This document shows positions 1 to 64,000 of a DNA stretch of 64,000 nt, piece after piece. Location of the stretch: NCBI GenBank assembly GCA_050173345.1, contig JBFXKW010000001.1:303911-367910 (forward strand), given 5' to 3'. The notes beneath the pieces are model-generated. The model worked only from the letters and a program-made list of their open reading frames with translations, did no database searches and was not told the DNA's origin. The translations under genes and the position numbers were made by a program. This DNA is from Alphaproteobacteria bacterium (GTDB lineage Bacteria; Pseudomonadota; Alphaproteobacteria; UBA828). The number at the start of each line of letters is the position of its first letter. Within the stretch, counting starts at the first letter, position 1.

Positions 1-89
1 TCGCCGATGCCCCAGACGCCAAACGCGACGACCAAGATCAGCAGCACGCCGCGCCCGGCCCATTTCTTCGTGATCTTCTGAAAATCCAC
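1..89 (-). CDS. N-terminal fragment (about 29 codons) of a PpiD/SurA-N-domain-like periplasmic chaperone; gene continues beyond the window edge
   Basis: Minus-strand reading gives a GTG start then VDFQKITKKWAGRGVLLILVVAFGVWGIG. This is a basic N-terminus followed by a single TM helix, as in PpiD-family proteins, which commonly neighbour tpiA in alphaproteobacteria. Only a few residues are visible. Confidence 0.35.
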   Translation of the reverse strand, partial: MDFQKITKKWAGRGVLLILVVAFGVWGIG

Positions 90-266
90 CGGCTAACCTC
101 TTGATGCAGCACAAGCCCCGTGCGGCGAGACGGCCCGATTTTAGGCGCCGGCCCCGGCGCGGGGCAACCGCGAACTCGCGGCCCGTGGGCGCGCTGGGCA
201 TGGGCCTGCCGCCCATGCTAGAACCCGGCCGCGGCAAACAGCCCCGAACCGGCGGCAGGGTGGGCG

Positions 267-1061
267 ATGGCAACAGGCCTCGCGCCGCGGCGTCTCGTCG
301 CGGCGAACTGGAAGATGAACGGCCTCAGGCGGGACGGCATCGATCGCGCCCGCGCCCTGGCAGAAATGGCGCGCGGGCAGGGCGGCCTCGGCTGCGACGT
401 GGTGGTCTGCCCGCCGGCGACGCTCCTCGTCGAGCTCAGGGCGGCGCTCGATGGCAGCGGCGTCGGGCTCGGCGCCCAGGATTGCCATGTCGCGCCGAGC
501 GGCGCCCATACCGGCGACCTCAGCGCGCCGATGCTGGCGGATGCCGGCTGCACCTATGTCATCGTCGGCCATTCGGAGCGCCGCGCCGCCCATGGCGAGA
601 CGGACGGGCAGGTGCGCGCCAAGGCCGCCGCCGCCTTGGAGGCAGGCTTGGTGCCGATCGTCTGCGTCGGCGAGAGCGAGGCGGCACGCCAGCGCGGCGA
701 AACCGCCGCCGTCGTGCGAGAGCAGCTCGCGGGGAGCCTGGGCGAGGAGATGGCCGGGCGAAGCTTCGCGATCGCCTACGAGCCGATCTGGGCGATCGGC
801 ACCGGCCGCACCGCGACGCCCGACGAGATTCTCGAGGTTCACGGGCTGATTCACGATTTCTGCGCCGGTCGATTTTCGGGCGGCGCGGCGCGTCCCCGCG
901 TGCTATATGGCGGCTCCGTCAACGCCCGGAATGCCGTCGCATTGCTGGCGCTCGACGGTGTCGACGGCGCGCTCGTGGGCGGCGCCAGCCTTGACGCCGC
1001 TGCGTTTTGGACAATCTGTGAAGCAGCCGGGGCGAGCCTCGAAACGGTATCGAGCCGGTAG
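267..1061 (+). CDS. tpiA: triosephosphate isomerase
   Basis: 264-aa ORF containing AANWKMNG, VVVCPP, IVGHSERR, AYEPIWAIGTG and GGASL, the canonical TIM motifs. Confidence 0.92.
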   Translation: MATGLAPRRLVAANWKMNGLRRDGIDRARALAEMARGQGGLGCDVVVCPPATLLVELRAALDGSGVGLGAQDCHVAPSGAHTGDLSAPMLADAGCTYVIVGHSERRAAHGETDGQVRAKAAAALEAGLVPIVCVGESEAARQRGETAAVVREQLAGSLGEEMAGRSFAIAYEPIWAIGTGRTATPDEILEVHGLIHDFCAGRFSGGAARPRVLYGGSVNARNAVALLALDGVDGALVGGASLDAAAFWTICEAAGASLETVSSR

Positions 1062-1070
1062 GGACCGATC

Positions 1071-1481
1071 GTGCAGACCATCCTTCTCGTCATCCTCATC
1101 CTGATCGCATTGGCGCTGATCGGCGTCGTGCTGGTGCAGCGCAGCGAAGGCGGCGCGCTCGGCATCGGCGGCGGCGGACCGGGCGGGATGTTCTCGGCGC
1201 GCGGCACCGCCAACTTCCTGACGCGGATCACCGCGGGGCTTGCCGCCGCGTTCATGATCCTCAGCCTCGTCCTCGTCATTCTCGAAGGCGGCAACAAGCG
1301 CGGCCGCTCGGTCATGGAAACCGAGCCGCCGAAGGAGGCGGTCGGCCAGTTCCTCCCCGAGGAGATCGACGAGGCGCCGCTCGAGCCCGACGTGCCGACC
1401 GGCGCGGTGCCCCCGTCTGGCACCGAGTCGGAGACGGCGCCCGCCGATGGCAGCCCGCCGAGCGTGCCCCAGGCCAATTGA
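1071..1481 (+). CDS. secG: preprotein translocase subunit SecG
   Basis: 136-aa protein starting MQTILLVILILIALALIGVVLVQRSEGG with a second TM helix. The position just after tpiA is conserved. Confidence 0.85.
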   Translation: MQTILLVILILIALALIGVVLVQRSEGGALGIGGGGPGGMFSARGTANFLTRITAGLAAAFMILSLVLVILEGGNKRGRSVMETEPPKEAVGQFLPEEIDEAPLEPDVPTGAVPPSGTESETAPADGSPPSVPQAN

Positions 1482-3203
<1,722 letters not shown>

Positions 3204-3214
3204 GGCCGCGCGGC

Positions 3215-4051
3215 TTGGCCGAACCCCGTCACGTCAGGATCGGCGGCTTCGAGGTCGGCAACGACCTGCCGCTCGCGCTGATCGCAGGGCCGTGCGCGAT
3301 CGAGAGCCGCGAGCATGCGCTCGAGGTGGCCGAGGCGCTGGTCGAGATCACGGCGCGGCGCAAGCTGCCGCTGATCTACAAGAGCTCCTACGACAAGGCG
3401 AACCGCACCAGCCTGAAGGCCGCGCGCGGCATCGGCATCGACGAGGGCCTGCCCATCCTCGCCGAGGTGCGCGAGAGATTCGGCTGCCCGGTGATCACCG
3501 ACGTGCATCTGCCCGAGCAGTGCGCCCGCGCGGCGCAGGCGGTCGACGTGCTGCAGATCCCGGCGTTCCTCTGCCGTCAGACCGACCTGCTGGTCGCCGC
3601 GGCCGAGACCGGGCGGCCGGTCAACGTCAAGAAGGGCCAGTTCCTCGCGCCGTGGGACATGGCGAACGTGGTCGCCAAGCTCGACGCCAGCGGGAACCCG
3701 AACACGCTGCTCTGCGAGCGCGGCGCGAGCTTCGGCTACAACACGCTGGTCTCGGACATGCGCGCGATCCCGATCATGGCGGCGACCGGCTGCCCGGTGG
3801 TGTTCGACGCCACGCACTCGGTGCAGCAGCCGGGCGGGCAGGGCACCTCGAGCGGCGGCCAGCGCGAGTTCGTCCCCGTGCTGGCGCGCGCCGCGGTCGC
3901 GGTCGGCGTCGCCGCGGTCTTCATGGAGACCCACCCCGACCCCGACAAGGCGCCCTCCGACGGCCCCAACATGGTGCCGCTCAAGGCGCTGCCCGCGCTG
4001 CTCGACACGCTGATCGCGTTCGACCGTCTGGCCAAGGGCAGGCCGGCCTGA
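3215..4051 (+). CDS. kdsA: 3-deoxy-8-phosphooctulonate synthase (KDO8P synthase)
   Basis: 278 aa from a TTG start. Contains [10 protein letters not shown] and [11 protein letters not shown], which are typical KdsA sequences. Confidence 0.85.
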
Positions 4052-4087
4052 GCCGCCCATTGCCCCGAATCCGCTGGCGCCCTATAG

Positions 4088-5416
<1,329 letters not shown>

Positions 5417-5463
5417 GCGGGTTCGCTGCGACTCCTTGGCTACCGCTCGATGCGACGCATGTT

Positions 5464-5497
5464 GACAGCAACGAATCGAGTGTGATTCGTTGCTGTC
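5464..5497. repeat. perfect 14-bp-stem inverted repeat (gacagcaacgaatc-gagtgt-gattcgttgctgtc) directly abutting the start codon of the downstream gene
   Basis: Read directly from the sequence. There is no U-tract after the stem, and the stem ends one base before the ATG at 5498. Confidence 0.6.
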
Positions 5498-5818
5498 ATG
5501 TCGAGCCTGCCGAGAGAGATTCGCTATCGCGCGCGGCACCTGGTGCTGCCGCTGCTTGGCTGCCTCGTCATCGTCTATTTCGGCTACCACGCGGTGCAGG
5601 GTGATCGCGGCCTGCTCGCCTGGCTCTCGAAGTCCAACGAGGCCGAGCTGCTGCGCGCCGAGGTCGAGACGTTGAAGGCCGAGCGTGCCGCGCTCGAACA
5701 CCGGGTCGCCCGGCTGCGCCCGGAGAGCCTCGACCTCGACCTCCTGGACGAGCGCGCGCGCGCCGTGCTCAACCTCTCCTCGCCGGACGAAATCGTCATC
5801 ATCAACCGGCCGGAATAG
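5498..5818 (+). CDS. septum formation initiator family protein (FtsB/DivIC-like)
   Basis: 106 aa with an N-terminal TM helix (LVLPLLGCLVIVYFGY) followed by a coiled coil (AELLRAEVETLKAERAALEHRVARL). Sits in the conserved position between eno and pdhA. Confidence 0.7.
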   Translation: MSSLPREIRYRARHLVLPLLGCLVIVYFGYHAVQGDRGLLAWLSKSNEAELLRAEVETLKAERAALEHRVARLRPESLDLDLLDERARAVLNLSSPDEIVIINRPE

Positions 5819-5970
5819 CGCCCGCGAAGCCGCGTTCGCGGCGCATCGGGTATTCAATCTTGTCATGCTAACTTTCAGACGGCTGGTTTGCTTGCCGGCC
5901 TCCGGCTTTCCCTGTAGCTTGCCGCCGGGCCACGGGTCAGGTCGCAGCGCGCAGCGCAAGGGAGGTCGGC

Positions 5971-6975
5971 ATGGCACTCGCGAAGAAGAAGGAGCGGCCG
6001 GGCGGCGCGCCCCAGGCCAGCGGCGAGACGCTGCTCGCCTATTTTCGCGAGATGCTGCTGCTGCGCCGGTTCGAGGAGAAGGCCGGCCAGATGTATGGCA
6101 TGGGCCTGATCGGCGGCTTTTGCCATCTCTACATCGGACAGGAGGCCGTGGTCATCGGCATCCGGCACGCGCTCGGGCCGGGGGATTCGGTGATCACCGG
6201 CTATCGCTGCCACGCCCACCTGGTCGCTTCCGGCGCCGACCCGAAGGCGGTGATGGCCGAGCTCACGGGGCGCGCCGGCGGCATCTCCAAGGGCAAGGGC
6301 GGCTCGATGCACATGTTCAATCCCGCAGGCGGCTTCTATGGCGGGCACGGCATCGTCGGCGCGCCGGCGCCGCTCGGGGCCGGGCTCGCGCTCGCCAACT
6401 GGTATCGCGGCAATGACCGCGTCGCGGTTGCCTATTTCGGCGACGGCGCCTCCAACCAGGGCCAGGTGTTCGAGGCCTTCAACATGGCGGCGCTCTGGAA
6501 GCTGCCCGCCATCTTCGTGATCGAGAACAACCAGTACGCCATGGGCACGTCGCAGCAGCGCTCGACCGCGGTGCACGATCTCTATCGGCGCGGCGAGGCG
6601 TTCGGCCTGGAGGGCAGGCAGGTCGACGGCATGGACGTGGTCGCGGTCAAGGCGGCGGCGGACGAGGCGGTCGCATACTGCCGGAGCGGCAAGGGGCCGA
6701 TCGTGCTCGAAGCCCTCACTTACCGATACCGCGGCCATTCGATGTCCGACCCCGCGAAGTATCGCAGCCGGGAGGAGGTCGCGCGGATACGCTCCGAGCG
6801 CGACCCGATCGAGCATGTGCGCGAGCTCCTGCTCGAGGGCAAGCACACCGACGAGGACATGCTCAAGGAAATCGAGAAAGAGGTGAGGGCGGTGATCAAC
6901 GAGGCGGCCGAGTATGCCCAGAACAACCCGGAGCCCGCCGCCGCCGAGCTCCTCACCGACGTCTATGTGAGCTGA
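5971..6975 (+). CDS. pdhA: pyruvate dehydrogenase E1 component alpha subunit
   Basis: 334 aa with a TPP-binding motif ([23 protein letters not shown]) and [11 protein letters not shown]. Confidence 0.92.
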
Positions 6976-6991
6976 GCAGGGAGGCGCGGCC

Positions 6992-7975
<984 letters not shown>

Positions 7976-8014
7976 CGGTCCGGGCGGTTGCCCGGACGAC
8001 AGGGAGAACGAGAC

Positions 8015-9361
8015 ATGGCAGTTCGCGTGCTGATGCCGGCGCTGTCGCCGACCATGACGGAAGGCAACCTCGCCAAGTGGCACAAGAAGGAGGGCGACCC
8101 GATCAGCCCCGGCGACGTGCTCGCCGAGATCGAAACCGACAAGGCCACCATGGAGGTCGAGGCGGTCGATGAGGGCGTGCTCGGCAAGATCGTGGTGCCG
8201 GAGGGCACGCAGAGCGTTCAGGTCAACGCGGTGATCGCGGTGATCCTCGAAGAGGGCGAGGACAAGTCAGCCCTCGAAGGCATGAACCTCGGCGGTGCCG
8301 CCGCGCCCGCGGCTGCACCCGCCAAGGAAGCGGCGGCGCCGGCCGAAGCGGCCAAGCCAAAGGAAGCCGCACCTGCGCCTGCACCGCCGCCTGCCACCGA
8401 AGCCAAGCCGGCGCCTGCGCCTGCCGCCGCCAGGAGCGGCGCGCAGGAGCGCGTCTTCGCGAGCCCGCTGGCGCGCCGCATGGCCGAGCAGGCCGGCCTC
8501 GACCTCGCCGCGCTCACAGGCTCAGGCCCCCACGGGCGTATCGTGAAGTCCGACATCGAAGCGGCGATCGCTTCCGGCGCGCAGGCGAAGGCGCCGGCCG
8601 CCGTGCCCTCTGCTGCACCGGCGCCGGTGGCCGCGCCGACGCGTGCCCCGGCGGCGCCCGGCGCACTCTATGAGGACGTGCCGGCGAGCAACATGCGCAA
8701 GGTGATCGCGCGGCGGCTGCTCGAAGCGAAGCAGCAGGTGCCGCACTTCTACCTGACCATCGATTGCGAGATCGATGAGCTGCTCAAGGTCCGGAAAGAG
8801 CTGAACGCGCGTTCGGAGAGCTACAAGCTGTCGGTCAACGACTTCGTGATCCGCGCTTCGGCGCTCGCGCTGCGCAAGCTGCCCCACGTCAACGCGTCAT
8901 GGCTCGACGGCACGATCCGCTACTACAAGACGGTCGACGTCTCGGTCGCGGTCGCGACCGACGAGGGTCTGGTGACGCCGATCATCCACAATGCCGACCA
9001 CAAGGGCCTGCTCGAGATTTCCGATGAGATGCGGGAGCTGGCCCGGCGCGCCCGCCTGCCCACGAAGGACAAGGACTGGCTCAAGCCGGACGAATACCAG
9101 GGCGGCACCTTCTCGATCTCGAACCTCGGCATGCACGGCATCAAGCACTTCGAGGCGATCATCAACCCGCCGCAATCCTGCATCATCGCGGTCGGCGCGG
9201 GCGAGCAGCGCGCCGTGGTCAAGGACGGTGCGCTCGCCATCGCGACCATCATGAGCGTCACGCTGTCATGCGACCATCGCGTGGTGGACGGCGCGGCCGG
9301 CGCCGAGTTCCTCAAGGTGTTCAAGGGTCTGATCGAGGATCCGCTGACCATGTTGCTCTAG
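8015..9361 (+). CDS. pdhC: dihydrolipoamide acetyltransferase (PDH E2)
   Basis: Lipoyl domain (ETDKATMEVEA), a Pro/Ala-rich linker, a peripheral subunit-binding domain (ASPLARRMAE) and a catalytic domain with DHRVVDG. Confidence 0.9.
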   Translation: MAVRVLMPALSPTMTEGNLAKWHKKEGDPISPGDVLAEIETDKATMEVEAVDEGVLGKIVVPEGTQSVQVNAVIAVILEEGEDKSALEGMNLGGAAAPAAAPAKEAAAPAEAAKPKEAAPAPAPPPATEAKPAPAPAAARSGAQERVFASPLARRMAEQAGLDLAALTGSGPHGRIVKSDIEAAIASGAQAKAPAAVPSAAPAPVAAPTRAPAAPGALYEDVPASNMRKVIARRLLEAKQQVPHFYLTIDCEIDELLKVRKELNARSESYKLSVNDFVIRASALALRKLPHVNASWLDGTIRYYKTVDVSVAVATDEGLVTPIIHNADHKGLLEISDEMRELARRARLPTKDKDWLKPDEYQGGTFSISNLGMHGIKHFEAIINPPQSCIIAVGAGEQRAVVKDGALAIATIMSVTLSCDHRVVDGAAGAEFLKVFKGLIEDPLTMLL

Positions 9362-9391
9362 CCCGCGCGGCTCGAGCCGGAGAGGTTTCCG

Positions 9392-10795
9392 ATGGCCGAT
9401 ACCAGCTTCGACGTGGTGGTCGTGGGCGGCGGGCCGGGCGGCTATGTCGCCGCCATCCGTGCGGCCCAGCTCGGGCTCAAGACCGCCTGCGTCGAGCGCG
9501 AGCATCTGGGCGGCATCTGCCTCAACTGGGGCTGCATCCCGACCAAGGCGCTGCTGCGCGTCTCCGAGATCAAGCACGCGCTCGATCATCTCGGCGATTA
9601 TGGCCTTTCGGCCAAAGAGATATCGTTCGACCTTGCCAAGGTGGTGAAGCGTTCGCGCAAGGTCGCCGGCCAGCTTTCGAACGGCGTGGCGTACCTGCTT
9701 AAGAAGAACAAGGTCACGGTGTTCGACGGGCGGGGCAAGCTCGCCGGCCAGGGCAAGATCGAGGTCAGCAAGGACGGCAAGCCGGTCGCGACCCTGAGCG
9801 CGAAGCACGTCATCCTCGCGACCGGCGCGCGCGCCAGGTCGCTGCCCGGCCTCGAGCCGGACGGCAAGCTGGTCTGGACCTACAAGGAAGCGATGGTGCC
9901 GGACGCCATGCCGAAATCCCTGCTGGTGGTCGGCTCGGGCGCGATCGGCATCGAGTTCGCGAGCTTCTATCGCGATCTCGGCGCCGAGGTCACGGTCGTC
10001 GAGGTGCTGCCGCGCATCCTGCCGGTCGAGGACGAGGAGATTTCCGCCTTCGCGCACAAGGCGTTCGAGGAGCAGGGCATCAAGATCCATACCGACGCCA
10101 CGGTGAAGGCGCTGAAGAAGGGCGCGAGCAACGTTACCGCGACGATCGAGCCCAAGGGCGGCAAGCCGTTCGACCTTACCGTCGACCGGGTGATCCTCGC
10201 CGTCGGCATCGTCGGCAATGTCGAGGACATCGGCCTCGAAGGCACTAAGGTGAAGGTCGAGAAGAGCCACGTCGTGATCGACCAGTGGGGCGCGACCGGC
10301 GAGCCCGGCGTCTACGCGATCGGCGACCTGGCCGGGCCGCCCTGGCTCGCCCACAAGGCGATGCACGAGGGCGTAGTCTGCGTCGAGAGGATCGCGGGCG
10401 TCGCGGGCGTGCACCCGCTCGATACCCGCAACGTGCCGGGCTGCACCTATTGCCGGCCGCAAATCGCCTCGGTGGGTCTCACCGAGCGGGCCGCCAAGGA
10501 GCAGGGCTACACGGTCAAGGTCGGCCGTTTCCCGTTCATCGGCAACGGCAAGGCGATCGCGCTCGGCGAGCCCAAGGGCCTGGTCAAGACGGTGTTCGAC
10601 GCCAAGACCGGCGAGCTGCTCGGCGCCCACATGGTCGGCGCGGAGGTTACCGAGTTAATTCAAGGTTATACGATCGCCCGCACGATGGAAGGGACGGAGG
10701 AGGACCTGATGCGCACCATCTTCCCGCACCCGACCATCTCCGAGACCATGCATGAAGCGGTGCTTGACGCCTATGGCCGCGCCCTCCACATCTAG
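9392..10795 (+). CDS. lpdA: dihydrolipoyl dehydrogenase (E3)
   Basis: 467 aa with an FAD motif (VVVGGGPGGYVAA), a redox disulfide (GGICLNWGCIPTK) and a C-terminal HPTISE motif. Confidence 0.92.
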   Translation: MADTSFDVVVVGGGPGGYVAAIRAAQLGLKTACVEREHLGGICLNWGCIPTKALLRVSEIKHALDHLGDYGLSAKEISFDLAKVVKRSRKVAGQLSNGVAYLLKKNKVTVFDGRGKLAGQGKIEVSKDGKPVATLSAKHVILATGARARSLPGLEPDGKLVWTYKEAMVPDAMPKSLLVVGSGAIGIEFASFYRDLGAEVTVVEVLPRILPVEDEEISAFAHKAFEEQGIKIHTDATVKALKKGASNVTATIEPKGGKPFDLTVDRVILAVGIVGNVEDIGLEGTKVKVEKSHVVIDQWGATGEPGVYAIGDLAGPPWLAHKAMHEGVVCVERIAGVAGVHPLDTRNVPGCTYCRPQIASVGLTERAAKEQGYTVKVGRFPFIGNGKAIALGEPKGLVKTVFDAKTGELLGAHMVGAEVTELIQGYTIARTMEGTEEDLMRTIFPHPTISETMHEAVLDAYGRALHI

Positions 10796-10825
10796 GGACG
10801 TGAGAAGGGCCGGATTGGTGGTCGA

Positions 10826-11755
10826 ATGAGCGACGACAACGTGGCGCCGATCGTGAAGCGGGCCGAGCGGTTGCCTAAGCCGCCCTGGCTCAGGGTCAAG
10901 GCGCCGACCTCCGCGGCATACGCCGAGACACGCAAGCTGGTGCGCGAGCACCGGCTCAACACGGTCTGCGAGGAGGCGGCCTGCCCCAATATCGGCGAGT
11001 GCTGGGCCAAGGGTCACGCGACCGTCATGATCCTCGGCTCGGTCTGCACCCGCGCCTGCGCCTTCTGCAACGTCAAGACCGGCCAGCCTGACCTGCTCGA
11101 CCCGCACGAGCCGGACGAGGTCGCGCAAGCCGTCGCCGGGCTCGGCCTGGAGCATGTCGTCATCACCTCGGTCGATCGCGACGACCTCGACGATGGCGGC
11201 GCCGATCATTTCGTGCGCTGCATCGCGCGCGTCCGCGAGACCTCGCCCTCGACCACCATCGAGGTGCTTACGCCGGATTTCCGCAACAAGCCGGGCGCGC
11301 TCGAAGCGGTCGCCAAGGCGCGGCCCGACGTGTTCAACCACAATCTGGAAACCGTGCCGCGCCTCTATACCGAGGTGCGCCCCGGCGCCCGCTACTTCCA
11401 TTCGCTGCGCCAGCTCGCGCGCATGAAGGAGCTCGAGCCCTCGGTCTTCACCAAGTCCGGCATCATGGTTGGGCTCGGCGAGGAGCGCCGCGAGGTGCTC
11501 CAGGTGATGGACGACATGCGCAGCGCCGACGTCGATTTCCTGACCATCGGCCAGTACCTCCAGCCGACACCGCGCCATCACGCGATCGACCGCTATGTCA
11601 CGCCGGACGAGTTCGAGGAATACAGGCGGCTTGCCTACGCCAAGGGCTTCCTGATGGTCTCGTCCTCGCCGCTGACCCGCTCGTCCTACCATGCCGGTGA
11701 CGATTTCCGCCGCTTGCGCGCCGCGCGCGAGGCGAAGCTGGCCGCCACCCGCTGA
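10826..11755 (+). CDS. lipA: lipoyl synthase
   Basis: 309 aa with the radical-SAM and auxiliary cluster cysteines ([12 protein letters not shown] and [10 protein letters not shown]). Confidence 0.92.
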
Positions 11756-11777
11756 GCCCGGAAGGGCTTGCGCCGCC

Positions 11778-12245
11778 ATGCCCCGACACGCCGAGAAGCG
11801 GGTGCTGCCCTATTCGGTCGAGCAGGTGTTCGACATGGTGGCCGATGTCGAGCGTTACCCCGAGTTCCTGCCCTGGTGCCTCGGCTGCCGCGTGGTCGGC
11901 CGCGACCCGGGCGAAATCCGGGCCGACCTGCTGATCGGCTTCAAGATGTTCCGCGAGCGCTGGCATTCCCGCGTGCTGCTCGACCGGCCGCGGCAGATCG
12001 ACGTCGAATACGTCCACGGGCCGTTCCGGCACCTGGAGAACCGCTGGCGCTTCGAGCCGCACCCGGATGGCTGCCTGGTCGATTTCTACGTCGATTTCGA
12101 GTTCCGCTCGAAGCTCTTGAGCCGGGTCATCGCCGGCTTGTTTGGCGAGGCGGTGCACCACATGGTGCGCGCCTTCGAGACGCGGGCGCGCGCGATCTAC
12201 GGCGCGCCGAAGACGGTCGAATCCTTGAGCCCGACCGGGCACTAG
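11778..12245 (+). CDS. SRPBCC-family protein (RatA/CoxG/COQ10-like; often annotated type II TA RatA-family toxin)
   Basis: 155 aa from an internal ATG (MPRHAEKRVLPYSVEQVFDMVADVERYPEFLPWC). Occupies the conserved position immediately after lipA. Confidence 0.7.
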   Translation: MPRHAEKRVLPYSVEQVFDMVADVERYPEFLPWCLGCRVVGRDPGEIRADLLIGFKMFRERWHSRVLLDRPRQIDVEYVHGPFRHLENRWRFEPHPDGCLVDFYVDFEFRSKLLSRVIAGLFGEAVHHMVRAFETRARAIYGAPKTVESLSPTGH

Positions 12246-12256
12246 GGAGTCGCGCC

Positions 12257-13279
12257 ATGCCTCAGACGGTCGCACTGCCGGCTGCTGCCACGGCAGCTTC
12301 TCGTCCCGCGGATACCCAAGCGGATACACAAACGCAGCGCCTCGCGGCGTCGGTGGTGCATGACGCGGCGGCGCGCTATGCGGCGCTCTGCCGCGCCCGC
12401 GTCGATACCTTCGTGGACCGCAACTACTCGCTGTTCGGCGCCCTCGAATTGAACCGCCGCGCGCTCGGCTGGGACCTCGTGCGCGCGCCGACCAACATCT
12501 CGCTCGCCGGGCCCGAGCTCGCCCGTCGCACGCTGGTCGCTGGCGCGCGGGCGCTCAAGCGGCACGGGATCGCGGATCGGCTCGACCGCCGCCGCCTCGT
12601 GCTCGACACCGATGTCGGCCGCGAGATCGAGTGGCGTCTGTTCTCCGAGCTGCTGGGGCTGCCCTATCGGCAGGCTGGGCGCAGCGTCGAGCGCGATGCC
12701 TTCGCCGAGGAGATCCTCGCCGACGCCAGGGTCGAGGCGCTGGCGGACCGCGCCGCGCTCGGCCTCGCGCCGGAGGCGCAGGCGCGTATCCGTCATGCGG
12801 TCTCGTCCTACGCGGCGACGCGGGTTGCCGCCGCCGACCTGTCGAGCGGGCTCGCCTCGGCCGGCGTCGGCATGCTGCTGTTCCACAAGCTGACGCCGGG
12901 CGCGCTGACGCTCGGCCCGGTCGCGGCGCACGCGCTGCTCCAGCACGCCGCGGTTTCGGCCTTCCCGCTCGGCGCGGCGCTCGGCAGCGTGTGGTACGGC
13001 CTGTTCCCGACGGCTGCGCCGCTCGCCTTCAGCGTCGTGATGACGGGCGGCGTCGCGGCCGGCCTCGCGGCGGTGAGCGCGTTCTCGGGCGTGGTCTCCG
13101 ACCCGGTGCAGCGCCGGCTCGGCCTGCACCGGCGCCGGCTGCTCAGGCTGATCGACGCCGTCGAGGCGGCGCTGCGCGGCGACGATGCCCGCTTCGTCGC
13201 GCACGACCACTATGTCGCGCGGGTGTTCGACCTGATCGACGCGCTGGCGACCGTGAGGACCGCGACGAGAGGCGGTTAG
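12257..13279 (+). CDS. hypothetical protein (340 aa) with a hydrophobic, probably membrane-associated C-terminal half
   Basis: ATG at 12257 after trimming an overlapping spurious N-terminal extension. Protein-like composition, unlike the Arg-rich antisense ORF covering the same region. No domain recognised. Confidence 0.45.
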   Translation: MPQTVALPAAATAASRPADTQADTQTQRLAASVVHDAAARYAALCRARVDTFVDRNYSLFGALELNRRALGWDLVRAPTNISLAGPELARRTLVAGARALKRHGIADRLDRRRLVLDTDVGREIEWRLFSELLGLPYRQAGRSVERDAFAEEILADARVEALADRAALGLAPEAQARIRHAVSSYAATRVAAADLSSGLASAGVGMLLFHKLTPGALTLGPVAAHALLQHAAVSAFPLGAALGSVWYGLFPTAAPLAFSVVMTGGVAAGLAAVSAFSGVVSDPVQRRLGLHRRRLLRLIDAVEAALRGDDARFVAHDHYVARVFDLIDALATVRTATRGG

Positions 13280-13929
13280 CGCCCGGCCGCGCGGAGCAGG
13301 TGCGTCCGTGCGGCGGTCATGACGCCGGAGAGGGCGAGCGGGCCGTCGCTTATCAGGAAGGCCTGGAAGAGTTGCTCCTCGTCGGTGCTCTCGTGGTACC
13401 CCGGCGAAGGCCCCGCGACTATCTGGATGACGGTCGCGAGCTCGGCTTCGAGGTACATGCAGCTGAACGCTTCCCCGGCCGCGCTCAGATAGCAGAGGAC
13501 CCGCACGGCGGCGTGGTCCGGCGTCTCGACCGTCAGCTCGGTGATCGTGAAGAGCCCGCTGTTCTCGTCCGCCGTCTCGACGAACTGAAAATCGTAATAG
13601 TCCTCGGCCTGCTCCTTGCTCGCAAAGATGAGATAGAAGGCGAGCGCCTCGCGGAAGTGCTCACGCGGGCTTTCGAAGCTCGACATCACGCCGGCGACGA
13701 TGCCGTACTCGGCCGCCTCCGGCGGGACCGGCTCGTCGCCGACCGTCTCCAGCAGACGATAGCCGTCGCGCAACTGGCTCTGGTCGAACGGCGTGTCGGC
13801 GATGGCGCGCGCCAGCGCCTCGCCGTCGGCCGCCGAGGCGAGGCCGGGCGGCGACAGGCCGATCATCGCCCCGAGCCCGATCGCGCCGAGGCAGCAAGGC
13901 AGCCCTGAGAGGCTTCTTCCGACGTTCAT
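13276..13929 (-). CDS. hypothetical secreted protein (217 aa) with an N-terminal signal peptide
   Basis: Internal ATG giving MNVGRSLSGLPCCLGAIGLGAMIGLSPPGLASA, followed by an acidic mature region. The 3' end overlaps the stop of the convergent gene by 4 bp. No domain recognised. Confidence 0.5.
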   Translation of the reverse strand: MNVGRSLSGLPCCLGAIGLGAMIGLSPPGLASAADGEALARAIADTPFDQSQLRDGYRLLETVGDEPVPPEAAEYGIVAGVMSSFESPREHFREALAFYLIFASKEQAEDYYDFQFVETADENSGLFTITELTVETPDHAAVRVLCYLSAAGEAFSCMYLEAELATVIQIVAGPSPGYHESTDEEQLFQAFLISDGPLALSGVMTAARTHLLRAAGR

Positions 13930-14008
13930 GGTACGGGGTCGCTCATTCATAGAGTGGTGGATGCCGGGTACGCTGTGGCCGATATGAATACCCCCGCTGT
14001 ATCGGCGA

Positions 14009-14515
14009 TCACAGCCCTGTAGATTCCTCGGCCTCGGCCACCTCGCGCGCGAGATCGAGCGCGGCCTCGACGGTCGCTTGGCGGACCGCGGCGCGGTCGC
14101 CGGGGAAGACTTCGCGCCGGTGGCGCGTCGCCATGCCGCGCCTTGCACAGCCGAAGTGCACGAGGCCGACCGGCTTGCCTTGTGTCGCGCCGCCGGGCCC
14201 GGCGATGCCGGTCACCGCGACCGCGATGTCGGCGTTGGAGCGGGCGAGGGCGCCTTCCGCCATGGCGCGCGCGACCGGCTCGCTGACCGCGCCGAAGCGG
14301 ACGATCAGCGCCGCCGGCACGCCGATCATCTCGGTCTTTGCGGCGTTCGAATAGGTGACGAAGCCGCGGTCCATGACATCCGACGAGCCGGCGATGTCGG
14401 TCAGCCGCCCGGCGATGAGCCCGCCGGTGCAGGACTCCGCCGTCGCGAGCTTGAGCCCGCGCTGCCGGCACAGCGCGAGCAGGCGGGCCGCCTTGTCGTG
14501 GTCCGGTGCGCTCAT
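14009..14515 (-). CDS. CinA-family protein, C-terminal (PncC-like nicotinamide-nucleotide amidohydrolase) domain only
   Basis: 168 aa containing LATAESCTGGL and VAVTGIAGPGG. The ATG overlaps the pgpA stop. Confidence 0.8.
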   Translation of the reverse strand: MSAPDHDKAARLLALCRQRGLKLATAESCTGGLIAGRLTDIAGSSDVMDRGFVTYSNAAKTEMIGVPAALIVRFGAVSEPVARAMAEGALARSNADIAVAVTGIAGPGGATQGKPVGLVHFGCARRGMATRHRREVFPGDRAAVRQATVEAALDLAREVAEAEESTGL

Positions 14516-15006
14516 GGCTCTACCCAGATCCAGGCGTTCCACAGCAGGATGGCGGCGAGCGCGCCGGCCAGCAGGTCGTCGAGCATGACGCCGAGGCCGC
14601 CCTTGACGCTGCGGTCGAGCGCGCTGATCGGCCAGGGCTTGATCACGTCGAACAGGCGGAAGAGCGCGAAGCCGATCGCGTAGTTGACGAGGCTCGGCGG
14701 CACCAGGATGAGCGCGAGCCATTGCCCCGCCACTTCGTCGATCACGACCGCGCCGGGATCGGCGACGCCGCGCTTGCGCGCGTAGCGGTCCGCCGCCCAA
14801 ATGCCGGCAACGAACGCCACCGCGACCGCCACCGCGAGCCCGAGCGGGCCGAGATAGGTCGCGATCGCCCAGGCGAAGGGGAGCGCGGCGAGCGAGCCCG
14901 CGGTGCCCGGCGCGCCCGGCACCAGGCCGACGCCGAACCAGGTGGCGATCAGCGCGTCCGCCGAGAAGGCCGAGCCCCGTCGCAGCGAGCGCCACATCGC
15001 CATCAT
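14512..15006 (-). CDS. pgpA: phosphatidylglycerophosphatase A
   Basis: 164-aa hydrophobic protein ([20 protein letters not shown] and DEVAGQW), coupled to ispDF upstream. Confidence 0.85.
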
Positions 15007-16220
15007 GTCGGCGGGTGTCGTTGCGCCGGCACGAGGAGCGTGGCGACGGCCTGGGCGGCCAGGCCCTCGCGCCGCCCGGTGAAGCCGAGCCCTTCGGTCG
15101 TCGTCGCCTTGACGCTGACCCGATGCTCGTCGATGCCGAAGAGCTCGGCGACGCGGGCGACCATCGCCGCCCGGTGCGGGCCGATCTTGGGCTGCTCACA
15201 GATCACCGTGACGTCGACATGGCCGATGCGCGCGCCGCGTTCGCGAACCAGAGTGGCGGCGTGGCGCGCGAACAGCGCGGAATCCGCGTGGCGCCATTTC
15301 GGGTCGCTCGGTGGGAAGTGGGCGCCGATGTCGCCCGCGCCGAGCGCGCCGAGCACCGCATCGACCAAAGCGTGCAGCCCGACATCGCCGTCCGAGTGCG
15401 CGATCACGCCGGCATCGTGCGGCACGCGCACGCCGCAGACCATCACATGGTCGCCGGGGCCGAAGCGGTGCACGTCGAAACCCATGCCGGTGCGCGGCTC
15501 GAACGCCGTTATGTCGGACGCCTGTCGTGTCTGGCCGAGAGCGAGGCTCGCGCGCTCGAAATCCTCCGGCGTGGTGATCTTGAGGTTGGCTTCCTCGCCT
15601 TCGACCAGGCTCACCGCGAGTCCGGCCAGCTCCGCGACCTGCGCGTCGTCGGTGAGCTCCGGGCCGGTTGCGGCGTCGCGATGCGCGCGCAGGATCGTCT
15701 CGAAGCGGAACCCCTGCGGCGTCTGCGCGCGCCAGAGCCCCTTGCGGTCGAGCGTGTCGGCGATGCGGCTGCCGTCGCCCTCGCGCTTGAGCGTGTCGCT
15801 GACCCGGAGCGCCGCGATCGCGCCGTCCGCCCCTTGCAGCGCCTCGATGGTGCGCTCGATGACGGCGGGCGAGACCAGCGGTCGCGCGCCGTCATGGATC
15901 AGCACGTGGGAGGGCGCCGCCTGGGCAAGGCTTTCGAGGCCGAGCCTGACCGAATCCTGCCGGCGAGCGCCGCCGTGGGCGGGCGGCAGCAGCTTGGTCG
16001 CGACATTCGACGGCAGGCCGCTGACGGCGTCCCGGTACAGGCCCTCATCATCCGGATGGATGACCACGCGCAGAAGTTCGATCCGCGGATGGCCGCCCAG
16101 CGCGTTGACCGTGTGGTACAGCACCTTGCGGCCGGCGAGCTCCCGATACTGCTTAGGGATCGTGCCGCCGACGCGATGGCCGCGGCCCGCGGCGACGATC
16201 AGGGCGGCGACGCCTGGCAT
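15003..16220 (-). CDS. ispDF: bifunctional 2-C-methyl-D-erythritol 4-phosphate cytidylyltransferase / 2-C-methyl-D-erythritol 2,4-cyclodiphosphate synthase
   Basis: 405 aa. IspD N-terminus ([12 protein letters not shown]) and IspF C-terminus (GFDVHRF and [10 protein letters not shown]). Confidence 0.9.
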
Positions 16221-16323
16221 CCCTCGTGTCCCTGCGTTGCGAATCGGGTTCGGTCGCGAAGCTACAGGCGGGCCGCCTCATTGCCAATGCCGCGCCGCCG
16301 GGTTTCCTGTTAGGCTGCCGTCC

Positions 16324-16704
16324 ATGAGCACGAGCAAGGCCGCCGCCGACAGCCCGCATCCGCCCCCGCGCGACTGGTCCGCCAAGCTGGACGGCGCGCT
16401 CGCCGCGATCGCCGCGCGCGACGGCAAGCCCAAGCCGTTCGAGGTCGTGCTGACCCACGGCACGGCGCGGATCGGCGTCTACGCGCCGCGCGGCTCCGAT
16501 CCTCAGCAGCCGCACGACCAGGACGAGGTCTACGTGGTGGCGCGCGGCTCGGGCGTGTTCCTCAACGGCACCGAGCGCCGCGCCTTCGCACCAGGGGACA
16601 TGCTGTTCGTCCCGGCCGGCGTGACCCACCGGTTCGAAAGCTTCACGGACGATTTCGCGGTCTGGGTGGTGTTCTACGGCCCGCAAGGGGGCGAGCACCC
16701 TTGA
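16324..16704 (+). CDS. cupin domain-containing protein (126 aa)
   Basis: The C-terminal real part of a long artefactual ORF. Contains FEVVLTHGTARIGVYAPRG and DMLFVPAGVTHRFES, which are cupin beta-barrel motifs. Confidence 0.6.
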   Translation: MSTSKAAADSPHPPPRDWSAKLDGALAAIAARDGKPKPFEVVLTHGTARIGVYAPRGSDPQQPHDQDEVYVVARGSGVFLNGTERRAFAPGDMLFVPAGVTHRFESFTDDFAVWVVFYGPQGGEHP

Positions 16705-16782
16705 TTTGATGGGCTTGCCTCGCGGCACGGGCTGGGCTAGTCTCTGCTTAGTTTTTAGGCAGATGATGAACCTGCATAATAC

Positions 16783-17925
16783 GTGACCACGTCGCAGTCG
16801 CTCCTCTCTTTCATCGATGGGTCGAAAACGACCGGCGCCGCGTCGAGCGGCGACGAAAGCATGCTGGCGGCGCTTCCGTTCGGGATCGCGCGGATCGAAG
16901 CCGATGACCGGGTGAGCTACGTCAACCCGGCGGCGGAAGAGCTGTTCGGGGCGGGCGGGGCTTACCTCGCGGAAGGACTCAAGCATGTGCTGCCGTCGGA
17001 CAGCCCGGTGTTCGCGCTGATCGACCGCACGCGCTCCCTGGCCCAGCCGGTGAGGGAGCATGCCGTCCGGCTCGTGCTGCCGCGGCGCGGCGTGTCGTTC
17101 GAGGTCGATCTCGATGTGGCGCCGCTCGGCCATCAGCCGCCTGGCACGGTGCCGGTCCTGCTCTGCCTGCGCGAGCGCGCCATCCTGCATCGGCTCGACC
17201 GCCAGCATCAGCAGCGTGAATCGGCACGCGCCGTGGGGGCGCTGGCCGCGATGCTGGCGCACGAGGTCAAGAACCCGCTGTCGGGCATCCGGGGCGCGGC
17301 CCAGCTTCTCGAGGAGGGCGCGAGCGAGCCCGATCGCGAGCTCGCCCGGGTGATTCGCGATGAGGTCGACCGGATCGCATCGCTGATCACGCGCATGGAG
17401 GCGTTCGGCGACGTGCCGCCGCTGCCGCGCGAGCCGGTGAACATCCATGAGGTGCTGGAGCGGGTGCGCATGCTGGCGGCGAACGGTTTCGCCTCGCATG
17501 TGCGCATCGTCGAGGCTTACGACCCGTCCCTGCCGCCGGTGCTCGGCAACAAGGACGAGCTGATCCAGCTCTGCCTCAACCTGGTCAAGAACGCGGCCGA
17601 AGCGGTGCCCGAGACCGGCGGCGAGATCGTGCTCGGCACCGCCTACGAATCCGGCCTGATGGTGACTGCGTCGGACGGCCGGCAGCGGCACCAGGCGCCG
17701 ATCCGCATCGCCATCCGCGACAACGGGCCGGGCATCTCCGATGCCATCCGCGACAACCTGTTCGACCCCTATGTCACCTCCAAGGCGTCGGGCTCCGGCC
17801 TCGGCCTCGCGCTGGTCGCCAAGATCGTGCGCGACCTTGGCGGCGCCATCGAATATTCGAGCGATTCGCGCGGCACCGAGTTCCGCGTCTTCATGCCGGC
17901 GGCGCCGGTCGGGGCCAAGCCGTGA
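16783..17925 (+). CDS. ntrB: nitrogen regulation sensor histidine kinase NtrB
   Basis: 380 aa from a GTG start. PAS-like N-terminus, H-box ([13 protein letters not shown]), and N, G1 and G2 boxes ([21 protein letters not shown]). The stop overlaps the ntrC start (GTGA). Confidence 0.85.
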
Positions 17926-19406
17926 ACACGCTTGCCGCGCCGCGCACCGCCCGCATCCTGGTCGCCGACGATGACCAGGGCATCCGCACCGTGCTGCTGC
18001 GCGCGCTCGCCCGCCTCGGCCACGACGTCGAGACGGTATCGAGCGCAGCCTCGCTGTGGCGCAAGGTCACGGGCGAGGGGATCGACCTCCTGGTGACCGA
18101 TGTGGTGTTTCCCGACGGCGATGCCCTCGAGCTGCTGCCGCGCGTGCGCAAGGCGCGCCCCGAGCTTCCCGTCATCGTGATGAGTGCGCGCTCGACCCTG
18201 CTCACCGCGGTGCGCGCCAGCGAACGCGGCGCGTTCGACTACCTGCCCAAGCCGTTCGACCTCAATCTGCTCATCGAGGCCGTGCAGCGTGCGCTGGCAC
18301 CGCGGCGCCAGGAACCGAGCGGCGCGGCCGCCGCGGAACCGAGCGGCGGCGAGGCGCTCCCCCTGATCGGCCAGTCGGCGGCGATGCAGGAGGTCTTCCG
18401 CGTCATCGCGCGGCTGACCGGCAATGATCTGACCGTGCTGATCACGGGCGAGTCCGGCACCGGCAAGGAGCTGATCGCGCGCGCCCTGCATGCCTTCGGC
18501 AAGCGCCGCGACCAGCGCTTCGTCGCGGTCAACATGGCGGCGATCCCGCGCGAGCTGGTCGAATCCGAGCTGTTCGGCCATGAGCGGGGCGCCTTCACCG
18601 GCGCCATCGCCCGCAAGGCCGGCCGCTTCGAGGAGGCGGATGGCGGCACGCTCTTCCTCGACGAGGTCGGCGACATGCCGATGGAAGCGCAGACGCGCCT
18701 GCTCCGCGTGCTGCAGGACGGCGAGTTCACCGCGGTCGGCGGGCGCGTGCCGATCAAGGTGGATGTGCGGATCATCGCGGCGACCCATCGCAACCTTCGC
18801 CAGATGGTGGGGCAGGGCCTGTTCAGGGAAGACCTGTTCTATCGCCTGAACGTGGTCCCGATCAGCGTGCCGCCGCTGCGCGAACGCAGGACCGACATTC
18901 CGCTCCTGGTCAGGGCGTTTCTCGACCGGGCCGCGGCCGAGGGGCTGCCGCACAAGACCGTGTCGCCGGAAGCCATGGCGCGGCTGAGCGCCTATGCGTG
19001 GCCCGGCAATGTGCGCGAGCTCGGCAACCTGGCGCGCCGGCTGGCCGCGCTTCATGGCGGCGACGAGATCGGCCCCGAGGCGGTCGATGCCGCGCTCGCC
19101 GATGCGGAGGCGCCGCCGGCGGCCATGGAAGCCCGGGGTGCGGCGCAGGAGCAGGAGACGGCGAGCCTCGGCCTCGCGGTCGAGCAGCACCTCTCGCGCT
19201 ATTTCGCCGCGCACGGGGATGCGCTGCCGCCCAGCGGCCTCTATGATCGCGTGCTCAGGGAAATGGAGCGGCCGCTGCTCTCGATCGCGCTCGCCGCCAC
19301 GCGCGGCAACCAGGTCCAGGCGGCCAAGCTGCTCGGGGTCAACCGCAACACGCTGCGCAAGAAGATCCGCGACCTGGAACTCCATGTCATCCGCGACCTC
19401 AAGTAG
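17922..19406 (+). CDS. ntrC: nitrogen regulation response regulator NtrC (sigma-54 activator)
   Basis: 494 aa with a receiver domain (ILVADDD...[10 protein letters not shown]), an AAA+ sigma-54 interaction domain (GESGTGKE and GAFTGA) and a C-terminal HTH. Confidence 0.92.
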
Positions 19407-21642
19407 CGATACGGCCGGAGCGGCGCCGCTCTCGTTCTTCGGCCGGTTGAATCGCTGGTTCGCCCGTGTCGGCGTGGCGCGGCGGCTCGCGATCGCGCTG
19501 ATGGCGGCGGCGGTCGCCTCCGGCATCTCGACCTATCTTGCGATGTCGGGCTCGGCGCCGTTCGAGTCCAACCCGCGCACCGTGCTCATCCTGCTCAATG
19601 TCGACCTGGTCCTGCTGCTTCTGCTCGGGGCCGTGGTCGCGCATCGGCTGGTTCGCCTCTGGCTCGAACGGCGCCGCGGCTCCGCCGGCTCGCGGCTTCA
19701 GGGACGGCTCGTCACGCTGTTCGGCGTGGTCGCGGTGACGCCCGCGATCCTGGTCTCGATCTTCTCGGCGCTCTTCCTCGATCTCGGCCTGCAGGCCTGG
19801 TTCAGCCAGCAGGTGCGCGTCGCGCTCGACGAGTCCGCCGCGGTCGCCGATGCCTACCTTGCCGAGCACCGCGCCGGCATCAGGGCCGATGCGCTCGCGA
19901 TGGCGGCCGACATCAACCGGCAGGTGCCGCAGCTCATGCAGAACCCGGCGCGGCTGAGCCAGCTCGTCGGCACGCTCGCCGAGCTGCGCGGCCTGAGCGA
20001 GGCGCTGGTGCTGACGCGCGACGGTCGCGTTCTGGCGCAGGACGGCCTCACCTTCGCGCTCGGGCTCGAACGCATCCCGGAACCCGCGATGCAGCAGGCC
20101 GAGGACGGCGAGACCGTGATCCTGGGCTCCGAGACCGAGGATCGCGTCCGCGCGCTCGTCCGGCTTGACCGCTTCGTGGATAGCTATCTCTTCGTCGGGC
20201 GGTTCATCGAGTCCGGGGTGCTCGATCACGTCAGAAACGTCGAGCGCACCGTCGCGAACTACAAGAAGCTGGAATCGCAACGCTCCGGCATCGAGATCAC
20301 CTTCGTCCTGATCTTCGTGGTCGTCGCGCTGCTCATCCTGCTCGCCGCCATCTGGGTCGGTCTCATGTTTGCCAACAAGATCGTCAACCCGGTCGGCTCC
20401 CTGATCGCGGCGGCGGAGCGGGTACGCGGCGGCGACCTGGCCGCGCGCGTCGCCGAAGGCGCGCCGGACGACGAGATCGCGAGCCTGAGCCGCGCCTTCA
20501 ACCGCATGACCGGCCAGCTCGAGAGCCAGCGCGCCGAGCTGGTCGCGACGAACAGCCAGCTCGATGAGCGCCGGCGCTTCACCGAGGCCGTGCTCGAGGG
20601 CGTCTCGGCCGGTGTGCTCGGGCTCAACGCGCACGGCGTCGTGACCCTTCCCAATCGTTCGGCGCTCAGCCTGCTCGGCGTCAGCGCCGAGGCCCTGGTC
20701 GGCCAGCGGCTCGACCAGGCCATCCCGGAAATGGCCGAACTCCTGCGCGACGCGCGCGCCCGGCCGGACCGCGTGGCCCAGGCCCAGGTCGATATCAAGC
20801 GCGAGGGCGGCACCATCACCCTGATCGTGCGTATCGTGAGCGAAAGCGCGGGCGGCGAGGGCAACGGCTTCGTCGTCACCTTCGACGACATCTCAGCCCT
20901 GGTCGCGGCGCAGCGGACCGCCGCCTGGGCGGACGTGGCGCGGCGCATCGCGCATGAGATCAAGAACCCCCTGACGCCGATCCAGCTCTCCGCCGAACGG
21001 CTCAAGCGCAAGTACCTGCGCGAGATTCAAACCGAGCCGGACATCTTCACGGCATGCACCGACACCATCGTGCGCCAGGTCGGCGACATCCGGCAGATGG
21101 TCGACGAGTTCTCCGCCTTCGCGCGCATGCCGGCGCCGGTCATCAAGCGGGAAAACCTGAGCGCGCTCGCCCGCCAGGCCATCCTGTTGCAGCGCATGGC
21201 CAACCCGGAGATCAGCTACGAGCCGGTCGGCCTCGACGAGCCGGTCGTCATCGCATGCGATTCACGGCAGATCGGGCAGGCGATCACCAATCTCCTCAAG
21301 AACGCGGCCGAGGCGATTCGGGGGCGGAACGGTGACGGCGTGCGCGGCCATGTCTGGATCAGGATCGAGCGTACCGACCGGCATCGCACCCTCATCGTCG
21401 AGGATGACGGGCCGGGCCTGCCCCGCGACCACCGCGCGCGCCTGACAGAACCCTATGTCACGACGCGGGAAAAGGGCACCGGCCTCGGGCTCGCCATCGT
21501 CCGCAAGATCATGGAGGATCATGGCGGCGAGCTGATCCTGGGCGACCGCCCGGGCGGCGGCGCGTGCATCGGTCTTGCATTTGTCGTGCCCGAGGATAAC
21601 GCTTCGGAGATGAGCGGGATCAGTTCGAAGCGAAGCGCGTGA
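19384..21642 (+). CDS. ntrY: sensor histidine kinase NtrY
   Basis: 752 aa from the ATG at 19384, after trimming a spurious upstream extension. Multi-TM N-terminus, HAMP, PAS, and an HK core ([36 protein letters not shown]). Confidence 0.85.
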
Positions 21643-23045
21643 TGGCTGCCGACATCCTCATCGTCGACGACGAGCCTGATATTCGCTCGCTGCTCGCGGA
21701 CATCCTGGGAGACGAAGGTTATTCGGCCAAGGTCGCCGCCGACAGCAACACCGCGCTCGCCCTGATCGACACCATGCCGCCGCCGGCGCTCGCCATCCTC
21801 GACATCTGGCTCGAGGGCAGCCCGATGGACGGCATGGAGCTGCTCGAACGGGTGAGGGCGCTGCACCCCGAGCTGCCGATCCTCATGATCAGCGGCCACG
21901 GCAACATCGAGACCGCGGTGGCCGCCATCAAGAAGGGCGCCTATGACTTCATCGAGAAGCCGTTCAAGACCGATCGGCTCCTGGTGATGGTGTCGCGCGC
22001 GCTCGAGGCGGCGCGGCTCAGGCGCGAGAATGCCGAGATGCGCCTCAGGCTCGGGCCCGAGACGGCGCTGGTCGGGCGGACCTCGATCATGAACGCGCTG
22101 CGCGCCTCGGCCGAGAAGGTCGCGCCGACCGGCAGCCGCGTCTTCATCACCGGGCCCGCGGGCTGCGGCAAGGAGACGCTCGCCCGCTTCGTCCACGCGC
22201 GCTCGCGCCGCAAGGACGGGCCGCTCGTCGTCGTCAACGCCGCCCTGATGGAGCCCGAGGGTCTCGAGGTGCAGCTCTTCGGCACCGAGGGCGGCTATCC
22301 CGACCCGGGCAGCCCCCGGCGCATCGGCATGTTCGAGCGGGCCCATGGCGGCACGCTCTATTTCGACGAGATCGCCGACATGCCGGTCGAGACCCAAGGC
22401 AAGATCGTCCGGGTGCTCCAGGAGCAGACCTTCGAGCGGGTGGGCGGCGGCCATCGCGTCCAGGTCGATGTCAGGGTCATGGCCGCGACCAACCGGGACA
22501 TCCGGGCCGAGATCGAGGCGGGCCGGTTCCGCGAGGACCTGTTCTACCGGCTGAACGTGGTTCCGATGCCGATGCCCGCCTTGTCGGAGCGGCGCGAGGA
22601 CATACCGCTCCTCGTCGACCATTTCCTCATGAGGGCCGCCGAATCCTCGGGCATCGCGCGGCGGACGATCGCAGCCGACGCGCTCGCCGTGCTCCAGTCC
22701 TATGACTGGCCCGGCAATGTGCGCCAGCTCCGCAACGTGATCGAATGGGTGATGATCATGTCGGGCAACGAGCCCGGCGCGCCGGTCAGGGCCGACATGC
22801 TGCCGCCGGAGCTGACCGCGGCCGCGGTGCCGATCGCCCGCGCGGACGGCTCGTCGGAGATCATGGGGTTGCCGCTCCGCGAGGCGCGCGAGGTCTTCGA
22901 GCGCAACTATCTGATGGCGCAGATCGGCCGCTTCGGCGGCAACATCTCGAAGACGGCGCAGTTCGTCGGGATGGAGCGCTCGGCATTGCACCGCAAGCTG
23001 AAATCGCTCGGCATCGGCGATGACGTGCGCGAGCGCGGCCCTTGA
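21639..23045 (+). CDS. ntrX: sigma-54-dependent response regulator NtrX
   Basis: 468 aa with a receiver domain, an AAA+ domain (GPAGCGKE) and an HTH. The ATGA start overlaps ntrY. Confidence 0.88.
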   Translation: MMAADILIVDDEPDIRSLLADILGDEGYSAKVAADSNTALALIDTMPPPALAILDIWLEGSPMDGMELLERVRALHPELPILMISGHGNIETAVAAIKKGAYDFIEKPFKTDRLLVMVSRALEAARLRRENAEMRLRLGPETALVGRTSIMNALRASAEKVAPTGSRVFITGPAGCGKETLARFVHARSRRKDGPLVVVNAALMEPEGLEVQLFGTEGGYPDPGSPRRIGMFERAHGGTLYFDEIADMPVETQGKIVRVLQEQTFERVGGGHRVQVDVRVMAATNRDIRAEIEAGRFREDLFYRLNVVPMPMPALSERREDIPLLVDHFLMRAAESSGIARRTIAADALAVLQSYDWPGNVRQLRNVIEWVMIMSGNEPGAPVRADMLPPELTAAAVPIARADGSSEIMGLPLREAREVFERNYLMAQIGRFGGNISKTAQFVGMERSALHRKLKSLGIGDDVRERGP

Positions 23046-23082
23046 GCGCAACGCGGGCGGCTGAGGCGGAAGACAGCCCGAC

Positions 23083-24459
23083 ATGAAGGTCATCGTATGC
23101 GGGGCGGGCCAGGTCGGCTCCAGCATCGCGCGCCATCTGGCGGGCGAGGCCAACGACGTCACCGTCATCGACAATCGGCCGGAGGTCATCCGCAAGATCG
23201 CCGATACCATCGAGGTCACCACCATCGTCGGCAACGCGGCACATCCCGACGTGCTCAACCGGGCCGGCGCGCGCGACGCCGACATGCTGGTCGCCGTCAC
23301 CCACTTCGACGAAGTCAACATGGTGGCCTGCCAGGTCGCCCATTCGCTGTTCGAGACGCCCGAGAAGATCGCCCGCATCCGCGCGCAGACCTATCTCGAC
23401 CCGGCCTGGGCGGACCTCTACCGCCGCGAGCATTTGCCCATCGATCTGGTGATCTCGCCCGAGATCGAGGTGGCGCGCGCCATCGCGCGCCGGCTTCAGG
23501 TGCCGGGCGCCTTCGACATGATCAGCTTTGGCAACGAGCGGCTGCGCGTCGTCGGCGTGCGTTGCGACGAGCATTGCCCCGTCATCAACACGCCGCTGCG
23601 CCAGCTCACGGAAATCTTCCCGAGCCTCAACATCGTGGTGCTCGGCATCGTCCGCAACGACCGCGTCATCGTGCCGCGCGGCGACGACCAGATGCTGCCG
23701 GGCGACGACGTCTATTTCGTCACGGAGACCGGCCACCTCGAACGCTCGATGGCAACCTTCGGCCACGAGGAGAAGGAGGCGCGCCGCATGGTCATCGTCG
23801 GCGGCGGCAATGTCGGCCTGTTCCTCGCTCAGGACCTCGAGCAGACCCATAGCGGGATCAACCTGAAGGTCATCGAGCTCGATGCGGAGCGCGCCCGCTA
23901 CGTCGCCGAGACGCTCGGCCGCACCGTGGTGATCAATGGCGACGGGCTCGACAAGGAGATCCTGGAGGAGGTAGGCATTGCCGAATGCGAGGCGATGATG
24001 GCGGTCTCCAATGACGACGAGGTCAACATCCTCGCCTCGCTGCTCGGCAAGCGCGCCGGCTGCCAGCGGGCGATCTCGTTGATCAACAACGCGGGCTATG
24101 CCTCGCTGGTCGGCCCGCTCGGCATCGACGCGGCGGTCAGCCCGCGGGAATCGACAGTCTCGACCATCCTGCAGCGCATCAGGCGGGGCCGCATCCACGC
24201 GGTTCATTCGGTGCGCGACGGCATGGCGGAGATCGTCGAGGCGGAGGCGCTGGAAACCTCCTCCCTGGTCGGCAGTCCGTTGCGTGAGGTCAAGCTGCCG
24301 GCCGGCATCCTGGTCGGCGCGCTCGTGCGCGGCGAGGAGGTGATCATCCCGCGCGGCGACACCGTGATCCGGCCGCACGACCGGGTGGTCGCCTTCGTCG
24401 CCCAGACCGCGGTCAAGCGGCTCGAGCAGCTCTTCGCCGTGCGGGTCGAGTTCTTCTGA
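23083..24459 (+). CDS. trkA: Trk system potassium uptake protein TrkA
   Basis: 458 aa with two NAD-binding Rossmann repeats (VCGAGQVGSSIA and VIVGGGNVG) and RCK_C domains. Confidence 0.88.
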   Translation: MKVIVCGAGQVGSSIARHLAGEANDVTVIDNRPEVIRKIADTIEVTTIVGNAAHPDVLNRAGARDADMLVAVTHFDEVNMVACQVAHSLFETPEKIARIRAQTYLDPAWADLYRREHLPIDLVISPEIEVARAIARRLQVPGAFDMISFGNERLRVVGVRCDEHCPVINTPLRQLTEIFPSLNIVVLGIVRNDRVIVPRGDDQMLPGDDVYFVTETGHLERSMATFGHEEKEARRMVIVGGGNVGLFLAQDLEQTHSGINLKVIELDAERARYVAETLGRTVVINGDGLDKEILEEVGIAECEAMMAVSNDDEVNILASLLGKRAGCQRAISLINNAGYASLVGPLGIDAAVSPRESTVSTILQRIRRGRIHAVHSVRDGMAEIVEAEALETSSLVGSPLREVKLPAGILVGALVRGEEVIIPRGDTVIRPHDRVVAFVAQTAVKRLEQLFAVRVEFF

Positions 24460-24479
24460 GCCAGAAGGGCATCAGCAGC

Positions 24480-25346
24480 ATGAGCAGCTTCCGGGTCGCC
24501 TATGTCGATGGACGCTACCAGCGCGCCGATCTCGCGCATGTCGCGGTCGAGGATCGCGGTTTTCAGCTTGCGGATGGCGTCTACGAGGTCGCGCCGGTCG
24601 CGAACGGCCGCATCATCGATTTCAAGCCGCACTTCGATCGTTTCGCCCGCTCGCTCGGCGAGCTGAGCATCCAGGCGCCGGTGCCGCCCGCGGCGCTGAA
24701 CGTGATCTGCCGCGAGGTGGTCGAACGCAACCGCATCGTCGACGGCATCCTCTACGTGCAAGCCAGCCGCGGCGCCGCGCCGCGCGATCATGGCTTTCCC
24801 AAGCAGCCCGTCCGTCCGACGCTGGTGGCGAGCGCGAAATGGCTGTCATGGCCGAGCGATGCCGGCCTGGATTCCGGCGCGGCGATCATCACAACGCCTG
24901 ACCTGCGCTGGGGGCGCTGCGACATCAAATCGACGGCACTGCTCGCCAACGTGCTCGCCAAGCAGAAGGCGCGGGAGGCGGGCGCGTTCGAGGCGTGGTT
25001 CGTGCGCCCCGACGGCACGATCACCGAGGGCGCCTCGACCAACGCCTGGATGGTCGATGCGGATGGCCGCCTGCTGACCCGGCCGCTCGGGCCGGAGATC
25101 CTGCCCGGCATTACGCGGGCAACCGTGCTCCGGCTCGCGCGCCAGGCGGGCTATGAGGTGATCGAGCGTCCGTTCCGCCTCGACGAGTTGTCGAACGCGC
25201 GCGAGGCCTTCCTGACCTCGACCACGTCGCTGGTGCGCGCGGTGGTCTCGGTCGATGGCAGGCCGATCGCGAACGGCCATCCCGGCGAGATCGCGAGCAG
25301 GCTTCGCGCACTCTGTCTCACGCACTACCGGGCGCCGGCGTCCTGA
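24480..25346 (+). CDS. dat: D-amino-acid transaminase (fold-type IV aminotransferase)
   Basis: 288 aa containing RGFQLADGVYEV and the class IV aminotransferase pattern. Confidence 0.75.
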   Translation: MSSFRVAYVDGRYQRADLAHVAVEDRGFQLADGVYEVAPVANGRIIDFKPHFDRFARSLGELSIQAPVPPAALNVICREVVERNRIVDGILYVQASRGAAPRDHGFPKQPVRPTLVASAKWLSWPSDAGLDSGAAIITTPDLRWGRCDIKSTALLANVLAKQKAREAGAFEAWFVRPDGTITEGASTNAWMVDADGRLLTRPLGPEILPGITRATVLRLARQAGYEVIERPFRLDELSNAREAFLTSTTSLVRAVVSVDGRPIANGHPGEIASRLRALCLTHYRAPAS

Positions 25347-26017
25347 TGAACGGCGCGTCGTTCGGGCCGCCTAAAGCGGTCGTCTTCGACTGGGACAACA
25401 CGCTGGTCGATAGCTGGCAGGTCATCCACGAGGCGCTGCGCGAGACGCTCGTGGCTTTCGGGCTGAAGCCGTGGACGATCGAGCAGACCAAGGGCTGGGT
25501 GCGCCGCTCCATGCGCGAGGCCTTCCCCGGCCTGTTCGGCGCCAACGCGGAGGCCGCGGCGGCGCGTTTCTATCGTGCCTATCGCAGCCTCCACCTCTCG
25601 AACGTGCGCCTCATGCCCGAGACAACGGCCCTGCTGGACGGGCTTGCGCGGCGCGGCGCCTATCTCGCGGTGCTCAGCAGCAAGAACGGCGACCTGCTGC
25701 GCGCCGAGGCCGAGCACCTTGGCGTCGCGGACTATTTCGCCCGGCTGGGCGGCGCCACCGATACGCCCGAGGACAAGCCGTCGCCGCTTGCCATGGCCCA
25801 TGTGCTGGAGCCCGGCCGGCTCGCGGGCGGACCGGACGTCTGGTATGTCGGCGATACCGGCATCGACGTGGTGTGCGCCCGGCGCGCGGGCTGTGTCTCG
25901 GTTGTGGTCGGCGCGCTGCCCGCGCTCGACGGCGACGAGGCCCACGAGCCCGACCTGCATTTTTCGTCGCTTGCCGATTTGATGGCCTTTGTCAGCGGCT
26001 TCGGCCATACCATATAA
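25346..26017 (+). CDS. HAD family hydrolase (phosphoglycolate phosphatase-like)
   Basis: 223 aa with the HAD motif I (VVFDWDNTLVDS) and C-terminal motifs (VGDTGIDV). Confidence 0.7.
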   Translation: MNGASFGPPKAVVFDWDNTLVDSWQVIHEALRETLVAFGLKPWTIEQTKGWVRRSMREAFPGLFGANAEAAAARFYRAYRSLHLSNVRLMPETTALLDGLARRGAYLAVLSSKNGDLLRAEAEHLGVADYFARLGGATDTPEDKPSPLAMAHVLEPGRLAGGPDVWYVGDTGIDVVCARRAGCVSVVVGALPALDGDEAHEPDLHFSSLADLMAFVSGFGHTI

Positions 26018-26130
26018 GTCGTACGGGGCCGGTGCCCGTTTCCCGAGGTTCGCACGCGAGCGGGCCAAGGCTTTTCGGGCTTCCGGCGCCAAATACGCCC
26101 CGATAACGAAACAACTGGGGACACAAAGAC

Positions 26131-26382
26131 ATGACAGGCGAGAAGACCCAGAATTTGCAGGACACTTTTCTCAACCACCTGCGCAAGGGCAAGCTGCCGG
26201 TCACCATTTTCCTCGTGAACGGCGTCAAGCTGCAGGGTGTGATCACTTGGTTCGATAATTTCTGCGTGCTGCTGCGTCGGGACAACCACTCGCAGCTCGT
26301 CTACAAGCACGCCATTTCGACGGTGATGCCTGGCCAGCCGATCCAGCTTTTCGAGGGCGGTAAGGACGAGGCGGACGCCTGA
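26131..26382 (+). CDS. hfq: RNA chaperone Hfq
   Basis: 83 aa. Sm1 and Sm2 motifs ([10 protein letters not shown]...[25 protein letters not shown]...YKHAISTV). Confidence 0.96.
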
Positions 26383-26387
26383 CTGAC

Positions 26388-27788
26388 GTGAATACCCAAA
26401 GTCTGACGGGCGAGGCCGGCGGTTCCGCCGGCCGCGCCGCGGTCGTGCATGTCTCGCTGCTCAGGTCGCGACGGCATGACGGTGCCGCGGGCGCAGGCGC
26501 GGCCGCGCCTCATGCGCCGGCGGCGCGCCGCGATCTCGACGCCAAGCTCGAGGAGGCGGTCAGCCTGACGCAGGCGATCGGCCTCGACGTGGCACACGCC
26601 GAAGCCATCGAGCTGACGTCGCCGCGGCCGGCGACCCTGCTCGGCTCGGGCAAGGTCGAGGCGCTCAAGGCGATCGTCGCCGAGGCGGAGATCACGGTCA
26701 CGGTGATCGACTGTCCGCTGTCGCCGATCCAGCAGCGCAACCTGGAGCGTGCGCTCGGCTGCAAGGTGATCGACCGCACCGGGCTGATCCTGGAGATCTT
26801 CGGCGCCAGGGCGCGCACCCGCGAGGGCAGGCTCCAGGTCGAGCTGGCCAGCCTGAACTACCAGAAGAGCCGCCTGGTGCGGAGCTGGACCCACCTGGAG
26901 CGCCAGCGCGGCGGCTTCGGCTTCCTGGGCGGCCCCGGCGAAACCCAGATCGAGGCGGACCGCCGCCAGATCCGCGAGCGCATCGCCAAGCTGAAGCAGG
27001 AGCTCGAAACCGTGGTCAAGACGCGCGCCCTGCACCGCAAGGCGCGCCGCCGCGTGCCCTATCCCGTGGTCGCCCTGGTGGGCTACACGAACGCCGGAAA
27101 ATCAACGCTTTTCAATCGGCTGACCGGCGCTGCTGTGAGCGCGCGCGATCAGCTCTTCGCGACGCTCGACCCGACCATGCGCGGCGTCGACCTGCCCTCG
27201 GGCCGGCGCATCATCCTTTCCGACACGGTCGGCTTCGTCTCCGACCTGCCGCACGACCTGGTCGCCGCGTTCCGCGCCACGCTCGAGGAGGTGGTCGAGG
27301 CCGATATCATCCTCCATGTCCGCGACATTGCCCATCCCGACACGGCTGCCCAACTCGCCGACGTTCACGCGGTGCTGCGCGAGATGGGGCTGGCCGAGCG
27401 GATCGACAGCGTGATGATCGAGGTCCTCAACAAGATCGACCGGCTCGATCCCGACCGGCGGGCCGCGCTCCTGACCCCGAAGGCCGGCCTCCAGCAGCCC
27501 AGGCGCATCGCGGTCTCGGCGCTGACCGGGGAGGGCATCGAAGCCCTGCTCGCGGCGATCGACGCCAAGCTCTCCCAGAGCCGCATCGAGGTCGATCTCG
27601 GCGTCGCGCCGGCGGACGGCGCCGGGCTCGCCTGGCTCTATCGGCATGGTGAGGTGCTCCAGCGTCGCGACGAGGCGGACAGGATCATCCTCAAGATGCG
27701 CCTCGCGCCCGAGACCCTGGACAAGGCCATGAGCCGGCCGGGCGTCGTGCGGGTCGAGCCCGCGAGCGCCGAGCACGCCGCGGAGTAG
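26388..27788 (+). CDS. hflX: GTPase HflX
   Basis: 466 aa from a GTG start. HflX N-domain and a GTPase domain (VALVGYTNAGKSTLFNRLTG, DTVGF, NKID). Confidence 0.88.
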   Translation: MNTQSLTGEAGGSAGRAAVVHVSLLRSRRHDGAAGAGAAAPHAPAARRDLDAKLEEAVSLTQAIGLDVAHAEAIELTSPRPATLLGSGKVEALKAIVAEAEITVTVIDCPLSPIQQRNLERALGCKVIDRTGLILEIFGARARTREGRLQVELASLNYQKSRLVRSWTHLERQRGGFGFLGGPGETQIEADRRQIRERIAKLKQELETVVKTRALHRKARRRVPYPVVALVGYTNAGKSTLFNRLTGAAVSARDQLFATLDPTMRGVDLPSGRRIILSDTVGFVSDLPHDLVAAFRATLEEVVEADIILHVRDIAHPDTAAQLADVHAVLREMGLAERIDSVMIEVLNKIDRLDPDRRAALLTPKAGLQQPRRIAVSALTGEGIEALLAAIDAKLSQSRIEVDLGVAPADGAGLAWLYRHGEVLQRRDEADRIILKMRLAPETLDKAMSRPGVVRVEPASAEHAAE

Positions 27789-27842
27789 GGCGGCTCGGCC
27801 GCCTTTTGCCGGCGAAAAAGGGCTCAAATACGGGGGCGTTTG

Positions 27843-27871
27843 TTGACAGCCCCGGGCCGATTCGATATATC
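27843..27871 (+). promoter_or_regulatory. sigma-70-like promoter (TTGACA-17-TATATC) for groESL
   Basis: Direct read: ttgaca gccccgggccgattcga tatatc, about 100 bp upstream of groES. Confidence 0.55.
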
Positions 27872-27899
27872 GCTGGCACTCGAAACAGGCGAGTGCTAA
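27872..27899 (+). promoter_or_regulatory. CIRCE operator (HrcA binding site) between promoter and groES
   Basis: ctggcactc-gaaacaggc-gagtgctaa matches the CIRCE consensus TTAGCACTC-N9-GAGTGCTAA. Confidence 0.75.
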
Positions 27900-27973
27900 C
27901 AGCCTGCAGAATTCAGGTTCAGCCTTTTGAAATACAAGGCTAAACCCCCATCCATCAAAGACGGAGCGATCGG

Positions 27974-28264
27974 ATGAAGATCAAACCACTGCACGACCGC
28001 GTCGTGGTCAAGCGCGTGGAGCAGGAGCAGAAGACCGCGGGCGGCATCATTATCCCCGACAGCGCGCAGGAAAAGCCGCAGGAGGGCGAGGTGGTTGCGG
28101 TCGGCGCCGGCTCGCGTGACGACAGCGGCAAGCTGCGCCCGCTCGACGTGAAGAAGGGCGACCGGGTGCTGTTCGGCAAATGGTCGGGCTCCGAGATCAA
28201 GATCGGGGGCGAGGACGTCCTGATCATGAAGGAATCCGACATCATGGGCGTCATCGAGCGCTAG
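27974..28264 (+). CDS. groES: co-chaperonin GroES
   Basis: 96 aa starting [14 protein letters not shown]...[22 protein letters not shown]. Confidence 0.96.
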
Positions 28265-28279
28265 AGGGAGCAAGGATAA

Positions 28280-29926
<1,647 letters not shown>

Positions 29927-29974
29927 CAAATCCGTTCGCGTCGGCTCTCGGGCCGGGCGCATCGCTCAAAGAGA

Positions 29975-30010
29975 GGGCCGCAGTCCGGAAGGGCTGCGGC
30001 CCTCGGCGTT
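29975..30010. terminator. GC-rich hairpin (gggccgcag...ctgcggccc) between convergent groEL and mazG; probable bidirectional terminator
   Basis: Direct read. 9-bp stem followed by tcggcgttt. Confidence 0.45.
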
Positions 30011-30028
30011 TCCGGCGGGGCGGGAAGG

Positions 30029-30850
30029 CTACGCGGTCTCGCCCTTTTTCGCCTCCTGCCAGAGCGCTTCCATCTCGTCGAGACCGGCGTCGTCGGGTGA
30101 GCGGCCGTCCGCGGCAAGCCTTTGCTCGATATGGTGGAAGCGGCGCTCGAACTTGGCGTTGGCCGCGCGCAGCGCGTCTTCCGGGTCCACCTTGAGGTGG
30201 CGGGCGAGGTTGACGCAGGCGAACAGAAGGTCGCCGATCTCGTCATGCAGCCGCGCGGCCCGCCTTGCCTGGTCCAGCGGCGGCGCGTCGAGCGCGTGGC
30301 GGATTTCGCCGAGCTCTTCCCCGATCTTGTCGAACACCGGGGCGGCATCCGGCCAGTCGAAGCCGACGCGCGCAGCGCGCTTCTGCAGCTTCTCGGCGCG
30401 CAGCAAGGCGGGCAGGGCGAGCGCCACCCCGTCAAGCGCCGAAGCCGGCGCGTCGGCTGGCTCGCGCTTGGCGCGGCGCTCTTCCGCCTTCTGCGCCTCC
30501 CACGCCTTGGTCTGGGCGCCCGCGCTCGCCACCGTGGCGTCGCCGAAGACATGCGGGTGGCGGCGGATCATCTTGTCGGCGATCGCGCCGGCGACCGCCT
30601 CGAAATCGAAGGCGCCACGCTCCTTCGCCATCTGGGCGTGGTAGGCGACCTGGAGCAGCAGGTCGCCGAGTTCCTCCTTGAGCGCCGCCATGTCGTCCTG
30701 CCGGATCGCCTCGGCGACCTCGTAGGCTTCCTCGATCGTGTAGGGCGCAATCGAGGCGAAGTCCTGCTCGAGGTCCCACGGGCAGCCGCCGTCCGGGTTG
30801 CGCAGCCGCGCCATGACCTCGATCAGGCGCTCCGTGTTGGTGGGAGGCAT
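30029..30850 (-). CDS. mazG: nucleoside triphosphate pyrophosphohydrolase MazG
   Basis: 273 aa from an internal ATG with an upstream GGAG (MPPTNTERLIEVMARLR...CPWD). Two MazG EExGE-type repeats (EEAYEVAEA and LGDLLLQV, then a second repeat). Confidence 0.85.
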   Translation of the reverse strand: MPPTNTERLIEVMARLRNPDGGCPWDLEQDFASIAPYTIEEAYEVAEAIRQDDMAALKEELGDLLLQVAYHAQMAKERGAFDFEAVAGAIADKMIRRHPHVFGDATVASAGAQTKAWEAQKAEERRAKREPADAPASALDGVALALPALLRAEKLQKRAARVGFDWPDAAPVFDKIGEELGEIRHALDAPPLDQARRAARLHDEIGDLLFACVNLARHLKVDPEDALRAANAKFERRFHHIEQRLAADGRSPDDAGLDEMEALWQEAKKGETA

Positions 30851-30992
30851 GCTTGCTCCGGGGTGATCCTGTTTCGGAACGAGGCGATTCAAGCCGCTCT
30901 CGGAGCACCAATCTTGCCGCCCGGCGAGGGCTGCCTCAAGGCATCATAAATTCGCATAATATATATTATGGAAAATATATGGGTGGGTCGAA

Positions 30993-31766
30993 TCAAAGGG
31001 CGCCGGTCTCGATCACCATGCCGTCATGGCCCGGCACCACGCCATCCGGCAGCTCGGCGCGCAGCGTTTCGTAGTCGAACTGGTGGGACATGTGCGTCAG
31101 CACGGCGAGCCTTGGCTTGACGCGCTCGATCCAGCCGAGCGTCATTTCGAGATGCGCGTGGCTCGGATGCGGCTGATAGCCGAGGCAGTCGACGACCCAC
31201 AGCCGGACGCCATGAAGCAGCTCGAAAGCATCGTCGGACAGGCTGTTGACGTCGGTCGAATATGCCGCCTCGCCGGCTCCGAAGAGATAGCCCGTGGTCA
31301 CGCCGCGGCCATGAACCTGCTCGAAGGGTGTGACGCGCACGCCCTCGACCTCGAACGGCTCATTGACCGGACGCGGCCTGAGGGACGGGCTGTGCCACCA
31401 ACTCGCCGGCTCGCGAAAGGCATAGCCGAAGCGCGCCTGGATAGCGGCCAAAGTCTCTTCGGTTCCATAGCTGTCGAGCGCTGTATTCATGTGGTAGTTG
31501 ATCGAGCGCAGGTCATCGATCCCATGGCAATGATCGGCATGACCGTGCGTATAAAGAACGGCGCTCAAGCGACTAACCTGGGCAGATAACAGCTGTTCGC
31601 GAAGGTCCGGCGAGGTGTCCACCAGCAGGCTGGCGTCCTCCTCTTGGACCAGAATCGAGACGCGGCGGCGCTTGTTGCGCGGATGGTCCGACCGGCACAC
31701 GGCGCAGGCGCAACCCACCATCGGAACCCCGCTCGATGTGCCGCAGCCGAGGACGGTGATTTTCAT
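30993..31766 (-). CDS. MBL-fold metallo-hydrolase (PhnP/GPMDB-like)
   Basis: 257 aa with HGHADH. Sits in the conserved position downstream of tatD, and its start overlaps the tatD stop. Confidence 0.8.
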   Translation of the reverse strand: MKITVLGCGTSSGVPMVGCACAVCRSDHPRNKRRRVSILVQEEDASLLVDTSPDLREQLLSAQVSRLSAVLYTHGHADHCHGIDDLRSINYHMNTALDSYGTEETLAAIQARFGYAFREPASWWHSPSLRPRPVNEPFEVEGVRVTPFEQVHGRGVTTGYLFGAGEAAYSTDVNSLSDDAFELLHGVRLWVVDCLGYQPHPSHAHLEMTLGWIERVKPRLAVLTHMSHQFDYETLRAELPDGVVPGHDGMVIETGAL

Positions 31767-32575
31767 TCTGAAAGAGGGCTCTCCCGACGTGCCTTCGAGA
31801 AGAGCCTGAAGAAGTTCTCGGTGGTCGCCCGAGCCAGAGCTTCGGGTGTGATACCCCTCAGCTCCGCCAGCGCGGCGGCGGTCTGGGCGACGAACGCGGG
31901 TTCGTTGCGCTTGCCGCGAAACGGCACGGGCGCGAGATAGGGCGCGTCGGTCTCGACCAGCAGGCGGTCGAGCGGGATATCGCGCGCGGTGTTGCGGAGA
32001 TCGCCGGCATTCTTGAAGGTCACGATGCCGGCGATCGAGATGTAGAGGCCGAGCGCGAGCGCCGCCTCGGCGAGCGCGCGGCTCGCCGTGAAGCAGTGGA
32101 TGACGCCGGGATAGGCCCCCTGCTCCGCCTCCTCCCGCATGATCCGGATGGTCTCGTCGTCGGCCGAGCGGGTGTGCACGATGATCGGCAGGCCGCTCTC
32201 GCGCGCGGCAGCGATGTGCGCCCGGAAGCTCGCCTCCTGTTGGTCGCGCGGGCCGTGGTCGTAGTAGAAGTCGAGCCCGGTCTCGCCGAGGCCGATCACC
32301 TTGGGGTGCGCGGCGCGCTCCAGCAGGGCCTCGGCGGTGACCGGAACCGGCTCCTCCGCGACATGGTGCGGGTGAACGCCGACCGAGCAGAACAGCCGGT
32401 CGCTGCGCTCGGCGAGTGCCGCGACGGACGGGAACGAGCCGAGCCGGGTGCAGATCGTCTGCATCCAGCCGACGCCCGCGTTGCGGGCGCGCGCCAGCAC
32501 GCCGTCCAGGTCGTCCACGAAATCGGGGAAGTCCAGATGGCAATGGCTATCGACCAGGACGGCGCGGCTCGTCAC
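31763..32575 (-). CDS. TatD family deoxyribonuclease/hydrolase
   Basis: 270 aa with VDSHCHLDF and the TatD metal ligands. Immediately downstream of metG. Confidence 0.85.
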   Translation of the reverse strand: MTSRAVLVDSHCHLDFPDFVDDLDGVLARARNAGVGWMQTICTRLGSFPSVAALAERSDRLFCSVGVHPHHVAEEPVPVTAEALLERAAHPKVIGLGETGLDFYYDHGPRDQQEASFRAHIAAARESGLPIIVHTRSADDETIRIMREEAEQGAYPGVIHCFTASRALAEAALALGLYISIAGIVTFKNAGDLRNTARDIPLDRLLVETDAPYLAPVPFRGKRNEPAFVAQTAAALAELRGITPEALARATTENFFRLFSKARRESPLSE

Positions 32576-32610
32576 GCGTGAGACCTCCTGTCCGCGCGGC
32601 GGCCCCGCGC

Positions 32611-34170
32611 TCAGGCCGCGGCTTCATCCACGAAGCGCGGGAACACCCCGCTCGGCGCGGGCAGCGCCGTGCCGGGCGTCAGCGCCGCCTCGGGCGAGAA
32701 CGCGTCGATGAAGTCGCGCGCCTCCCGGCCGACGGCGAGCTGGTCGAGGATGCGCGCCGACGCGCCCGGCATGAACGGCTGGCTGAGCACCGCGAGCCGG
32801 CGGATCGTCTCGGCCAGCACGTAGAGCACGGTCGCCATGCGCGCCGGATCGGTCTTCCGCAACGCCCAGGGCGCCTGCTCGTCGACATAGCGGTTGGCCG
32901 CGCTCACCACCTCGCCATGGCGCTCCAGCGCGAGGTGGAACTGCTGGCGGTGCATCGGCTCGCGCATGGCATCGAGCAGCAGGTCGGCGAGCTTGATCAG
33001 CCTCTCGTCTTCCGGCGCGAACGGCCCCGGCGCCGGCACGCGGGCGTCGCAGTTCCGGTTGATCATCGAGAGCACGCGCTGCACCAGATTGCCGTAATCG
33101 TTGGCAAGCTCGGCGTTCATGCGGCGGACCATGGCGGCGTGCGAGAAGTCGCCGTCATTGCCGAACGGCACCTCGCGCAGCAGGAAGTAGCGCACCTGGT
33201 CCAGGCCGTATTTCTCGACGAGCTGGATTGGGTCAATCACGTTGCCGAGCGATTTGGAAATCTTCTGGCCCTCATTGGTCCACCAGCCATGCGCGAAGAC
33301 GCGCTTCGGCGGCGCCACGCCGGCCGACATCAGGAAGGCCGGCCAGTAGACTGCGTGGAAGCGCACGATGTCCTTGCCGACCATGTGCAGGTCGGCCGGC
33401 CAGAAGCTCTTGTAGAGCGGGCTCTCGATCTCGGGATAGCCGACCGCGGTGATGTAGTTGGTCAGCGCGTCGAGCCAGACATACATGACGTGCGCGGGAT
33501 CGCCCGGCACCGGCACGCCCCATTTGAAGCTGGCGCGCGAGATGGAGAGATCCTGCAAGCCGCCGCGGACGAAGCTGGTCACCTCGTTGCGCCGGCTGTC
33601 CGGCGCGATGAAATCCGGGTTGTCGTCATAGAAGCGCAGCAGCCGCTCCTGCCAGGCCGACAGGCGGAAGAAGTAGCTCGGCTCCTCGACCCATTCGACC
33701 GGTGCGCCGGAGGGCGCGAGCTTGTGGCCGTCCGGGCCGGCGCGCAGCTCGTCCTCGGCGTAGAACGCCTCGTCGCGCACCGAGTACCAGCCGGCATACT
33801 TGCCGAGATAGATATCACCATTGGCCTTGATCGCTTCCCAGAGATGCTGGCAGGCCGCGATGTGGCGCGGCTCGGTGGTGCGGATGAAGTCGTCGTTGCT
33901 GTAGCCCATCGCGACGCCGAGCGCGCGGAAGCGCTGCGAGACCTCGTCGACGAAGTCCTGCGGCTGCCGGCCGGCCGTGATTGCCGCCTTCTCAACCTTC
34001 TGGCCGTGCTCGTCGGTGCCGGTCAGGAAGTGAACGCGATAGCCGTCGAGCCGCATGAAGCGCGCCAGCACGTCGCAGGCCAGCGAGGTATAGGCGTGCC
34101 CGATATGCGGGGAGTCGTTCACATAGTAGATCGGCGTCGTGATGTAATAGGCCGGCGGGCCGGGCGGCAT
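32611..34170 (-). CDS. metG: methionine--tRNA ligase (short form, no C-terminal tRNA-binding domain)
   Basis: 519 aa from an internal ATG. HIGH motif (PHIGHAYTS) and KMSKS motif (KISKSLGN). Confidence 0.9.
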   Translation of the reverse strand: MPPGPPAYYITTPIYYVNDSPHIGHAYTSLACDVLARFMRLDGYRVHFLTGTDEHGQKVEKAAITAGRQPQDFVDEVSQRFRALGVAMGYSNDDFIRTTEPRHIAACQHLWEAIKANGDIYLGKYAGWYSVRDEAFYAEDELRAGPDGHKLAPSGAPVEWVEEPSYFFRLSAWQERLLRFYDDNPDFIAPDSRRNEVTSFVRGGLQDLSISRASFKWGVPVPGDPAHVMYVWLDALTNYITAVGYPEIESPLYKSFWPADLHMVGKDIVRFHAVYWPAFLMSAGVAPPKRVFAHGWWTNEGQKISKSLGNVIDPIQLVEKYGLDQVRYFLLREVPFGNDGDFSHAAMVRRMNAELANDYGNLVQRVLSMINRNCDARVPAPGPFAPEDERLIKLADLLLDAMREPMHRQQFHLALERHGEVVSAANRYVDEQAPWALRKTDPARMATVLYVLAETIRRLAVLSQPFMPGASARILDQLAVGREARDFIDAFSPEAALTPGTALPAPSGVFPRFVDEAAA

Positions 34171-34223
34171 CGGAGTCTCTCCTGCGTGACCCTCGGCGCG
34201 AGGGTGGCCCGAGGCGGGGCCGC

Positions 34224-35297
34224 TCAGGGGCGCGCCGCGCGTTCCAGCGCGCTGAATGCGCCGATCAGGGTTTGCCTGGGCTCGAGCTCGATCGCATCGG
34301 CCCTGGCGAAAAGGCGGCGCAGGTTGTCCCATACCTCGACCCATTGATCAAGGCCGCGGCCGGCGCCGAGCAGGCGCTGGCGAAGCGCGGCCTCCGCGCT
34401 TTCCAGCGCGTCGCTCTCGCGTCCCGCCGGGCGCACGAGGCGGGCGAGCGCGGCGAGCAAGAGCTCGCCGACGAGGCGAAAGCCGTCGCGCCCCTCCCCC
34501 GCTGCGGCGCGATCGGCGAGCGCATGGAGCCGGCCCGGGTCCAGGGCCGGCAGCGTGCCGAGCAGCGCCACCAGCTCGCGGTAGAGCGCGACGCCGCCGG
34601 CGTCATGAAGGGCGAGCGCTCGTCCGGGGCTGCCGTCCGCGAGCGCGATGAGCGTCTCGGCGTCGCCGGCCGATAGCGTCGCGAGCAGCGGCCGCAGCAC
34701 CTCGCGCAACCCGGCATGATCGAGCGGTCGCAGCGGCAGGAAGCGGCAGCGCGAGCGGATGGTCGGCAGGAGCCGTCCAGGCGCGTGGCTGACCAGGATC
34801 AGCAGCGTGCACGCGGACGGCTCCTCCAGCACCTTGAGCAGCGCGTTGGCCGCGTTGCGGTTCATCTCCTCCGCGCCATCGACGATGGCGACACGCCATG
34901 CCCCCTCGCCCGGCGTCAGCGCCAGGAACTCGCTGAGCCGGCGCGCGTCCTCGACGACGATCTCGCCGCGCAGCTTGCCGGTCCTTTCGTTGACCTGCCG
35001 CTCCAGGCTGAAGAGGTCGCTATGGCCGCGCGCGGCGACGCGGCGGAAGACCGGGTCGGACGGTTCGAGCGCGAGCGTCGGGGCCTCACCGCCGGCGAGC
35101 ACGAAGCGCGCGATGCGGTAGGCCAGAGTCTCCTTGCCGATGCCGCGCGGGCCGCCGAGCAGCCAGCCATGCGCCAGCCGCCCGCCCCGCCAGGCGCCAA
35201 GAAACGCCTGCTCGGCAGCCTCGTGGCCGAGCAGCGACGGGTTGGCGCGCGGTTCGGGGGGCAGGCCCGCGAAACTCTCTTGCGCGCTAGCGGCCAT
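34224..35297 (-). CDS. holB: DNA polymerase III subunit delta prime
   Basis: 357 aa with an AAA+ Walker A-like motif (GGPRGIGKETLA) and SRCR. Neighbours tmk. Confidence 0.8.
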   Translation of the reverse strand: MAASAQESFAGLPPEPRANPSLLGHEAAEQAFLGAWRGGRLAHGWLLGGPRGIGKETLAYRIARFVLAGGEAPTLALEPSDPVFRRVAARGHSDLFSLERQVNERTGKLRGEIVVEDARRLSEFLALTPGEGAWRVAIVDGAEEMNRNAANALLKVLEEPSACTLLILVSHAPGRLLPTIRSRCRFLPLRPLDHAGLREVLRPLLATLSAGDAETLIALADGSPGRALALHDAGGVALYRELVALLGTLPALDPGRLHALADRAAAGEGRDGFRLVGELLLAALARLVRPAGRESDALESAEAALRQRLLGAGRGLDQWVEVWDNLRRLFARADAIELEPRQTLIGAFSALERAARP

Positions 35298-35934
35298 CGA
35301 GCGTGATCCCGAGCCGCTCGCTCACGGCGGCGCTGACCGCGGCTGCGACGCTGCCGGCGTCGGCCGTGGCGTCGAGCACCACGCAGCGCTCCGGCGCGCC
35401 GCGCGCGATCGCGAGGAAGCCGTCGCGCAGGCGCTCATGCATGGCCCGGTCCATCCTTTCGTAGCGGCTCTTGCCCCCGTTCTCGCGCGCCTCGGCCCGG
35501 GCGAGGCCGAGCTCGACCGGCAGGTCGAGCACGATGGTCAGGTCGGGCGCGAACGCGCCGAGGGTGGCGCGGCATATCGCGCCGATCGCGCCCCGATCGG
35601 CGCCCTGGCCGAAGCCCTGATAGGCCATGGTCGAATCGGCGAAGCGGTCGGAGACCACCCACTCGCCACGTTCGAGCGCCGGCCATACGGTGCGCACCAC
35701 ATGTTCGCGCCGCGCCGCGAAGTGCAGCAGAACCTCGGCGAGCGGCTCCCAGCGCGTTGCAGGCCCATCGACCAGGAGCCGCCTGATCAGCTCGGCGCCG
35801 GGTGCCCCGCCGGGCTCGCGCGTCGCGACCGCGGCGATGCCCGAGGCGTTCAGCCGTGCGACCAGGGCCTGCACCTGGGTCGACTTGCCGGCCCCTTCCC
35901 CGCCTTCGAAGGTGATGAAGCGTCCTCGCGCCAT
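35287..35934 (-). CDS. tmk: thymidylate kinase
   Basis: 215 aa with a P-loop (FEGGEGAGKST), DRF and a LID region. Confidence 0.88.
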   Translation of the reverse strand: MARGRFITFEGGEGAGKSTQVQALVARLNASGIAAVATREPGGAPGAELIRRLLVDGPATRWEPLAEVLLHFAARREHVVRTVWPALERGEWVVSDRFADSTMAYQGFGQGADRGAIGAICRATLGAFAPDLTIVLDLPVELGLARAEARENGGKSRYERMDRAMHERLRDGFLAIARGAPERCVVLDATADAGSVAAAVSAAVSERLGITLDGR

Positions 35935-35954
35935 GCGGCGATGGTCGCCGATCC

Positions 35955-37145
35955 TCAGCCGCCCGAGAAGAGGTGCTTTATCACCGGGCCGATGCGGCTG
36001 AAGCCCGACGCCTTGTCGACGCTCTCGCCCGCGACCAGGCCAAGCTCGATGGGACCGAAATCCTCGGCGCTGATCACGAGCTTGGCGATCGGCGCATCCT
36101 TGGCGACGGGCGCGGGCGCAGGACCGGGCGCGACGACGCGCATGTTCATGCTGCGCCCGGCGTTCCTCGGCAGCGTGATCACGACGTCCGAGGCCGAAAC
36201 GGCGGCCACGGTCGACTTCTCGCCGAAGAAGACCGGCATCTCGTAGACCGTCTCGCCCGCCTTGAACAGGCTGTAGTTCTTGAAGTTGTTGAAGCCGTAG
36301 TCGAGCAGCCGCTCGGTCTCGCGCGCCCGTTCGTTGACGTCGGCCATGCCGTTGGTGACCAGGATCAGGCGGCGCCCCTCGCGCACGGCCGAGGCGGTCA
36401 GGCCGTAGCCCGCCTCCTCCGTGTGACCGGTCTTCAGGCCGTCGGCGCCCGCATAGCTGTAGAGCAGCGGGTTGCGGTTGCCCTGGCGGATGTTGTGGTA
36501 GGTGTATTCCTTCTCCGCGAAGATCGGGTAGTACTCCGGGAAGTCATGAACCAGCCGATAGGCCACGATCGCGAGGTCGCGCGCGGTGGTGTAGTGCTGC
36601 GGATCGGGCCATCCGGTCGCGTTGACGAAGTGGCTGTTCTTCATGCCGATCTCAGCGGCGCGCTTGTTGAGCAGCTCGGCGAACGCCTCCTCGCTGCCCG
36701 AGATCCCTTCCGCCAGGACGATGCAGGCGTCATTGCCCGACTGGATGATGATGCCCCGGAGCAGCTCCTCGACCTTCACCGTCGTATTGAGGTCGACGAA
36801 CATCTTGGAGCCGCCGGTCCTCCACGCCTTCTCGCTGACGCGGAACGCGTCGTCCATCCTGAGCTTGCCGTCGCGCAGCAGCTCGAACGCGACATAGAGC
36901 GTCACCAGCTTGCTCATCGACGATGGCGGCATGCGCTCGTCTGCGTTCTTGTGGGCGAGCACGGTGCCGGTCGTCGCATCGACCAGGATCATCTCGCGCG
37001 CCAGAGTCTCGACCGCGTGGGCCGGGCGCAGCGTCAGAGCCAAGGCCAGCGCGAGGAATACGGCGAGCGCGACCAGGCCGAGCCGGCTGCAACGGCGCTG
37101 TGATCCGGCGGGTCTTGCTGATGAGGGAGCAGCCTCCGGGAACAT
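35955..37145 (-). CDS. D-alanyl-D-alanine carboxypeptidase (PBP5/6-like)
   Basis: Signal peptide, SMSK active-site motif (PPSSMSKL), SGN, KTG and a C-terminal domain. Confidence 0.85.
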   Translation of the reverse strand: MFPEAAPSSARPAGSQRRCSRLGLVALAVFLALALALTLRPAHAVETLAREMILVDATTGTVLAHKNADERMPPSSMSKLVTLYVAFELLRDGKLRMDDAFRVSEKAWRTGGSKMFVDLNTTVKVEELLRGIIIQSGNDACIVLAEGISGSEEAFAELLNKRAAEIGMKNSHFVNATGWPDPQHYTTARDLAIVAYRLVHDFPEYYPIFAEKEYTYHNIRQGNRNPLLYSYAGADGLKTGHTEEAGYGLTASAVREGRRLILVTNGMADVNERARETERLLDYGFNNFKNYSLFKAGETVYEMPVFFGEKSTVAAVSASDVVITLPRNAGRSMNMRVVAPGPAPAPVAKDAPIAKLVISAEDFGPIELGLVAGESVDKASGFSRIGPVIKHLFSGG

Positions 37146-37202
37146 CGACACGTGAAACCTCTCCAACTGCCTATGGTGCCGGCGACGGCCGGCCAAGCGG
37201 CT

Positions 37203-38132
37203 TCACTCGGTCTCGACGACCAGCCGCGCCTCGGTGTGGCCCGAACGGATCAGGCGATCGAGCAGGCTGTCCGCGGCGTCGAGCGAAGCGATCGGCCCGA
37301 AGCGCACCCGGTAGAGGATCCGCCCGTTCGCGTTGACCGGCTGGACCACGGCATCGCCCATATCGAGCAGCGTGCCCTTGAGCCGGTTGGCGTTGTCCTT
37401 GCTCGCGAACGCTCCGACCTGGACGAACATGTTGTTCGCCTGGCTCGGGGTGAACAGCACCACCTCCGCCGGCGCCGGCTCGGACGCTTCGGCCGTCGAG
37501 ATCAAGCCACCGCTCTGGCGGATCGGCGACGCCGCGGCGGCCACCGCGACGGCCGGCTGCGCGCGTAGCGCCGGCCGATTCTGGGCGATCGCGGTCTCGC
37601 TGCCGTAGAGCGATGCGAACTCGACGAACTCGACGCGAACCTTGGCCGTGCCCGGCCCATAGACGCCGAGCAACTGGGCGGCGCGGCGCGACAGGTCGAT
37701 GACGCGGCCGTTCACGAACGGCCCCCTGTCGTTGACCCGGACCAGGACCGAGCGCCCGTTCTCCAGGTTGGTGACGCGCACCGTACTCGGCAAGGGCAGC
37801 GTCTTGTGCGCGGCGGTCACTGCGTTCATGTCGAAGGGCTCGCCGTTCGCGGTGTTGCGGCCGTGGAATTCCGAGCCGTACCACGACGCGATGCCTTGCT
37901 CGACGAAGCGGGAGTCGTGATAGGGATAATAGGTGACGCCCGCCACCTGGTAGGGCTTGCCGAGCTTGTAGCCCTCCGGCACGGGCTCGCTCGGCCGCCG
38001 CCCGCCCGACGGGTCGTCGCGCACGAGCACCTTCGCGGTGTGCGAAGCCAGTTCGGTCTCTGCGCAGCCGCCGAGCAGGGCGGCGCCGGCAAGCAGGATC
38101 AGCAGCCTGCGGAGCATCGGCCTATGCGACAT
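37203..38132 (-). CDS. rlpA: septal ring lytic transglycosylase RlpA family lipoprotein with C-terminal SPOR domain
   Basis: Lipobox (LLGGC), DPBB domain (IASWYG...GRNTANGEPFD...TAAHKTLPLPS) and SPOR (FVQVGAFASKDNANRL). Confidence 0.85.
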   Translation of the reverse strand: MSHRPMLRRLLILLAGAALLGGCAETELASHTAKVLVRDDPSGGRRPSEPVPEGYKLGKPYQVAGVTYYPYHDSRFVEQGIASWYGSEFHGRNTANGEPFDMNAVTAAHKTLPLPSTVRVTNLENGRSVLVRVNDRGPFVNGRVIDLSRRAAQLLGVYGPGTAKVRVEFVEFASLYGSETAIAQNRPALRAQPAVAVAAAASPIRQSGGLISTAEASEPAPAEVVLFTPSQANNMFVQVGAFASKDNANRLKGTLLDMGDAVVQPVNANGRILYRVRFGPIASLDAADSLLDRLIRSGHTEARLVVETE

Positions 38133-38175
38133 ATGGGGCCGTACCCTCGCTTATCTACAATCGGTTGCGCGGATA

Positions 38176-39237
38176 CTACCGATCGCGGATTCGCTCGGCA
38201 AGCTGTGCCACGGCCAGCGCAAAGTAGTTGGAGCGATTCCAGCGCAGGATGACCCGGTAGTTGTCGTAGGCGAGATAGGCCGGGCCGCCTTCGCCACCGG
38301 GCAGGACGAGGGTGGCGAGCCGGTTGTCCTCCGCCGCCGGGAGAGGCGCGCCGAGCACGGTTCGCAGCCCCTTGGCGCGCCAGGCCGAGACCGGCCGAGG
38401 CGCTTCCTCCGCCGCGGCCGCGGCGGCGTCGAAGCCGGCCGGCAGGCGGACCTGGCGGCCCCAGCCTTCGCCGTGCTTCCAGCCGATCGTGGCGAGATAG
38501 TTGGCCGCGGAGGCGAACACGTCTTCCCGAGTCGTCCAGATGTCGCGCCGGCCGTCGCCATCGAAGTCGATGGCATAGCTCACGAAGCTCGAGGGCATGA
38601 ACTGGGCCTGGCCCATGGCCCCGGCCCAGCTTCCCTCCATCGAATCGGCGTCGATATGCCCTTCATCGAGGATCGTCAGCGCGTGGAAGAGCTCCGCCCT
38701 GAAGAAGGCCGAGCGCCGGCCGTCATAGGCGAGCGTGCAGAGCGCGTCGATGACGGGGAAGTTGCCCATATGCTCGCCGAAGTCGCTCTCGATGCCCCAG
38801 AGCGCCACGATGAACTCGGCCTCGACGCCGAAGCGCTGCTCGACCTTCTCCAGCAGCGCGCGGTTCTCGACAAGGCGCTGCCGTGCCTTGTCGATGCGGC
38901 CTTGAGGCACGACGCGATCGAGATACTGCTCGAACGTCATGGTGCCTTCGGGCTGCTTGCGATCCAGCTCGATGACCCTTTGGATCGGCTGCACGCCGTC
39001 GAGCGCGGCATCGAGCGTCGCCTCGCTGATGCCGCGCTGCCGCGCCTCGGCGCGCAGCTCGGCGAGCCACGCGGCGAAGCCGGCATTCGCCGGCTCCGTG
39101 ACGGCTGCGACCGCCGGGGCGCCATCTCCGGCGGCCTGATCGGCCGACCCGTCGCCGTCCGACGCGCACGCCGCCGGCATCAGCACCACCATGCTCAGCA
39201 CGGCGGCGAAGCTCGCGCGGCGGCGGAATCGCTTCAA
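38176..39237 (-). CDS. lytic murein transglycosylase (MltB-like)
   Basis: EF-hand-like DFDGDG, catalytic Glu region (WGIESDFG) and AQFMPSS. The start is uncertain: an in-frame TTG at 39237 gives an RRR-signal peptide and avoids overlap with the upstream gene, but the ORF extends to 39303. Confidence 0.7.
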   Translation of the reverse strand: MKRFRRRASFAAVLSMVVLMPAACASDGDGSADQAAGDGAPAVAAVTEPANAGFAAWLAELRAEARQRGISEATLDAALDGVQPIQRVIELDRKQPEGTMTFEQYLDRVVPQGRIDKARQRLVENRALLEKVEQRFGVEAEFIVALWGIESDFGEHMGNFPVIDALCTLAYDGRRSAFFRAELFHALTILDEGHIDADSMEGSWAGAMGQAQFMPSSFVSYAIDFDGDGRRDIWTTREDVFASAANYLATIGWKHGEGWGRQVRLPAGFDAAAAAAEEAPRPVSAWRAKGLRTVLGAPLPAAEDNRLATLVLPGGEGGPAYLAYDNYRVILRWNRSNYFALAVAQLAERIRDR

Positions 39238-39241
39238 TGCT

Positions 39242-40210
39242 TCAGCGAGACAGCACTTCGGGGTTGACCACATAAGACCCATCGAGCCGGCCATCGATCG
39301 CATCGAGCGCGTTCTGCGCGCAGCGGACCGAGGTACGCCGGTTGCACTCGCGCGTCAATGCCGCGGCATGGGGCGTCAGCACGGTGCGCGGATGTTTCAC
39401 CAGGGGGTGCTCGGTGCCGGGTGGCTCGGGCTCGAACACGTCGAAGCCAGCGGCGAACAGCTTGCCGCTCGAGAGCGCCTCGGCAACCGCGGTATTGTCG
39501 GCGACCTGGCCGCGCGCGGTGTTGACGAGCACCGCGCCGTCCTTCATGCGCCCGATCGTGGCGCGGTCGAAGAGATGATGGGTCTCGTCGGTCAGCGGCG
39601 TATGCAGCGTGACGAAATCCATCTCGGGCAGCACCGCGCGGAAGTCCCTGACCGGCATGAAGCCCTTGGCCTTGATCGCGTTGTCCGAGACATAGGGGTC
39701 GCAGACGAAGACCTCCATGCCGAAGGCCTGGCAGCGCGGCGCGACGCGCGAGCCGATGCGCCCGAAGCCCATGACCAGCACCTTCTTCTCGAAGAGCTCG
39801 ATCATCGGGACGGTTTCGCGCGCCTTCCATTCGCCCGCGCGCGTCATGGCGTCGAGAGTGAGACCCTGCTTGGCGCCGGTCAGCATGAAGTAGAGCGCAA
39901 GCTCGGCGACCGTCACCGAATTGGCCTCGCCGACGGTCGCGACGGGGATGCCGCGCGCGGTCGCGGCCGCAACGTCGACCCGGTCATAGCCGACGCCGTG
40001 GCGCTGGATGACCTTGAGCTTGGCCCCGGCCGCGATGGCGGCCTTGTCGAAATGGTAGTAGCGCAGGATCACGGCATCGGCAGCGGGGAGCGCCGCGAGC
40101 AGCTTGCCGGTGTCGTTGGCGGGCACCGTGACGATCTCAATGCCGGGGCGGGCCGCAAGCAGGTCGATGCCGGCCTGCTCGACCGAGTCATAGATGAGGA
40201 CGGTCGGCAT
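39242..40210 (-). CDS. D-isomer specific 2-hydroxyacid dehydrogenase family protein
   Basis: 322 aa from an internal ATG, with an NAD-binding site (GFGRIGSRVA) and a catalytic His (PHAAALT). Confidence 0.8.
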   Translation of the reverse strand: MPTVLIYDSVEQAGIDLLAARPGIEIVTVPANDTGKLLAALPAADAVILRYYHFDKAAIAAGAKLKVIQRHGVGYDRVDVAAATARGIPVATVGEANSVTVAELALYFMLTGAKQGLTLDAMTRAGEWKARETVPMIELFEKKVLVMGFGRIGSRVAPRCQAFGMEVFVCDPYVSDNAIKAKGFMPVRDFRAVLPEMDFVTLHTPLTDETHHLFDRATIGRMKDGAVLVNTARGQVADNTAVAEALSSGKLFAAGFDVFEPEPPGTEHPLVKHPRTVLTPHAAALTRECNRRTSVRCAQNALDAIDGRLDGSYVVNPEVLSR

Positions 40211-40221
40211 GGGGCTGTCCC

Positions 40222-41421
40222 TCAGACCATGGCGAGTGCATAGATTTCGTGGAGGTAGCCTTCGAGATAAAGGCCGGTGGCGCCGACCGGGGTCCAGGCC
40301 GGCCCCCTGCCCGGCTTGAAGACCTCCTTGCCGACCTCCATCACGATCTCCCAGGCGCGCGGGTCCTTGTGGAAGGAGGTGATCTCGACCACGTCGTCGA
40401 GCGAGGCGCCGTGCTTCTCCAGCACGCCCCTGATCTGGCCGAAGCAATAGCGCGCCTGCTCGGCCGTATCGCCGCGCGCGATGATGTTCTTCTTGCCGTC
40501 CGAGGCGACCTGGCCGGAGATGCCGAGCAGCCTGCCGCCCTTCTTCCTGGTGGCGCCCGAGACGCGCTGCTCGTGCCAATGCACCGACGGCAAATTGTGC
40601 GCCACGCGCGGGCCCGGGCTGAAATCCGCGATCGCGCGGTAGGCGCCGACATGGCCGAGGCGATAGAGCCCGGTGGTGGCGATCGCGGTGTAGGAGGTCG
40701 CCTGCTCGATCGGCAGGCCGGCGACGGCCTCGTTGCACCAGGTATCGACCGAGGCGTCCATGCCGCGGGCGTCCTGGTTGAAGGCGATCATGTCGATGAT
40801 GTCATCGAGCGAACTGCCGCCTGCTTCCATCACCTCCTTGAGCCGCGCATAGGCATTGCGCGCCTGCGCCTCATGGTCGCCCGCGTTCACGACCTTACCC
40901 GACGCGTCGGAGGACAGGATGCCCGAGACGAACATGTAGCTGCCCTTGCGGCAGCCCGCCGAGACCGGCAGCGCGCCGAGCCATTTCATCGAGGCGGGCG
41001 TGACGCAGCGTTTCTCGCCCTGCCCGAGATGCGCGATCGCGCGGATGCTGACCAGGATGCCGGGGCGCTGCAGTCCGGTCGAGCCGAACGCCGTCCACGC
41101 CGGGTAGCGGCCTTCGGGCAGCCAGTCGCGGGCGACCTCCAGCACGGCGTCGATGTCGCGCGGGTCGGTATGGAACGACATGATGTCGAGGATGTCGTCC
41201 ATCGTGCCGCCGGCGCCCTCGATGACGGCGCGGAGCTTGGCGAAGGCGATGCGGGCCTGAGCCTTGACGTCGCCCAGCGCCTCAGGCGCCAGGTCGCCGT
41301 CCGTCGCGGTCTGCCCCGAGACGAAGAGCAGGTTGCCGCAACGGACCGCCGCCGAGGCGGCGCGGCCGTCGAGCCATTTGTACCCTTTCGGCGTGATGAA
41401 GCTGCGATCGGATGACGCCAC
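40222..41421 (-). CDS. single-chain protein with three tandem RidA/YjgF/TdcF-family (reactive intermediate deaminase-like) domains
   Basis: 399 aa from GTG at 41421, preceded by a GGGAGGG RBS. Three roughly 130-aa repeats each carry the RidA pattern ([FL]xSGQ...AQARxA...L...GG.LDD[IV]....F..D......V.......PA.T..G..GL). The Arg-rich upstream part of the ORF was rejected as artefact. Confidence 0.7.
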   Translation of the reverse strand: MASSDRSFITPKGYKWLDGRAASAAVRCGNLLFVSGQTATDGDLAPEALGDVKAQARIAFAKLRAVIEGAGGTMDDILDIMSFHTDPRDIDAVLEVARDWLPEGRYPAWTAFGSTGLQRPGILVSIRAIAHLGQGEKRCVTPASMKWLGALPVSAGCRKGSYMFVSGILSSDASGKVVNAGDHEAQARNAYARLKEVMEAGGSSLDDIIDMIAFNQDARGMDASVDTWCNEAVAGLPIEQATSYTAIATTGLYRLGHVGAYRAIADFSPGPRVAHNLPSVHWHEQRVSGATRKKGGRLLGISGQVASDGKKNIIARGDTAEQARYCFGQIRGVLEKHGASLDDVVEITSFHKDPRAWEIVMEVGKEVFKPGRGPAWTPVGATGLYLEGYLHEIYALAMV

Positions 41422-41498
41422 GTCTTCCCTCCCCTTTTCCGGTCTTGTCCTGACTTGCGGCCGATATTCGCGGCCGGCTCCGTCCTCGTGCTCTCCTT

Positions 41499-42296
41499 CT
41501 AGCGCGGCGTCGCCGCGATCAGCCCGCCATCGACCACGAGATCTGCGCCCGTGACGTAGCGCGCCTCGTCGGAGGCGAGATAGAGGGCGGCGTAGGCCAC
41601 GTCCCAGCCATCGCCCATGCGGCCCATCGGCACCTGGCGGTGGCGCTTCTCGATCAGCGCCGGAAGATCGTTCGCCGCGTACTGGCGCGCCAGCCGCTGC
41701 TCGACGAGCGGCGTGTGCATCAGCCCGGCGGTGACGACATTCAAGCGGACTCCTTTGGCGGCGTATTGCACGGCGGCCGACTTGGTGAATTGCTGCAGGC
41801 CGGCCTTCGCCGCGGCATAGGCGACGTGGTGATTGCCGATATGGCGATGGCCGGCGACCGATGAGATGTTGACGATCGCACCGCCGCCCGATTTTTCCAT
41901 GGCGGGGATGGCGTGCTTGCAGCAGAGGAAGGCGCTGGTCAGGTTGAAGTCGAGCTGGCGGTGCCAGGCCTCCTCGCTCATGTCCGCCGGCCCGCCCGGC
42001 TCCGAGCCGCCGACATTGTTGACCAGGATGTTCAGGCCGCCGAAGCGCCCGGCGCAGGCCGCCACCATCGCCGCCACGGCCTTGGCGTCGGTGACGTCGC
42101 AGACATGGCTCGCGCAATCGCCGCCCTCGTCCGCGATCAGGGCGCGGGTCTCCTCCGCGGCGGCGGCCGAAATATCGACGGCGAAGATCTTGGCGCCCTC
42201 GCGCGCGAACAGGACGGCGATCGCCTTGCCATTGCCGAAGCCGGGCCCGATCGAGCCCGCGCCGGTGACGATGGCGACCTTGTTCTTCAACCGCAT
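41499..42296 (-). CDS. SDR family NAD(P)-dependent oxidoreductase
   Basis: 265 aa with TGAGSIGPGFG, NNVG and YAAAK (Rossmann fold and catalytic YxxxK). Confidence 0.85.
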   Translation of the reverse strand: MRLKNKVAIVTGAGSIGPGFGNGKAIAVLFAREGAKIFAVDISAAAAEETRALIADEGGDCASHVCDVTDAKAVAAMVAACAGRFGGLNILVNNVGGSEPGGPADMSEEAWHRQLDFNLTSAFLCCKHAIPAMEKSGGGAIVNISSVAGHRHIGNHHVAYAAAKAGLQQFTKSAAVQYAAKGVRLNVVTAGLMHTPLVEQRLARQYAANDLPALIEKRHRQVPMGRMGDGWDVAYAALYLASDEARYVTGADLVVDGGLIAATPR

Positions 42297-42421
42297 GCCC
42301 GCAACCTCTCGCGCCAGGAACCCATGCTCGGATGATCCGATCGGCGGCGCAGATTAGGGGTCAAGGCCGGGCGCGCCAAGACCGTTTGCATCATGATCGC
42401 GGATTGGATGCCGTGCGGACT

Positions 42422-43339
42422 TCATGCCGGCCCACGAAGCGGGTTCGTATCCTGCGCGCTCGTCACCTCCCGAAGGTTCTTGACGGCAATGTCGGATTCC
42501 TTCGGTACGCCCAGCAGGTTGAGCGAGACGATCCTGCCGAACACGTTGTCCGACTTGCCGTCGAAGTTCTCCGGGTTGAACAGCCTCGGCAGATGCCAGA
42601 ACAGCCGATAGCCCATTTCGAAGGCGGTCGAGATCAGGTCGTAATTTCGCTCCTCGCGATCGGCCTCGAAATAGAGGAACGGCCTGCAGCGCGCGATCGT
42701 CTCCCGTGCACCCAGCAGTACCGCGCGCTCCATGCCCTCGACGTCGATCTTGAGCAGCTTGAGGCGCTCGAGCTTCAGGGCGTCGATGGTCATGACCGGG
42801 ACCGTCTCGCCGCTGACGCCGGGCACGATCTTCGCGTTGCTGACGCCGTCGAGCGAGAGGCCGCCGAAATTGTTGCCCTTGTCGTAGGCGACCGGGGGCA
42901 CCTCGATCGAGCCCGCCCGCTCGCCGACCGCGGCGTTGTAGGCGTGAACATTGGTCAGCTCGTTGATCACGACGTTCGCACACATGATCTGGAACACGAC
43001 GCGCTGCGGTTCGAAGGCGTGGACCGCGCCCTTGGGGCCGACCTTGCGGGCGAGCGGCACGGTGTGCGAGCCGAGATTGGCGCCCGCTTCGACCGCGACG
43101 TCGCCGGGGCGCACCAGTTGGCCGAGCACCATCCACTCCTTCTCGCCGTACTCGCCATAGAGGTCGAGCGAGCGGCCGACATAGGCGTCGTGCCGGAGAT
43201 AGAGCATCGTGCCGTGGCGGCAGGGCCGCGCGCGCAGCAGCGTGCTCGACGCGGTTGCTGCCTGCACGACCGCGGACGACGCATCGCCGCCTGCCGTCGG
43301 CCCGCCAGAGGTTGTTGTGTCCGCCGCTTCCTGCGTCAT
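42422..43339 (-). CDS. FkbM family methyltransferase
   Basis: 305 aa with VEAGANLGSHT, AFEP and IDVEGME, the FkbM-family motifs. The start may be an internal Met. Confidence 0.72.
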   Translation of the reverse strand: MTQEAADTTTSGGPTAGGDASSAVVQAATASSTLLRARPCRHGTMLYLRHDAYVGRSLDLYGEYGEKEWMVLGQLVRPGDVAVEAGANLGSHTVPLARKVGPKGAVHAFEPQRVVFQIMCANVVINELTNVHAYNAAVGERAGSIEVPPVAYDKGNNFGGLSLDGVSNAKIVPGVSGETVPVMTIDALKLERLKLLKIDVEGMERAVLLGARETIARCRPFLYFEADREERNYDLISTAFEMGYRLFWHLPRLFNPENFDGKSDNVFGRIVSLNLLGVPKESDIAVKNLREVTSAQDTNPLRGPA

Positions 43340-43517
43340 TGGCCGCGAAGCCCTCCGTCAAATGGTTGGGTCACGATAGCAAGCCCCGACGCGGCCGGAT
43401 ATTGAACAGACGGTGATCACGCGGTGGCCTTATTGATAAGCTTGTTTTCCTTTGTCCAGGGAGCGCCGTGTTGCATATTTGGGGGCGGCTTCGGCCGGCG
43501 GAGACAGAGGAGCGGAC

Positions 43518-44129
43518 ATGGCTGTTCGAGCGGTTGCCAGAATGGGACATCCCGTGCTCAGGCGCGTTGCCGATCCGGTCCGGAACCCGGGTGATCCCGA
43601 GATCGCGCGCCTCGCGCAGGACATGCAGGATACCATCGAGGATCTCGGCGCGGCGGGCATTGCGGCGTCGCAGGTTTTCGTCTCCTTGCGCGTCGTGGTG
43701 TTCCGCGTGCTGGCGAGCCGCATTCCGCCCGGCGTCAAGCTCGCGCCGATCCCCTGGACGGTGATGATCAATCCCGTGGTGACGCCGTTGACGGAGGAGA
43801 AGCAGCCGATCTGGGAGCGCTGCCTCTCGCTCCCCGGCCTGCACGGCAAGGTGCCGCGTTTCACCAAGATCAGGGTCGAGTACGTGACCCAGGAGGGCAA
43901 GCCCGTGACGCTCGAGGCCGAGGATTGGCTGGCCATGCTGCTGCAGCATGAGGTCGATCACCTGGACGGCATCCTCTACCCGATGCGCATGACCGATCTC
44001 TCGCTGCTCGCCTTCAACACCGACCCCGGCGCGCTGGCCGCCGAGGCGATCAAGACGCCCGACCTCGACCCGGCACTGCGCAATCTGGTCAACGCCTGGC
44101 CGACGCGTGAGAAGTGGATACCGGGCTGA
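43518..44129 (+). CDS. def: peptide deformylase (probable paralogue; no fmt adjacent)
   Basis: 203 aa with the three PDF motifs: GIAASQV, ERCLSLPG (EGCLS-like) and HEVDHLDG. Confidence 0.8.
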   Translation: MAVRAVARMGHPVLRRVADPVRNPGDPEIARLAQDMQDTIEDLGAAGIAASQVFVSLRVVVFRVLASRIPPGVKLAPIPWTVMINPVVTPLTEEKQPIWERCLSLPGLHGKVPRFTKIRVEYVTQEGKPVTLEAEDWLAMLLQHEVDHLDGILYPMRMTDLSLLAFNTDPGALAAEAIKTPDLDPALRNLVNAWPTREKWIPG

Positions 44130-44183
44130 ACGGCAGCCTGGCGGACCGCGCGGCGCCGCCTCAACGGCGCCAGCGATCGGACG

Positions 44184-44717
44184 CTACCTTCTCTTCGCCG
44201 TCTTCTTCGCCTTCGACTTCGCTTTGGCCTTGGCTTTCGCCTTGGGCTTGGGCTTGGCCGCGGCCTTCTGGCCGATGATGCGCTGCTTTTCCCAGCCCTT
44301 CTCGTAGGGTGCCCAGGTGTGCGAGATCAGCTTGACGTGCTTGAACTTCCACTCGCCGCCGACGCGCTCGTAGACATCCTCGTACTTGGCCATGCCCCAG
44401 ACCTGCTGCTTGCGCTTGCCCACGGGAAAGCTGCACGGCTCGAAGAGCAGCCATTTGCCGGTCGCGCGGTCGCCGTCGATGTCGATGATCGGGTTCGCGA
44501 CATAGTGCACCGCGAAGGGCAGGTGCTGCAGCGCGCGGATGGTCTCGCGGCCGCGATGGATGCCGAACACGTCGGTCTCGAACACGCCGTCCTCGGTGAA
44601 CAGGCTGGACCACTTGTCGCCGTCCCTCAGGTCGGCGTAGTAGCAATAGAGGCTGCGCAGGCGAACGATCGCCTCGATGTCCTTCAGGCGGCGCAGTTCG
44701 CGTTCCACGTCACTCAC
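44184..44717 (-). CDS. NTF2-like/SnoaL-like domain protein with C-terminal Lys/Ala-rich histone-H1-like tail
   Basis: 177 aa. The N-terminal 140 aa are NTF2-like (LYCYYADLRDGDKWSSLFTEDGVFE). The C-terminus is AAKPKPKAKAKAKAKSKAKKTAKRR, encoded by repetitive DNA. Confidence 0.6.
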   Translation of the reverse strand: MSDVERELRRLKDIEAIVRLRSLYCYYADLRDGDKWSSLFTEDGVFETDVFGIHRGRETIRALQHLPFAVHYVANPIIDIDGDRATGKWLLFEPCSFPVGKRKQQVWGMAKYEDVYERVGGEWKFKHVKLISHTWAPYEKGWEKQRIIGQKAAAKPKPKAKAKAKAKSKAKKTAKRR

Positions 44718-44745
44718 GATTGTCCCTCCCCGTTTATGCCGCGCA

Positions 44746-46386
44746 TCATGTTTGGCGGTGGAAGTCCTGGAAGCGCAGGTTGTTCGACGTGTAGTAGGTC
44801 CACCCCTGGACGTCGGCGCGGTGCGCCAGGGTGAAATTGGTGTAGGCCATGAACAGCCAGGGGCATTCGTCCATCACGATCTCCTGCGCGCGCGAGTATA
44901 TCTTCTCCCGCTCCGCAGGGTCGATCACGGTGCGGCCCCTGTCGATCAGCTCGTCGAACTCCTGGTTGGCCCAGTTGCCGTAGTTGTTGTGGGTCGTGGA
45001 GTAGAAATAGAGCTGCAGCGCATAGCCTGGGTCGGCTGTCCACGCCGCGTCATTGTAGAAGATCATCTTGTGCTCGCGATCCGCGACGAAGTTGAAAAAG
45101 ATATCGGCCGGCACCTTCTTCAGGCTCAGCTTGACGTTGATCTCGCGCAGCGCGGTCTGGAACAGGATCGCGATGCGCTCCTGGTTGGGATCGCCCGCGT
45201 TGTAGGTGATCTCGGTCTCGAAGCCGTCCGGATAGCCGGCCTCCGCCAGCAGCGCCCTGGCCTTGTCCGGATCGGTGTCGTATCGCCAGAGGTCCTTCCG
45301 GACCATCGGATAGAAAAGCGGCATGCAGGCGATCTGCTTCTCGGCGAGGTCGTAGAACACCGTGTTCAGCATGATCGCGTGCGGGAAGACATAGTTCATG
45401 GCCTGGCGCACCAGCTTGCTGTCGAACGGCTTCTCCTTGATGTTCATGAAGGCCCATAGCTGAGACGAAGCGGCGACGGTCTCGACCGCGACGTCGTCGG
45501 CTTTGGCGAGGCTCTTGTATTCCGCCGGATCGAGGAACTGCGCGATGTCGACGGCGCCGCCCTGCAGCAGCGAGACGCGGGAGGCCGAGGACGGCACCTC
45601 GCGCACGATCACCGTGTCGAAATAGGGCGCATCGCCGTAGTAGTCCTTGCGTGCCGCGAACACGGCCTGCTGGCCGCGCGCGAGCTGCTGCATGACGTAA
45701 GGGCCGAAGCCAGCCGTGTCGTTGTCGAGGAAGCTGCGCGCCCAGGGGTCGTCGTCGCTCGCCATCTCCTTGCATTTGGCGCCGTCGAGGATCGGGTTGT
45801 ACAGGTTGGTATGGGCGATCACGCTGATCGGGTTCGGTCTCTCGGTGATGAACGAGACCACGTAGCGGCCTTCCACCTTGACCTGCTCGGGTTTCGACAG
45901 GCCGATCACCGAGGTGAAGAACGGACCCATCCCGCCGGCCGCGAACTTGCGGTCATAGGTGTATTTCACGTCGTCGGCGGTGAGCTCGTTGCCCCAGTTG
46001 CTCTTGACGCCTTCCTTCAGGAAGAAGCGCGTGGTGAGGCCGCCATCGGCGACCTCCCAGCTCTTGGCGAGCTTGTCCTTGACGCCATCGGGCTCGAGAT
46101 TCTCGCGGCGCACCGCGGGCACCTTGGGATCCGGGGCCTTCTGATACTCGATCAGCGAGTCATAGAGCGCGCCGGCGGCGTCGATGGTGCCGAGAGCGCC
46201 CTCGAACTGGGTATCGAGACTCTGCGGCGTGCTCGGCGCTGCCACGACGAGCGTCTTCGGGTCGGCGGCGCGTGCGTTCCTTTTGCCGCCGATGACCGGT
46301 GCAAGACCGATCACCGCGGCGGCGGTGCCTTTCAGCATGGTGCGGCGGGTGATGATGGGCGGCGTGGGGTCGAACATCTTCGTCAT
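44746..46386 (-). CDS. ABC transporter substrate-binding protein, family 5 (peptide/nickel/opine type), Tat signal; no permease or ATPase adjacent
   Basis: 546 aa with RRTMLKGTAAAVIGLAP and the typical SBP5 length and motifs. Confidence 0.85.
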   Translation of the reverse strand: MTKMFDPTPPIITRRTMLKGTAAAVIGLAPVIGGKRNARAADPKTLVVAAPSTPQSLDTQFEGALGTIDAAGALYDSLIEYQKAPDPKVPAVRRENLEPDGVKDKLAKSWEVADGGLTTRFFLKEGVKSNWGNELTADDVKYTYDRKFAAGGMGPFFTSVIGLSKPEQVKVEGRYVVSFITERPNPISVIAHTNLYNPILDGAKCKEMASDDDPWARSFLDNDTAGFGPYVMQQLARGQQAVFAARKDYYGDAPYFDTVIVREVPSSASRVSLLQGGAVDIAQFLDPAEYKSLAKADDVAVETVAASSQLWAFMNIKEKPFDSKLVRQAMNYVFPHAIMLNTVFYDLAEKQIACMPLFYPMVRKDLWRYDTDPDKARALLAEAGYPDGFETEITYNAGDPNQERIAILFQTALREINVKLSLKKVPADIFFNFVADREHKMIFYNDAAWTADPGYALQLYFYSTTHNNYGNWANQEFDELIDRGRTVIDPAEREKIYSRAQEIVMDECPWLFMAYTNFTLAHRADVQGWTYYTSNNLRFQDFHRQT

Positions 46387-46582
46387 CGATGGTCTCCAGA
46401 GGCTGTCGCCAGACGGTCACGCAATCGACGTCACGTCTCTGATGCGGAACCTGCGACGCGGGCGGAGTCCCCGATGCGCTACCTGCGCCAAGCCGCGTCG
46501 CGGAAATCGCCGCGTCGCGTTCATGGCTGTGCCTGTCCTCTCAAAGGCATGCTGAACGCAAAAAACTGAATCTGTATTCACT

Positions 46583-47002
46583 CTAATACCGTCCCTGCCC
46601 GACTGTCCAACTCCCTTCTGCAAGCGTGCAAGGTCGCAGCATGTTGTCGGTGAAATAATTTTGTGGTGCATGCGCCGGCTTTTGCCGTGCATCGGTGCAG
46701 CCTTTGGTCGGCGTGGCCCTGACAGGCGTCTCAACGGCAAGGACTGCAGGGAACACCTCATGGCCATGCACCATCGTGCCCTTCACGGCCATTGAAGTTT
46801 TGTGCGAGGTGCCGGCTTCGTAGATCGAACCGGGCGCCAGCGCACTGTTCGCGCCGATGGTGAACACGGAAAACACGATGTGGATCGGCGGCGCGCTATT
46901 CTCCCAGAGCGCCACCTTCGTCACCAACCGGCCGGCACCCAGCACGACCGATGACAGTGGGGCGAACGAGCCTTCCGCCTCGCCGCATGGCGGTATATTC
47001 AT
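46583..47002 (-). pseudogene. possible degraded hexapeptide-repeat (left-handed beta-helix) protein remnant in lower-GC spacer upstream of tRNA-Ser
   Basis: 139-aa ORF with weak hexapeptide-like repeats (VLGAGRLV, IHIVFSVFTIGANSALAPGSI). The surrounding region is AT-richer than the genome. Weak evidence. Confidence 0.2.
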
Positions 47003-47031
47003 CTCGAAGCGGCGTGCTTCCCTTTTTGATC

Positions 47032-47118
47032 GGATGGGTGGCCGAGCGGTTTAAGGCACCGGTCTTGAAAACCGGCGTGGGTGCAAGCCCACCGTGGGTT
47101 CGAATCCCACCCCATCCG
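47032..47118 (+). tRNA. tRNA-Ser (anticodon UGA), class II with long variable arm
   Basis: Acceptor GGATGGG/CCCATCC, anticodon stem CCGGT/ACCGG with loop CTTGAAA, a long variable arm, T-arm GTGGG-TTCGAAT-CCCAC, discriminator G. Confidence 0.88.
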
Positions 47119-47265
47119 CCGGAAGCTCCTGTGGTCCGCCGAGGCCACTGCATAGCGCAATTGCCTCAGATCGAACGCCACGATGTGAAGCTCCCCAGGT
47201 GCCGCCCGCGCGGTCCAGCGCGCACATGAACGTTGCGGATCGAACCGTCCGAGGATACAAGCAAA

Positions 47266-47280
47266 TGAGAATAGTTCTCA
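47266..47280 (+). promoter_or_regulatory. iron-responsive operator-like palindrome TGAGAA-TAG-TTCTCA (fits RirA IRO-box TGA-N9-TCA and resembles the Irr ICE AGAA-N3-TTCT core) upstream of the ECF sigma gene
   Basis: Direct read, about 75 bp upstream of the sigma gene start. Confidence 0.5.
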
Positions 47281-47352
47281 ATTGAGCGAGCAAGCCGATC
47301 CGATGCGCCACGGCTTCCAGCCTCACAAGGAGCGGGGACGACAATCCACGGC

Positions 47353-47850
47353 GTGCCAAACGAACGCAATCTGAACCTCTATATCGCCCACCGGCGCAAG
47401 CTGGTGGAGTACGCGAACGGGATCGTCGGCGATCCCGGGCGGGCGGAGGATATTGTTCAGGACGCCTTCCTCAGATTCTGGTCCGCGGCCAGCGGCCGGC
47501 TTCTCGAAGAACCCGTCGGCTATCTTTATCGGGTCGTCCGCAATCTCGCCGTCGATCGCCGCCGCCAGCTGATGCTCGAAGAGCGGCACATCCGCGGCGG
47601 CGCCGAGGAAATAGCCGCCGACGTTCCCGAGGACATGCCGTCGCCGGAGCGCGCGTTGATCGCTCGCCAGGAGCTGCAACGGGTGATGGACGCGATGGCC
47701 GAGCTGCCCGAGCGCACGCGCATCGCCATGGAAATGCACCGCTTCGGCGGCTGCACCCTGAAGGAAATCGCGGAGCATTTCGGCATCTCCGTCTCCATGG
47801 CCCAGGTTCTGGTGACGGAAGGCGTCCGCCATTGCCAGCGCCGTCTCTAG
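47353..47850 (+). CDS. ECF sigma-70 factor, FecI/FoxI-like
   Basis: 165 aa from a GTG start. Region 2 (IVQDAFLRFW and YLYRVVRNLAVD) and region 4 (TLKEIAEHFGISVSMAQV). Confidence 0.85.
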   Translation: MPNERNLNLYIAHRRKLVEYANGIVGDPGRAEDIVQDAFLRFWSAASGRLLEEPVGYLYRVVRNLAVDRRRQLMLEERHIRGGAEEIAADVPEDMPSPERALIARQELQRVMDAMAELPERTRIAMEMHRFGGCTLKEIAEHFGISVSMAQVLVTEGVRHCQRRL

Positions 47851-47986
47851 TCGCGGTGCATGATGCCGGCTCTTCATTGGAAACGATCGTCCGCCATGCG
47901 TTTATTGACTAGGGAGCCTTCCTCATCCGTGTTTGGTCGGACGGTGAGCGCGACCTCCCGAGACGGGCACGGCCCAAGGGAGTGGC

Positions 47987-49036
47987 ATGACAACATCGCC
48001 GCAATCCGACCGTGAACGGGCCGAGGACGAAGCGGCGACCTGGCTCGTTCTTCTGTCCGACGCTCCCGACGATGCCGCGTTGCGCGCCCGTTTTGACGCC
48101 TGGCACGCCGCCAGCGACCTGAACGCCGAAATCTGGGCGCGCACCAGCCGCGCCTACGACCTAGTCGGCAAGGGGACGCCTCGGCACGAGGAGCATTGGG
48201 CGTCCTATGCCATCGGACGGGACACCGCCCGGTCGCTGCCGCGTGCGCGTCGTTCTTTTCGCGGTCCGCGGCGGCAAGGCGCACGTTTTTGGCGATGGCC
48301 TGTCTTCACGCCGTGGCGGCTCGGCGTCGGGATCGGCGCGGCGGCGCTCGCCGCCCTGCTGCTAATCGTGATCCTGCCGGGCGTATTGCTGCGCATGGAG
48401 GCCGACGCGGTGACGGCGACCGCGGAGCTGCGCACCATGACTTTGGAGGACGGCACGCGCGTCCAGCTCGCGCCGGAGAGCGCCATCGACGTGGCCTTCG
48501 CGGCCGACGAGCGCCGCGTCCGGCTGCTGAAAGGCGATGTCTTCTTCGAGGTGACGCCAGACCGCGCGCGGCCCTTTCGCGTCGTTGCCGGTGAGACCCT
48601 CACCACCGTGCTCGGGACGGCCTTCGAGGTGCGGCGCGGCGAGGACGGCGCTGCGGTGACGGTCCGGCACGGCCATGTCCGCGTCGAGGACGACAGCACC
48701 ACGCCGCGCACCTCGGAAGAGTTGCGCGACGGCGACTGGGTGCGCGTGACCTGGCGCGGCACGGCCGTGCGCGGCAGCGCGCAGGCGGACGAGATCGCCG
48801 ACTGGGTGCGCGGCGAGCTGGTGGCAAGGGATCGCCCGGCCGGCGAGGTCGTGGCCGCGCTGCGGCCCTACTACAAGGGGGCTATCGTGGTGCGGGACGA
48901 CGCCTTCGCAGGCCGGCACGTCAGCGGCATCTACGACCTGCGTGATCCCGTGAAGACCCTGCGCGATCTGGCCGCCTCCCATGGCGCCGCCGTGCGGCAG
49001 ATTACACCCTGGCTTCTCGTCGTCACGGCCGAATAG
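47987..49036 (+). CDS. FecR/FoxR-family anti-sigma/sensor protein
   Basis: 349 aa with an N-terminal anti-sigma region (AATWLVLL), a TM helix and a periplasmic FecR domain. Confidence 0.8.
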   Translation: MTTSPQSDRERAEDEAATWLVLLSDAPDDAALRARFDAWHAASDLNAEIWARTSRAYDLVGKGTPRHEEHWASYAIGRDTARSLPRARRSFRGPRRQGARFWRWPVFTPWRLGVGIGAAALAALLLIVILPGVLLRMEADAVTATAELRTMTLEDGTRVQLAPESAIDVAFAADERRVRLLKGDVFFEVTPDRARPFRVVAGETLTTVLGTAFEVRRGEDGAAVTVRHGHVRVEDDSTTPRTSEELRDGDWVRVTWRGTAVRGSAQADEIADWVRGELVARDRPAGEVVAALRPYYKGAIVVRDDAFAGRHVSGIYDLRDPVKTLRDLAASHGAAVRQITPWLLVVTAE

Positions 49037-49212
49037 CGGCCGGGGGCCCGCGATTTATTCCCGTTCTTCAATAGCCTGGAGCGATCCGCAAAAAAGTTTC
49101 CCCGATCCATTGGAAGTGGCCGACGGCCATCCGTTTGTTGAATAGAAGGGTGCGGTTGCGTCGCATTCGCATAAACACCCCGCCATTCGACTGATGGATT
49201 GAGGGGGAACTG

Positions 49213-51705
49213 ATGCTGCATTTGCGTTCGGCTGCCCGCCCTGACCGGGCGTGCGCTATCGGCCTCGCGGCCCTGATGATGACCACGGCCCTGACGGCGA
49301 TCGTGCCCGCGACACCGGCCTACGCCCAGGCGTCGACCGAAGCCGCCCAGCGCAGCTTCGATATCCCGAGCCAGCCGTTGACCGAGGCGCTCATCCAGTT
49401 CGGTCGGCAGGCCGGGCTTCAGGCATCCGCGGACGCCGCGCTCATGCAGAACCTGCGCAGCGCGCCCGTGCGCGGGACGATGACATGGCAGCAAGCGCTG
49501 ACAACGCTGCTGGCCGGCACCGGGCTGACCTGGCGACTCAACGGGTCGATGGTGGCGCTGGAGAAGCCGCCGCAGAGCGGCGACGGCACGATCATGCTCA
49601 ACCCGATAACGGTGGAGGGCCGGGCGAGCCCGTCGCAAACAACGGTGCTTGGCAACTTGCCACCGCCTTATGCGGGCGGACAGGTGGCCACCGGCGGACA
49701 GCTCGGCATGCTCGGCAACAAGGACGTGATGGACACGCCGTTCTCGCAGACCAGCTACACGAACAAGACGATTCAAGATCAGCAAGCGCGGACCGTTCAG
49801 GATGTTCTATTGAATGATCCGTCCATACTGACGAAACAAAACGGCGCGAGCGACGAAGACGGCTCAATAAATATCCGGGGCTTCCGGACCGCCCTGTCAT
49901 CCGGTTCCGGTAGTCTGAACGGGTTGGCGGGCATGTCTCCGTTGCGTTCGCCGGACATGGATTACGTCGAGCGCGTCGAGGTGCTTAGGGGGCCGAGCGC
50001 TCTGCTGAACGGCATGGCGGCATCCGGGGCAGGCGGTCCCGGCGGCTCGTACAACCTCGTCACCAAGCAGGCCGGCGACGAACCGGTCACCGAGCTGACC
50101 GCGCGGTATGGTTCCCTCTCGCAGCTTGGCGCTCATTTCGATGTCGGCCGCCGCTTCGGCGCGGAGAAGCAGTTCGGCATTCGCGTCAACGGAGCGTACC
50201 GCGAGGGCGATACGGCGGTGGAACCGATCTCCGCAGAAGTGGGATCGGCGGCGATCAATCTGGACTATCGCGGCGAGCGCGTCCGGGTATCCGCTGATAT
50301 CGCGCATCAGTCGAACGACGCCAGCCCTCAGAATATACAGCAGCTCGTTGTTAGCGGTGTCGGCGGCGGCGTCGTCTTCGTTCCGAAGGCTCCCGACGCC
50401 GGAACCAGCCTCAATCCCGTGTGGAGCGAACAACCCAGCAGCTTGACGCTAGGCATGGTGCGGGGCGAACTCGACATTACCGACAATGTCACGGCCTATG
50501 CCGCCATCGGCAAGCAGAAATTGGATTTCACGCTCATAGGCCCGAGCCAACCGAAGCTGCTCGATACGAGCGGAACTTATGGGTGGAGTAACGTCGAGCA
50601 CTCGAATTTTGCCTATGACGTGCTGTCCATGCAGGGCGGATTGAGGGCGACAGCGACGACCGGGCCGGTGGACCATGCCGTCAGCCTCAACCTGTCGCGG
50701 TCCGAGATGGAGACTGGAGAGGCGGGAAGGACAAGCCCATTTACCTACACCACGAACATCTACAATCCGATATTCGGCCCCGCTCCGTTCATCGCTGATC
50801 CTGGCGATCCGAAGAAAACAAGCGAAAGCCGCGTTTCCAGCACCGGCATCGCCGATACCTTGTCGATCCTCGACGAGCGGGTCCAGTTCACCGCAGGCAT
50901 CCGCTACCAGGAAGTGGAAGCCAGCAATTTCAACACGACGACCGGCGCCAAAACCTCCAGCTACGAGAGCGACGCATGGACTCCGGCTCTTGGGTTGGTC
51001 GTCAAGCCATGGGAGAACGTCTCACTCTACGCCAACTATATAGAAGATCTGCAGCGGGGAACCATCGCCGGCACACAGTATGCGAATGCTGGCGAGGTAT
51101 TTCCGCCCTATGTCAGCAAGCAGTACGAAGCGGGCGTCAAGGTCGACTGGGGAACGGTGACGACGACGCTGGCGGCGTTCCAGATCGCCCAACCCAACAC
51201 GGTCAGCATTGCCGGCACGCCGAAGCCGACGCTGGCGCTCGACGGCGAGGTACGCAATCGCGGTATCGAGCTGAACGCCTATGGCGAGGTCATGTCTAGC
51301 GTTCGCCTGATGGGTGGCGTCACCCTGATCGACGCCCAACAGACGAAGACCCAGGGTGGTCTCTATGACGGCAACCGGCCAGACGGCGTCCCAGTCGTCC
51401 GGACTGTGGTCGGCGGCGAGTGGGATATGCCGTTCCTGCAAGGCCTGACGCTGACCGGCCGCGTCACCTACACCGGCGATCAAGTGGCCAGCAGCAACAA
51501 CGAGAACTTGAAGATCCCTTCATGGGAGGTCGTCGATCTCGGTGCACGTTATGTCCTCGACTCGCCATGGAACGACGAGCCGATCACGCTCCGCTTCAGT
51601 GTCGATAACGTGTTCGACAAGGACTATTGGTCGGGAACGAACTTAAGGTATATCCAGCTCGGCGCGCCGCGCACCTTCTGGCTTTCGGCAACCGTAGAAT
51701 TCTGA
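49213..51705 (+). CDS. TonB-dependent siderophore receptor with N-terminal STN signalling domain (FecA/FoxA-like)
   Basis: 830 aa with a signal peptide, an STN domain (FDIPSQPLTEALIQFGRQAGL), a plug, a beta-barrel and a C-terminal aromatic residue. Confidence 0.9.
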   Translation: MLHLRSAARPDRACAIGLAALMMTTALTAIVPATPAYAQASTEAAQRSFDIPSQPLTEALIQFGRQAGLQASADAALMQNLRSAPVRGTMTWQQALTTLLAGTGLTWRLNGSMVALEKPPQSGDGTIMLNPITVEGRASPSQTTVLGNLPPPYAGGQVATGGQLGMLGNKDVMDTPFSQTSYTNKTIQDQQARTVQDVLLNDPSILTKQNGASDEDGSINIRGFRTALSSGSGSLNGLAGMSPLRSPDMDYVERVEVLRGPSALLNGMAASGAGGPGGSYNLVTKQAGDEPVTELTARYGSLSQLGAHFDVGRRFGAEKQFGIRVNGAYREGDTAVEPISAEVGSAAINLDYRGERVRVSADIAHQSNDASPQNIQQLVVSGVGGGVVFVPKAPDAGTSLNPVWSEQPSSLTLGMVRGELDITDNVTAYAAIGKQKLDFTLIGPSQPKLLDTSGTYGWSNVEHSNFAYDVLSMQGGLRATATTGPVDHAVSLNLSRSEMETGEAGRTSPFTYTTNIYNPIFGPAPFIADPGDPKKTSESRVSSTGIADTLSILDERVQFTAGIRYQEVEASNFNTTTGAKTSSYESDAWTPALGLVVKPWENVSLYANYIEDLQRGTIAGTQYANAGEVFPPYVSKQYEAGVKVDWGTVTTTLAAFQIAQPNTVSIAGTPKPTLALDGEVRNRGIELNAYGEVMSSVRLMGGVTLIDAQQTKTQGGLYDGNRPDGVPVVRTVVGGEWDMPFLQGLTLTGRVTYTGDQVASSNNENLKIPSWEVVDLGARYVLDSPWNDEPITLRFSVDNVFDKDYWSGTNLRYIQLGAPRTFWLSATVEF

Positions 51706-51708
51706 GCT

Positions 51709-51975
51709 ATGGTCGTATTTCTAGCGCTGGCGCTGACCATAGCCGGTTGTGTATGCCTTTACCTCGCCAGCCCCAATCAAAAGTGGCTGGCGCAGGCTCC
51801 TCCCGGAAAGGCTCTGCTCGTGGCGGGGGGTGTGCTGTTGGCGGCTGGCCTTGCCGCATGGATCGCGGCATTGCGGCCCTTGGCTGGCTTCTTCGTAGCG
51901 CTGCATGTTGCGATGGTTTGTCTCTTCGTCTTTCCTTATTCGGCCGCTCTCCGCAGCTTTGGGCGGAAGAATTGA
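51709..51975 (+). CDS. DUF3325-like small membrane protein
   Basis: 88 aa with 3 TM helices. Found in the typical position after a TonB receptor and before a PepSY gene. Confidence 0.55.
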   Translation: MVVFLALALTIAGCVCLYLASPNQKWLAQAPPGKALLVAGGVLLAAGLAAWIAALRPLAGFFVALHVAMVCLFVFPYSAALRSFGRKN

Positions 51976-51976
51976 C

Positions 51977-52270
51977 ATGCCAGGCGACATCCGTCCCGAC
52001 TGGTGGGGCAAGGCCAGCGCTGGGGCTATCCTCGGGCTAGGCCTCGCGCTCTCGCTGGTCGGCCTCTACGCCTATCTGGGGCCGGGGGGCATAGATGCGC
52101 CGGGTGGGCGCTACTCGCTGATGCGCTATCTGGAAGTGTTCGTCTGGATCGCGGTGTTCGGCTTCTGCTTCCTGTTTCGCAGCGGGCGCGCCGCTTGGGC
52201 GTGGCTCGGCGCGGCGAACCTCATCGCCTTCGCGGCGCTGTTTGCCTGTCGCTTCTACTTCTTCGCGTGA
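51977..52270 (+). CDS. small integral membrane protein (DUF3649-like), 97 aa
   Basis: ATG overlapping the previous stop (TGACATG). WW-containing N-terminus and 3 TM helices. Confidence 0.5.
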   Translation: MPGDIRPDWWGKASAGAILGLGLALSLVGLYAYLGPGGIDAPGGRYSLMRYLEVFVWIAVFGFCFLFRSGRAAWAWLGAANLIAFAALFACRFYFFA

Positions 52271-52277
52271 GGGCGAC

Positions 52278-52430
52278 ATGATCCGCGCCGATGTCGTCAG
52301 GCTCTACAAGACCGTTCATACATGGACCGGCATTACTTGCGGCTTTGCGCTGTTCATCGCCTTCTATGCGGGCGCGCTCACCATGTTTCAGGAGCCCATA
52401 GCACGCTGGGCGTCGCCGCGGCGATTGTAG
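52278..52430 (+). pseudogene. 5' fragment of PepSY-associated TM helix protein gene (FoxB-like siderophore-iron reductase family), truncated by IS insertion
   Basis: Starts MIRADVVRLYKTVHTWTGITCGFALFIAFYAGALTMFQEPIARWASP and then runs into the IS inverted repeat. Stop after 50 codons. Confidence 0.75.
52412..52419. repeat. 8-bp target site duplication GTCGCCGC (left copy)
   Basis: An identical octamer sits at 54811..54818 immediately outside the right inverted repeat. Confidence 0.7.
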
Positions 52431-52525
52431 CGTTGACAAACCCACATCGAGTGGTTGGGTGATGTTCAGTGGTTGTCAACCAACGCTTGATAGGAGCTAG
52501 CTGGCACCGCAATATGCGATGCAAT

Positions 52526-52572
52526 CTGACTAGCGAATCGCCGAGCGAATCGCCGAGCGAATCGCTAGTCAG
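52526..52572. repeat. palindrome containing three direct 12-bp repeats of GCGAATCGCC(GA) (iteron/operator-like)
   Basis: Direct read: ctgactagcgaatcgccgagcgaatcgccgagcgaatcgctagtcag. Confidence 0.6.
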
Positions 52573-52597
52573 ATCACGGTATGTGCGGTGAGAGAAG

Positions 52598-52681
52598 TGG
52601 CCCCGGCGGGATTCGAACCCGCAATCCCGGGAAGGAGGGCGATCCCAGATCGCCTGCGGTTACCAGTTTCGCCACGGGGCC
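52598..52681 (-). ncRNA. tRNA-like structure (cloverleaf with anticodon UGG/Pro, C at position 33, 3-bp D-stem, 15-nt class-II-type variable arm); probable pseudo-tRNA or tRNA-derived element inside the IS cargo
   Basis: Minus strand: acceptor GGCCCCG/CGGGGCC, anticodon stem GGCGA/TCGCC with loop TCTGGGA, variable arm TCC-TTCCCG-GGA, T-arm GCGGG-TTCGAAT-CCCGC, discriminator A, no CCA. Confidence 0.35.
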
Positions 52682-52683
52682 AT

Positions 52684-52730
52684 AGAGAGAAAAAGGCCTG
52701 CCACGCCTTTCCAGGGGATCGTGGCAGGCC
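52684..52730 (-). terminator. rho-independent terminator-like hairpin (11-bp stem ggcctgccacg/cgtggcaggcc, 14-nt loop) followed by T-run on the minus strand, immediately 5' of the tRNA-like element
   Basis: Direct read. Reverse complement gives ...cgtggcaggccTTTTTCTCTCT. Confidence 0.45.
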
Positions 52731-52816
52731 CAGTTCAAGGCTAGGTCACTGCCCACTTTCGGGCTGCGAGCGGACTCGGATAAATCCTAGGCCGCCCGAC
52801 TCCGCATGTTAGTACC

Positions 52817-53038
52817 GTGCGGAACTCGGGAACTATGGAGCCGGCCATGTCCAGCCGCAACGGGAATGTTCAGGGAAATAAAGGGAAATTGAGGGAAAAG
52901 GCGCGCTCGGTTGATCGCGCGCCGCCTGATGGACAAACCCGCCGTCGTGCAGAGCCAGTAAGCCTTGCGCCGTTGAAGTTCGAGGAGGCGGTTGGCGGGC
53001 TTCTCAAGGTGAAGCCAGGGCGCCGCAAGCTGGGCTAA
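52817..53038 (+). CDS. small basic hypothetical ORF (73 aa) in IS cargo, immediately upstream of the 260-aa cargo gene
   Basis: GTG start, stop 4 bp before the next start. Basic and low complexity, so coding status is uncertain. Confidence 0.3.
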   Translation: MRNSGTMEPAMSSRNGNVQGNKGKLREKARSVDRAPPDGQTRRRAEPVSLAPLKFEEAVGGLLKVKPGRRKLG

Positions 53039-53042
53039 GCGC

Positions 53043-53825
53043 GTGGCAGACGAGCGGCTGCTTCGGATCGAGCTCAAGAATTCGAAGCCGGTCGAACTTC
53101 TCGACCTGACAAAGAGCCTTTGGGCGCTTGGGCAGGCATACGAGGATTACGTCGCATCAGAGGGCGGCATCACGCCAGAAGGCGGCGTCAAGCTCTACAT
53201 CAAGGAGCTTCGGACCAGCAGCATCATCTCGCTGCTTCAGGAACTCCATGATCAGACGGCATTCCTTTGGGAGCATCGAGATTACCTGAGCCCCTTTCTC
53301 GCTCAGTTCAATGATCTGATTCAATTCTTCCTTTCGGAAACGCCAGCCACCGCGAAGCGAGAACCGACTCGTATTGAAGCCGAGCGCGTTGCGCAGGTTT
53401 TCGAGCCTGTCGCGAAAGATGGCGGGTCACAGCTCATTCTCCAGGTGCAAGGGGACTTGCACATGCCGGTCTACACCTTCAGCGCCGTGCAGGCGAACGC
53501 CGTGCAGAACCAGGTGAGGCGATTCCTAAGCCCGTCGCTCCCGGATCGCCTTGCGTTTCAGCTTGAGCCGATGACGCTCTTTCAGGTTAGGGACGATCCG
53601 AAGAGCCACCACGGCGATCGGGGCGTGATTGAACGGTTCAGCGCCAAAGGTGTTCGGCTGTACTTCTTAAGCGAGGATGCCAAACGAGCGGTTCTCAGCA
53701 AACCTGAGAACCCATTCCATCAGGTGTTCATCGTTGATGGCGAGGTGAAGCTCGCTGGCGGGCGGCCCGCGATCTACTACATTCGGACGGTTCACGATGC
53801 CTTTGACCGTTCCGAACTTGGCTGA
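53043..53825 (+). CDS. hypothetical protein (260 aa), IS cargo gene of unknown function
   Basis: Long ORF with balanced composition and lower GC than the surrounding genome. No recognisable catalytic motif. 3' end overlaps the convergent transposase gene by 34 bp. Confidence 0.5.
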   Translation: MADERLLRIELKNSKPVELLDLTKSLWALGQAYEDYVASEGGITPEGGVKLYIKELRTSSIISLLQELHDQTAFLWEHRDYLSPFLAQFNDLIQFFLSETPATAKREPTRIEAERVAQVFEPVAKDGGSQLILQVQGDLHMPVYTFSAVQANAVQNQVRRFLSPSLPDRLAFQLEPMTLFQVRDDPKSHHGDRGVIERFSAKGVRLYFLSEDAKRAVLSKPENPFHQVFIVDGEVKLAGGRPAIYYIRTVHDAFDRSELG

Positions 53826-54751
53826 GAGTACACAAGCCGCTTGCCTGCCGCCCCCTTGATCGCGCTTAGCGTCCGTTCGCCATCCTTGGCTTTCCGAGAG
53901 TTCCAACGGAACTCGAACTCCCGCAGATAGCGCGGCAAATGCTTCTCGCTGACATGGTGGTAGGAGCCGATCAGGCCACGCTTTAGCAGCGAGTGGTAGG
54001 ACTCGGCGAAGTTGGTATGCAGGATCACGGCGCGAACGTAGTGCTTGGAGTGATCGACGGCGTGGTGAGCCGCAAAGTGCTTATCCAAGCCCTCATAGCT
54101 CATGTGCGCGTCGGTAACGATGGTCGCGGACTTATCGACGATTGGCCGGGCGATCGTCTGTAGGGTCTGCTTTTTCGCGTTCGGGATCACGAAGGTCCGG
54201 GCCTCGCCCTCGCGGTCAACGAGCGTCATAACGGCGACCTTCTTGCCGGCCTTCGCGGTGCGCGCCTTGTGGCGGTTGTTGCTTGCCTTGCCGCCCACAT
54301 ACGTTTCGTCGATTTCGACCACGCCGCCGCCGGAGCCGAGCAGGGAACGCATTGGCTCGGCCTTCATGGCCTCGCGCACGCGATGGCACATGAACCAGGC
54401 GGCCTTGTAAGAGATACCCAACTCGCGCATGAGCTGGTTGGCGGAGACACCCTTGCGCGAGCTGCACATCATGTGGATCGCGTACAGCCACTTGTTGAGC
54501 GGGATATGCGAGTCCTCAAAGATGGTGCCGACGCGCACCGTGAATTGCTTACGGCAAGCGCCGCACTTCTTGAGGCCAAGGCGCTCGCGGCCCTTCTTGT
54601 CCTTCACGCCTTTGAGGACATACACGCGATCAACGGAGCCACAATGCGGACAAACCGGCCCTTCCGGCCACATCTGAGCTTCGATGAACTCAATGGCCGC
54701 AGCTTCGTCGGAGAAGTATCGGGCGAGTTGGATGGTGTTCATGGCGAGCAT
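53792..54751 (-). CDS. IS1595-family transposase
   Basis: 319 aa with an N-terminal zinc-ribbon (CPHCGS...CGAC) and a DDE domain. The similarity is to ISXO2-like/IS1595 transposases (MCSSRKGVSANQLMRELGISYKAAWFMCHRVREAM). Confidence 0.85.
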   Translation of the reverse strand: MLAMNTIQLARYFSDEAAAIEFIEAQMWPEGPVCPHCGSVDRVYVLKGVKDKKGRERLGLKKCGACRKQFTVRVGTIFEDSHIPLNKWLYAIHMMCSSRKGVSANQLMRELGISYKAAWFMCHRVREAMKAEPMRSLLGSGGGVVEIDETYVGGKASNNRHKARTAKAGKKVAVMTLVDREGEARTFVIPNAKKQTLQTIARPIVDKSATIVTDAHMSYEGLDKHFAAHHAVDHSKHYVRAVILHTNFAESYHSLLKRGLIGSYHHVSEKHLPRYLREFEFRWNSRKAKDGERTLSAIKGAAGKRLVYSQPSSERSKAS

Positions 54752-54810
54752 CCCAGTTGATGCCCGAAACCCTACCGGTAGCGGTTGGGTTTGTCAACGA
54801 CATAATCGCC

Positions 54811-56329
54811 GTCGCCGCCTGCCGTGGGTGTGGCAGCGGTTCCTTTGGACGATGCGCCCCGTCTCCTTGAATTGGTTGCCGCCGCGCATCCTGAAGCGCG
54901 GGAGGAAGGTATCAAGCTGCATCTGCGGGGACACGAGAACGAGCCCGCGCGGGTAACTTGGGAGGAGGACGAGCCACACGAGGCGGGTCAGCCGCATGGG
55001 CACGTCCATTGGTGGGCGACGCTCAAGCCTGACGGCACGCTATTGGCGGAGCAGGAGGAGCCGTCCGAACTGGCGGAGTTCATCAATGAAATCCACATGC
55101 GCGTCGGGATTCCAAGACCGTGGGGATCGTATTTCATGGGGGTGGTCTCGCTGCTCTACGGTGTGGCGCTGATCGCCGGCGTGATCGTACTGCTGCCGTC
55201 GCTCGTAAAGGACTTCCTTGCGCTGCGTCTCGGCACGAACCTCAAACGCATGTGGCTGGACGCCCACAATGTCGTCGGAATTACAGCACTCCCTTTTCAC
55301 ATTGCGATGGCGATAACCGCGACCGCATTGAGCCTCAGCGGCGAACTCTGGTCCATGCAGGAAAGTGTTATTTTTGGCGGCAAGCAAGAAATCCTGAACG
55401 AACTCGATAACGAGCCGTTTAGAGCGCCAAAGCCGACCGGCGAGGCGGGTGCAATGATGGCTCCCTCACAGTTGCTTCAAAAACTCAAAGTGCAGGTGCC
55501 CGATTTCGAGCCCCGCTTCATGATCTTCAAGAATATCGGAGACAAAGCTGCTTCGGTGAGAGTCGCCGGAGCCGAACGTGGCTATGTCGGAGATTACCAT
55601 CTTGGGGGCGTCATGCTCAGCGCCGTGACCGGCGAATTGCTCAAAGACCGCACACGTCCATCGCGTCAGGATCCGGATCGTCGAGCGTCAGAGACGTTCT
55701 ACGGCCTGCACGCCGGGCAGTATGAAGGGGCGACGATTACGTGGGCATACTTCTTCCTGGGTTTCTCCGGTGCGTGGCTGTTCTATTCGGGCAACCTCCT
55801 TTGGATCGAGACGCGCCGCAAGAAGGCGCGCAAGGGCGGTGAGGTCAAGCAGTCCCGTTCCACACGCCTCCTGGGCAGCGCGACCGTCGGCGTGTGCCTC
55901 GGCTGTGTGGCGGGCATCTCGCTCACTATCGCCACGACCAAATGGCTGCATGGCCACGTCGCCGACCTCAATCACTGGCACGAGTATGTCTATTATGCGG
56001 TGTTTCTTAGCTCAGTCGCATGGGCATTCGCATGGGGTGCGGCGCGTTCGGCGGTGCATCTGCTGTGGCTGTGCGCCGCCGCGACGATGGCGATCCCGCT
56101 GACGACTTTGCTGGCGCTGTTGTTCCCCGCGCTTGGGATGTGGGCGCATGGCAGCACAGCAACCATCGGCGTCGATGTCGTCGCCTTCATCGGCGCGCTC
56201 TGCTTCGCCTGGATGGCCATCGCTACCACGCGCCGGATCAGGAACGGCCCCACCGATAGCATCTGGTCCATCCGCAAGGCCGACAAGGAATCGTCCTCCC
56301 CATTGCCATCGGCCGTCCCGGCGGAATGA
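54811..56329 (+). pseudogene. 3' remainder of PepSY-associated TM helix protein gene (FoxB-like); could only be expressed as an N-terminally truncated product from GTG 54824
   Basis: Continues PAVGVAAVPLDDAPRLLELVAAAH... with PepSY domains and further TM helices. The frame is contiguous with the 5' fragment once the IS and one TSD copy are removed. Confidence 0.75.
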
Positions 56330-56462
56330 TGATGCACGGTTTGAGGCGCGGTGCTCACGCCGACTCATAGCGGGTAACGTATTCATAGTGCTCATCTTCA
56401 TCTCGGCGGCCCGCCACAAATGGAAGATGATTATTTTGTAGAAGCCTATCCGGGGTGGCCGG

Positions 56463-57089
56463 TCACTCCGCCGCCTGCCTCGCCTTCGCGGCGGCGGCCG
56501 GATCGCCCCAGCCGGCGAACGCCTTGCACCCCTCGCCCACCGGCAGGATCGACGCCAGCACCGCTTCCGACACCTCCGGCCCCGCGAGGGTCTCCATCAT
56601 CCACTGGCAAAGCAGTTGCGCCGCCAGGCAGCCGCCCGCGGTCGCGACATTGCCGTGGCGCACGAACGGCTCGTCCACCGGGCGCACGCCTGGATACTGC
56701 GCCAGCCGCTCCATATAGGTCGGGTAGGTCGTCGCGGTGCGGCCGGCGAGCAGGCCCTTGTGCGCGAGGATGACCGCGCCGGCGCACATCGAGCCGATCA
56801 GCTGGCGCCCTTCGTCCAGCACCAAGGCATCGAGGAACTCCTCGTCCTTGAGGCAATCCTCGATGCCGACGCCGCTCGCGACGATCACCGCATCGCTCCT
56901 CGCGGTCTCGTCGAGCCGCCCGTGCGTCGGGATTCTGAGCCCGGCGACCGAGGTGACGTGATCCGTCTTGCCGAGGATGCGCACCTGCCAATCGCGCGCG
57001 CCCGCCGTCCGGGCACGGTTCAGCAGGTCCCAAGGCATGAACACGTCGATGTCGGTGAAGCGATCGAAGCCGATGATGGAGATCTGCAT
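56463..57089 (-). CDS. DJ-1/PfpI family protein
   Basis: 208 aa with the nucleophile elbow (IGSMCAGAVILA). Confidence 0.8.
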   Translation of the reverse strand: MQISIIGFDRFTDIDVFMPWDLLNRARTAGARDWQVRILGKTDHVTSVAGLRIPTHGRLDETARSDAVIVASGVGIEDCLKDEEFLDALVLDEGRQLIGSMCAGAVILAHKGLLAGRTATTYPTYMERLAQYPGVRPVDEPFVRHGNVATAGGCLAAQLLCQWMMETLAGPEVSEAVLASILPVGEGCKAFAGWGDPAAAAKARQAAE

Positions 57090-57277
57090 GGCGCGTGGCC
57101 CCCCGCTCTAGGCGGCGTCCCCATCGGATCGTTGCAAGAAAGCCGACGCCGCGGCATGGCGGAGCGTAGCAGCGCCGCGCCTGTTTCGAAAGGAAAGCCG
57201 CTACCAGAGCACCGGAAATTCGGGGCGGGGGTCGGCGAGACTGCATTGGCTGGAAAGCCGGACGGCCGTTGCGGCGG

Positions 57278-58102
57278 TCAGGCCTTCGTCGCGCCGGTGA
57301 AGAAGCCCTCCAGCTCCGCGAAGCCGATGGCCTTTTCCGAAAACCGGAAGGTGCCTTGGGAGCGCATCTCCCGGGCCGCGTCCACGAACGCACCGAAAGC
57401 CAGGCGCGCCAAGGCCGAGCCGACGCTGACGCGCTTGACGCCGGCATCCGCGAGCTCGGCCAGGCTGAAGGTTGTTCCCGGCATTCCCATGATGACGTTG
57501 ACCGGCTTGGTCACCGCCTCGCATACGCGCCGGATCACGTCGAGGTCTCTAAGTCCCGGCGCGTAGAGCACGTCGGTCCCGGCCTTCTCGAAGGCTTGGA
57601 GCCGCCTGATCGTGTCGTCGAGATCCTTGCGTCCCCACAGGAAATTCTCGCAGCGCGCCGTCAATACGAAATCGTGGCGAAGCGACCGGCGCGCCTGCGC
57701 GGCCGCCTCGACGCGCTCCACCGCAAGGCTGAAATCGTAGATCGGCCGGCTCCGGTCGCCGGTGTGATCTTCGATGGAGCACCCGGCGAGACCGATGCCG
57801 GCAGCGGCGATGACCGTCTCCGCCGCACTCTCCGGGCTGTCGCCGAAGCCCTTTTCGAGATCGGCCGAGACCGGGAGCGGCGTCGCCTCAACGATCGCCC
57901 GGCAATGGCCGAGCGTCTGTTCGCGCGAGGCAAAGCCCTCCGCCATCCCGAGCGAGAACGCCATGCCGGCGCTGGTCGTCGCGAGCGCCGGGAAACCCAG
58001 GACCGCGAGAATGCGCGCCGTGCCGACATCCCAGGGATTGGGAATGATGAAGGTCCCTGGCTTGTCGTGCAACTCCCGGAACAGCGTGCGCTTGTCCGCC
58101 AT
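57278..58102 (-). CDS. isocitrate lyase/PEP mutase family protein (methylisocitrate lyase / carboxyvinyl-carboxyphosphonate phosphorylmutase-like)
   Basis: 274 aa from an internal ATG (MADKRTLFRELHDKPGTFIIPNPWDVGTARI), plus KGFGDS, IEDHTG and the ICL/PEPM TIM-barrel motifs. Confidence 0.8.
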   Translation of the reverse strand: MADKRTLFRELHDKPGTFIIPNPWDVGTARILAVLGFPALATTSAGMAFSLGMAEGFASREQTLGHCRAIVEATPLPVSADLEKGFGDSPESAAETVIAAAGIGLAGCSIEDHTGDRSRPIYDFSLAVERVEAAAQARRSLRHDFVLTARCENFLWGRKDLDDTIRRLQAFEKAGTDVLYAPGLRDLDVIRRVCEAVTKPVNVIMGMPGTTFSLAELADAGVKRVSVGSALARLAFGAFVDAAREMRSQGTFRFSEKAIGFAELEGFFTGATKA

Positions 58103-58336
58103 CGCTTCCCACCTCTGCGTTGATTCGCCAGTGGGAAGCATTGCACAGCAGAAAGAACGAATAAAGAACGAATCTCGTGCGAGCAAATACGGCACTTCCG
58201 CCTTCTCGTCGCGGCCCAAGCGAGTCCGCGTTTCGTCATCGTCCTGACGCCGTTCCGACGTGGTGCGGCGACACCTTTTGGCTGCGCGGGGCGGCGGCGC
58301 CCCGCATCACATTGTGCGGACCAGGGGGATGTCGTC

Positions 58337-59422
58337 ATGCGGATGCTCCGGCATGGTGTTGCGGCTATCATGCTTCTTTCCATCCCGGTCGTGCCGGCGC
58401 TCGGCGCGGCGGAAACCGGAGCCGGCGCGGTGGCCTGGGAAAAGCAGCTCGCCCACGAGGCGCCGCTCGTCATCGGCCATCGCGGCGCCAGCGGCTACCG
58501 GCCGGAGCACACGCTGGCGTCCTACGAGCTCGCCATCGAGATGGGCGCGGACTTCATTGAGCCCGACCTGGTCTCGACCAAGGACGGCGTGCTGGTCGCG
58601 CGCCACGAGAACGAGCTCGGCATGACGACCGACGTGGCCGAGAAGTTCCCCGACCGCAAGACCAAGAAGACGATCGACGGCGCGGAGATCGAAGGCTGGT
58701 TCAGCGAGGACTTCACGTTGGCCGAGATCAAGACCCTGCGCGCCAAGCAGAGCCGCGCCGGCCGCACCACCGGCTGGGACGGCCTTTACGAAATCCCGAC
58801 CTTCGTCGAGGTCATCCAGCTCGCCCAGCGCAAGAGCGCCGAGAAGGGCCGCGTCATCGGCATCTATCCCGAGACCAAGCACCCCAGCTACTTCGATTCG
58901 ATCGGCCTGTCGCTCGAGGAGCCGCTGGTCGCGACGCTCACCCAGTTCGGCTACACGACCAAGCAGAGCCCGGTCTTCCTACAGTCGTTCGAGACCCAGA
59001 ACCTGAAGGACCTTCGAGGGATGACCGGGGTGCGGCTGGTCCAGCTCTTCGACGAGTTCCACGTGCGGCCCTACGACTTCGTCGCGAAGAACGACCCGCG
59101 CACCTATCGGGATCTGATGACGCCGGCGGAGCTCGCGAACATCGCGCGCTATGCCGACGGCATCGGGCCATGGAAGCGCACCATCGTGCTCGAGAAGGAC
59201 GACGGCACGCTGCAGTCCGCGAACTCGCTGATCGACGACGCGCACAAGGCGGGCCTCTTCGTGCACGCCTACACCTTCCGCGACGAGCCGGAGACGCTTG
59301 CCGTCGATTACGGCAATGACGCGAGCCGCGAGTACGAGCACTTCTTCGCGCTCGGGCTCGACGGCGTGTTCACCGATTTCCCGGACACCGCGGTGCGCGC
59401 GCGGGACCGCGTGATGCGTTGA
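58337..59422 (+). CDS. periplasmic glycerophosphodiester phosphodiesterase (GlpQ-like)
   Basis: Signal peptide, HRGASGYRPEHT and EPDLVSTKDGVLV. Confidence 0.85.
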   Translation: MRMLRHGVAAIMLLSIPVVPALGAAETGAGAVAWEKQLAHEAPLVIGHRGASGYRPEHTLASYELAIEMGADFIEPDLVSTKDGVLVARHENELGMTTDVAEKFPDRKTKKTIDGAEIEGWFSEDFTLAEIKTLRAKQSRAGRTTGWDGLYEIPTFVEVIQLAQRKSAEKGRVIGIYPETKHPSYFDSIGLSLEEPLVATLTQFGYTTKQSPVFLQSFETQNLKDLRGMTGVRLVQLFDEFHVRPYDFVAKNDPRTYRDLMTPAELANIARYADGIGPWKRTIVLEKDDGTLQSANSLIDDAHKAGLFVHAYTFRDEPETLAVDYGNDASREYEHFFALGLDGVFTDFPDTAVRARDRVMR

Positions 59423-59477
59423 TCGAAGGGAAAGCGAGGCCCGGCCGGGATCGCCGATCGTTGCGGCGGGATCTTTT

Positions 59478-59912
59478 CTAGGCCGCCGCTTCTGGAACGC
59501 CGTGCGATTTGGTGCGGTGAGCCTTGCGCCGCGCGATGCCGGCCAGCACGTTCCTGACCTGATCGATCGACGCCGGCAGCGTGAGGCAATCGGAGAAGCC
59601 GGCCTCGACGGCCTGGGGCCGCTGCATCTCGTGCGTGGTGAGCGCGAGGAACGCAGTGCCGTGATCGCGCACCCGCGGGTGATTGATCAGATCATTGACC
59701 TGGTTCGAGGCCCTGACCCGCGGATCGTCGGTGCAGACGATGACGAGGTCCGGCGGATTATCGGCGGCCTGACCGAGGCTGTAGAGGCCCTCCGTCTCCC
59801 TCACCCCGTAGCCTTCCCGCTCCAGGATGGTGCGGTAGAACTCGCGGAGCGGCCAATGGGGGATGGCGAGCAGGGCGCGGGGCATCTTGGAACGCGTGGC
59901 GAGCCTTGGCAT
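59478..59912 (-). CDS. hypothetical receiver-like (CheY-fold-like) small protein, 144 aa
   Basis: ATG with a GAGGA RBS. Weak receiver-like pattern (LLAIPHW...DLVIVCTDDP...). Uncertain. Confidence 0.4.
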   Translation of the reverse strand: MPRLATRSKMPRALLAIPHWPLREFYRTILEREGYGVRETEGLYSLGQAADNPPDLVIVCTDDPRVRASNQVNDLINHPRVRDHGTAFLALTTHEMQRPQAVEAGFSDCLTLPASIDQVRNVLAGIARRKAHRTKSHGVPEAAA

Positions 59913-59926
59913 GAACGCTCTGATCC

Positions 59927-60211
59927 TCACGCCTTGAGCCGATCGACCAAGCCGTGGGAGAGCGTTGCCGCCTCGGTGCAGGTGTCGGCCACCGCGCGGA
60001 GCTGACGGCCGAGCGCAAGCGCGTCGTGGCCGCTCGTTGTGCCGCCGTGCTCGACCGCGAACGCCGCGAGCTCGAGCGCGAGCCGCGCGCGGCGATCCAC
60101 CGCCAGGCCGGAGACCGCGCGGGCCTCCGCCGCGATGATCGTGGCCGTGGTCTCCAAGCCGGCTTCTTCGGCCAGGTCGCTGTCGATTTGGGTCAAGGGT
60201 TTCTCGGTCAT
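59927..60211 (-). CDS. hypothetical small helical protein (94 aa)
   Basis: Internal ATG (MTEKPLTQIDSDLAEEAGLETTATIIAAEARAVSG...), Ala-rich helical composition. No recognised domain. Confidence 0.35.
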   Translation of the reverse strand: MTEKPLTQIDSDLAEEAGLETTATIIAAEARAVSGLAVDRRARLALELAAFAVEHGGTTSGHDALALGRQLRAVADTCTEAATLSHGLVDRLKA

Positions 60212-60341
60212 GATTGAATGCGCGTGGCGGCGCGACGCAGGGCGTCGACCGGTGCGCATTCTGCATTTCAATCCTTAGCGGAAGGTTACGTTAAGACACG
60301 GAGTCGGTTAATTTTTTGGGTCAATGACACAAATGTTTCCA

Positions 60342-61544
60342 TTACCCCCAGGACCAGAACTCCCCGGCCTCCTTCATGTAGAAGCGCGCCAACACCATCT
60401 TGTGGATTTCAGAGGCGCCGTCCACAAGCCGTGCCTGGGGCGCGTAGCGATACATCCACTCGAGCAGCGTGTCCTTGGAATAGCCGCGCGCGCCGCAGAG
60501 CTGGAGCGAGGTGGCGACCACCTTGTTCAGGGTCTCCGCCGCATGGTTCTTGGCAATCGAGATTTCCTTGCGCGCCTTGTCGCCCTGGTCGAGCTTCCAG
60601 GCGGCGTGCATGACGAGGAGCCGCCCGATCTGGACGTCGGCCGCGGCCTGCCCGAGCATCCACTGCACGCCCTCATGCTCCGCGAGCAGCGTACCGAAAG
60701 AGCGCCGCTCGCCGACATAGGCGCGGGCGATCGACATGGCGCGCTGCGTCAGGCCGAGCCAGCGCATGCAATGGGTCAGCCGCGCCGGCCCGAGCCGGAT
60801 CTGGGTCGCCCGCAAGCCATCGCCGATCTCCATGAGGACGTTCTCGTCGGCGATTTCGAGACCGTCGAAGCGCAGCTCGCAATGGCCGCCATGCTCCTCC
60901 GGTCCCATGATCGGCACCTTGCGGACGATCTCCCAGCCGGGCTGGTCCTTGTGGAAGAGGAACGCGCTGAGGCCGCGCCTCGGATCGTCCGAGGTGCGCG
61001 CAATCAGGATGAAGTGGCTCGCCGCGCCGGCCCCGGTGATGAACCATTTGTGCCCTTTGATCACCCACTTGGTACCCTTCTTTTCGGCGCGGGTGAGCAT
61101 CATGCCGGCGGGGTCCGAGCCTGAGCCCGGGTGTGGCTCGGTCATCACGAAGGCCGAGCGCACCGTGCCGTCGACGACCGGCTGCAGCCAGCGCTCCTTC
61201 TGCGCCTCGGTCGCGACCTGTTCGAGCAGGCGCATATTGCCGTCGTCGGGCGCCGCGCAATTGAAGGTGGCGGGGCCGAAAATGCCGAAGTTGGCGGCCT
61301 CGTAGAACGCCGCCTGCCCCACCATGCTGAGCCCCTGCCCGCCGCGCGCCTTCGGCATCTGCGGCGCCCAGAGGCCGGCCGCCTTGGCCTTGGCGCGCAT
61401 CTCCGCGAGCAGCGGGAAGCTGATGTTCTCGTGCTCGGGATCGAAACTGTCCGGCGAGGCTTCGAGCGGGATCAGATGCTCGGCCACGAACGCCTGGACG
61501 CGCCGGCGGTAGTCGTCGATTTCGGGCGACAGCGTGAAATCCAT
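60342..61544 (-). CDS. acyl-CoA dehydrogenase family protein
   Basis: 400 aa with ACAD N-terminal, middle and C-terminal domains (AFVMTEPHPGSGSD and the catalytic region). Confidence 0.88.
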   Translation of the reverse strand: MDFTLSPEIDDYRRRVQAFVAEHLIPLEASPDSFDPEHENISFPLLAEMRAKAKAAGLWAPQMPKARGGQGLSMVGQAAFYEAANFGIFGPATFNCAAPDDGNMRLLEQVATEAQKERWLQPVVDGTVRSAFVMTEPHPGSGSDPAGMMLTRAEKKGTKWVIKGHKWFITGAGAASHFILIARTSDDPRRGLSAFLFHKDQPGWEIVRKVPIMGPEEHGGHCELRFDGLEIADENVLMEIGDGLRATQIRLGPARLTHCMRWLGLTQRAMSIARAYVGERRSFGTLLAEHEGVQWMLGQAAADVQIGRLLVMHAAWKLDQGDKARKEISIAKNHAAETLNKVVATSLQLCGARGYSKDTLLEWMYRYAPQARLVDGASEIHKMVLARFYMKEAGEFWSWG

Positions 61545-61734
61545 CGTGCCTGGGTTCCCCTTGGTGAGATTGCGCCGTCTGGGCTTGCGGCGGTTGATAA
61601 GGGCGGCGGGCGCGTGCCGGGATCAAGCCGGACGCGGGACCGAAGGTATGCCGGGCGGCATCCGTTAACGCAACCTTAGCCGACTCGGAACCATGCTGCG
61701 AGCCGATCGGCCGACTATCAACGGAGCGTGCGCG

Positions 61735-63084
61735 ATGGCCCGAACCACCCGCGTTCTGATCGCGGACAACAGCCTGGCGGCCCTGAACGAGATGGCCCCG
61801 CAGCTCCGCGCCGGCGGCTGCCTTGCGCTGATCGAAATGTCCGCGGCGCGCATCAGGGAGCGCGCCAGGGTCGATCGCCCCGACGTCGCGATCCTGGGGC
61901 CCGGCTTCCCGCCCGACGAGCTGGCTGCCGCCGCGGAGGAGTTGCGGCTCGATCCCGTGACCCATCGCATCCCGTTGCTTCTTGCCGGCCGAAACATCCA
62001 CGCCGCCGATATCGGCGAAGCGCTGCAAGGCAGGATCGACGGCCTGCTAGAGCTGCCGATCCTGCTGGATGAGCTGCACGCCAAGCTGGCGGCGGCGGCT
62101 CGCCTCAAGGTCATGCGCGCCGAGCTGCTGCGCCGCAAGGTGACCTATGGCCGCTACGGCATCGACGGCTTCGCCGCGCTCGCCCTGCCGAAGAAGCAGC
62201 GCGGCCTGCGCGTGTTGCTGGTCCGTCCCGACGATCTCGACGGCGCGGAGGCGGCGACACCGAAGAACCTTTCGGCGGCGCTCGACAAGGCCGAGACCAT
62301 CGAAGTGTCTCACGCGATCGGCGCGCTGCTCGAAGGCCATCACGACGCGGTGGTGATCGTCGGCACCGCGGCCGGGGACGCCACGCTCGAGCTGTGCGCC
62401 GATATTCGCCGGCATTCCTCCCTGTTCGACCTGCCGATCGTCTATCTGGAACCGGACGCAGGCGACGGCTCGCGCGCCCGCGCCTTCATTCATGGGGCGA
62501 GCGACGTCATCGTCGCCCCGTTCGAGCCGGCCTCGATCCGGCGCTCGCTCGATCTCTCGATGCGCCAGGCCATGATGCGCGAGGGCCTGCGTGCGGCCTA
62601 TCAGGGCGATGCGCATCCTGAGACCAACGACCCGAACACCGGCCTGTTCAGCCTCGAATTCCTGCACAAGCATCTCGATCTCCTCATCGAAGACGCGTCG
62701 CGCTGGACTCTGAGCCTTTCCGTGATCACCTGCATCGTGCCCGGGCTCGTGGCCGTAAGGCACGATATGGGGCGGCGCGCCGGTGCCGCGCTGCAGCGCA
62801 CGCTGGCCGACCTGATCTCGCGCCTGATCCGCGGCGAGGATTTGTGCGCCTGCCTCGGCGATCATTCGTTCTGCATCGTTACGCCCGAGAACCCGCTCCA
62901 GGCGACCGCCTCGATCATGGACCGTCTGCGCGGGGTGATCGGCCACACCGAGTTCAGCGTGCTGGAGGTGGCCTGTCCCATCAAGCTGCACGCCGAGCTG
63001 GGCTGCGCGGAGTTCAGGCCCGGCGACACGGTGGAATCGCTGCTGGCCCGGGCGCAGGACATGGCACTGCGCGTCGCCGCATAG
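61735..63084 (+). CDS. PleD-like REC-REC-GGDEF protein with degenerate receiver and GGDEF motifs (probably non-catalytic)
   Basis: Two receiver-fold domains in which the phospho-acceptor position is Gly (DVAILGPG and AVVIVGTA). The C-terminal GGDEF fold has LGDHSF where GG(D/E)EF is expected. Confidence 0.65.
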   Translation: MARTTRVLIADNSLAALNEMAPQLRAGGCLALIEMSAARIRERARVDRPDVAILGPGFPPDELAAAAEELRLDPVTHRIPLLLAGRNIHAADIGEALQGRIDGLLELPILLDELHAKLAAAARLKVMRAELLRRKVTYGRYGIDGFAALALPKKQRGLRVLLVRPDDLDGAEAATPKNLSAALDKAETIEVSHAIGALLEGHHDAVVIVGTAAGDATLELCADIRRHSSLFDLPIVYLEPDAGDGSRARAFIHGASDVIVAPFEPASIRRSLDLSMRQAMMREGLRAAYQGDAHPETNDPNTGLFSLEFLHKHLDLLIEDASRWTLSLSVITCIVPGLVAVRHDMGRRAGAALQRTLADLISRLIRGEDLCACLGDHSFCIVTPENPLQATASIMDRLRGVIGHTEFSVLEVACPIKLHAELGCAEFRPGDTVESLLARAQDMALRVAA

Positions 63085-63140
63085 CACCGCGCGGTAGCTG
63101 CGAGGCCCGATCTCTCTTTCTTGTAGTGCGTCGTTTTGCT

Positions 63141-63210
63141 CTCATGCTTCGACAGGCTCAGCATGAGGGCTTTAATCTTCGACCTCATCCTGAGCTTGTC
63201 GAAGGATGAG
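63141..63210. repeat. cluster of short palindromic units (ctcatgct...agcatgag; cttcgac/ctcatcc ... gtcgaag/gatgag) in the intergenic region, REP-like
   Basis: Direct read. Repeated CTTCGAC motif and two interleaved inverted repeats. Confidence 0.4.
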
Positions 63211-63283
63211 ACCGCCGCACTGATCCATTACCCTTGTTCCAGAGGTGTCGCCAACGCGTCCCGGAGGTGCTAACCTTCCGGTC

Positions 63284-63931
63284 ATGCGCGTCGACATCAT
63301 CTCCGACACGATCTGCCCGTGGTGCTACATCGGCAAGCGGCGCTTCGAGCGCGCGCTCAAGTCGTTCGGCGACGAAGAGCCGGTTGAGATCGTGTGGTGG
63401 CCGTTCCAGCTCAACCCCACCATGCCGGCTGAGGGCATGGAGCGCCGCGCCTATATGACCGAGAAGTTCGGCTCGCCCGAGCGGGCGGCCGAGATCTACC
63501 GCCAGGTCGAGGCCGCCGGCCGCGGTGAGGACATCCCCTTCGCCTTCGATCGGATCGCGGTCACGCCGAACACGCTGAACTCGCACCGGCTGATCGCGTT
63601 CGCCGGCGAGCACGGCAAGCAGGATGCCGTGGTCGAGGTGCTGTTCCGCCGCTATTTCGAGGAAGGCGGCAATATCGGCGATACCGAGGTGCTGGTCGAG
63701 GCCGCTTCCGCAGCCGGCCTGCCGGTACAGGAAGTCCGTGCCCTGCTCGAGGGCGATGCGGGCCGCGACGAAGTGGCCAGGAGCGATGTCGCGGCGCGCC
63801 AGCTCGGCATCAACGGCGTGCCGTGTTTCATCGTGAACGGGCGCTACGCGGTTTCCGGCGCGCAGGACCCCGAGGTGTTCCTGCGCGTCTTTGGTCTTGC
63901 CGGCAGCCAGACCGAAAGCGCGGCGGACTAG
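63284..63931 (+). CDS. DsbA-family thiol:disulfide oxidoreductase (FrnE / 2-hydroxychromene-2-carboxylate isomerase-like)
   Basis: 215 aa from an internal ATG with a CxxC active site (SDTICPWCYIGK). Confidence 0.8.
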   Translation: MRVDIISDTICPWCYIGKRRFERALKSFGDEEPVEIVWWPFQLNPTMPAEGMERRAYMTEKFGSPERAAEIYRQVEAAGRGEDIPFAFDRIAVTPNTLNSHRLIAFAGEHGKQDAVVEVLFRRYFEEGGNIGDTEVLVEAASAAGLPVQEVRALLEGDAGRDEVARSDVAARQLGINGVPCFIVNGRYAVSGAQDPEVFLRVFGLAGSQTESAAD

Positions 63932-64000
63932 CGGTCGGTTTCCTGGGGCGGCCCGCCGCCGCCATTACCCTCTTCCGCGCCGCCCTCGCCGCCCCCTGAA

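Follow-up and report, generated by a model that had tools for sequence, protein, structure and literature searches.

The window analysed here, a 64,000-nucleotide stretch of an alphaproteobacterial contig, contains a cargo-carrying insertion sequence (IS) of the IS1595 family that interrupts a PepSY_TM gene at codon 48, where its transposition created an 8-bp target duplication, and that carries a tRNA gene joining a leucine-type body to the proline anticodon UGG. A tRNA of this kind is regular cargo of a large IS group and the most notable feature of the element; judged from sequence, it is most likely, over the family, a transposon-borne missense or nonsense suppressor. We estimate the probability of this explanation as a whole at about three in four, and that of its suppressor part at somewhat less than even odds. 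The insertion by itself is routine, and the cargo is the interesting part. The features are listed in Table 1.

Table 1. Features of the interrupted iron-uptake cluster and of the inserted element (window coordinates).
Feature	Position	Strand	Evidence or remark
ECF sigma factor gene, first of iron-uptake cluster	47353..47850	+	Pfam Sigma70_r2, Sigma70_r4 on identical gene in L001
FecR-type anti-sigma factor gene	47987..49036	+	DUF4880 and FecR on identical gene in L001
STN-domain TonB-dependent receptor gene, 830 aa	49213..51705	+	STN, Plug, TonB_dep_Rec_b-barrel
Two small conserved ORFs between receptor and PepSY_TM	51709..52270 (88 aa, 51709-51975; 97 aa, 51977-52270)	+	Called in L001/L002
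PepSY_TM 5' fragment, codons 1-47 and first base of codon 48	52278..52419	+	PF03929, E = 3e-10, profile positions 3-39
Left target duplication (TSD), GTCGCCGC, 8 bp	52412..52419	.	Perfect duplication; one copy in orthologues
Terminal inverted repeat (IR) distal to transposase (IRL), GGCGATTGTAGCGTTGACAAACCCA	52420..52444	+	Same end type in L092, L022
Near-perfect palindrome, two 25-nt arms	52524..52574	.	Repeat search; predicted hairpin
tRNA gene, 85 nt, class II tRNA-Leu body, anticodon UGG (Pro)	52597..52681	-	ARAGORN, Rfam, family model
GC-rich hairpin, 11-bp stem then UUUUU	52695..52730	-	Structure conserved, sequence different in L022, L092
Small basic ORF, 73 aa from GTG or 67 aa from ATG 52836	52817..53038	+	Ends ...PLKFEEAVGGLLKVKPGRRKLG
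Passenger gene, 260 aa	53043..53825	+	Phage-type family phrog_9226
IS1595-family DDE transposase gene, intact, 319 aa	53792..54751	-	Profile matches, invariant residues
Terminal IR beside transposase	54786..54810	-	Consensus of this end in relatives GGnnATTATnnnnTTGACAnAnCC
Right target duplication, GTCGCCGC, 8 bp	54811..54818	.	Identical to left copy
PepSY_TM 3' part, last two bases of codon 48 to stop	54819..56329	+	PF03929, E = 5.1e-37

The initial annotation had placed a 2391-bp insert at 52420-54810, after codon 47, flanked by a direct repeat and bounded by inverted repeats, and these coordinates and sequences all check out. The reverse complement of 54786-54810, GGCGATTATGTCGTTGACAAACCCA, is identical to the opposite terminus at 22 of 25 positions, and a repeat search of the window gives arms of 26 nt at 88%. 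The ends have the form GGCGATT(A/G)T...TTGACAAACCCA. Each strand of the window has exactly one copy of the 14-nt core of the repeats, CGTTGACAAACCCA; with up to two mismatches allowed, 0.13 matches are expected, and two were reached in none of 100 shuffles. Deletion of the insert and one copy of the duplication restores the frame exactly, as had been claimed, to a 550-aa ORF that reads ...RWASPPAVGVAAVPLDD... across the junction and is 85-90% identical to uninterrupted proteins of 548-553 aa over 97-100% of its own length. Comparison with IS-free orthologues, which had been suggested as a check, agrees with this: the DNA alignment of the rejoined ORF with two such genes (L197 and L198) contains zero indels, and the target octamer is present once in each, as ATCGCCGC and GTCACCGC. 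That the gene is split by nature, with the repeats arising by coincidence, is vanishingly improbable against the chance expectation of the repeat core, the exact frame restoration and the colinear orthologues with one target copy. Neither a close-relative orthologue with the same 2.4 kb but without the duplication nor any sign against the former existence of the rejoined gene was found. Three read sets assembled independently give the same junctions as the NCBI MAG contig, which excludes an assembly artefact. The GC content of the element is 59%, compared to 67% for the window.

The interrupted gene is the last of the ECF-sigma/FecR/TonB-receptor cluster. The receptor, the two small ORFs (no match in a Pfam search) and PepSY_TM are found in the same synteny in both IS-free loci, with the position of the small ORFs kept. 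The 5' ORF as found stops inside the IS, three foreign codons after the junction, and the longest ORF left in the 3' part (GTG 54824, 501 aa) lacks the first transmembrane helix. Because this helix, bearing the conserved VHTWTG motif, is separated from the remaining protein, the gene is almost certainly inactivated. The product had been described as FoxB-like, which stands at the family level given the strong PepSY_TM match. FoxB of Pseudomonas aeruginosa (PDB 7ABW) belongs to the same family, is linked to ferric-siderophore utilisation, has an N-terminal helix with a conserved His motif, and is encoded next to a TonB-dependent receptor under ECF sigma and FecR control. The direct sequence match is weak, however (E = 0.025, 16.5 bits, residues 13-225), and the rejoined protein is 170 aa longer than the 382-aa FoxB, with extra C-terminal membrane helices. 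As the likeness holds at the family level only, a loss of siderophore reduction through the insertion is putative.

Assignment of the element to the IS1595 family, also proposed initially, is confirmed by transposase matches to PF12762 (5e-40), PF12760 (1.4e-10) and NF033547 (8.7e-63). The family-invariant residues D148, D214, N247, E250 and K257 are present. The element resembles known cargo-carrying members of the family in several respects: the DDE transposase has a zinc ribbon at its N-terminus, the terminal repeats start GGnnATTAT, the target duplication is 8 bp long and passenger genes lie between the inverted repeats. We take its subgroup to be the ISNwi1 type, going by the ISfinder end consensus rather than by a database match. 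The transposase has more than 7,500 relatives. In transposase orientation, the layout is inverted repeat and transposase, then on the opposite strand the cargo gene and the small basic ORF, followed by the hairpin, the tRNA gene and the second inverted repeat. The transposase-side repeat includes TTGACA, a -35-like hexamer, oriented toward the transposase gene; a sigma-70-like promoter was not found within the element. The suggestion that the element is probably still mobile is plausible in view of the intact transposase ORF with its invariant residues, both ends and the perfect duplication, although a single copy turned up in the data searched.

The initial annotation had described the element as cargo-carrying but had missed the tRNA gene, which makes up the cargo together with the small basic ORF and the phrog_9226 gene. 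The cargo gene slot is variable among relatives. The small basic ORF is divergent from the tRNA and stops 4 nt before the start of the next gene; its homologues lie at 29 loci (27 metagenome loci found through the tRNA, the window and L022), and small ORFs of tRNA-less relatives have a related C-terminal motif. It has no match in Pfam or NCBIfam. Predicted accessory genes like this one are typical of the IS subgroup. The tRNA is flanked by both predicted hairpins. The terminator-like one stops 13 nt upstream of its 5' end. The palindrome starts 22 nt past its 3' end (ARAGORN; tRNA strand) and contains three tandem 12-nt units, each starting AGCGAATCGC; no T-run follows it, and in alignment its repeat sequence is shared by neither L092 nor L022.

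ARAGORN labels the tRNA tRNA-Pro(tgg). It scores 50.3 bits with the Rfam tRNA model and 92 bits with the family model R1, and has the long variable arm, D-arm and A73 of tRNA-Leu. With the family model, a genuine tRNA-Leu(UAG) from L086 reaches 87 bits, a score like that of the members, so the two bodies are indistinguishable by covariance model. Identity to chromosomal tRNA-Leu genes is 77%, and UGG in place of UAG is a single A35G change. The anticodon U-turn requires U33, which is near-universal. This copy has C33, does not encode CCA and has unpaired A13/C22, and may for these reasons decode weakly or not at all.

The tRNA is transposon cargo, since it lies inside an insert absent from L197 and L198 and inside other elements with inverted repeats and 8-bp duplications, namely L140 (GCGGGTGT), L114 and L264 (GGAAAATG). 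When metagenomes were scanned for the tRNA by itself, at least 120 stretches matched. Complete tRNAs make up 66 of the 80 examined; 42 of the 66 share a contig with an IS1595 transposase, compared to 1 of 11 incomplete chance matches, and A73 is present in 64 and an encoded CCA in 19. The family alignment A2 comprises 37 sequences; 97.2% of its cells form pairs and 19 of 24 pairs have changed on both sides, a level reached by none of 500 shuffles. In each of the four closest transposase relatives examined (83, 73, 72 and 69% identity), picked without regard to the tRNA, a Leu-type UGG tRNA lies 0.2-1.2 kb away from the transposase; three of these tRNAs have D-arm or anticodon-loop sequences outside the tRNA search pattern. 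L022, a truncated relative reached by way of the passenger protein, has a Leu-type tRNA with UGG. The anticodon loop of this tRNA is the canonical UUUGGAA, its anticodon stem is fully compensated, and CCA is encoded. A set of 80 viral loci, retrieved solely by their transposase, includes eight with a Leu-type tRNA (UGG in four, UUA in two, GGA in one, one irregular); those with UUA (ochre) or GGA belong to more distant relatives. Thus the tRNA moves as part of the element, its anticodon conserved across the transposase clade while all of its stems change by compensatory substitutions. Six plasmid-borne relatives (transposases 38-49% identical) are without it, so it is not required for transposition in the subgroup at large. 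None of the papers that the literature searches brought up describes a tRNA gene as IS1595 cargo.

We tentatively propose, at somewhat less than even odds, that the tRNA is transcribed, charged with leucine and used at a low level to insert leucine at CCN proline codons. The failure to find a sigma-70-like promoter in the element and the terminator-like hairpin just upstream of the tRNA weigh against this. After transcription and maturation, charging by LeuRS would be expected because the bacterial enzyme ignores the anticodon and needs A73 and a Leu-type tertiary core, both of which are present; charging of tRNA-Leu is blind to the anticodon (PMC11415595). The presence of UUA and GGA anticodons on this Leu body in relatives suggests that decoding is the property under selection. 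C33, found in this copy and about a third of the family, could attenuate an otherwise toxic tRNA; a Ser tRNA with UGG in yeast mistranslates and is toxic unless attenuated (PMC6827378). In the transposases, conserved leucine positions have no proline codons and the frames are free of stops, so the tRNA does not serve in decoding the element's own transposase. ProRS also relies on G35, G36 and A73 as major determinants, and some proline charging is therefore possible.

Those determinants invite the reading that ProRS charges the tRNA, making it an additional tRNA-Pro(UGG) isoacceptor whose body is unusual and which adds decoding capacity without miscoding. ProRS depends heavily on the anticodon, UGG and A73 run through the family, and ARAGORN assigns the same identity. 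Bacterial ProRS prefers C1:G72, however, whereas 35 of 37 members begin with G1:C72; in body, long variable arm and D-arm they match a tRNA-Leu, which LeuRS accepts whatever its anticodon (PMC11415595), and UUA and GGA in sister elements cannot be extra cognate capacity. We regard this reading as unlikely. A functionless pseudogene, decaying from host DNA captured by chance, would fit the C33 and missing CCA of this copy and the degenerate tRNA-like remnant (27 bits) at the same position in L013, but is very improbable given the family-wide covariation with 97% of pairs intact, the dozens of independent elements and the anticodon kept across transposases only 40-83% identical.

A tRNA-shaped RNA that does not decode is possible, if doubtful. 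It could serve against a tRNA-targeting nuclease, as decoy or antidote, act as a partner of the small basic protein or of cargo of the toxin-antitoxin or defence type, or be an RNase P processing or insulating signal. The presence of C33 in 12 of 37 members, this copy included, where the U-turn needs U33, is consistent with such a role, as are the irregular loops of relatives such as L236 and the conserved hairpin adjoining the tRNA. Cargo next to the tRNA can be toxin-antitoxin- or defence-like (SocA_Panacea in L281, Peptidase_M78 in L284), PIN/VapC cargo is found in the tRNA-less L193 and L195, and Mukai et al. (PMC5389517) found irregular tRNAs near toxin-antitoxin systems that were charged yet unused in translation. 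However, it is hard to see why specific, meaningful anticodons (UGG, with UUA in relatives) would be conserved if no codons were read, and the full canonical core, A73 and often an encoded CCA are conserved as well. The adjacent cargo gene also varies, leaving no fixed protein partner besides the small ORF, which occurs without the tRNA too.

The suppressor reading can be compared to known tRNAs with disagreeing anticodon and identity. Streptomyces tRNA-ProX, with a dedicated ProRSx, is reported by Vargas-Rodriguez et al. (2021) and Schuntermann et al. (2023) to place proline at other codons. It shares with yeast tRNA-Ser(UGG) and, as predicted, with the element tRNA the use of one amino acid at the codons of another, but its direction is opposite to that proposed for the element tRNA, and no dedicated synthetase is present here. 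The engineered yeast tRNA has the same UGG anticodon and must be attenuated to be tolerated (PMC6827378). The allo-tRNAs and other irregular tRNAs of Mukai et al. 2017 (PMC5389517) are likewise bacterial, have anticodons that mismatch their identity elements, include missense and nonsense suppressor types and come from soil and peat metagenomes. In contrast to the canonical 7/5 cloverleaf, Leu features and A73 of the element tRNA, allo-tRNAs have 8/4 or 9/3 acceptor/T-stems and mostly Ser identity; UGG does not occur in the main text of that paper, which describes no tRNA carried on a defined transposon bounded by inverted repeats and a target duplication. Unlike tRNA-ProX and yeast tRNA-Ser(UGG), the element tRNA, with its predicted activity, is borne by an insertion sequence.

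The initial annotation held that the PepSY_TM gene closing the iron-uptake cluster is FoxB-like and is split by a cargo-carrying IS1595-family element with an intact target-site duplication. The two 8-bp direct repeats, GTCGCCGC, are identical and enclose an insert of 2391 bp, as proposed. Excision of this segment together with one repeat copy restores the frame of a 550-aa protein, whose best database relatives measure 548–553 aa and show 85–90% identity at 97–100% coverage. Alignment of the rejoined window sequence with the DNA of two IS-free orthologous loci (L197 and L198) has zero gaps; since both are continuous across the junction and the target octamer occurs once in each (ATCGCCGC or GTCACCGC), the proposed insertion withstands comparison with uninterrupted relatives. 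In the window, genes for a TonB-dependent siderophore receptor, an ECF sigma factor and FecR adjoin the PepSY_TM gene, and this order is kept in L197 and L198, where an STN/TonB-dependent receptor and ORFs of 88 and 97 aa likewise precede PepSY_TM. The insertion junctions recur unchanged in an alphaproteobacterial MAG contig (GCA_050249575.1) and in three read sets that were assembled independently. The G+C content is 59% in the inserted segment versus 67% in the window. The first gene of the cluster (ECF sigma) is preceded, at a distance of ~230 bp, by an ordinary tRNA-Ser(UGA) gene.

Both fragments of the interrupted gene match PF03929 (PepSY_TM), the 50-aa ORF at profile positions 3-39 and the 501-aa ORF at 83-294, and the insertion cuts the first transmembrane helix off from the remainder of the protein. 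Because the remaining ORF begins at an internal GTG, the interrupted protein is very probably non-functional, and a reasonable supposition is that release of iron from the cognate siderophore would be impaired. The likeness to FoxB holds only at the family level, and the N-terminal helix motif VHTWTG aligns to LHRYVG of FoxB. As to closer kinship, the match of 7ABW (FoxB) to the rejoined protein is weak, at E = 0.025 and 16.5 bits over residues 13-225 only, and the rejoined protein is 170 aa longer, with a C-terminal region that is weakly PAP2-like. Passenger-carrying IS1595 elements are already known, and the disruption of a gene by one of them is a routine, strain-level event, here with the probable loss of the use of one xenosiderophore. 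The insertion is thus ordinary; the noteworthy part is its tRNA cargo.

The element termini, GGCGATTGTAGCGTTGACAAACCCA and the reverse complement GGCGATTATGTCGTTGACAAACCCA, share 22 of their 25 nucleotides. The inverted repeat has a 14-nt core that occurs at two sites in the 64-kb window, one per strand, which are the element ends; chance would give 0.13 matches at ≤2 mismatches. Assignment to the IS1595 family is borne out by the DDE transposase, which matches PF12762 (ISXO2-like catalytic domain, E = 5e-40, profile positions 4-153 of 153), PF12760 (N-terminal zinc ribbon, E = 1.4e-10) and NF033547 (E = 8.7e-63). When 22 relatives are aligned, its residues D148, D214, N247, E250 and K257 do not vary. 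Database proteins matching the transposase at E ≤ 1e-40 number >7,500, and >560 relatives lie on viral contigs; source records name relatives only as 'IS1595 family transposase'. Across relatives, the inverted-repeat consensus on the transposase side, GGnnATTATnnnnTTGACAnAnCC, contains a -35-like TTGACA facing the transposase gene, and 8-bp duplications are seen in related elements (L013, CAGAAATT; L140, GCGGGTGT; L264, GGAAAATG). The ISNwi1-type subgroup of ISfinder is characterized by the end consensus GGnnATTAT and by passenger genes. The window ends, GGCGATTGT and GGCGATTAT, are compatible with this consensus, GGnnATTATnnnnTTGACA is common to the relatives, and the element is a candidate member of this subgroup. 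As to the suggestion that the element is probably still mobile, the complete transposase makes it plausible; database records of this exact transposase and passenger come from one locus alone, that of the window, and near-identical copies of the element were not found in the plasmid database.

Coordinates of features in the window and in database loci (L-numbers)
Feature	Location	Strand	Remarks
Direct repeats	window 52412-52419, 54811-54818		GTCGCCGC
PepSY_TM fragments	window, from 52278 and ending 56329		50-aa and 501-aa ORFs
tRNA gene, 85 nt	window 52681-52597	minus	ARAGORN tRNA-Pro(UGG); Rfam 50.3 bits
Small basic ORF ending ...PLKFEEAVGGLLKVKPGRRKLG	window 52817-53038		homologues in 29 loci
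Passenger, 260 aa, phrog_9226	window 53043-53825		186 homologues
Transposase, 319 aa, complete	window 54751-53792	minus	PF12762, PF12760, NF033547
Palindrome	window 52524-52574		51 nt
Upstream hairpins	window 52695-52730; L022 ~3660-3700; L092 ~565-605		GC-rich
tRNA-Ser(UGA)	window 47032-47120		ordinary
tRNAs with UUA or GGA	L243 2145-2232; L264 5132-5214; L213 4799-4884		viral contigs
Second tRNA-like genes	L071 2265-2339; L093 2372-2444; L243 1602-1676; L264 4598-4671
Second UGG tRNA	L088 4005-4092		tandem
Ser(GGA) call, 75 nt	L279 4628-4702		alone
tRNA-Leu(UAG)	L086 2737-2823		genuine
5'-half duplicate	L086 762-821
tRNA remnant	L013 4463-4532	minus
Phage passenger homologues	L034, L046 ~4001-4760
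SocA_Panacea	L281 4644-5264		slot gene
Peptidase_M78 + partner	L284 4369-5296		slot genes
PIN/VapC + partner	L193 4424-5802; L195 1713-3114		cargo slot

The tRNA of the element has a variable arm of ~14 nt, a 3-bp D-stem, the D-loop GCG-AAACUGGUAAC-CGC, which conforms to the Leu-type pattern GCG-AAAYUGGnAnn-CGC, and the discriminator A73; these are class II leucine features and none is a feature of tRNA-Pro. Leucine anticodons are NAG or YAA, and the window anticodon is UGG. A tRNA-Pro has an NGG anticodon, a class I body with a variable loop of 4-5 nt and, in bacteria, C1:G72. The window tRNA agrees with the anticodon and departs from both the class I body and C1:G72; G1:C72 is found in 35 of 37 members of the family of Leu-type UGG tRNAs carried by related IS1595 elements, in which lengths reach 114 nt. 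With R1, a covariance model built from this family, a genuine tRNA-Leu(UAG) in locus L086 scores 87 bits, at the level of the family members, and the anticodon difference from it is A35G. The anticodon loop of the window tRNA is UCUGGGA, with C33 at a position that is nearly always U in tRNAs, and CCA is not encoded.

In the 37-sequence alignment, 97.2% of the cells of a 7/5 cloverleaf are paired (98.8-99.5% each for the acceptor stem of 7 bp and the T stem of 5 bp), and compensatory double changes are present in 19 of the 24 base pairs. None of 500 shuffles was as good as the observed covariation, and slid registers likewise fell far short. The tRNA is under selection for its canonical L-shape, A73 and anticodon. 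A blastn search of plasmids with a family tRNA returned ordinary tRNA-Leu genes only, at ~77% identity.

A metagenome scan for a Leu D-arm combined with a UGG loop matched at least 120 stretches, and 80 of these loci were analysed. A complete cloverleaf of 77-114 nt was recovered in 66, with A73 in 64 and an encoded CCA in 19 of them. An IS1595 transposase, 31-62% identical to that of the window, lies on the same, often short, contig for 42 of the 66 complete tRNAs and for only one of 11 incomplete chance matches without a 3' half, which serve as an internal negative control for the tRNA-transposase association. These 11 were set aside as non-family; among them are intron-interrupted-looking tRNA-Leu genes and an att-site fragment. 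The latter, a match by chance in L086, duplicates the 5' half of the tRNA-Leu(UAG) gene ~2 kb away and has the look of a scar left at the attachment site by an integrative element.

The layout of the window is found again in L022, a Thalassobaculum MAG located through its 46% identical passenger, whose UGG tRNA has the canonical loop UUUGGAA and an encoded CCA; the anticodon stem changes from GGCGA:UCGCC in the window to CCCGC:GCGGG in L022. Inverted repeats and duplications enclose the tRNA-bearing elements of the window, L140 and L114, and approximately that of L115; the element moved as one unit, tRNA included. The idea that the 5' end of the tRNA doubles as the inverted repeat in compact elements was rejected, since alignment scores over 30 elements did not exceed the level of shuffles and proper inverted repeats lie beyond the tRNA in L115, L150, L140, L114, L264, L236 and L259. 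In L013, a prophage-borne relative (passenger 54% and transposase 44% identical), only a remnant is seen where the tRNA would lie, comprising the T-arm and a 3' acceptor end CACCUCC-A-CC, to which a possible 5' GGGGGUG would add G3:U70; it scores weakly, with 22 bits for Rfam permuted tmRNA and 27 bits for R1.

As the scan pattern imposed UGG, the anticodon was tested by two further, transposase-based samplings. The four closest transposase relatives with usable contigs (83, 73, 72 and 69% identity) all have a Leu-type UGG tRNA 0.2-1.2 kb from the transposase, with the anticodon loops CCUGGAA, AUUGGGU, GUUGGAU and UUUGGAA; three of the four lie outside the reach of the scan pattern in D-arm or loop sequence. 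UGG is present in the window, L022, L280, L281, L283, L284, L226, L245, L258 and L259. Among 80 viral-contig loci chosen by transposase alone, eight have a Leu-type tRNA (≥60 bits) within ~0.8 kb of the transposase. Four of these bear the anticodon UGG, two the ochre suppressor UUA and one GGA, for Ser codons; the eighth has an irregular loop. The UUA element of L264 has clear inverted repeats and its own 8-bp duplication, GGAAAATG. The tRNA is absent from six plasmid-borne relatives with transposases 38-49% identical, two of which have PIN/VapC modules instead. These six, with the eight of 80 on viral contigs, rule out a tRNA universal in the IS subgroup, and its lack in the plasmid-borne relatives marks it as clade-specific cargo, not a subgroup requirement.

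A second tRNA-like gene often stands beside the Leu-type tRNA, and several of these are short or irregular-looking. ARAGORN called such additional genes Ala(GGC), Ala(CGC), Ser(GCU) and Gly(ACC). The second gene in L088 is another copy in tandem, and in L279 the Leu-type tRNA is absent. Between the left inverted repeat and the tRNA 3' end of the window lies a near-perfect palindrome of three tandem 12-nt units starting AGCGAATCGC, with no T-run after it; its repeat sequence is not present at the equivalent position in L092 or L022. In the window, L022 and L092 alike, a GC-rich hairpin stands ≤~15 nt away on the 5' side of the tRNA; the stems differ in sequence and the pairing is kept. The window hairpin ends 13 nt upstream of the tRNA and is followed by UUUUU, so that it resembles a terminator directly in front of the tRNA. 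A promoter-like site was not found in the element.

The small basic ORF has homologues in 27 tRNA-scan metagenome loci in addition to the window and L022, and has zero matches in Pfam and NCBIfam. Members of this lysine- and proline-rich family are 45-75 aa long and lie beside these transposases with or without a tRNA; the small CDSs of L192-L196 belong to it as well. The C-terminal motif takes two forms, GPKPExLKLxGxWxxAVxKALxKKRPxxGWPK and PVSLxPLxFEEAVxGLLxVKP, and a related motif, F-x-E-A-x-x-x-x-x-x-x-K-P, ends small ORFs 3' of the transposase in the tRNA-less plasmid relatives. A role as partner of the tRNA was therefore rejected, and the small ORF is taken as a general accessory ORF of the IS subgroup.

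No Pfam domain was found in the passenger family, and a structure search with its confident AlphaFold2 model (pLDDT 85) gave no informative neighbour. Its homologues stand alone in Brucella intermedia and Sinorhizobium, adjoin IS1595 transposases again in L013, L021, L022 and L023, and are common in prophages at a moron position from the tail chaperones to the tape-measure gene. Such phage homologues lie between the tail-assembly chaperone and tape-measure genes in L034 and L046; L046 also has an Arc-like gene close by, together with one that looks antirepressor-like on the basis of its N-terminal sequence only, as in a typical moron island. The slot gene between transposase and tRNA differs among the four closest relatives, being an unknown 174-aa gene, SocA_Panacea, an unknown 155-aa gene and Peptidase_M78 with a partner. 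SocA_Panacea and Peptidase_M78 with its partner are of toxin-antitoxin or defence type, and PIN/VapC with a partner of 266-288 aa occupies the slot in L193 and L195. The IS subgroup seems to act as a carrier of such modules.

LeuRS ignores the anticodon (PMC11415595). With the leucine determinants present, LeuRS would charge the tRNA with leucine despite its UGG anticodon, and the charged tRNA would read CCN codons as leucine. We assign active leucine miscoding a probability of about 40%. Sister tRNAs with UUA and GGA on the same Leu body speak for codon reading as the property that counts; the promoter-like site that was not found and the U-run hairpin upstream count against miscoding. In yeast, a Ser tRNA with a UGG anticodon is reported to be toxic unless attenuated (PMC6827378). 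By analogy, C33, which occurs in 12 of 37 family members including the window copy, could be a natural attenuation. Recoding of the element's own transposase was rejected, as no proline stands at conserved leucine positions in 27 tRNA-linked versus six tRNA-less transposases and the transposases adjoining UUA tRNAs have zero in-frame stops; this counts against miscoding as well, as does possible acceptance of the tRNA by ProRS.

A tRNA-shaped RNA that does not decode and is tied to the toxin-antitoxin or defence-type cargo is a candidate we regard as possible but doubtful; such modules recur in the slot, and selection on the family extends to the anticodon. ProRS might accept the tRNA too, and an extra isoacceptor charged with proline would account for the NGG anticodon; given a class II body and G1:C72, we consider it unlikely. 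That the tRNA is a passenger in decay is very improbable beside the covariation of its stems. Returning to leucine miscoding, it may, tentatively and with the odds against so broad a reading, be extended to the whole clade: these IS1595 elements would be spreading anticodon-switched tRNA-Leu genes (mostly UGG, also UUA and GGA) whose products carry leucine and serve to miscode host translation on purpose, placing Leu at Pro, Ser and stop codons. Such a decoding-altering device might be tuned by C33-like loop variants and might cooperate with the adjacent toxin-antitoxin or defence-type cargo, and the clade would be a large one, common in soil and aquatic bacteria and their prophages.

To our knowledge, natural tRNAs with an anticodon contradicting their identity are rare, and each case known to us altered views of how faithful and how evolvable the genetic code is. 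The window tRNA is a mismatch tRNA within a defined transposon, whose ends are proven and for which empty sites served as a control; the same anticodon is found in every close relative examined, and ochre-suppressor sister versions exist. If these tRNAs are active, miscoding would be gained and lost through transposition, with a bearing on adaptive mistranslation, phage stop-codon recoding and the conflict of mobile elements with their hosts. Genetic-code engineering could also draw on the family for ready-made Leu-type suppressor scaffolds that nature may already have attenuated.

In a literature search, neither a paper on a tRNA gene as IS1595 cargo nor one on a bacterial tRNA-Leu that naturally bears UGG was found. 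The nearest precedent is the allo-tRNAs of Mukai et al. 2017, where UGG is unmentioned in the main text and a defined transposon is not described. The allo-tRNAs are mostly of Ser identity and their acceptor and T stems are arranged 8/4 or 9/3, whereas the arrangement in the window family is 7/5. As in the allo-tRNAs, the anticodon is at odds with the identity elements, here a proline anticodon on a leucine body, and the second tRNA-like genes beside the Leu-type tRNA are reminiscent of the 'polycistrons of irregular tRNAs' described in that study.

Follow-up and report, generated by a model that had tools for sequence, protein, structure and literature searches.

The interval at positions 52817–53825 of the window (the whole 64,000-nucleotide stretch of DNA analysed here) is best explained, taking the evidence as a whole, as the variable passenger slot of an IS1595-family transporter IS that is probably intact and recently transposed. 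The larger gene of this interval, ORF260, is likely to be a self-sufficient mobile accessory gene, neither housekeeping nor a transposition factor, as judged from its homologues. The features of the element and of its insertion site are listed below from left to right.

52278–52430, plus strand: N-terminal fragment of a PepSY_TM (PiuB-like) gene, ending at a stop codon borne by the IS (Pfam, public gene call)
52412–52419: target-site duplication (8 bp), left copy: GTCGCCGC (read off the sequence)
52420–54810: whole IS1595-family transporter IS, 2,391 bp
52420–52444, plus strand: IRL, GGCGATTGTAGCGTTGACAAACCCA (inverted-repeat search, register refined by eye)
52524–52574: near-perfect palindrome of 51 nt in which GAGCGAATCGCC occurs three times, located 22 nt beyond the 3′ end of the tRNA (inverted-repeat search)
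52597–52681, minus strand: leucine-type tRNA of class II, with a long variable arm and the anticodon UGG (ARAGORN, Rfam)
52695–52730, minus strand: GC-rich hairpin with an 11-bp stem, whose end lies about 13 nt before the 5′ end of the tRNA (sequence and fold)
52817–53038, plus strand: ORF73, small basic protein, divergent from the tRNA (ORF list, public gene call)
53043–53825, plus strand: ORF260, 260 aa, uncharacterised single-domain family phrog_9226 (homologue search, HMM)
53792–54751, minus strand: IS1595-family DDE transposase, 319 aa, with an N-terminal zinc ribbon (Pfam, NCBIfam)
54786–54810, minus strand: IRR, reverse complement GGCGATTATGTCGTTGACAAACCCA (inverted-repeat search and sequence)
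54811–54818: target-site duplication, right copy: GTCGCCGC, a perfect match to the left one (read off the sequence)
54845–56329, plus strand: C-terminal remainder of the PepSY_TM gene (Pfam, public gene call)

The insertion event is recorded by the target-site duplication, whose 8 bp is the length usual for the IS1595 family, and by the interruption of the PepSY_TM gene. The terminal repeats are identical at 22 of 25 positions, with tips GGCGATTGT and GGCGATTAT, and the tip GGCGATT(A/G)T agrees with ggnnatTAT, which we take to be the IR consensus of the ISNwi1 subgroup, whose members are presumably about 1.75–4.75 kb long with their passengers. The host PepSY_TM gene is split by the element: its N-terminal fragment matches positions 3–39 of the Pfam profile (5.4e-10) and its C-terminal piece positions 83–294 (5.1e-37).

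The transposase matches DDE_Tnp_IS1595 (PF12762, 5e-40), Zn_ribbon_IS1595 (PF12760, 1.4e-10) and the NCBIfam model NF033547 (8.7e-63), in agreement with the family assignment made in an earlier sequence-only reading of this DNA. The whole unit is moved by this DDE enzyme. The same reading had placed ORF73 and ORF260 within 52817–53825 and 4 bp apart (ORF73 stop to ORF260 start), and these values were reproduced, with a GTG start for each ORF, as was the 34-bp convergent overlap (53792–53825), which results from the minus-strand transposase gene occupying 53792–54751 and ORF260 ending at 53825. The extra DNA, estimated at about 1.3 kb, measures 1,372 bp from IRL to the transposase stop. The premise that IS1595 elements normally consist of a single gene did not hold, since passenger-carrying subgroups are known.

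The 2,391-bp element contains three passenger genes (tRNA, ORF73 and ORF260) in the order IRL, hairpin-flanked tRNA (minus strand), ORF73, ORF260 slot, convergent transposase and IRR. The tRNA gene and the two strong hairpins in the extra DNA are absent from the earlier reading; the tRNA is the most unusual item of the cargo. The GC content of the IS (0.592) and of ORF260 (0.575) is below that of the window (0.674), as had been noticed before, and the IS has the lowest value among all segments of its length (2,391 bp) in the stretch (0.3 percentile); the flanking iron-uptake genes are at merely 0.61–0.63. Both ORFs can be regarded, as proposed, as conserved foreign (low-GC) cargo within an intact IS1595-family element.

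ORF260 had been described as a protein without an assignable motif, and the profile searches concur. There was no match in Pfam, NCBIfam or PADLOC-DB v2 (PADLOC at E ≤ 1), nor did 28 family members match anything in Pfam or a sequence profile anything in the PDB; no nucleic-acid-binding or ATPase signature was found with Pfam, family members included. The sole match was to the unannotated phrog_9226 (E = 1.3e-30; residues 5–255 on profile positions 12–259 of 261), which also matches the copy in a Neisseria prophage (2.2e-43). A Foldseek search with the AF2 model (pLDDT 82), a check suggested in the earlier reading, returned no PDB fold neighbour (best E = 0.02, TM about 0.15), and the structural neighbours in BFVD are unannotated.

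Homologues of ORF260 numbered 186 (best E = 3.5e-88 at 58% identity), and their alignment revealed the conserved motifs EPVAKDGGSQ, QANAVQN and GDRGVIE. At E ≤ 1e-3, ORF260 is matched by 1,474 clusters at 50% identity; among the best 150 of these, from which size and domain content were described, the proteins are mostly about 250–290 aa long, with a few shorter fragments, and match over a single stretch with no fusions. Judging by these searches, ORF260 is to be considered self-contained, one gene of a family that is very large and uncharacterised.

Within 5 kb of the ORF260 homologue, the 28 viral loci have neither an IS1595 transposase nor a tRNA. The homologue adjoins BrnT/BrnA in Bordetella phage PHB09; in a prophage of N. 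gonorrhoeae its neighbours are a HicB-like gene and a pair of CI-like repressors. In locus L240 it is flanked by the genes for the tail chaperone and the tape measure, together with Ant-like and Sie-like genes, and in L228 it immediately precedes the genes for the tail assembly chaperone and the tape measure. A fixed orphan copy in Brucella intermedia has an acyl-CoA dehydrogenase gene on one side and purD on the other, and further orphans were found in Bradyrhizobium, Magnetospirillum and other genomes. Plasmid searches revealed distant IS1595 transposases, with no related element and no close ORF260 homologue; they also gave a 27% ORF260 homologue in a mislabelled N. gonorrhoeae chromosome.

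The earlier reading had named two outcomes that would count against it: homologues that are common chromosomal housekeeping genes, and ORFs that lack conservation. The first does not apply, since the homologues of ORF260 are sporadic and mobile, and the second is contradicted by the 186 homologues and, for ORF73, by pS exceeding pN in 10 of 10 pairwise comparisons (four orthologues and the window copy). The distribution indicates that ORF260 has been acquired repeatedly by an IS1595 lineage, temperate phages and chromosomes.

The layout of a small ORF, an ORF260 homologue and a convergent IS1595 transposase recurs at 43–56% protein identity. The L032/L033 element, inserted in a prophage, has IRs at 4265–4293 and 7039–7067, and the L034 element has perfect 25-nt IRs at 4025–4049 and 6709–6733; the IRs in L032 and L034 are related to those of the window element. 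L004 has a full-length transposase and L001, L002 and L003 have partial transposase remnants; several element boundaries are incomplete because most of the metagenomic contigs are short. Every IS-linked ORF260 has the same position and orientation, with a small ORF tightly upstream.

The IRL of L157 (GGCGATTGTAATGTTGACAAACCC, at L157:136) is identical to that of the window element at 23 of 25 positions. L157 contains the tRNA and an ORF73 orthologue, and a 133-aa and a 197-aa membrane protein replace ORF260; L225 is similar, with the tRNA, an ORF73 orthologue and membrane-protein cargo and without ORF260. An IS1595 transposase and the tRNA are present without ORF260 in L059 and L149, the ORF260 homologue is present without the tRNA in L032 and L034, and L002 has both. 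Comparison of these elements indicates that cargo is swapped in a fixed slot within one IS1595 lineage. The survey of homologue neighbourhoods that had been recommended showed recurrence on IS1595 elements. Enrichment in defence islands was not established, the PADLOC analysis of 10 neighbour proteins of orphan and phage copies giving one weak candidate.

ORF260 would act alone, as an accessory protein benefiting the host or a prophage, and we tentatively suggest superinfection exclusion, phage defence or another phage–host interaction as its most likely role. The homologues in prophage accessory-gene (moron) slots lie beside toxin–antitoxin, Sie-like and Ant-like genes and CI repressors, with no fixed neighbour, and such positions fit a lysogenic-conversion or exclusion role. 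The IS would bear ORF260 passively, and persistence of the cargo would be favoured by its benefit to the host.

The small basic ORF upstream proved to be a genuine gene, although the GTG start and the resulting 73 aa are probably wrong: the public annotation begins at ATG 52847 (63 aa), which is the more likely start, and GGAG lies 6 nt upstream of this codon. ORF73 has no match in Pfam, NCBIfam or PADLOC-DB v2 (PADLOC at E ≤ 1). Its C-terminal core is conserved (KPVSLAPLxFE[ED]A[LV]xxLL), and four orthologues (in L002, L157, L225 and L226) are each located 135–154 bp from a UGG tRNA, on the opposite strand. Looser relatives with this motif occur upstream of an ORF260 homologue in L001, L003, L032 and L034; in L149 one lies on the downstream side of the tRNA. 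With dN/dS of 0.3–0.6 in unsaturated pairs, and the pS and pN values given above, ORF73 can be taken to be a real gene under purifying selection.

An obligate two-gene module of ORF73 and ORF260 (toxin–antitoxin or two-component defence), a candidate already put forward in the sequence-only reading, would fit the close spacing of the genes in the window, their overlap in L032 and L034, and the small basic ORF, related in its C-terminal motif, that directly precedes each IS-linked ORF260. It is nevertheless improbable, as each gene occurs without the other. The orphan chromosomal copies and the PHB09 copy have no small ORF upstream, B. intermedia retains ORF260 alone as a fixed gene, and in the 28 viral loci tblastn with ORF73 and its L157 orthologue gave no match. 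Unrelated membrane-protein cargo follows the closest ORF73 orthologues (L157 and L225, 59–78% core identity), and the ORF73 relative in L149 stands beside the tRNA with no ORF260; toxin, antitoxin and defence models matched neither protein. Since ORF260 is found without ORF73 in viral and orphan loci and ORF73 orthologues precede other cargo, ORF73 is better assigned to the IS backbone/tRNA unit than to a partnership with ORF260. Most plausibly it would serve the tRNA unit or transposition, as a small regulator or a nucleic-acid-binding partner.

The constant position and orientation on IS elements could instead mean that ORF260 has a role in the biology of the element, and its convergent placement next to the transposase is kept in at least five divergent elements (transposase identity 43–47%). 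An accessory transposition protein, co-evolved with the transposase and acting in target choice, regulation or immunity, is still unlikely: ORF260 occurs without any transposase in the 28 phage loci and many orphan loci, it lacks the nucleic-acid-binding or ATPase signature sought above, and sister elements do without it (L157, with its near-identical IRL, and L059 and L149, which combine an IS1595 transposase and the tRNA). It is very unlikely that ORF260 acts on or with the UGG tRNA, for example by modifying, protecting or charging it. The window and L002 contain both, and tRNA genes lie within 500 bp of ORF260 family members in L008, L014 and phage PHB09, but a functional link was rejected given their separate occurrence in sister IS elements (ORF260 alone in L032 and L034, the tRNA alone in L157, L225, L059 and L149) and the 28 viral loci, none with a tRNA within 5 kb. 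Capture of a phage structural (tail) protein by the IS is hardly credible: the L228 homologue does occupy the usual slot of the major tail protein, but the L240 homologue comes after a separate major tail protein and chaperone and sits among accessory genes, the PHB09 and Neisseria prophage copies are in the early/immunity region, the fold has no similarity to PDB tail tube proteins, and fixed orphan copies occupy non-prophage chromosomal sites.

ARAGORN called the tRNA as tRNA-Pro(tgg), 85 nt, and the Rfam tRNA model matched it at 50.3 bits (E = 3.4e-9) with an 11-nt insert in the variable arm; the window copy has A73, G1-C72 and the anticodon loop UCUGGGA (C33, G37). Nine further copies were found, and at least five of the ten are beside IS1595 transposases. 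Among the scan loci, a transposase was present at 3 of 6 UGG tRNAs versus 1 of 180 others (hypergeometric p about 7e-5). In the eight aligned copies 99.4% of stem cells pair and eight pairs vary on both sides, values reached by none of 500 shuffles.

The body and the anticodon of this tRNA disagree. By the bacterial tRNA-Leu identity rules used for comparison (PMC9976931), it has the class-II leucine features: a long variable arm, a 3-bp D stem, A73, A14, G18G19 and U54-A58, with canonical 7/5 acceptor/T-stem geometry. A search with the D/T-arm signature returned tRNA-Leu in 168 of 186 matches. The anticodon is UGG in all ten copies, not the NAG or YAA of leucine. The proline determinants G35 and G36 of this anticodon, together with A73, are present in every copy, whereas the class-I proline body is not: the variable arm is 13–17 nt where that body has 4–5 nt, G1-C72 replaces C1-G72, A15 is found instead of G15:C48, and G37 occurs in only 6 of 10 copies. 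The closest canonical relatives are tRNA-Leu(UAA), so a one-step descent from tRNA-Leu(UAG) via A35G was not supported. Cousin tRNAs with an ochre-reading UUA anticodon, located on IS1-like elements, group together with the UGG tRNAs.

The hairpin at 52695–52730 is followed by a minus-strand U-run, and an equivalent hairpin, unalignable in sequence, lies 5–15 nt upstream of the tRNA in L002, L157, L225, L226 and L149. The palindrome at 52524–52574 is a possible terminator of the tRNA. A scan for consensus promoters found none, and the two terminator-like sites were no more than those in shuffles. The idea that the tRNA is needed to read proline codons at conserved leucine sites of the transposase was rejected: one variable column fits, and it is absent from the window copy.

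LeuRS ignores the anticodon and requires A73 together with the tertiary core of tRNA-Leu, and this tRNA has both. If charged by LeuRS, the Leu-type tRNA(UGG) would insert leucine at proline codons and could in this way rewrite them. It is conceivable, though rather doubtful, that the constant core (hairpin-flanked tRNA and ORF73) is a mobile recoding device by which leucine is put in at the proline codons CCA and CCG. In that case ORF260 and the membrane proteins that replace it elsewhere would ride as payloads with this core. For the A37 variants the predicted alternative is that they might promote +1 frameshifting at CCN codons. Should recoding be true, IS1/IS1595-type elements would spread regulated proteome-wide mistranslation, and the UUA cousins on IS1-like elements would spread stop-codon read-through.

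With these results ORF260 is no longer just an anonymous hypothetical protein: it belongs to a defined family, of about 1,500 clusters, that is mobile among temperate phages, IS elements and chromosomes, with tractable representatives in the N. gonorrhoeae prophage, B. intermedia and phage PHB09. The family is a good candidate for a new single-gene function in phage–host interaction. One IS1595 lineage with an exchangeable cargo slot also offers a small, clean model of an IS becoming a gene vehicle. Leucine charging of the tRNA, if it occurs, would enable a transposable element to change how its host reads the genetic code, which would bear on the origin and spread of codon reassignment and on adaptive mistranslation.

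The transporter IS (tIS) is a described class, made up of IS1595-family elements that carry passengers (Siguier, Gagnevin & Chandler 2009, as relayed in PMC3129680). The window element shares with the ISNwi1-type tIS the DDE transposase with a zinc ribbon, short IRs, the 8-bp duplication and passengers between one IR and the transposase. It differs in its non-canonical tRNA, its small basic protein and its exchangeable slot; we found no report of such passengers, the class being taken here as that source presents it. A literature search likewise found no earlier description of an IS-borne tRNA or a Leu-type tRNA(UGG).

The full-length HMM match joins ORF260 to the phage-borne family phrog_9226, which is unannotated and, coming from a phage-only resource, does not capture carriage on IS1595 elements and at orphan chromosomal sites. 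ORF260 resembles prophage moron genes in being a stand-alone gene at variable sites between conserved phage modules, in its toxin–antitoxin, Sie-like, Ant-like and CI repressor neighbours, in its sporadic distribution and in its atypical GC content; it has no sequence or fold relation to characterised exclusion or defence proteins.

Allo-tRNAs and irregular tRNAs were described near toxin–antitoxin loci and transposon genes in soil metagenomes (Mukai et al. 2017, PMC5389517). The UGG tRNA shares with allo-tRNAs the long variable arm, the mismatch of anticodon and body, and mobile or toxin–antitoxin gene neighbours, but they have 8/4 or 9/3 acceptor/T-stems and serine identity, whereas it has a 7/5 geometry, a leucine-type body and A73. 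The same logic is seen in natural and engineered mistranslating tRNAs, where an anticodon-blind synthetase (LeuRS, SerRS or AlaRS) charges a tRNA that reads the codons of another amino acid; examples include the Actinomycete tRNA-ProX, yeast tRNA-Ser(UGG) and human tRNA-Leu anticodon variants (PMC11415595, PMC9258585, PMC11028032). Yeast tRNA-Ser(UGG) targets the same proline codons as the UGG tRNA, and tRNA-ProX is the inverse case, with a proline body, a non-proline anticodon and a dedicated ProRSx. Among natural bacterial tRNAs, disagreement between body and anticodon is very rare, and a 2024 review gives the Actinomycete tRNA-ProX as the sole case. The other mistranslating tRNAs are laboratory constructs or rare alleles, whereas the UGG tRNA belongs to a conserved, covarying, IS-borne family.

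Sequence analysis confirmed the proposed positions of ORF73 and ORF260, the 4-bp gap between them and the 34-bp overlap of ORF260 with the 3′ end of the convergent transposase gene, and identified a cargo item absent from the sequence-only reading, a tRNA gene located between the left inverted repeat (IRL) and ORF73. The features of the element and its insertion site are as follows.

ending at 52430: N-terminal part of the PepSY_TM gene, 50 codons (Pfam and public gene call)
52420-52444 and 54786-54810: 25-nt inverted repeats, the element ends (read from the sequence)
52524-52574: 51-nt palindrome with three GAGCGAATCGCC repeats, downstream of the tRNA gene
52597-52681, minus strand: leucine-type tRNA(UGG), 85 nt (ARAGORN: Pro(UGG))
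52695-52730: strong hairpin directly upstream of the tRNA gene, structure conserved in six elements
52817-53038, plus strand: ORF73 (ORF list and sequence)
53043-53825, plus strand: ORF260 (ORF list and sequence)
53792-54751, minus strand: IS1595 transposase (PF12762, 5e-40; PF12760, 1.4e-10; NF033547, 8.7e-63)
54845-56329: remainder of the PepSY_TM gene (Pfam and public gene call)

The inverted repeats are bordered by a perfect 8-bp duplication, GTCGCCGC, and their tips agree with those of the ISNwi1 subgroup. The 2,391-bp DDE element moved as one unit into a host PepSY_TM (PiuB-like) gene, which is split by the insertion; the identical insertion is present in three further sequencing runs. 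The low GC content attributed to the cargo region was borne out, the value for the IS (0.592, compared to 0.674 for the window) being the lowest among all windows of its size. The passenger half consists of a constant part (hairpin, tRNA and small protein) and a variable slot, occupied here by ORF260.

According to the public annotation, the PepSY_TM gene is located downstream of an ECF sigma/FecR/TonB-dependent receptor iron-uptake cluster, of which it is the last, IS-inactivated gene (47353-56329). This cluster, too, has a GC content (0.61-0.63) lower than the mean of the window. Since a tRNA-Ser(UGA) gene (47032-47120) lies just upstream, the cluster as a whole may represent an island.

ORF260 is a genuine gene from a large anonymous family. 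A word-indexed search found 186 homologues, the nearest non-identical one sharing 58% identity (E = 3.5e-88), and among 1.84 billion representatives a profile search yielded 1,474 clusters at E ≤ 1e-3 (1,013 at E ≤ 1e-10). The best 150 of these 1,474 matches are mostly about 250-290 aa long, with a few shorter fragments; each forms one single matching stretch, and no extra domain was seen among them. Invariant polar residues lie within the motifs EPVAKDGGSQ, QANAVQN and GDRGVIE. The earlier statement that no motif can be assigned to the protein holds: Pfam, NCBIfam and PADLOC searches gave no match, and no PDB neighbour was found either by Foldseek with a confident alignment-based AlphaFold model (pLDDT 82) or by sequence profile. 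The sole family match is the PHROG phage protein family phrog_9226 (1.3e-30), which has no assigned function, and the BFVD neighbours of the model are uncharacterised phage proteins.

The homologues occupy three settings: sister IS elements, temperate phages and orphan chromosomal sites. The survey of their neighbourhoods revealed recurrence on IS1595 elements, the order small ORF, ORF260 homologue and convergent IS1595 transposase being seen repeatedly in several loci (L numbers denote the loci compared, each in its own coordinates).

L001, L002, L003: sister loci, transposases decayed
L004: sister locus, transposase full-length
L032/L033: sister IS within a prophage, 2,803 bp between inverted repeats
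L034: sister IS, 2,709 bp, perfect 25-nt inverted repeats

Identities in the sister loci are 44-56% for ORF260 and 43-47% for full-length transposases. L034 carries an additional 195-aa ORF (4143-4730, minus strand) without a Pfam match; it lies between the small ORF and IRL, where the window element has its tRNA.

In 28 IMG/VR loci, the homologue is found in temperate phages without any transposase. It is flanked by the tail assembly chaperone and tape measure genes in L240, where a Sie-like protein and an Ant-like antirepressor are also encoded, and lies immediately upstream of the tail chaperone gene in L228. In Bordetella phage PHB09 it is placed between the replication and terminase modules, adjoining BrnT/BrnA, and in a Neisseria gonorrhoeae prophage (L255 6965-7747; NZ_CP119140.1 1536375-1537109; 260 aa; phrog_9226, 2.2e-43) it adjoins a HicB-like antitoxin and two CI-like repressors. 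The latter copy offers a genetically tractable organism for testing the function of the family; NZ_CP119140.1 is a gonococcal chromosome entered as a plasmid in PLSDB. Among the orphan copies, that of Brucella intermedia strains has a fixed place, with an acyl-CoA dehydrogenase gene on one side and purD on the other, and others, with unrelated neighbours, occur in Bradyrhizobium, in Magnetospirillum and adjoining prfB.

This distribution over sister IS elements, phages without transposases and orphan sites is characteristic of a self-sufficient accessory gene, and speaks against a housekeeping gene, a virion part or a transposition factor. The reading as mobile accessory cargo was sound. ORF260 would act as a stand-alone protein of benefit to its carrier; judging from where prophages keep homologues, phage exclusion or defence is the most plausible role, although a tentative one.

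The proposed two-gene module of ORF73 and ORF260 is not supported. ORF73 is a real gene, but not the partner of ORF260. Its orthologues in L002, L157, L225 and L226 begin with a variable, basic N-terminus, followed by the invariant core KPVSLAPLxFE[ED]A[LV]xxLL, and all 10 pairwise comparisons show more synonymous than non-synonymous differences. Since the orthologues in L157 and L225 precede membrane proteins of 133 and 197 aa in place of ORF260, and the IRL of L157 matches that of the window at 23 of 25 positions, the content of the slot behind the small gene can be exchanged within a single IS lineage. Less similar relatives, which have the motif hxxhhxxhhK.PPKP, occur upstream of the ORF260 homologue in L001, L003, L032 and L034, and one lies downstream of the tRNA in L149. 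No ORF73-like ORF precedes ORF260 in the orphan chromosomal copies or in PHB09, and tblastn with ORF73 and its L157 orthologue over the 28 viral loci gave no match. A toxin-antitoxin or other two-gene reading is therefore unsupported. The constant neighbour of the ORF73 orthologue is the UGG tRNA, the two being divergent and 135-154 bp apart in five of five cases.

The window tRNA scores 50.3 bits with Rfam, with an 11-nt variable-arm insertion. Its long variable arm, 3-bp D stem, G1-C72 and A73 rule out a proline tRNA by body, and of the 186 metagenomic and viral matches to its D- and T-arm pattern, 168 are tRNA-Leu. Ten UGG copies were found in total: the window gene, six from this pattern scan, and those of L002, L225 and L226. 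The copies outside the window and their UUA (ochre-reading) sisters of the same body type are listed below.

UGG: L002 4560-4646; L059 447-531; L067 1207-1290; L149 1026-1110; L154 1324-1406
UGG: L157 470-555; L172 6592-6679; L225 233-318; L226 67-153
UUA: L099 2895-2979; L108 3782-3866; also L052 and viral locus L210

In eight aligned UGG copies the acceptor and anticodon stems diverge freely with pairing kept (99.4% of cells pair, falling to 34-51% in slid controls); eight pairs changed on both sides, which none of 500 shuffles matched. A73 and UGG are invariant, and CCA is encoded in at least five copies (only partially in the window). The window, L002, L059, L149 and L157 each have an IS1595 transposase next to the tRNA; within the pattern-scan set this applies to 3/6 UGG loci versus 1/180 others, the exception (L094) being an integrase site with an ordinary tRNA-Leu. 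The UGG tRNAs are a conserved, covarying family repeatedly borne by IS1595-family elements. They and the four UUA tRNAs are mutual nearest relatives, the nearest canonical tRNA being tRNA-Leu(UAA). Two of the four UUA tRNAs adjoin IS1-family-like DDE transposases (PF03400), suggesting that IS-borne recoding tRNAs form a broader class.

A GC-rich hairpin, conserved in structure and not in sequence, lies 5-15 nt upstream of the UGG tRNA; a scan for a sigma-70-like promoter of the window copy placed none. In two elements without ORF260, the tRNA is accompanied by a protein of about 90-105 aa with a WEDS...WQW motif (L149 1274-1591, minus strand; L154 834-1097; 41% identity), which has no Pfam match and whose L149 gene shares an operon with the IS1595 transposase.

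U33 is near-universal in tRNAs, and four of the ten UGG tRNAs (window, L059, L157 and L225) have C33 instead, each with G37, in an identical anticodon loop (UCUGGGA; 52636-52642 in the window). In the remaining six, all with U33, position 37 is A in four and G in two; with A37 next to a proline anticodon, m1G37 would be missing, which might promote +1 frameshifting.

Bacterial LeuRS depends on A73, A14 and the D/T-loop tertiary core, the anticodon arm being dispensable for charging (PMC9976931). Since all these elements are found in the UGG tRNA, its leucylation is plausible, and charging by LeuRS would result in Pro(CCR)-to-Leu decoding; for the window copy this reading is qualified by C33, the partial CCA and the lack of a placed promoter. 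Of the ProRS determinants, G35, G36 and A73 are present, but G72, G15:C48 and a class I body are absent. Alternatively, the molecule may be an unusual proline iso-acceptor. A further alternative is a non-translational RNA product.

IS1595 elements with passengers are an established class, the transporter IS (Siguier et al. 2009, cited in PMC3129680), which the window element resembles in carrying such genes. The part that would surprise a specialist is the tRNA/small-protein unit beside ORF260; a literature search for an IS-borne leucine-type tRNA(UGG) found no report. Allo-tRNAs provide a precedent for irregular tRNAs near toxin-antitoxin and transposon genes (Mukai et al. 2017, PMC5389517); like the UGG tRNA they are irregular and close to mobile genes, but they differ by their 8/4 or 9/3 geometry. 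The Actinomycete tRNA-ProX, given in a 2024 review as the bacterial examples of mistranslating tRNAs, are of the inverse design.
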